Positions 1 to 27,319 of a stretch of DNA of 27,319 bases are shown here, piece after piece; the first letter of the stretch is position 1, and every line of letters starts with the position of its first letter. The position numbers and the translations under genes were made by a program. The DNA is taken from positions 1 to 27,319 of the forward strand of contig CBFIGT010000020.1 of NCBI GenBank assembly GCA_965662175.1, written 5' to 3'. The notes beneath the pieces are model-generated. The model ran no database searches. It was given only the letters and a program-made list of their open reading frames with translations, and was not told where the DNA came from. The DNA is from Arcobacter sp. GTDB lineage: Bacteria > Campylobacterota > Campylobacteria > Campylobacterales > Arcobacteraceae.

Positions 1-3000
1 GAAATACAGTAACAAATAGTTCAAGTGGAACAAATCTAAATACCTTCGCAGATATTGTAACTATTGATATGAGTAGTTCAAGTGATAGTGGATTTTTAGA
101 TAGTGATAATTTAACAAATATTCAAAAACCAATTTTTACAGGAAATACAGAAGCAAAAGCTAATGTAGATATTTATGATGGTGATGTTTTAATTGGAAGT
201 GGTATTGCTGATGAAAATGGTAATTATTCTATTGAAAGCGATAGTTTAAGTGAGGGTATTCATACCATAAGTGCAAAAACTTATGACTCTTTTGGAAATG
301 AACTTTCAAGTGAGGTTTTAAGTATAGAAGTTGATATTTCAACATCATCAAATGTAGAGTTTAATGAATCTATTGAAGATAATACATTAAATCTTCAAGA
401 ATCACAAAACAGTACTATAAGTGGAAAAATAGAAGCTGAGGGAAGAGTTGATTCTATTGAGATAGTTGATTTAGCTGGAAATAAAGTTATTTTAGATGTG
501 GATAATATAGATATTCAAGATGATGGAAGTTTTTCATTATCAAATATTGATTTGACATCTTTAAATGATGGAACACTAAGTATGACAGTAAACTCAAGTG
601 ATAAAGCTGGTAATAGTAGTAGTCATGTTGAAACAATTGCAAAACATACTGAAGTTGCTATAGAGATTAACTCACCAATAGCTGGTGATAATATTGTAAA
701 TAGTGCTGAGTTAGCTAGTGTAGTAGTATCAGGAACTACAAGCAAAATTCAAGAGGGTCAGAGTGTAACTGTTATTTTAGAAGATAGTTTAAATAATAAA
801 ATTACCTTAGAAACAGAGGTTGATAGTGATGGTTTATGGAGTATTGATATTGATACTTCATCTTTAAGTGATGGAAACATATCAGTCAATGCTACTGTTT
901 TAGATATATATGGAAATAGCACAAGTAGCAGCACTAATTATACTCAAGATATTACTTTTGGAACTGTTACTTTAGATGAGATTTCAGATAATTTTATAAA
1001 TGCAATAGAGCATAATCAAGACTTAGAAATAACAGGTAAAACAACAGGAATAGAGAATAATCAAACAGTAACTTTAAGTTTTAATGGAAAAGAGTATGAA
1101 GCTTTAGTAATAGATGGATTATTTAAAGTTACAGTTCCATCAAATGATCTTAATAGTTTAGTTGATGGAGAGACTTATGTAGCTAATGTAAAAGTGTCAG
1201 ATTTAGCTGGAAATGAAGTAAGTGATAGTGAAGATGTGCTTGCTGATTTTACTATAAATAGTAGTGATGATACAAATAGTAGTGATTTACTTAAAGAGGA
1301 TAGTGATTTAAGTGCTAGTGGTAATTTCTTGAGTAATGATGATGAAAACTTGATTGTTACAAATAGTGGTTCTTATACAGGAACTTATGGAACACTTACT
1401 ATAAATAGTGATGGAACATACTCTTATAATCTTGCTAATAGTTCAAATAGTGTTCAATCTTTAAAAATAGGTCAAAATGTATCTGATTTATTTACTTATA
1501 GTGTAAAAGATGAGGCTGGAAATGAGACTAGCTCAACAATAACTATAAATATTGAGGGTACAAATGATGCCCCAATTGTAAATAGTGTTGATTTGGGTTC
1601 TATAAATGAAGATAGTTTTATTCTTATAACTCAAGAGCAGTTATTAGCAAATAGTAGTGATATAGATGGTGATAATTTAGAAGTTACAACTGTAAGTGTT
1701 GATGCTAGTATTGGAGTTATTGAAAAAGTTGGTGATGATTTTAAATTTACACCAAATGCTGATTATTTTGGAAATAATATTGAACTTAATTTTACAGTTA
1801 GTGATGGAGTTACAACAGTAAATCAAAAAGCTATTATTGATGTTAATGCTGTAAATGATAACTCTATTTTAGAAGGAAGTTCTTCTATATCATTTGTAGA
1901 GGGTGCTGCGGGAGTTGTTATTAATAGTAATATTTCTATAACTGATATAGATGATGTAAATATGGAAAAAGCTACTGTTTCAATTGATAATTTTGCAAGA
2001 GGTGAGGATAAACTTATTTTTGTAAATCAAAATGGAATTACAGGAGAGTTTGATTCCCAAACTGGTATTTTAACATTGAGTGGAACAGCTTCAAAAGAGG
2101 ATTATGAAACAGCATTAGAATCAGTAAAATATCAAAATATCTCAAATACACCAAATCTAAATACAAGAGAGATTAGTTTTGTAGTAAATGATGGAGATGG
2201 AAATAGTAATACAATAAATAGCCAAATAGATATAAGTGCTGTAAATGATGCTCCTGTAATTTTAGTAAAAGATTATGAAGTTGATAAAGATGAGGCTTAT
2301 TTAACTATTTCATTACAAGCTGTTGATGTGGATGGAGATGTGGCTTCTTTTACTTTAACATCTCTTCCAAATAATGGAACTTTGTATTTAGATAGCGCTT
2401 TAACTCAAGAAATCTCTATAAATACTCCTATTTCAAGTGATGGCTCTACTAATATCTATTTTAAACCAGATTTTGGAAATGATAGTAGCAGTAATGTTTT
2501 TGGTGAAAATTGGTTTGATGAAAATAGTATTAGTTTTGATTTTTTTGCTACAGATAATGGTTCACAAGGTTTAGCCCCTGTTAATTCAGCTCTTGCAACA
2601 ATTAATATTGAAGTTGATGATGTACCTTTTGTTTATAATGATACTACTTTAGAAGTAAGTGAAAATGATATTGGGGATTCTTCAAATAGTATTACAGGAA
2701 ATGTTTTAACAAATGATTATCAAGGAAATGATACAGCTGTTTTAAATGAAGTGACTTTTATAGCAGGTGATGAAACAGGAAGTGCAAATATAGGAGCTAC
2801 TACATCTACAGCTTATGGGGATTTAAAAGTAAATAGTGATGGAACATGGGAGTTTATACCTGATTCTAATTTAGACCATAGTAATGGTGATTTAAACTTT
2901 AGTTTTACATACAATATTAAAGATAGTGATGGAGATATAAGTTCAAATAGTGCAACACAAAATATAATAATCCATGATGGAAATAGTTTAAGTATAGGAG

Positions 3001-6000
3001 AGATAAGCACACAAAGTGTAGATGAAGCAAATTTATTAAGAGGTACAAATACAAATGAAGATGCTTTAAGTATTAGTGGAAATTTAAATGTACAAACTAG
3101 AAGTGATACTCTTGATATAAAATTTGATACAACAGCTACAAGCTTAACACATGCAGGTGTTCCAATTACTTATACTATTAGTGCAGATGGTTATACTTTA
3201 GATGCAAAAGCTGGTGATATTGAGATATTTACTGTAGAGATTAATAATCCATCAAATACAAATTTGGATGCTTCTTATACCTTTACTTTAAAAAATAGTA
3301 TTGACCATAAAGTTAATGATATAAATTTAGAAGAGATAGATATTCCATTTAATTTTATTGCAAGTGATATTGATGGAGATAGTGTTAGTAGTCAATTTAG
3401 TATAAAAGTTATAGATGATGCTCCACTTACAACAAATAGTTTCACTATTACAGAGGATAATACTCTTACTTTTAATATCTCAGCTGATATAGCAACAGAT
3501 GTATCTTTTTCTAATGTTACAAATGGAGTTGCATCTTATGATGAAACAACAGGAGTTGTAACATTTGTACCAAATGAAGATTTTAGTGGTTTTGAAGAGT
3601 TCTCTTATAGTTTTACAGATGTAGATGGTAATACAAATAGTGCAAGTGCAACTATAAATATATTACCAAAAGTAGAGAATGACACTATAAAAATTAGTGG
3701 TAGTGGAAGTGGTTTTGAAGATGAGTGGATTAGCTTAGATATAAATGCTCCTCAAACTAAAGACTTGGATGGAAGTGAAACTTTATCAGATGTTACAATA
3801 TCAGATATTCCTAGTGGAGCGCAGCTTCAACTATCCGATGGAACAGCTATTTCTATAATAAATGGAAAAGCTATAATAAGTGTGGATGAGATTGAAAATG
3901 TACAAATTAAAGCACCACTGGATAGTAATGAAGAGTTTACATTAAAAACTAGTTTTAAAGTAACAGATACAACTATAAATAGTGATGGTGATACTAAAAC
4001 AAATAGTAGAACATTTTCAAGTAATATTTCTGTAAATGTTACAGGTATTGCAGATGATACAAATATAGAAGCAAATAATGCAAGAGCAAGTGAGCAAACA
4101 AATAGTTTAGAAAATATTTTCAGTGTAAGTGAACTTATCTCAAATGTTAGTTTTGGGGATAGTGATGGAAGTGAAATACAAACTATCACAATAAGTGGTT
4201 TACCAAGTGGAACTGTTTTAGAGTCAAGTGTTGGGAGTTTGGATAATGGTGTTTTAACATTTGATTATAATGATTTATCTTCTGTTCAATTATCTTTTCC
4301 TAATGTTCCTGGAGATAATTATAGTTTAATAATAGAATCAAAAGCAGTTGAAGATGACAATAGTTCTAGTATAAAAACATCAACAACAAGTGCTGTTTTA
4401 ACTATAAATGCTCTAGCAAATGAAGTTGAAATAGAAGCCAATGATATAAGCACTTTAGAAGATACAGCTATAAATATTGGAATTAATGTAATAAATAATA
4501 ATCCCGATTTAGATAATAGTGAATCAATCACTGCTATTGAAATTGGTTTAATTCCAATAGGTGCAAAAATTTTAGATACAAATGGAGATATATTATTTAT
4601 AGCAAGTGAGGGAGATACTACTTTTACAAGTAATATCACAGCTCAAGATTTACAAGGGCTACAAATTTTACCAGCTTTAAATAGCAAAGAGGATTTTGAT
4701 TTAGCTATAAAAGTACAATCTACAGATAGTGATACAAATGGAGATGTTTCTACTTGGAGTAGGGCATATGGTTTAAATGTAGAAGTTATAGCAAATGCTG
4801 ATATTGCAAATATAGAGATAGATAATCAAGGTGGTTTGGAAGATAATTGGATTGCTTTAGGTACAAAAGTAAGTACAATTGATAGTAGTGAAAATATAAC
4901 TGTTTCTTTGAGTAATGCTCCTGCTGGAACTACTTTTAAATATAGCGATGGAAATGAAACTCATACTGTTTCAGTTTTATCAGAAACACAGGTTTTAAAA
5001 ATCGATGCTTCTTATTTGGATAGTGTTGAGGTTTTACCACCAAAAGATTTTAGTGGTGAAATAAATCTTACTATGAGTACACAAGTAGTAGATATAGATG
5101 GAAACTATCAAGATATAGATACATACACAAATAGCATAAATATTAGTGTGGAGGGTGTTGCTGATACTCCTATTTTAAGTGTAAGTAGTGCAATTGGAGA
5201 TGAAGATACAGAAATTCCATTGAAGATTAAATCACAACTTAGTGATATTGATGGAAGTGAAACTTTAGAAATTATTATTAGCGATATTCCAACAGGTGCT
5301 GTTTTAAGTGCTGGTGTTAAAAATAGTGATGGAACTTGGACTTTACAAGCAAGTGATTTAGAAAATCTAAAAATAACTCCTCCTAGTGATAGTAGTGAGG
5401 CTTTTGATTTAACAATAACAGCAAAATCAATTGAATCTGATGGAGATACAAATAGTGTATCTTTTAAACTTCCTGTAAAAGTTCTAGGTGTTGCTGAGAG
5501 TATAGAGTTAAGTGCTAATATTGAAAATCAAATAGTATATGAAGATACACATACAAATCTTGGTTTAAGTGCAATTTCTAGTGATACAGATGGAAGTGAA
5601 AAAGTTACTTATACTTTAGAGAATATTCCAAATAATGTAACACTATATTTAGTTGATGAAAATGGTAATGCAATAAAAGATGAAAATGGAGATTACTCTC
5701 CAATAGGTCAAATAAAATCTTTAGATAGTAATAGTAGCGATTGGGTTATAGATGGATCAGATTTAGCAAATATTGTGATGATTCCTCCAGCAGATTATTC
5801 AGGTGAAATAAGTATAAACTTTAAAGCAGAAGCATTAGAGAGTAATGGAAATCTAAGAGTTAGTGAAAAAACTTTAGAAATAGATGTAAAACCAAAAGTA
5901 GAGAATGAAACATATTCAAGTAGTGAAAGTGGTGTAGAAGATAGTTGGATAGAATTAACAGGTAATAATATTAGTAATGGACTAACAAATGTTGGGTACG

Positions 6001-9000
6001 ATAATGAAGAGATTAGTAATGTTGTAGTTAGTAATTTACCCCAAGGAGCATCTTTAGGTGTATATGATGGAAGCTCATATATTGTAATTTCTCCTGATAG
6101 TTTTGGAAAATATAATTTAACAAGTGAACAAATAGACGTAGGCGTTGCAATAAAAGCAGCGGAAAACTCAAATGAAGATTTTTCTATCAATGTAACAAGA
6201 ACAATTACAGATACAACAGATAGTGGTAATACCATATCAACAGATATTAGAAATGAAGATTTTAATATTAATATTAATTTAACGGGAAGTGCTGATTCTT
6301 TAGCCTCTTTTGAAGTTGAAGATGTAAATATAGAAAATGAAACTGTTTTATTAAGTGATGCTATTAGCTCTTATGCACATACAGATAGTGATGGAAGTGA
6401 ATCTTCTACTTATTTTGTAATAGAGGGAAATAGTGAAAATAATACCTCTTTTATAATAGAAAATGGGGTAAATGCAGGTAATAACACATGGATTGTAAAA
6501 GATATTTCTACAGCTGCTATAAAAGTTATCGATACAAGTAGTGGAGATGGAAATTTAGAGCTTAAAATCACTCCATTTGTAAGAGAAGATGATGGAAATA
6601 TTTTAGAAGATATAGCAAATATAGGTGAGTTTTCAGTTTCATATAATTTAAGTGATTCATATGATTTACCTGAAGATTTAGTTTTAGATATTAGTGTAAA
6701 TAGTGTATCAGGAGTTGAGGATAATACTATTAGTGATAGTTTACTTAGTGTAAATAACTCTGAAGATATATCTTTATCATATCTTGTTGACCCTATGCAA
6801 TTAGATAATGTTTCTTTAGTAATGTCAAATGATATTTTTATTTTACCAAATGGAACTTATATTACAGAAAATATAAATAGTATAAATCTAAATCCAAAAG
6901 ATAACTTTTCAGGTATGGTTCATGCAGATATAGAGGTTATAGGTACAGATCTAACAAATGGCACTTTTACTTCTGTAAGCAAAGGTGTAGATATTGAGTT
7001 ATCTCCTATTGCTGATGAAGTTGGTGTATCTAGTAGTGCTAGTGGTGATGAAGATACAATTATAGATTTACCTATTATCTTATCTTTTAAAGATAATGAT
7101 AGTAGTGAATCAATTGTTGATGATAAAATCAAACTTATCTTAAAAAATGGTGGAACTCTTAGTAGTGATAATAATAGTGATACATTTATTTATGAGGGAG
7201 TTGAGACTTTTACAAATGATAAGGGTGAAACTTTTGTTTATGATGTTTATAGTGTGAGTAAAGATGATTTATCACATTTACAATTTCAAGCACCTACTAA
7301 TAAACATGGCGATTTTAATATTGATGTTGAGTTTACAACAGTTGATACAAACTTAGATGAAATATCAGAGCCAAAAGAGCATAGTTCAAGTATAAAAGTT
7401 GTAGTTGAATCAAAAGCTGATGATTTTGATTTTAATCTTAGTAGTACTGCTGATATTGTTGTAGATGAAGATACACACTCTATAGATTTAGGTTTATCTA
7501 TGTCATTAAAAGATAGTGATGGAAGTGAGCTTGGATATATTGTTATAAAAAATGTACCAAATGGAACAAGTTTAAATCAAGGTTTTTGTGTTTATGACTC
7601 AAATAATGATACATCAACTTGGTATGTAAACTCTTCAAGTGCTTCAAATACAGCTTTAATAATCAATGAAAACTTTAGTAGCGAGGAGTTTACCCTTGAA
7701 ATATCAGCTACAAGATATGATTATCAAAGTGGACAAATTGATACTACAAGTAGTATTGATTTAGGAATTACAATAAATCCTATTGCAGATACAATTACTA
7801 TTCAAGATGGATATACAAAAGGTTTAGAAAATACAAATATTGATATGAATTTATCAATATCTTCAGATGATATGGATGGTAGTGAGAGTTTAACTATGAC
7901 ATTTAGTTCATTACCTGAGGGTGCATATATAAATAATGGTGATAGTTCTTATCTTGTAGACTCAAGTGGAAAAATCTCTATTGAGGGCTTAAGTATAAAT
8001 GAAGCTTCAAGTTTAACATTTACACCTCCATTAAATTTTAGTGGAGAGATTAATATATCTGTTCAAACACAAGTTGTGGATACAGCTGGTAATTTACAAG
8101 ATATATCAGATATTTTTAATTCAAATTTAGTTTTAGAAGTTAGTGCAACAGCAAGTGGTTTTGAGTCAAATAGTATGAGTGCAACAATAAGTGATTATGA
8201 GACTACACAAAATGGTATAAAAGTTGATGCATCAGTTAGTGGTATTAAATTAAATGATACAGATGGTAGTGAGAGTATTAATTTGACAATTAGTGGATTA
8301 GGAGAGAGTGCTTTAGTAACATATCTTGATGGTGGAGAGATTAAAAATGCTTCGCAAAATTCAGATGGAACTTGGTCTATTCTTTTAAATCCAAGAAGTG
8401 ATGATTACGAAACAATATTCCAAAATATAAGTATAAGTGTTACAAATGCAGATGATTTAGAGGGAGATATAACTTTTAGTGCAACAGCTTTTGAATCTAA
8501 TGGTTTGGGCACAACTATGATAAATAGTGTAAATGTTGCAAATTTTGTAAGTGATGAGGTATTTGAAAATGTAGAAAATAACTCTGTTTCTACTTTAGAA
8601 ACAGCTTCTATTGCCTTAGGTGTTGTTTTGCCAAATATTGGGGAAGAGAGATTGGGTGCTATTGAGATAGCTTTACCAAATGAGCTAACACTAAGTAAAA
8701 GTGATAATAGCATAATATCTACTAATAATGTAAAAATAGTAATAGTTGATGATAATGGAAATATTGATAATACTGTTCATCCTTTAGATTTAGATACAAG
8801 TGATACTATAAAATTAACTCAAAGTGAGTTTAATAGTTTAAAAATCATTACAGAAGATGGCTCTGTTGGTGATTTTGATGTAAAAACTACTTATACAGCA
8901 TTTGAAGTTGATGATAGTTTAAATACCATAGATGGTATTGATTCTGTATCTCACAGCGTAAATACTAGTGTTACAGTTGATGATAAAAATCAGATAATAA

Positions 9001-9512
9001 ATATGTCAGATAATGATAATGAAATTGCCACAGGTGATTTTGGAGATGATACTATAAATATGGGTGAGGGAGAGAATCAAGAGGCTTATGGTGAAGCAGG
9101 AGATGATACCTTTACAATTATTTTAAAAGAAGAGGATTTATTAGCTAATAAAAAAATAACTATTGATGGCGGAGAGGGTAGTGATACCCTAGTAGTGCAA
9201 GAAGAGTCAATCTTGGATTTTGATAGCTTAATAGCTCAAAATATAGAAAAAGTAAATATAGAGAATAATAATCAAATAGATAGCTCAACATTAGATGTAG
9301 AAGATGTAATAAGAATAACAGATGATGATAATATCCTAGAAATAATAGGAGATTCAGGAGATGAGATAGGATTGACAAATGAATCAGGAGATACAGCATG
9401 GGAGAAATCAGATGAAAAAGTAACAACAGATGATGGAGATACCTTTGATGTTTGGACAAATGATAATGTAACAGTTTATATAGATGAGGATATCACAGTT
9501 ACTGATTTCTAA
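1..9512 (+). CDS. Giant repetitive surface adhesin / RTX-like type I secretion substrate (Ig-like, VCBS-like, cadherin-like and DxDGSE repeats); 5' end lies outside the window
   Basis: The frame is open from base 3 (NTVTNSSSGTNLNTFADIVTID) into the ATG at 69, so the true start is upstream. Very D/S/N/T-rich. Motifs: Ig-like (SDSG..DNLTN...PIFTG; IAGDNIVNSAE), VCBS-like (GTYGTLTINSDGTYSY), cadherin-like NDAP linkers, 8 exact DxDGSE motifs, RTX-like nonapeptides near the C-terminus (GDFGDDTIN, GEAGDDTFT, GGEGSDTLV) and an acidic tail typical of a T1SS signal. Stop TAA at 9510-9512. Confidence 0.9.
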   Translation, partial: NTVTNSSSGTNLNTFADIVTIDMSSSSDSGFLDSDNLTNIQKPIFTGNTEAKANVDIYDGDVLIGSGIADENGNYSIESDSLSEGIHTISAKTYDSFGNELSSEVLSIEVDISTSSNVEFNESIEDNTLNLQESQNSTISGKIEAEGRVDSIEIVDLAGNKVILDVDNIDIQDDGSFSLSNIDLTSLNDGTLSMTVNSSDKAGNSSSHVETIAKHTEVAIEINSPIAGDNIVNSAELASVVVSGTTSKIQEGQSVTVILEDSLNNKITLETEVDSDGLWSIDIDTSSLSDGNISVNATVLDIYGNSTSSSTNYTQDITFGTVTLDEISDNFINAIEHNQDLEITGKTTGIENNQTVTLSFNGKEYEALVIDGLFKVTVPSNDLNSLVDGETYVANVKVSDLAGNEVSDSEDVLADFTINSSDDTNSSDLLKEDSDLSASGNFLSNDDENLIVTNSGSYTGTYGTLTINSDGTYSYNLANSSNSVQSLKIGQNVSDLFTYSVKDEAGNETSSTITINIEGTNDAPIVNSVDLGSINEDSFILITQEQLLANSSDIDGDNLEVTTVSVDASIGVIEKVGDDFKFTPNADYFGNNIELNFTVSDGVTTVNQKAIIDVNAVNDNSILEGSSSISFVEGAAGVVINSNISITDIDDVNMEKATVSIDNFARGEDKLIFVNQNGITGEFDSQTGILTLSGTASKEDYETALESVKYQNISNTPNLNTREISFVVNDGDGNSNTINSQIDISAVNDAPVILVKDYEVDKDEAYLTISLQAVDVDGDVASFTLTSLPNNGTLYLDSALTQEISINTPISSDGSTNIYFKPDFGNDSSSNVFGENWFDENSISFDFFATDNGSQGLAPVNSALATINIEVDDVPFVYNDTTLEVSENDIGDSSNSITGNVLTNDYQGNDTAVLNEVTFIAGDETGSANIGATTSTAYGDLKVNSDGTWEFIPDSNLDHSNGDLNFSFTYNIKDSDGDISSNSATQNIIIHDGNSLSIGEISTQSVDEANLLRGTNTNEDALSISGNLNVQTRSDTLDIKFDTTATSLTHAGVPITYTISADGYTLDAKAGDIEIFTVEINNPSNTNLDASYTFTLKNSIDHKVNDINLEEIDIPFNFIASDIDGDSVSSQFSIKVIDDAPLTTNSFTITEDNTLTFNISADIATDVSFSNVTNGVASYDETTGVVTFVPNEDFSGFEEFSYSFTDVDGNTNSASATINILPKVENDTIKISGSGSGFEDEWISLDINAPQTKDLDGSETLSDVTISDIPSGAQLQLSDGTAISIINGKAIISVDEIENVQIKAPLDSNEEFTLKTSFKVTDTTINSDGDTKTNSRTFSSNISVNVTGIADDTNIEANNARASEQTNSLENIFSVSELISNVSFGDSDGSEIQTITISGLPSGTVLESSVGSLDNGVLTFDYNDLSSVQLSFPNVPGDNYSLIIESKAVEDDNSSSIKTSTTSAVLTINALANEVEIEANDISTLEDTAINIGINVINNNPDLDNSESITAIEIGLIPIGAKILDTNGDILFIASEGDTTFTSNITAQDLQGLQILPALNSKEDFDLAIKVQSTDSDTNGDVSTWSRAYGLNVEVIANADIANIEIDNQGGLEDNWIALGTKVSTIDSSENITVSLSNAPAGTTFKYSDGNETHTVSVLSETQVLKIDASYLDSVEVLPPKDFSGEINLTMSTQVVDIDGNYQDIDTYTNSINISVEGVADTPILSVSSAIGDEDTEIPLKIKSQLSDIDGSETLEIIISDIPTGAVLSAGVKNSDGTWTLQASDLENLKITPPSDSSEAFDLTITAKSIESDGDTNSVSFKLPVKVLGVAESIELSANIENQIVYEDTHTNLGLSAISSDTDGSEKVTYTLENIPNNVTLYLVDENGNAIKDENGDYSPIGQIKSLDSNSSDWVIDGSDLANIVMIPPADYSGEISINFKAEALESNGNLRVSEKTLEIDVKPKVENETYSSSESGVEDSWIELTGNNISNGLTNVGYDNEEISNVVVSNLPQGASLGVYDGSSYIVISPDSFGKYNLTSEQIDVGVAIKAAENSNEDFSINVTRTITDTTDSGNTISTDIRNEDFNININLTGSADSLASFEVEDVNIENETVLLSDAISSYAHTDSDGSESSTYFVIEGNSENNTSFIIENGVNAGNNTWIVKDISTAAIKVIDTSSGDGNLELKITPFVREDDGNILEDIANIGEFSVSYNLSDSYDLPEDLVLDISVNSVSGVEDNTISDSLLSVNNSEDISLSYLVDPMQLDNVSLVMSNDIFILPNGTYITENINSINLNPKDNFSGMVHADIEVIGTDLTNGTFTSVSKGVDIELSPIADEVGVSSSASGDEDTIIDLPIILSFKDNDSSESIVDDKIKLILKNGGTLSSDNNSDTFIYEGVETFTNDKGETFVYDVYSVSKDDLSHLQFQAPTNKHGDFNIDVEFTTVDTNLDEISEPKEHSSSIKVVVESKADDFDFNLSSTADIVVDEDTHSIDLGLSMSLKDSDGSELGYIVIKNVPNGTSLNQGFCVYDSNNDTSTWYVNSSSASNTALIINENFSSEEFTLEISATRYDYQSGQIDTTSSIDLGITINPIADTITIQDGYTKGLENTNIDMNLSISSDDMDGSESLTMTFSSLPEGAYINNGDSSYLVDSSGKISIEGLSINEASSLTFTPPLNFSGEINISVQTQVVDTAGNLQDISDIFNSNLVLEVSATASGFESNSMSATISDYETTQNGIKVDASVSGIKLNDTDGSESINLTISGLGESALVTYLDGGEIKNASQNSDGTWSILLNPRSDDYETIFQNISISVTNADDLEGDITFSATAFESNGLGTTMINSVNVANFVSDEVFENVENNSVSTLETASIALGVVLPNIGEERLGAIEIALPNELTLSKSDNSIISTNNVKIVIVDDNGNIDNTVHPLDLDTSDTIKLTQSEFNSLKIITEDGSVGDFDVKTTYTAFEVDDSLNTIDGIDSVSHSVNTSVTVDDKNQIINMSDNDNEIATGDFGDDTINMGEGENQEAYGEAGDDTFTIILKEEDLLANKKITIDGGEGSDTLVVQEESILDFDSLIAQNIEKVNIENNNQIDSSTLDVEDVIRITDDDNILEIIGDSGDEIGLTNESGDTAWEKSDEKVTTDDGDTFDVWTNDNVTVYIDEDITVTDF

Positions 9513-9541
9513 TAAAAGAGTTTAATTAAACTCTTTTATTA
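9510..9541. terminator. Intrinsic, possibly bidirectional, terminator after the adhesin gene
   Basis: Perfect 32-bp palindrome TAATAAAAGAGTTTAATTAAACTCTTTTATTA beginning at the stop codon and followed by a T-run. Confidence 0.8.
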
Positions 9542-9573
9542 TTTTTTTAAGCATAAATAAAATGAAGCTAAAC

Positions 9574-9579
9574 TATAAT
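9574..9579 (+). promoter_or_regulatory. Putative sigma70 -10 box of the tRNA gene
   Basis: TATAAT ending 15 nt upstream of the mature tRNA 5' end at 9595. Confidence 0.5.
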
Positions 9580-9594
9580 TACAACCTTTTTAAT

Positions 9595-9670
9595 GACCCC
9601 GTCGTCTAGTGGCCAAGGACGACAGGATTTCCTCCTGTAGACGTAAGTTCGAATCTTGCTGGGGTCGCCA
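9595..9670 (+). tRNA. tRNA-Glu (anticodon UUC), atypical
   Basis: Cloverleaf: acceptor stem GACCCCG/TGGGGTC, D-arm GTCT-AGTGGCCAA-GGAC, anticodon stem ACAGG/CCTGT with loop AT-TTC-CT (anticodon 9629-9631), 4-nt variable loop AGAC, T-arm GTAAG-TTCGAAT-CTTGC, discriminator G, encoded CCA. U11-A24, U13-G22-A46 and the missing position 47 fit tRNA-Glu identity. Confidence 0.93.
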
Positions 9671-9677
9671 ATAAGAA

Positions 9678-9702
9678 ACTACTATAAAATTGATTTATTT
9701 TT
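9678..9702 (+). repeat. 25-bp direct repeat, left copy (possible islet boundary)
   Basis: ACTACTATAAAATTGATTTATTTTT, identical to 10863-10887; starts 7 nt after the tRNA CCA. Confidence 0.85.
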
Positions 9703-9806
9703 TTACTTTTTATTTACAAATATAAATGTGTCATGTTATAATCTAAAAAATATTACAGAAAATATCAAACTTTACCTAACAAAAGATACTATTTATAAAT
9801 GTGTAA

Positions 9807-9938
9807 AATATTGAAAAAATAAAGCAAAACTCTAAAATTTGTTTTGTTGGTGATTTAGTTGATATCGACTCTAATGCTAAGTTATGTACTTTAGAATTTC
9901 CAAGTATGAAAATTTACAGTCAAAAAAACTTGGAATAA
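9807..9938 (+). pseudogene. Remnant of a calcineurin-like metallophosphoesterase (PphA/ApaH-like) gene
   Basis: Start-less frame translating NIEKIKQNSKICFVGDLVDIDSNAKLCTLEFPSMKIYSQKNLE*. CFVGDLVD resembles the GDxVDRG motif II, and LCTLEFPSMKIYSQ resembles the family C-terminus. The intervening catalytic core is missing. Confidence 0.6.
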
Positions 9939-9990
9939 AAATATTTTTGTTTAATAAAATTATATTTTAATCTAATATTAATTAAATAAA

Positions 9991-9999
9991 TGTGATACT
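9991..9999 (+). promoter_or_regulatory. Putative extended -10 promoter (TG-T-GATACT) for the ncRNA
   Basis: TGTGATACT preceded by AT-rich DNA. The predicted start (~10004-10006) coincides with the 5' strand of the RNA's terminal stem. Confidence 0.5.
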
Positions 10000-10003
10000 T
10001 CCA

Positions 10004-10153
10004 ATAGAAAAAGGATTTGATAAGAATTAAGTAACAACTTGATTTGATTGAGATCCCAATCTCTATTGGCGAGGAATGATGGCATTGCAGAGCGTTTAGT
10101 AAGCCCTAGATGGTTGAATACTGTACTTGTCCATTCCCACTAATTTTTTCTAT
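10004..10153 (+). ncRNA. Candidate ~150-nt structured non-coding RNA, convergent with and overlapping the 3' end of the nuclease-like gene
   Basis: 10051-10140 is 41/90 G+C, far richer than the flanking intergenic DNA. Manual fold gives a terminal stem 10004-10012/10145-10153, hairpins 10024-10045 and 10046-10061, and a long irregular hairpin 10065-10144. Multiple G-U pairs favour the + strand. Confidence 0.65.
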
Positions 10154-10556
10154 ATGCAGTTATAATCCACGAAAAATCAGCCACAGGGTTGAGTACTAAT
10201 CTAAATTCTTTTTGATTTCCTAGTTTCATATAAACAATCAAATGCTGATTTGAAACCCCATCGTTTTCTAATTTTATTCCTCTAAAATATATTTCAAAGA
10301 TATTTATAATATCAATTGTTTCTAAATCACTACTTTTATAATGTCTTAATAAAATATGCATAAAACCTTTATTCTCATCACCTCTTGATAAGACTATTTC
10401 ATGTCCATTTTTTTCAAAAATGGCTTTTTCATTACTACCAAAGATAAAATCAATCATAATTTTTTGATGTGTTTTCCATTTTTTCTTTTTTTTAATAGAT
10501 TCAATTGTTTGTATTTCTTTTCGTAGTTTTTCAAGAAGGTTATTATATTTTGACAC
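10140..10556 (-). CDS. 138-aa hypothetical protein, putative BECR-fold (barnase/EndoU/colicin E5-D/RelE-like, PBECR-type) RNase
   Basis: GTG start. The motifs GDENKGFMHILLRH and C-terminal WIITAY resemble the G-x-x-H-I-x-x-x-H ... W-h-h-T-a-Y pattern I associate with PBECR-type domains. Basic N-terminal helix. The family call is from recall, not a search. Confidence 0.6.
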   Translation of the reverse strand: MSKYNNLLEKLRKEIQTIESIKKKKKWKTHQKIMIDFIFGSNEKAIFEKNGHEIVLSRGDENKGFMHILLRHYKSSDLETIDIINIFEIYFRGIKLENDGVSNQHLIVYMKLGNQKEFRLVLNPVADFSWIITAYRKN

Positions 10557-10585
10557 TATTTCTCTTTTCCCATTTATATTTTAAA

Positions 10586-10594
10586 ATTGTAGCA
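10586..10594 (-). promoter_or_regulatory. Extended -10 promoter for the nuclease-like gene
   Basis: The minus strand reads TGCTACAAT (TGnTACAAT) about 30 nt upstream of the GTG start. Confidence 0.65.
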
Positions 10595-10862
10595 AAAAAG
10601 CAATTTGGTACTTCTTTAATTAATATAATGTTGAATCATAAAAATGAGTAATTTGTTAGTCTTTTGTTTGATACAATATCTAAATATCAAATTAGGATAA
10701 ATAAATTATTATGAATACTTTTGAAAAACATGATTGGCTCTTTTTACATTTATAATTATTTGTTTTTAGTTAAAGTAAATCATTAAAATACCTAATCATA
10801 GAATAATTATAGTTTTCTATAGTTAGATAATTAAATTGACAGATCATGTTTAACCAGTATTT

Positions 10863-10887
10863 ACTACTATAAAATTGATTTATTTTT
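10863..10887 (+). repeat. 25-bp direct repeat, right copy
   Basis: ACTACTATAAAATTGATTTATTTTT, identical to 9678-9702; lies 13 nt beyond the marR stop codon. Confidence 0.85.
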
Positions 10888-10900
10888 ATAAACTATATTT

Positions 10901-11398
10901 TTAAATTTTCTCTTTTTCAGCAACAGAATAAAGGATTTTTTTAAATGCTTTTTCCAATATCTCTTTTTCTGTTTCATTTAAAACATCATAAAAATATTTA
11001 TCATTTTCTCCAAACTGTGGCATACACGCCAATGCTAACTCTCTACCTTTATCTTCAAGATAAATAAGTGAACTTCTTTTGTCTTCCTTGGAATCTTTTT
11101 TATAAATCAGTTTTTTTGATTCAAGTTTTTTTACAACTTTACTAATACCTCCTGAAGAAAAAACCATTCTATCCGAGATTTCAGCTGCGGTTATTCCATC
11201 ATTATGTACGTGCAGTGTTATTAACATATCTATTTCAGCTTGAGTTAAACCCTCTATTTCATAGATATGTTTTCCTCTAGCTTGTAACTTATTGCAAATA
11301 ATAGTCATAGGTACTGTTATTGTAGCAGTTCCTTTTATACCATTTTTTATATTCTCTTTTTCAAATGCATAAAACGCATCAAGTATTTTCTTTTTCAT
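10901..11398 (-). CDS. MarR-family transcriptional regulator
   Basis: GLTQAEIDML ... ITAAEISDRMVFSSGGISKVVKKLESKKLI ... EDKRSSLIYL winged-helix pattern with DxR motif; divergent from an efflux operon. Confidence 0.92.
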   Translation of the reverse strand: MKKKILDAFYAFEKENIKNGIKGTATITVPMTIICNKLQARGKHIYEIEGLTQAEIDMLITLHVHNDGITAAEISDRMVFSSGGISKVVKKLESKKLIYKKDSKEDKRSSLIYLEDKGRELALACMPQFGENDKYFYDVLNETEKEILEKAFKKILYSVAEKEKI

Positions 11399-11404
11399 AC
11401 TTAG

Positions 11405-11413
11405 ATTATATCA
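11405..11413 (-). promoter_or_regulatory. Extended -10 promoter of the marR-family gene (leaderless arrangement)
   Basis: The minus strand reads TGATATAAT-CTAAGT-ATG, with 6 nt between the -10 box and the start codon. Confidence 0.7.
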
Positions 11414-11437
11414 GAGTTTATTTAAAAATTTTTTAAA

Positions 11438-11511
11438 TAAAGCTTCCTAGGAAAGTATATTTTAAGAAAAATGATGTTACATTTCTAAATATACATTCCC
11501 AGGAAGCTAAA
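11438..11511. promoter_or_regulatory. Two inverted copies of a palindromic operator flanking the efflux promoter
   Basis: Cores TTCCTAGGAA (11444-11453) and TTCCCAGGAA (11496-11505). The reverse complement of 11438-11462 matches 11487-11511 at 22/25. Extended -10 TGTTACATT at 11475-11483 lies between them. Confidence 0.75.
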
Positions 11512-11525
11512 TATAAGGATAAAAA

Positions 11526-12755
11526 ATGATTAAGAAGTTAATATTGGGACTTTGTTTTCCAGTTTTACTTTTCAGTGAAAGTTTAAATGATTTAATAGAA
11601 CTATCATTAAAAAATAAAAATGTAATGGCCTCTCAAATAGATATTGAATCTATAGAAGAAGAGTATAAAAGTGTAAAAAAAGGATATTTACCAAGTGTAA
11701 GTGTAGGTGCTGGATATACAGATGTCTCACACGAAACAGCAGCACTTGCAAATAACTCTTTAAATACATATGTTGATGTATCATATAATCTTTATGATGG
11801 TGGAAAAAAAGATTTAACTTATAAATCTTATGAGTCTCAAATCGAAACTTCAAAAAAAGATTTAATCTCTTTAAAGAATGAAGTCTCTTTAAATGTAGTA
11901 GAGTACTATTTTAATTATTTAACTTATACATCTCAAAAAGAAGCAAAGTTAAAAGAGATAGAACAACTAAATGCTCAACATGAAAGACTTAATAAATTTC
12001 TTGAAGCAGGAACTACAACTATTGATGAAGTAGATAAAATAGTATCAAATATAGAGAGTGCAAATTTAGAACTTCATGAATTAGATTTAAATATAGAAAC
12101 AGTTTTACATGAATTAGAGTACATCACAGGTAAAAGAGTCTCTATAAATAAAGGCTCTTATATAGAGATATCTAATGATGAAGCTATTCAAAGAAATGAT
12201 ATAAAATCTTTAGAACACTCAATGCAAACAAAACTAATAACAGCACAAAATGTAAAAACAGCAGATAATCCACAAATTAATATTAGTAATACATATACAT
12301 ATTATGATTACAACTATAAAAATTCAACATATGCAAATTCAGCACTTGAGGACCAAAATATTCTTAGTGTTAATCTAAGTTGGAATATTTTTGACTTTGG
12401 TTCAACAAAAAGTGCATATAACTCAGCTTATAAATCTTTTTTAAGTGCAAAATCAAATTATGAGTATGAAAAAAATAAAGCTAATGTTGATTTAAGACTT
12501 GCCATGAAATCTTATGAAATAGCAAAACTTAAAATCAAATCAGCAAATGCAGGTCTTCGTGCTGCAATTAGTACTTATGATGTAACTAAAAATAAATATG
12601 AAAATGGTCTTGTAGATAATGTTAGTTTTTTAGAAGCCTTAAGCGATAAATCAGATGCCGAAAGTTCTTTGTATGCTGCAAAGAATAACTTAGAAATTAG
12701 TAAAGCTAATTTAATCTACCAAAAAGGGAAAAATGTATGGGAGTATGTAAAATGA
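11526..12755 (+). CDS. TolC-family outer membrane efflux protein
   Basis: Signal peptide, AAGGA RBS, and OEP repeat motifs (YLPSVS, YNLYDGG, SWNIFDFG, KYENGLV). Confidence 0.9.
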   Translation: MIKKLILGLCFPVLLFSESLNDLIELSLKNKNVMASQIDIESIEEEYKSVKKGYLPSVSVGAGYTDVSHETAALANNSLNTYVDVSYNLYDGGKKDLTYKSYESQIETSKKDLISLKNEVSLNVVEYYFNYLTYTSQKEAKLKEIEQLNAQHERLNKFLEAGTTTIDEVDKIVSNIESANLELHELDLNIETVLHELEYITGKRVSINKGSYIEISNDEAIQRNDIKSLEHSMQTKLITAQNVKTADNPQINISNTYTYYDYNYKNSTYANSALEDQNILSVNLSWNIFDFGSTKSAYNSAYKSFLSAKSNYEYEKNKANVDLRLAMKSYEIAKLKIKSANAGLRAAISTYDVTKNKYENGLVDNVSFLEALSDKSDAESSLYAAKNNLEISKANLIYQKGKNVWEYVK

Positions 12756-13825
12756 AAAATATATTAATGAGTGTTGTACTATTAACAAGTACACTACTGT
12801 TTGCAGAAGTTAAAGAAATTCCTGCAACAGCTGTAAAAGTGTTTAAGGTTACGGATAAAAGTGTAACAATAACAAAAAGATATCCAGCTACTATTAAAGC
12901 TTTAAAAAGTGTAAATATTATTGCAAGAGTTTCAGGTAATTTAGAAAAGAGATATTTTGAAGAGGGTTCTTTTGTAAAAAAAGGTCAAAATTTATATAAA
13001 ATTGAGCAAAGAACTTATCAGGCAAATATTGATTCAGCAAAAGCTACTTTAAATGCTGCAAAAGCATCATTAGTAAAAACAACAAGTGATTGGAATAGAT
13101 ATAAAAATCTTTATGAAAAAAAAGCAATTACAGCATCACAAAAAGATGAATACTACTATAACTACCAAAATGCTATTGCAAATGTAGAAAATGCCCAAGC
13201 TGCTTTAACAAATGCAAAAATACAATATGAATATACACAAATAAAAGCCCCTATGGATGGCATAGTTTCGTACACACAATTAAATGTTGGAAATTTTGTA
13301 AACGCAAATACAACACTTACAACAATTACAGAAGTTGATCCTATATATGCAGAGTTTTCAATACCTCAAACTGATATTGGACAATATTTATCTCAAATTA
13401 AATCAGATAATGTAAAGTTTTCTGTTAATTGTCATAACAAATGTCTTGAAGATGGTGTTTTAAAATATGTTTCACCAACTCTTGATTCTTCAAGTGATAC
13501 TCTACTTTTAAGAGCTCAATTTGATAATAAAAATGGTGAAGTAATCATTGGACAATTTACAAATATAAATATTTCAAATATCCCTATGAAAAATGTAAAA
13601 ACTATTCCAGAAGAAGCAATTATGCAAAATGGAACTAAAAGTGTAGTTTATGTTGTTGATGAAAATTCAAGTGCAAAAATTCATACAGTTGAACTAACAG
13701 GTGAAACTTCAGAAGATGGAGTTATTATAAAAAGTGATTTAAAAGTAGATGACAAAATCATTATTAGTAATATCTCAAAAATAAGACCAAACTCAAAGGT
13801 TCAAATAATAGAAGAGGGAAAATAG
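12752..13825 (+). CDS. RND efflux periplasmic adaptor (membrane fusion protein)
   Basis: IIARVSG, FEEGSFVKKGQNLYKI and YTQIKAPMDG motifs. The likely start is the ATG at 12752, overlapping the TolC TGA (ATGA) and preceded by GGAG, rather than 12737. Confidence 0.92.
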   Translation: MKNILMSVVLLTSTLLFAEVKEIPATAVKVFKVTDKSVTITKRYPATIKALKSVNIIARVSGNLEKRYFEEGSFVKKGQNLYKIEQRTYQANIDSAKATLNAAKASLVKTTSDWNRYKNLYEKKAITASQKDEYYYNYQNAIANVENAQAALTNAKIQYEYTQIKAPMDGIVSYTQLNVGNFVNANTTLTTITEVDPIYAEFSIPQTDIGQYLSQIKSDNVKFSVNCHNKCLEDGVLKYVSPTLDSSSDTLLLRAQFDNKNGEVIIGQFTNINISNIPMKNVKTIPEEAIMQNGTKSVVYVVDENSSAKIHTVELTGETSEDGVIIKSDLKVDDKIIISNISKIRPNSKVQIIEEGK

Positions 13826-13826
13826 A

Positions 13827-16800
13827 ATGATTTCTTCATATTTTATAAAAAAACCAGTATTTACATCAGTAATTTCTATTTTAATTTTTCTTGCTGGATT
13901 ATTGGCAATTAAAAATTTACCAGTGGAGTTATATCCTCAAGTATCACCTCCACAGGTTACTGTATCTACTTCATATCCAGGGGCTAGTGCTCAAACTATA
14001 GCTCAAACAGTTGTAGCTCCACTTGAAGAGAATTTAAATGGTGTTACAGATATGATTTATATGGAATCAACAACATCAGATGCGGGAACAGCCACTATAA
14101 ATATCTATTTTAAAGTTGGAACTGATACACAAGCAGCAAAAGTTAATGTTAATAATAAAGTACAAACAATACTTTCAACTCTTCCTTCAAGTGTACAAAG
14201 CCAAGGATTGAATGTAGATGAAAAATCTCCAAGTATTTTAAAAGTATATTCACTAATTTCTCCTGATAATTCAAAAGATACACTATTTTTATCAAACTAT
14301 GCAAAAAACAATATTGTTGATGAAATCAAGCGTATTGATGGTGTTGGTGGTGTGAGTATTTTTGGTGAAAAAGAGTATGCAATGAGAGTTTGGTTAGACC
14401 CTTCAAAACTACTAAACTATGATTTAACAGCAGCTGAAGTAATTACAAAAATTCAAGACCAAAATGAACAATACGCTGCAGGTAAATTTGCTGAAGAACC
14501 AACTGCTAGTAAACAGATGTTTACATATACTTTACAAACACCAGACAGATTTGAAAGTGTTGAACAGTTTTCAAATATCATTTTAAAAGCTGATGATACA
14601 GGTAGAAAAGTTTTATTAAAAGATGTATCAACAGTTGAATTAGGAGCAGCTTCATATTCAAGTAAAGCCTTATATAACGGGCAAAATGCCATTCCTTTTG
14701 GTATTTTTTTACAATCAGGAGCAAATGCACTTAATGTAGCAGAAGCGATTCAAGCAAAAATTGAAGAGCTTGAAAAAAATTTTCCAGCAGGTATTGAATA
14801 TAGAGTACCTTATGAAACTGTTTCATTTATTGATATATCTATTGATGAAGTGATAAATACTTTTGTTGAAGCGATGATTTTAGTAATGCTTATTATCTAT
14901 CTTTTTTTACAAAACTGGAGAGCAACACTTATTCCTCTTTTAGCTGTTCCTATTTCAGTTGTTGGGGCATTTGCAGGAATGTATGCTTTTGGATTTACTA
15001 TAAATCTTCTTACACTGTTTGGATTAGTTCTAGCCATTGGAATTGTTGTTGATGATGCCATTGTTGTAATTGAAAATGTTGAAAAACATATGAGTGATGG
15101 AATGAATCCAAAAGATGCAACTATGAAAGCTATGGAAGAGGTTTCAGGAGCATTGGTTGCTATTGTATTGGTTTTATGTGCTGTATTTGTTCCTGTTGCA
15201 TTTTTAGGTGGACTTACAGGAGTTATGTACCAGCAATTTGCTGTAACTATTGCTATTTCAGTTGTTATATCAGGATTTGTTGCTTTAACTTTAACACCAG
15301 CTCTTTGTGCACTTTTATTAAAACCAGTTCACAAAGAACCTATCTTTATCTTTAGATGGTTTAATAAAGCTTTTGATTCTTTAACAAATGCTTATGGAAA
15401 AATAGTAAAACTAGTAATCAAATTATCGCTTGTTTTCTTAGTAATTTACGCAGGTCTTGTTTTTGTTACTTACTCTGAGTTTGGAAAAATGAGTAGTGAA
15501 ATAGTACCAACAGAAGATCAAGGAAATGTAATGATACTTTCAAGTAATCCTTCTGGTTCTTCACTTTCAAGAACTGAAAAACTTGCAGATGAAATTTATC
15601 AAACAATTTCAAAAGATCCAAATGTTGAACAAATGATGCAAATTCCAGGTATGGACTTTTCAACTTTTACACAAAGATCAAACGCTATGATTACTTTTGT
15701 TGATATGAAAGATTGGAGCGAAAGAACCCAAGATAATCAACAAACGCCATATTTAGCAAATAAATATACAGGTCAGTTAATGCAAACAACAAGTGAGGGT
15801 TTTAGTTTTGCAATAGTACCTGGTGTAATTCCAGGTATGTCTTTAACAGGTGGTTTTGATATGTATGTTCAATCAAGAAATAGCACAGATATTAATACAC
15901 TTAATAATTATGTAAATCAAATAATCAAAAAAGCGAATGAAAACCCAAAACTTTCAGGGGTTAGAACAACACTTGATGTAAATACTCCAAAATATAAAAT
16001 GGAAGTAGATTATGAAAAAGCATTCTCAAAAGGTGTAAGTACAAGTGATATTTTTACAGCACTAAATGCAACACTATCAAATAAAAATGTAAATGATTTT
16101 ACTTTAAATGGTAAAAACTATGATGTTATTATTGAAGCATTACAAGAGTATAGAGAAGATCCTAATGGTTTAGATAAAGTATATGTAAGAGGTTCAGATA
16201 ATGAGCTTTTACCTGTATCATCATTTGTAACTGTTACTAAAACAACAGGTACAGATATTATAAATAGAATGAATATGTTTACATCTGCTAAAATCTCAGG
16301 TTCCCCAGCACCAGGAGTTAGCTCAACTGATGCATTAAATGAGATTGAAAAGATTTCAAAAGAGATTTTACCAAGTGATTATTCTGTAGCTTGGACAGGA
16401 ACTGCTTATCAAGAAAAAGAAGTAGCAAGTGATAGTACTATTGCTTTTATTGCTGGTATTGTTTTCCTTTATTTAATTTTATGTGCATTGTATGAAAGAT
16501 GGTTATTACCAATTACAATTATCTTTGCTGTTCCTTTTGCAGTTTTTGGTTCTATTGAAGCTACAGTTTTAAGAGGTTTATCAAATGATATCTATTTCCA
16601 AGTTGGACTTTTAGTGCTTATTGGACTTAGTGCAAAAAATGCTATTTTGATTGTAGAGTTTGCACTACATAAAAGAAAAGAGGGTTTAAGTATTAAAGAA
16701 GCTGCAATAGAAGCTGCAAAACTAAGACTTAGACCTATTATTATGACATCTTTAGCTTTTACTATTGGAGTTGTTCCTTTAGCAATATCTTCAGGTGCGG

Positions 16801-16958
16801 GAGCTGCAAGTAGACACTCTATTGGTACAGGAGTTATTGGTGGTATGTTAGCTGCAACTATTATAGCTATTGTGTTTATTCCTATGTTTTATTATGTAGT
16901 TGAAACTCTTACAAATAGTGATAAAAAATTAGCTAAAAAGGCTTTAGAAGAGAAATAA
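13827..16958 (+). CDS. HAE1-family RND efflux transporter (AcrB/CmeB-like)
   Basis: 1043 aa with GLVLAIGIVVDDAIVVIENV, ALTLTPAL, GLSAKNAILIVEFA and RLRPIIMTSLAF motifs. Confidence 0.96.
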   Translation: MISSYFIKKPVFTSVISILIFLAGLLAIKNLPVELYPQVSPPQVTVSTSYPGASAQTIAQTVVAPLEENLNGVTDMIYMESTTSDAGTATINIYFKVGTDTQAAKVNVNNKVQTILSTLPSSVQSQGLNVDEKSPSILKVYSLISPDNSKDTLFLSNYAKNNIVDEIKRIDGVGGVSIFGEKEYAMRVWLDPSKLLNYDLTAAEVITKIQDQNEQYAAGKFAEEPTASKQMFTYTLQTPDRFESVEQFSNIILKADDTGRKVLLKDVSTVELGAASYSSKALYNGQNAIPFGIFLQSGANALNVAEAIQAKIEELEKNFPAGIEYRVPYETVSFIDISIDEVINTFVEAMILVMLIIYLFLQNWRATLIPLLAVPISVVGAFAGMYAFGFTINLLTLFGLVLAIGIVVDDAIVVIENVEKHMSDGMNPKDATMKAMEEVSGALVAIVLVLCAVFVPVAFLGGLTGVMYQQFAVTIAISVVISGFVALTLTPALCALLLKPVHKEPIFIFRWFNKAFDSLTNAYGKIVKLVIKLSLVFLVIYAGLVFVTYSEFGKMSSEIVPTEDQGNVMILSSNPSGSSLSRTEKLADEIYQTISKDPNVEQMMQIPGMDFSTFTQRSNAMITFVDMKDWSERTQDNQQTPYLANKYTGQLMQTTSEGFSFAIVPGVIPGMSLTGGFDMYVQSRNSTDINTLNNYVNQIIKKANENPKLSGVRTTLDVNTPKYKMEVDYEKAFSKGVSTSDIFTALNATLSNKNVNDFTLNGKNYDVIIEALQEYREDPNGLDKVYVRGSDNELLPVSSFVTVTKTTGTDIINRMNMFTSAKISGSPAPGVSSTDALNEIEKISKEILPSDYSVAWTGTAYQEKEVASDSTIAFIAGIVFLYLILCALYERWLLPITIIFAVPFAVFGSIEATVLRGLSNDIYFQVGLLVLIGLSAKNAILIVEFALHKRKEGLSIKEAAIEAAKLRLRPIIMTSLAFTIGVVPLAISSGAGAASRHSIGTGVIGGMLAATIIAIVFIPMFYYVVETLTNSDKKLAKKALEEK

Positions 16959-16960
16959 AA

Positions 16961-17141
16961 ATGGTAAAAAAAGAGTTAGCAAAAAAGATTCTTGTTATGA
17001 TAGATTATAGGATATCCAAATTTTGATATATTTTCATCTTTTTGGCTTAAAAGTTATTTAGCAGCACTACCCTTTGCTTTAGTTTTTTCTCCTATTATGA
17101 CATTACTTATAAAGCCTAGAATAGAAAAGTTTTTAGCATAA
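16961..17141 (+). pseudogene. Frameshifted or internally deleted small membrane protein gene, DUF2798-like
   Basis: The ATG 16961 frame (MVKKELAKKILVMI...) stops at 17026. A second frame, 17004-17141, gives IIGYPNFDIFSSFWLKSYLAALPFALVFSPIMTLLIKPRIEKFLA*, whose W..S...A.P.A...P pattern recalls DUF2798. Confidence 0.55.
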
Positions 17142-17304
17142 AATAGAGCAAAATAAAAATTGGACTAACAGCTTTTTAAAATTGAGATATTATTCAAATA
17201 AGCTTCTTTAGTCTAATTGATATTTTATAACTAGTTAAAAACTATGATACTTTTATGATACTATTTATGGATATAATAAACAATTTTAAAAAAAAGTCAG
17301 AGTT

Positions 17305-19131
17305 TTGATAACAAAAATATTTAATAAAATTAGAAAAAACAACCATAATAAAACTATATTAGTAATTGATGATTCCATTGTTATTAGAGAGCAGCTTAAA
17401 GATATTTTTGAAATGGAAACTTATAGTGTACTTACAAGTTCCAATTTAAACACAGCACTTGAGCAAATACAAAATAATAATATTGATTTAATTATTTTAG
17501 ATGTAGAACTAAAAGATGAAAATGGAATAGATTTTTTAAAGAAAAACTACGAATATATTATTAAAAACTTAAAAATCCCAGTTATTATGATATCAAGCAC
17601 AATTAATACAGCTATTATAAAAAGAAGTATACAAGTTGGTGCTGTTGATACTATCTCAAAGCCATATATTGAAGAAGAGATTATTCTAAAGGTAAATTTA
17701 TGGATAGATTACAAAAGAAAACAAAATCAAATAAAACAAACTACAAAACTTTTAAGAGAGTATGAAAGTACTGTAAATGAAAGTTTTATCGTCTCTAAAA
17801 CAAATGCAAAAGGTGTAATAACATATGTAAATGAGGAGTTTTGTAGATTATCAGGTTATTCAAAAGAGGAGTTAATAGGCAAAAGCCACAGTATTGTAAG
17901 ACATCCCGATACAAAAAAAGAGCTATTTGAAGAGATGTGGCATACTATAAAATTTTTGAAAAAGCCTTGGAAAGGTATTCTTAAAAACAGGAAAAAAGAT
18001 GGTTCTTTTTATTGGATTGACTCTTTTATAAAACCAATATTAAACTCAAAAGGTGAAATAACAGAATATCTAGGAATAAAAAACGATATTACAGAACAAG
18101 AAAATGCAAAAGAGTATTTTAAGACAAAATTTGAGGGTTCAATAAAAAACTTAAATCGCTCCATTACCTTATCAAATGAGTATGAAAAAGCGATAAATGT
18201 AAGTAATATTGTATCAAGAACTGATTTAAATGGAACAATAACTTATGTAAATGATACTTTTTGTGAAATCTCAGGTTATGAAAAAAGTGAGTTAATTGGA
18301 AAAAATCATAACATAATCAGGCACCCAGATACTCCAAAAGAGATTTTTAGAGATATGTGGAAAACAATAAAAAGTGGTAAAGTTTTTAAAGCGATTTTAA
18401 AAAATAAAAGTAAAAACAAAGGGGCTTATTGGATAGATACTACAATAGTGCCTATTCGTGATGAGACAGGTAAGATTGTCGAATATATGGGTATAAGAAA
18501 AGATGTAAGTGAACTTTTTGATTTACATAAAGAGATGGAAGAGACTCAAAAAGAGATTATTTATAAAATGGGTGAGATTGGTGAGTCTAGGAGTAAAGAG
18601 ACAGGAAATCATGTAAAAAGAGTTGCTGAGTATTCAAGACTTTTTGCTTTTTATTATGGCTTGGCAAAAGATGAAATTGATACTCTTTTTACAGCTTCAC
18701 CTATGCATGATATTGGAAAAGTAGGAATTCCTGATTCTATTCTTAAAAAACCTGGAAAGCTTACAGATGAAGAGTTTCAAGTTATGAAAACTCATGCTAT
18801 GATTGGTTACAATATTTTAAAAACTTCACAAAGAAAAGTACTACAAGCAGCTGCAATTGTATCAAAAGAGCACCATGAAAAATGGAATGGAAAAGGTTAT
18901 CCTGAGGCAAAAAGAGGGGAAGAGATTCATATTTATGGACGAATTACAGCACTTGCTGATGTTTTTGATGCATTAGGTTCAAAAAGATGTTATAAAGAAG
19001 CTTGGAGTGATGAGGATATTTATGATTTAATCAAAAAAGAGAGGGGTGAGCATTTTGATCCAAAGCTTGTTGATATATTTTTTAAACATAAAACTAAGTT
19101 TTTAAAAATTAGAGATAAGTATCAAGATTAA
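17305..19131 (+). CDS. Response regulator with REC, two PAS domains and an HD-GYP c-di-GMP phosphodiesterase domain
   Basis: TTG start. REC motifs (ILVIDDS, LIILDVEL, ISKP); two PAS repeats (ITYVN..FC..SGY...ELIGK.H..RHPD); MHDIGK and HHEKWNGKGYP. Confidence 0.92.
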   Translation: MITKIFNKIRKNNHNKTILVIDDSIVIREQLKDIFEMETYSVLTSSNLNTALEQIQNNNIDLIILDVELKDENGIDFLKKNYEYIIKNLKIPVIMISSTINTAIIKRSIQVGAVDTISKPYIEEEIILKVNLWIDYKRKQNQIKQTTKLLREYESTVNESFIVSKTNAKGVITYVNEEFCRLSGYSKEELIGKSHSIVRHPDTKKELFEEMWHTIKFLKKPWKGILKNRKKDGSFYWIDSFIKPILNSKGEITEYLGIKNDITEQENAKEYFKTKFEGSIKNLNRSITLSNEYEKAINVSNIVSRTDLNGTITYVNDTFCEISGYEKSELIGKNHNIIRHPDTPKEIFRDMWKTIKSGKVFKAILKNKSKNKGAYWIDTTIVPIRDETGKIVEYMGIRKDVSELFDLHKEMEETQKEIIYKMGEIGESRSKETGNHVKRVAEYSRLFAFYYGLAKDEIDTLFTASPMHDIGKVGIPDSILKKPGKLTDEEFQVMKTHAMIGYNILKTSQRKVLQAAAIVSKEHHEKWNGKGYPEAKRGEEIHIYGRITALADVFDALGSKRCYKEAWSDEDIYDLIKKERGEHFDPKLVDIFFKHKTKFLKIRDKYQD

Positions 19132-19239
19132 ATTCTACTATGCCCATGTTAAAGGTAAATACTATTAGTAAGCCTTATCTTTTTTTAAATATTTTACGAT
19201 ATAATCAACATACTTTATAAAAATTTTGGAATGTAAATA

Positions 19240-20274
19240 ATGACCGTAAAAATAGACCTACCAAACAATATTTCATATAATATTATTATTGATAAATTAG
19301 AAGAGTTGACTTTTGATAGAAAAGTTGTAATTGTGACTAATCCTACTGTTGCTGGATTTCATTTAGAGTATTTAAAAACAAAAATAAAAGCATCAAATCT
19401 ATCAATCGTAACAGTGCCTGATGGTGAAGAGTATAAAAATATGCAAACTGTTGATATGATACTTGAACACTGTTTTGAAAATAGATTAAATAGAAAATCT
19501 CTACTTATCGCTTTTGGTGGTGGAGTTATTGGTGATATGACAGGTTTTTGTGCCTCTATTTACCAAAGAGGAATTGATTTTATTCAAATTCCTACAACAT
19601 TACTTTCTCAAGTTGATGCAAGTGTTGGTGGTAAAACAGGAGTTAATAATAAATTTGGAAAAAATTTAGTTGGAGCTTTTCATCAGCCAAAAGCTGTTTA
19701 TATTGATCCATATTTTTTAACAACTTTGCCAAAAAGAGAGTTAGGTGCTGGAATTGCTGAGATAGTTAAAATGGCTGTTACTTTCAACAAAGAGTTTTTT
19801 ACTTGGTTAGAACAAAATGATTTAAATGATAGTGAAAATGTAAAAGTTGCTATTAAAAAATCAGTTGAAACAAAAGCTTGGGTTGTATCTCAAGATGAAA
19901 AAGAGCATGGAATTAGAGCTGCACTTAATTATGGGCATACTTTTGGACATGTAATAGAAAATGAAACAAACTATGATACTTATTTACATGGTGAGGCTGT
20001 TGGTATTGGTATGTGTATGGCAAATGAAGTTTCAGTAAAACTTGGAATTATGACAAAAGATGAAGCTTTGAGAGTAAAAAATTTATTGGAAAAATATGAT
20101 ATTCCTACAACTTATAAAATAAAAGATGTTGAAGATTTTTATGAGCATTTTTTCTTAGATAAAAAATCACTGGACAACAAGATTAAGTTTATTCTTCCTA
20201 TTGGAATAGGTGATTGTAAAATCACTGACGAAGTCTCAAAAGAAGATGTTGTTTCTGTTTTAAAAGGATTTTAA
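19240..20274 (+). CDS. aroB: 3-dehydroquinate synthase
   Basis: GGGVIGD, RGIDFIQIPTTLLSQVDASVGGKTG and LNYGHTFGH motifs. TATAAT at 19200-19205. Confidence 0.97.
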   Translation: MTVKIDLPNNISYNIIIDKLEELTFDRKVVIVTNPTVAGFHLEYLKTKIKASNLSIVTVPDGEEYKNMQTVDMILEHCFENRLNRKSLLIAFGGGVIGDMTGFCASIYQRGIDFIQIPTTLLSQVDASVGGKTGVNNKFGKNLVGAFHQPKAVYIDPYFLTTLPKRELGAGIAEIVKMAVTFNKEFFTWLEQNDLNDSENVKVAIKKSVETKAWVVSQDEKEHGIRAALNYGHTFGHVIENETNYDTYLHGEAVGIGMCMANEVSVKLGIMTKDEALRVKNLLEKYDIPTTYKIKDVEDFYEHFFLDKKSLDNKIKFILPIGIGDCKITDEVSKEDVVSVLKGF

Positions 20275-21984
20275 TTGAAAAGAGTGTTGTTTTTAGTTTT
20301 TCTTAGTTTTATACTTAATGCAAGTGCCGAAGATACATTAAGTGGTAAAGCTACAATACAAAAAATAGTTGAAGAGAATAAACTAGCTCAAGAGATTAAA
20401 GATGTTCCAAAAGAGGAAGCCTCAACGTTAGTAGTATTAGAACCAACTCCTGAAATACAAAATAGAATAAATAGCTACAAAGAGCAAATTAAGGCTATTG
20501 ATGAAAAACTTGAAGATAATATTTTATTAAAAAGATATTCAAACTATATAGCTTATAGAAATATTTCAAAAGATTTACATGATTTAAAAAATGAACTTTT
20601 AGAAGTAAATAAAAAAAATAGAGATTTAGTTTATAAAGTTGAAAATAAGATTAGAATCAAAAACAATGAGTTAGAGTTAATATCAGAGTATAAAGACTCT
20701 CCAATTGGAAAACTAATAAATCCTCCTGAAATAGAAAAATATGAAGAGATTACAAATCCATTTGGAATAATAAATGCTTTATCATATAAACAAAAACTTA
20801 AAGACCATAGAAATGAGTTTGATAAGATTATAAAAGAGGTTTCAACTCTTGTAGGACTTCTTGATAAAAAGATTTTATTATATTTGGATTTATATAATTT
20901 AGACCCCCAAATTGCCTATGAAGATGAGATTAGTTTCTTAGATAATGAGAAAAAAGATTTCAATATGGTTTTAGAGATTGTTTCAACTACAAGTGAAGTT
21001 TATACAAGAAAAATTGAGCAAGTTATTTTAGAAACAGATAATCAAATAACAGAACAAATCACAAAAACTCTTGTGCTTGTTTTTATTATTGGTATTGTTT
21101 TTGTAATTGCTTTTTTAATAAAACTTACACTTAAAAAATATTTTTCACAAAATGAAAACTTCTATATGGCAAATAAGGTTATCAATTTTATATTGGTATT
21201 TTTAGTTGTTATGATTGTACTTTTTTCATATATTGATAATGTCTCTTATGTTATTACAATCTTAGGGTTTGCATCAGCTGGTATTGCTATTGCCCTAAAA
21301 GATTGGTTTATGTCTTTATTTGGGTGGATGGTTATTGTAACATCAGGTTCTATTCAAGTTGGAGATAGAATAAAAGTTACAAGAAATGGTTTAGAAGTTG
21401 TTGGGGATGTTCTTGATATTTCTTTATTTAAAATCACAATTAGAGAAGATATTACTTATACTTCATACAAAGTAAATAGAAGAACAGGAAGAATTTTCTT
21501 TATTCCAAATAACTATGTTTTCTCTGAAATGATTGCAAACTATACTCACTCAGGACTTAGAACTGTTTGGGATGGTATTGATATTACTATTACTTTTGAT
21601 TCAAACTATAAAAAAGCTCAGCATATTGCAAAAGAGATTTTAAAGCACTACTCAAAAGGTTACACAGATATTACTAGAAAACAGTTATCTAAAATGAGAA
21701 ATAAATATGCACTAAGAGCAACAGGTGTTGAGCCTAGAGTATTTACTTTTGTAGAAGAGCAGGGTATTGTAATATCTTGTTGGTATCTTACAAACTCTTA
21801 TGCAGCACTTGTTTTAAGAAGTACTATGAGTCCTGAGATTTTGGATGCATTTATGAAAGAGGATGATATTCATATTGCTTATCCTACTCAACAAATTAAT
21901 ATTAATAAAACTGAAAATGCATATGGACCTTCAAGAAAAAGAGAAGTTCCAAAAGATATTGAAGATGAAATTATAAAAAGATAG
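20275..21984 (+). CDS. MscS-family mechanosensitive channel with a long periplasmic coiled-coil N-terminus
   Basis: Signal peptide, TM helices, LGFASAGIAIALKD, GDRI and IPNN motifs; position after aroB matches Campylobacterota gene order. Confidence 0.88.
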   Translation: MKRVLFLVFLSFILNASAEDTLSGKATIQKIVEENKLAQEIKDVPKEEASTLVVLEPTPEIQNRINSYKEQIKAIDEKLEDNILLKRYSNYIAYRNISKDLHDLKNELLEVNKKNRDLVYKVENKIRIKNNELELISEYKDSPIGKLINPPEIEKYEEITNPFGIINALSYKQKLKDHRNEFDKIIKEVSTLVGLLDKKILLYLDLYNLDPQIAYEDEISFLDNEKKDFNMVLEIVSTTSEVYTRKIEQVILETDNQITEQITKTLVLVFIIGIVFVIAFLIKLTLKKYFSQNENFYMANKVINFILVFLVVMIVLFSYIDNVSYVITILGFASAGIAIALKDWFMSLFGWMVIVTSGSIQVGDRIKVTRNGLEVVGDVLDISLFKITIREDITYTSYKVNRRTGRIFFIPNNYVFSEMIANYTHSGLRTVWDGIDITITFDSNYKKAQHIAKEILKHYSKGYTDITRKQLSKMRNKYALRATGVEPRVFTFVEEQGIVISCWYLTNSYAALVLRSTMSPEILDAFMKEDDIHIAYPTQQININKTENAYGPSRKREVPKDIEDEIIKR

Positions 21985-22002
21985 GCTAAGGATTAGAGAT
22001 TA

Positions 22003-23268
22003 ATGCAGTTTTTGACAAATAAACCAAAAGTCTATTTTAAAACTTTTGGATGTAGAACAAATGTTTTTGATACTCAAGTAATGATGAGTAATTTAAAAGA
22101 TTTCGAAATTACACAAGATGAAAAAGAAGCAAATGTAGTTGTAATAAACTCTTGTACTGTTACAAATAGTGCTGATAGTACAGCACGTGGTTATATAAAC
22201 TCTTTAAATAAACTAGCAAATAAACCAAGAGTAGTTTTTACAGGTTGTGGAGTTTGGACAAAGGGTGAAAATCTTTTCAAAGAGGAAAAAGTAGATTCAC
22301 TTTTTGGACATAGTGAAAAAGAGAATATAAATGAACTTCTAAAAAATGAAGAGAGATTTTTTCAAGCAGGTGACTTAGATCATATTGATGAAACAATAGT
22401 TGAAGAGTTTGTTGGTAAAAGTAGGGCATTTATAAAAATACAAGAGGGTTGTGACTTTAGATGTTCATATTGCATTATTCCTTAGGTAAGAGGAGATGCA
22501 AGAAGTTATAAAGAAGATAAAATCTTAGAACAGATTACAAAACTAGCATCAAATGGTTTTGGAGAGTTTATTTTAACAGGAACAAATGTAGGCTCTTATG
22601 GTAAGAAAAAACATACCTCCCTAGCAAAACTTCTTAAAAAAATATCACTTATAAAAGGTGTTAGACGTATAAGAATGGGAAGTATTGAACCTATTCAAAT
22701 AGATGATGAGTTTAAAGAGATAATCAATGAACCTTTTATGGCAAAACATCTTCATATTGCACTTCAACACACATCTAAAAAAATGCTTGAGATTATGAAT
22801 AGAAGAAATAAAGTATTAAGTGACTTAGAACTCTTTGAATTTCTAAGAGATAATGGTTATGCTTTAGGAACAGATTTTATAGTTGGACATCCAGGTGAAA
22901 GTGATGAGCTTTGGAAAGAGGCTATGGAAAATTTACATAAATTTCCTTTAACTCATGTTCATGCCTTTACCTACTCAAAAAGAGATGGAACTCCAAGTGC
23001 TACAATGGGTGAGCAAGTTCGTGGTGATATTGCGAAATTAAGATACAATGAATTAACAAAAATTATTGAAAATAAAAATTATGAGTTTAGAAAAAACAAT
23101 AAAAATACCTTAGAGATTTTAATAGAGCAAGAAAAAAATGGAAAGTATATAGGTTTTGACCAATATTTTAATCAAATAGAGCTTGAGAGTAGTGCTGATT
23201 TACTTGGTGATTGGATATTTTTAGATAATTACGAAACTAAGGTAAATGGAAATGTTGCAAAATTTTAA
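22003..23268 (+). pseudogene. mtaB: tRNA methylthiotransferase MtaB (radical SAM, MiaB family) interrupted by one in-frame TAG at 22483-22485
   Basis: TFGCRTN, INSCTVT, TGC and KIQEGCDFRCSYCIIP*VRG motifs. The frame stays open after the TAG and joins ORF 22675-23268 in frame, giving 421 codons before the final stop. Confidence 0.88.
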
Positions 23269-24733
23269 TAACAACAATAAAAATAAAGAAAAAACACTAA
23301 AACTAATGGTAATGTCAGGAATAGCACTAATAGTGCTATTTTTTTATACAATGTACAAAAGTTCCACATATTTGGATACTAGTAACTATAGTTTTGGATT
23401 AATCTTTATTGTTATATTGATTTTATTTGCTATTTTTGCCAGAGTTTATAAACATAAAATTCAAGCATTTATTGACAAAAATGGAGTTAAAAACTCTATG
23501 TTTCAAGAAGAGTTAGAGAATTCAAAACAATCCTCTAATAATTATGTAGAAGATGAAAACTCTCATATTGAAGTTGTAAAACCAAATACAACTTTTAGTG
23601 ATGTTGCTGGTATTTCATCTGTAAAAGGTGAACTTGAAGAGATAGTTGAGTTCTTAAATAATCCAAAAAAATATTATGATTATGGAATAAAACTTCCACG
23701 TGGTGTTTTACTTTATGGACCTCCAGGTGTTGGTAAAACTTTGATGGCAAGAGCCGTTGCTGGTGAAGCAAATGTTCCATTTTTTTATCAAAGTGGTGCA
23801 AGTTTTGTTCAAATATATGTGGGAATGGGAGCTAAAAGAGTTAGAGAACTTTTTGCAAAAGCAAAAGCAAATGCTCCAGCTATCATATTTATAGATGAAA
23901 TAGATGCTATTGGAAAAGCTAGAAGTGGAAAATCAAATGATGAAAGAGAAGCAACACTAAATGAACTTTTAACTCAAATGGATGGATTTGAGGGTGATAA
24001 TGGAGTGATTGTAATTGCAGCCACTAATAAAATAGAAGTACTAGATGATGCACTTCTTAGAGCTGGAAGATTTGATAGACGTGTAAAACTAAGTCTACCA
24101 AACATCAATGATAGAAAACTTATTTTAGAGTTATATTTAAAATCAATCAAACATAATCTTGATACACAAAAACTAGCGACTAATCTTTCAGGTTTTTCAT
24201 CAGCTTCAATATCAACTCTTATAAATGAAGCAATGCTTTATATGATTAAATGTAATGAAAAAGTTTTAGAAGAGAGTCATATTGAAATTGCAAAAGATAA
24301 ATTAGAGTTTGGAAAAAAAGAGAACTATATTTTATCAAGTGATGAAAAAGAGATATTAGCTATTTATCAAGCATCAAAAGCCTATATTACAAGACAAAAA
24401 GTTTCACTATTTGATGAAAATAGTTCAAATATAAAAACTCTTTTTCCCTCAAAAGGTGATTTGAAAAAAGAGCTTAGAAAATATTTGGCTGGTATTATTG
24501 GGGTTGAAGTTTTAAAAGATGAGCAGTATGCTATTTTTGAAGAGGATTTAAAAAAAGCTGATGACTTAGCAAAAGATATGGTAGAAAAATATGCCATGTC
24601 AAAGGACTACAAAGAGCTTATTGAGCAAACAAAAATAGAGTTAAAAACACAATTTGATGCAAACTTTGATGAGATAAAAAGACTTACAAAAATAATGATT
24701 GAAAAAGAGGTTATATTAGAAAATGATTTCTAA
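23246..24733 (+). CDS. Membrane-anchored FtsH-like AAA+ ATPase with a degenerate protease domain
   Basis: Two N-terminal TM segments, Walker A GPPGVGKT, Walker B IFIDEIDA and SRH ALLRAGRFDR. AIYQASKA occupies the position of the HEAGH zinc motif. Confidence 0.9.
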   Translation: MEMLQNFNNNNKNKEKTLKLMVMSGIALIVLFFYTMYKSSTYLDTSNYSFGLIFIVILILFAIFARVYKHKIQAFIDKNGVKNSMFQEELENSKQSSNNYVEDENSHIEVVKPNTTFSDVAGISSVKGELEEIVEFLNNPKKYYDYGIKLPRGVLLYGPPGVGKTLMARAVAGEANVPFFYQSGASFVQIYVGMGAKRVRELFAKAKANAPAIIFIDEIDAIGKARSGKSNDEREATLNELLTQMDGFEGDNGVIVIAATNKIEVLDDALLRAGRFDRRVKLSLPNINDRKLILELYLKSIKHNLDTQKLATNLSGFSSASISTLINEAMLYMIKCNEKVLEESHIEIAKDKLEFGKKENYILSSDEKEILAIYQASKAYITRQKVSLFDENSSNIKTLFPSKGDLKKELRKYLAGIIGVEVLKDEQYAIFEEDLKKADDLAKDMVEKYAMSKDYKELIEQTKIELKTQFDANFDEIKRLTKIMIEKEVILENDF

Positions 24734-25241
24734 ATATTTTTCAGGTTTTTCACTAAAAAATGAAAAAGAGATTTTTTCAGAATATTTAGTGGAAAATGAT
24801 TTTACAGTTTCAGGTTTCTCTTATGGTGCAATTAAAGCTTTTGAAGAGCTTTTGGAAACAGATGAAAGAGTTGATTTATTACAACTCTTCTCACCAGCTT
24901 TTTTTCAAACTCAAAGTGAAAAGTTTATTAGAATGCAATTGATGTTTTTTAAAAAGGACTCAAAAATGTATTGTGAAAATTTCTTAAAAAATATATCTGC
25001 ACCTTCAAACTTTGATATGAGTGGTTACTTTAAAGAGGGTAGTTTTGAAGAGCTTCAAACTCTTTTGACTTATAAATGGAGTGAGGAGAAGTTAAATAAA
25101 CTTTTAAAAAAAGGTGTTAAAATAGAGGTTTATTTAGGAAGTGATGATAAAATAATTGATTCACAAAAAGCAGCAAACTTTTTCAAAGAGTTTGCAACAG
25201 TATATTTTATAAAAAATAGTGGACATATTTTAAAAGGATGA
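24723..25241 (+). CDS. bioV: Pimeloyl-ACP methyl ester esterase BioV (alpha/beta hydrolase)
   Basis: YFSGF start, GFSYGA nucleophile motif, D.II and terminal GHIL. Follows the FtsH-like gene as in Helicobacter. Confidence 0.82.
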   Translation: MISKYFSGFSLKNEKEIFSEYLVENDFTVSGFSYGAIKAFEELLETDERVDLLQLFSPAFFQTQSEKFIRMQLMFFKKDSKMYCENFLKNISAPSNFDMSGYFKEGSFEELQTLLTYKWSEEKLNKLLKKGVKIEVYLGSDDKIIDSQKAANFFKEFATVYFIKNSGHILKG

Positions 25242-25258
25242 TAATGAAAGCAAAAATT

Positions 25259-25303
25259 GTCCTCGTCGCTTCGCTCCTGCGAGATAAATCGCAAGCGATG
25301 TAT
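25259..25303. repeat. GC-rich 45-bp palindromic REP-like element between bioV and mog
   Basis: Nested stems CGTCGCT (25264-25270)/AGCGATG (25294-25300) and TGCGA (25278-25282)/TCGCA (25289-25293) with a TCGCTCC bulge. Only one copy is seen in this window. Confidence 0.5.
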
Positions 25304-25326
25304 GGAATTAATAATAAAGGAATTTT

Positions 25327-25857
25327 ATGAAAATAAAAATTGGAATTGTGACAGCAAGTGATAGAGCAAGTAAAGGTATTTATGAGGATTTATCAGGACA
25401 AGCTATTATTGATACTATGAATGAGTATTTAACAAGTGAGTGGGAGAGTGTTTATAGATGTATTGAAGATAATCAAGAGACTATTGAAAATACTTTAAAA
25501 GATTTAGTAGATAATGAAGGGTGCTGTTTAGTAGTTACTACAGGAGGAACAGGTCCTGCTAAAAGAGATGTAACACCTGAAGCTACTGAAAATGTATGTG
25601 ATAGAATGATGCCAGGTTTTGGTGAACTTATGCGTGCTGAATCACTAAAATTTGTACCAACAGCAATTCTTTCAAGACAAACAGCAGGTCTTAGAGGAAG
25701 CTCACTAATAGTAAACTTACCTGGAAAACCAAAATCAATTAGAGAGTGTTTAGATGCTGTTTTCCCAGCGATTCCTTATTGTATAGATTTAATGGAAGGG
25801 CCATTTTTAGAGTGTAATGAAGAGGTAATAAAACCATTTAGACCAAAGAAAAAATAG
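25327..25857 (+). CDS. mog: Molybdopterin adenylyltransferase
   Basis: SDRAS.G.YEDLSG, TTGGTGPAKRDVTPEAT, AILSRQTAG and NLPGKPKSI motifs; AAGGA RBS. Confidence 0.96.
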   Translation: MKIKIGIVTASDRASKGIYEDLSGQAIIDTMNEYLTSEWESVYRCIEDNQETIENTLKDLVDNEGCCLVVTTGGTGPAKRDVTPEATENVCDRMMPGFGELMRAESLKFVPTAILSRQTAGLRGSSLIVNLPGKPKSIRECLDAVFPAIPYCIDLMEGPFLECNEEVIKPFRPKKK

Positions 25858-25878
25858 ATAAATAAAAAAGGATTAGTT

Positions 25879-27240
25879 TTGAAACAGATATTATTGACAA
25901 CAGTTTTTTCCTTAATCCTTTTTTTCTTATTGAATAACTATTTCAATACCCAACACTCAACACTACTTTCAATAATCTTTTTTCTAGTAGTTTTATGGTC
26001 AAATGAGGCCTTACCTTTGGGAGTGGTTTCTTTATTGCCAATAATTTTATTTCCTAGTTTTGATATATTAAGTACAAATGCTACTGCATCAAACTACTCT
26101 AACTCAATAATTTTTCTTTTTTTAGGTGGTTTTATGATAGCTATTGCCACACAAAAAATAGAGTTACATAAATATATTTCAAATAAATTATTGACCTTTT
26201 TCCCAAATACAGTAAGAGGAATAGTCTTTTCTTTAGCTATAACTTCAGCTTTTTTAAGCTCACTTATCTCAAATACTACAACAGCACTTTTACTTATACC
26301 AATAGCTATATATTTAAGTGATGAAATAAATATAAAGTTTAGATTTGTACTTGCTATTGCTTATGGTGCTAGTATTGGAGGTATAATTACACCAATTGGA
26401 ACACCACCAAACTTAATACTCTTGGGTTTTATGGAACAGCATAATTTAGAAGCTATTCCATTTTTAAAATGGATAGTTTTAACGCTTCCTTTAGCTATAG
26501 TTATGTTGATAGTTATACCTTATGTTTTATCAATTGGTGTAAAAAATATTAAAATCAATGCAAATTTAGAAGATATGAAACCTTTAAATTCTATACAAAA
26601 AAGATTAGTTTATATTTTATCTTCATTGATTGTTTTATTATTTGTAAACTCTAAAATAGAGCCTTATTATAATGGTTTAGGTTTAGATGAAAGAGGAATA
26701 CTTTTAGGATATGGATTATTGATGTTTATGCCCAAAATTGGTTTTATAACATGGGAAGATGCTAAAAAAATACCTTATGAGATTATATTTTTATTTGGTG
26801 CTGGTTTTTCAATTGCAATGGCATTTTCTAAAACAGGTTTAGCTGATGTTATTGCTAATCAGCTTTTAACTCTTACAAATTTACCTATTATATTACTTAT
26901 AATTTTGATAGCTTCATTAGTTACTTTTACTACAGAAATCACTTCAAACACAGCACTTGTATCTGTTGTTTTACCAATAATATATTCACTTGGAACAGCT
27001 TCCAATATTGATTTAACCTTGATTTTATTTGTTGCAACAATTTGTGCTTCTTATGCTTTCATGCTTCCAATTGCAACTCCACCTAATGCAATTGCCATGA
27101 GTAGTGGAGCTGTAAAAGTTAAAGATATGGCAAAGTTTGGTTTTCTATTTAATCTATTAGGAATTTTATCTATTACCTCAATAGCACTAATCTATTGGCA
27201 GTTTTTTATTTATATTATTTATATTTTACAGGAACTCTAA
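25879..27240 (+). CDS. SLC13/DASS family sodium:anion (dicarboxylate/sulfate) symporter
   Basis: TTG start; two SNT motifs (ISNTTT, TSNTA), GTPPN and AFMLPIATPPNAIA; many TM helices. Confidence 0.92.
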   Translation: MKQILLTTVFSLILFFLLNNYFNTQHSTLLSIIFFLVVLWSNEALPLGVVSLLPIILFPSFDILSTNATASNYSNSIIFLFLGGFMIAIATQKIELHKYISNKLLTFFPNTVRGIVFSLAITSAFLSSLISNTTTALLLIPIAIYLSDEINIKFRFVLAIAYGASIGGIITPIGTPPNLILLGFMEQHNLEAIPFLKWIVLTLPLAIVMLIVIPYVLSIGVKNIKINANLEDMKPLNSIQKRLVYILSSLIVLLFVNSKIEPYYNGLGLDERGILLGYGLLMFMPKIGFITWEDAKKIPYEIIFLFGAGFSIAMAFSKTGLADVIANQLLTLTNLPIILLIILIASLVTFTTEITSNTALVSVVLPIIYSLGTASNIDLTLILFVATICASYAFMLPIATPPNAIAMSSGAVKVKDMAKFGFLFNLLGILSITSIALIYWQFFIYIIYILQEL

Positions 27241-27319
27241 ACTCTATATCAAACTCATCATTTGGGTCTAGATAATTGTTTTTATAGTATAAAACATGCG
27301 CTGAACTATTTAGTGCTTC
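27215..27319 (-). CDS. 3' end of a convergent gene, possibly a GyrI-like effector domain (e.g. an AraC-family regulator)
   Basis: Open frame from the window edge: EALNSSAHVLYYKNNYLDPNDEFDIEFRVPVKYK*, stop at 27217-27215. The terminal pattern resembles GyrI-like domain ends. Only 34 aa are visible. Confidence 0.5.
   Translation of the reverse strand, partial: EALNSSAHVLYYKNNYLDPNDEFDIEFRVPVKYK

What the first reader, a model, noticed from the sequence alone, without database searches (positions are those of the whole stretch)
10004..10153. Unannotated ~150-nt highly base-paired RNA with strand-diagnostic G-U pairs
Manual fold of the + strand: P1 AUAGAAAAA(10004-12)/UUUUUCUAU(10145-53); P2 GAAUUAAGU(10024-32)-AACA-ACUUGAUUU(10037-45); P3 GAUUG(10046-50)/CAAUC(10057-61). 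P4 is a long arm: AUUGG(10065-69)/CUAAU(10140-44), GGAAUG(10073-78)/CAUUCC(10132-37), GGCA(10081-84)/UGUC(10128-31), UGCAG(10086-90)/CUGUA(10121-25), CGUUUAG(10093-99)/CUAGAUG(10106-12), capped by the loop UAAGCC. Most of the sequence is paired. The G-U pairs would be A-C mismatches on the other strand. The predicted start site matches the P1 5' end. An alternative pairing, CCAATAGA(10001-08)/TCTATTGG(10062-69), could compete with P1. I do not recognise it as a known family.
Basis: seen in the sequence. Interest (0 to 1): 0.8.

Follow-up and report, generated by a model that had tools for sequence, protein, structure and literature searches.

The report
RNA antitoxin facing a BECR ribonuclease
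This is one copy of a conserved folded RNA, matching no catalogued family, that sits tail-to-tail with a gene for a predicted RNA-cutting toxin in Arcobacter-like bacteria and likely keeps that toxin switched off by binding it, and a toxin-free copy in a phage would serve as a decoy.

Summary
The structure is real and on the + strand (z -4.06 against -0.53). The conserved part is the 3' arm (10071-10138). The RNA faces a 138-aa gene (10140-10556, -) whose product has a predicted BECR ribonuclease fold and invariant His67/His72. A covariance model finds the RNA head-on behind the stop codon of every stand-alone homologue examined that has enough flank. In a new test set 17 of 23 loci hit, and the six misses are fusions or truncations. 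None of 26 loci with the domain inside long proteins hit. The stems covary. The apical 30 nt are 93-100% identical to the window in 13 of 14 loci whose proteins are 43-65% identical. No protein partner is conserved. The toxin gene is lost or broken beside intact RNAs in several lineages, never the reverse, and a tailed-phage contig holds a toxin-free copy. Best reading: a toxin-antitoxin module whose RNA likely binds the nuclease (0.5). Main rival: cis-antisense type I control (0.27). Expression, toxicity and binding are untested.

The parts
9595..9670 (+). tRNA-Glu(TTC), directly upstream of the inserted segment
9678..9705 (.). Left copy of a 28-bp direct repeat (27/28 identical) bracketing the ~1.19-kb segment that holds the module
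9991..9999 (+). Predicted extended -10 (TG-T-GATACT) of the RNA; start near 10005-10007; weak consensus in this copy
   Evidence: sequence; (homologues carry TATAAT-type boxes, several with TTGACA at 17 nt)
10013..10056 (+). Variable 5' hairpin of the RNA; absent in homologues whose promoter lies 7-9 nt before the core
   Evidence: (z -3.8)
10071..10138 (+). Conserved core: bulged, covarying outer stem closing an apical domain
   Evidence: (65.9 bits)
10090..10121 (+). Near-invariant apical segment with inner helix 10102-10105/10112-10115 and hexaloop 10106-10111; predicted protein-recognition surface
10144..10149 (+). U-tract after the core; likely 3' end (intrinsic-terminator-like), overlapping the last codons of the opposite gene
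   Evidence: sequence; (at least 5 U in 8 nt in 25 of 35 loci on the RNA strand, 0 of 35 on the gene strand); the consensus scan found no terminator
10140..10556 (-). 138-aa stand-alone protein, predicted BECR-fold ribonuclease toxin; GFxHILxxHY motif (H67, H72) and basic N-terminal patch K22-K28
10586..10594 (-). Predicted extended -10 (TG-C-TACAAT) of the toxin gene, about 30 nt before its GTG start; no partner gene between
   Evidence: sequence
10863..10890 (.). Right copy of the 28-bp direct repeat

Best explanation
The element is a conserved structured RNA locus facing a gene for a predicted BECR-fold ribonuclease, and it is likely the antitoxin of that protein, likely neutralising it by binding it through its near-invariant apical domain. 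Shown: a covarying core, its strand, tight linkage to stand-alone homologues, no conserved protein partner, and loss of the toxin beside intact RNAs. Predicted: transcription from its own sigma-70 promoter to the U-tract, and RNase fold and catalytic histidines. Inferred: the protein is toxic; the RNA docks on the basic N-terminal patch and blocks the active site; when transcription stops (plasmid loss, phage shut-off) the RNA decays and frees the RNase, giving addiction or abortive infection; toxin-free copies give immunity in trans, and the phage copy acts as a decoy. Antisense overlap with the mRNA 3' end may add a second layer.
For: Protein fold: AF2 pLDDT 92.7; best structural matches are CdiA-CT 7M5F (Z 7.2, rmsd 3.6, 96 aligned) and BrnT (Z 6.3), then other colicin D/RelE-type toxins; profile hit to 7M5F E 1.3e-4; G64, H67, H72 invariant in 36 sequences. 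Linkage: RNA in 17 of 23 newly found family loci, 3 of which repeat training loci; misses are 4 fusions and 2 truncations; 0 of 26 fused-domain loci. In 151 order genomes all 3 hits lie beside the gene; in 151 family genomes 16 of 17 hits do. No conserved protein neighbour in 21 loci. Covariation: 13 of 21 pairs with two-sided changes, 0/500 shuffles. Apical 30 nt 93-100% identical to the window in 13 of 14 class-A loci, against 14-58% at fourfold sites and 48-71% in the outer stem; automatic cis-antisense pairing does not require this. No pairing of the apex with its own mRNA elsewhere (mean z +0.1, 32 loci). Net charge +10.3 in 32 stand-alone against -0.3 in 29 fused domains. Toxin remnant, deletion or absence beside an intact RNA: L159, L160, L164, L166, L168, L169, L172, L173, L118, L137. 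Toxin-free copy (82 bits, 30/32 apical identity) near a tRNA gene of a tailed-phage contig.
Against: No expression, toxicity or binding data. The structural Z-scores are middling (7.2), and PBECR1 scores below its cut-off (19 against 27.6 bits). The core ends -2 to 15 nt from the toxin stop in 29 of 29 loci measured, the geometry of type I systems. The fused domains are mostly one clade, often lack H67, and their lower charge need not reflect RNA binding. RNA classes following the protein tree (3 changes, the minimum) is expected from linkage alone. Orphan copies are frequent (5 class-E copies in 3 genomes with no toxin hit), which also fits a function independent of the toxin. The phage contig is about 44% complete. 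Weak short-frame protein hits were not checked for the RNA.
Confidence: 0.5

Rival explanations
1. Type I system: the RNA pairs with the overlapping 3' end of the convergent toxin mRNA and triggers its decay (txpA/RatA or yonT/SR6 style); the structure serves stability and termination.
For: Invariant head-on geometry, stop codon within -2 to 15 nt of the core. No terminator-like U-tract on the toxin strand after the core (0 of 35), so the mRNA probably runs across the RNA locus. A type I system with an RNA antitoxin is reported in Campylobacter (cjrA; passages).
Against: Cis pairing is automatic and does not explain a near-invariant apical 30 nt while stems and fourfold sites turn over. It does not explain the basic patch on stand-alone proteins. 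Intact orphans, including in a phage, are retained.
Confidence: 0.27
2. The RNA is a cofactor, sensor or guide of the nuclease, or has its own function with another ligand, and does not inhibit the protein.
For: Extreme apical conservation. Many orphans keep promoters, three of them in one genome. One copy lies in a phage tRNA region.
Against: No variable guide-like segment. No similarity or complementarity to rRNA or tRNA above shuffles. No intact stand-alone gene was seen without the RNA, whereas the gene is lost repeatedly, the polarity expected of an antitoxin.
Confidence: 0.18
3. The hairpin is only a transcription terminator or insulator that travels with the gene.
For: Hairpin plus U-tract between convergent units; orphan L118 lies between convergent genes.
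Against: It has its own promoter 7-9 nt before the core in L023, L045, L073 and L078. G-U pairs and the U-tract are on the strand opposite the gene. The loop sequence is conserved.
Confidence: 0.05

Closest known systems
Type III toxin-antitoxin systems ToxIN, CptIN, TenpIN (PMC5086642, passages read)
   Same: Predicted RNase plus a structured RNA and no protein antitoxin; found on plasmids, prophages and chromosomes.
   Different: Single copy, not tandem repeats; own promoter on the opposite strand, not upstream in a bicistron; BECR fold, not MazF/Kid fold; no pseudoknot shown.
AbiF/AbiFr (PMC12737573, passages read)
   Same: Single structured RNA with conserved bulges as the proposed antitoxin of an RNase.
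   Different: AbiF is a HEPN protein; here the fold is BECR and the RNA is convergent.
Type I convergent systems (txpA/RatA recalled; yonT/SR6, abstract start in listing, PMC5848175) and C. jejuni cjrA/cjpT (passages in PMC7826846 and PMC10470494; primary paper not held)
   Same: Tail-to-tail geometry with a short 3' overlap.
   Different: The toxin is a 138-aa enzyme fold, not a small hydrophobic peptide, and the RNA sequence is strongly conserved. pVir 81-176 holds neither this RNA nor this protein.
CdiA-CT of Serratia marcescens BWH57 (7M5F), BrnT and PBECR domains (PMC8616854 passages; bioRxiv 10.64898/2026.08.28.747851 passages)
   Same: BECR fold and histidine motif.
   Different: These are controlled by protein immunity factors or antitoxins, or sit in long polyvalent proteins. 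The BECR preprint has no occurrence of 'non-coding', 'ncRNA' or 'Campylobacter'.
Pseudo-ToxI of phage PhiTE (PMC3475682, abstract read)
   Same: Phage-borne, toxin-free copy of an RNA antitoxin.
   Different: Here it is a single near-perfect copy, not an expandable repeat; decoy activity is untested.

Membership tests
Any Rfam family | Score at or above gathering threshold | tested here: not met
Type III TA (ToxIN/CptIN/TenpIN) | Antitoxin is an array of tandem repeats | tested here: not met
   one copy per toxin-bearing locus
Type III TA (ToxIN/CptIN/TenpIN) | RNA upstream, co-transcribed, terminator before the toxin gene | tested here: not met
   RNA is downstream on the opposite strand in all linked loci
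Type III TA (ToxIN/CptIN/TenpIN) | Toxin of MazF/Kid-like fold | tested here: inconclusive
   best matches are BECR toxins; MazF-type chains were not among the listed rows, which does not exclude them
Type III TA (ToxIN/CptIN/TenpIN) | RNA binds and inhibits the toxin protein | not testable with these tools
   indirect only:
Type III TA (ToxIN/CptIN/TenpIN) | Pseudoknotted antitoxin | not tested
   only nested structures were counted
Type I TA | Antisense RNA overlapping the toxin transcript | tested here: inconclusive
   convergent, stop within -2 to 15 nt of the core; transcript ends unknown
Type I TA | RNA lowers toxin mRNA or translation | not testable with these tools
   no pairing to the 5' region or coding sequence outside the overlap
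cjrA/cjpT of pVir | Homology to sequences on pVir 81-176 | tested here: not met
   no RNA-model hit, no protein-profile hit
BECR RNase superfamily (protein) | Helix plus meander beta-sheet like colicin D/RelE/CdiA-CT | tested here: met
   (Z 7.2, rmsd 3.6, 96 aligned); predicted model, middling Z
BECR RNase superfamily (protein) | Conserved catalytic-type histidines | tested here: met
   H67 and H72 invariant in 36 sequences; activity not tested
PBECR1 (PF18809) | Pfam gathering score 27.6 bits | tested here: not met
   19 bits, E 0.002; 13 of 36 members hit at E up to 0.1

The most novel reading that the evidence does not exclude
A new class of protein-binding RNA antitoxin, the first for a BECR-fold RNase: a single, independently transcribed, convergent hairpin with sequence classes that set specificity. 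It defends Campylobacterota against phages, and phages and hosts carry toxin-free copies as decoys or immunity.
Probability: 0.35. Interest if true: 0.85.

Novelty: new variant of a known kind. Interest (0 to 1): 0.72.

Why it matters
The RNA antitoxins that bind proteins in the papers I read act on MazF-fold or HEPN toxins. One that tames a BECR/RelE-type RNase would extend that mechanism to a far larger toxin superfamily, in a new gene layout. The module is two short genes, so it is directly testable. Natural variants (at least five apical classes, toxin-free copies, a phage copy) supply ready specificity and counter-defence tests. It also adds a covarying RNA family to Campylobacterota.

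Tried and rejected
Rfam: no family. BLAST-type DNA searches found only short AT-rich chance hits in 60 relatives, plasmids and phages, and nothing for the phage copy. MITE with 9-bp terminal inverted repeats: single copy in the genome, and the repeat is not conserved. Integron attC, and hammerhead or hairpin ribozyme: by eye the recalled consensus motifs are absent; not tested by tool beyond Rfam. tRNA or rRNA mimic or antisense: longest shared words are 6-8 nt, no better than shuffles (rRNA operon from a same-genus genome). Trans pairing to its own mRNA: none. P1 switch: not conserved. cjrA/cjpT: not homologous. PADLOC: no hit for the window protein. Sequencing runs: no RNA holder listed; contigs of two possible RNA runs could not show expression. 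One viral pattern gave 6 chance hits inside other sequences. Two weak model hits inside coding genes (L170, L171; E 9e-4 and 0.008) were dropped as false. RNA model over a class-wide sample: 1 of 151. Earlier scan findings: nothing. Literature searches for this family found none; subscription papers and motif-catalogue supplements outside Rfam were not seen.

Full report
Observation. The 150 nt fold at z -4.06 on the + strand and -0.53 on the - strand. Rfam has no match. Most of the z-score comes from a 5' hairpin at 10013-10056 (z -3.8); the 3' arm alone scores -1.37. The case for a real RNA therefore rests on homologues, not on this fold.

Context. The element follows tRNA-Glu inside a ~1.19-kb segment bracketed by a 28-bp direct repeat. 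The seven other genomes of the genus carry different DNA behind this tRNA. Facing it is a 138-aa ORF (10140-10556, -). A near-identical locus is in a MAG labelled Campylobacteraceae, and close protein relatives are labelled Arcobacter; I infer an Arcobacter-like host.

The protein. A profile of 36 relatives has G64, H67 and H72 invariant and hits the CdiA toxin 7M5F at E 1.3e-4. The AlphaFold model (pLDDT 92.7) matches 7M5F (Z 7.2, rmsd 3.6, 96 aligned) and BrnT (Z 6.3), followed by colicin D and RelE-type toxins. 7M5F is described as BECR fold (PMC8616854, passages). The Z values are middling and PBECR1 is below cut-off, so 'BECR ribonuclease' is a prediction. In 21 loci the gene stands alone with no conserved protein neighbour. 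Its neighbours include relaxases, integrases, terminase and portal genes, and other TA-type genes (my reading of the translations), and one copy is on an Aliarcobacter plasmid.

The RNA family. DNA searches missed it, but the DNA behind the stop codons of homologous genes holds the same hairpin on the opposite strand. On a MAFFT alignment of 21 copies, 13 of 21 pairs change on both sides, with 0 of 500 shuffles as high and slid controls far lower. A model-fitted alignment of 35 copies gives 92.9% paired cells. These counts do not correct for relatedness. P1 is not conserved (p 0.60). Promoter-like boxes upstream score above shuffles in 24 of 32 loci, and in four loci the -10 lies 7-9 nt before the core. 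The 5' hairpin is thus optional and the ~70-nt core is the unit. A U-rich tail follows on the RNA strand in 25 of 35 loci and on the gene strand in 0 of 35.

Linkage. The model hit 25 of 31 first-round sources, 21 of them training sequences. The misses were an N-terminal fragment, four long-frame or weak protein hits, and pVir. In 23 family loci found afterwards with a wider profile, 17 hit, 3 of them repeats of training loci. The misses were four fusions in 908-1632-aa frames and two contig-end truncations. None of 26 loci with the domain in frames of 221-1554 aa hit. Searching by RNA alone gave 3 of 151 order genomes, all beside the gene; 17 hits in 151 family genomes, 16 beside the gene; 1 of 151 in a class sample; 2 of 151 in a second family, both beside the gene; and 15 hits in 151 genomes of a third family. 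Of those 15, two were dropped as false, five lie beside an intact or contig-cut gene, two beside remnants, one where the gene is missing from a syntenic site, and five are promoter-bearing orphans in three genomes without a toxin hit. Weak short-frame protein hits were not examined. No intact stand-alone gene with flank lacked the RNA. Loss runs one way, as expected if the protein is harmful without the RNA.

How the RNA acts. The apical 30 nt are 93-100% identical to the window in 13 of 14 class-A loci whose proteins are 43-65% identical. In the same loci fourfold sites are 14-58% identical and the outer stems 48-71% identical. A cis-antisense RNA pairs with its target whatever its sequence, so this points to recognition of a shape or sequence. 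The apex does not pair with its own mRNA or resemble rRNA or tRNA. Stand-alone proteins carry a Lys/Arg patch and net charge +10.3, against -0.3 for fused domains (the fused rows are mostly one clade). I therefore favour binding to the protein. Against this, the stop codon lies -2 to 15 nt from the core in 29 of 29 loci, the layout of type I systems, and the mRNA probably crosses the RNA locus. Both layers may operate.

Phage copies. Of five viral-contig loci with the RNA, four have the gene. The fifth (L137, 82 bits, 30/32 apical identity) lies in an 83-kb contig with capsid, portal, terminase, tail and ribonucleotide reductase genes, 1.2 kb from a tRNA-Met. That contig has no toxin hit and is about 44% complete. 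Another orphan abuts a P22-like portal gene in a genome with no toxin hit. This parallels pseudo-ToxI of phage PhiTE (PMC3475682, abstract); decoy function is inferred.

Comparison. It would work like type III systems and AbiF/AbiFr (passages), but it fails the repeat and operon criteria, so it is not filed as ToxIN, CptIN or TenpIN. It is not cjrA/cjpT (the primary paper was not held). Six searches and passages of a 2026 BECR classification preprint did not show this family; subscription papers and supplements were not seen.

Verdict. A real, covarying RNA family tied to a stand-alone BECR-fold gene. RNA antitoxin overall about 0.77 (protein-binding 0.5, antisense 0.27), other functional RNA 0.18, terminator only 0.05. 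New variant of a known kind; interest 0.72. Nothing about expression or activity is shown yet.

Noticed in passing
window 9807-9938 (+): A 43-codon frame without a start codon, reading ICFVGDLVD, behind a strong promoter-like site at 9713-9742. It looks like a metallophosphoesterase remnant (motif recalled); no Pfam hit.
   Followed up: partly
window 9678-9705 and 10863-10890: 28-bp direct repeat around the module, not made of the tRNA 3' end; no integrase in the segment.
   Followed up: partly
window 22003-23268 (+): A UPF0004/radical SAM methylthiotransferase-like gene appears as two ORFs (160 and 197 aa); frameshift or assembly error.
   Followed up: no
window 69-9512 (+): 3147-aa acidic adhesin-like protein with Ig and cadherin-like repeats.
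   Followed up: no
L146 15800-17550 (G745): Phage non-coding region with tRNA-Met, the orphan RNA, a degenerate tRNA-like stretch near 17470-17545 and other unannotated intergenic DNA, next to an outer-membrane beta-barrel gene.
   Followed up: partly
L123 2-1996 and 3766-3863 (G021): The orphan RNA lies on a prophage-like contig that also encodes a long protein with a PBECR1 domain.
   Followed up: partly
L168, L172, L173 (G881): Three promoter-bearing orphan copies in one genome, beside HipA-like and nucleotidyltransferase-like genes (my reading of the translations) and a shared 135-139-aa gene also found next to L167.
   Followed up: no
L066, L068, L069: A divergent RNA class with two similar CC(C/U)AAGUGG motifs in the apex, tied to one protein clade.
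   Followed up: partly
L081-L106: The same domain occurs inside long proteins of related families, usually with H67 replaced by Lys or Arg and without the basic patch or the RNA.
   Followed up: partly
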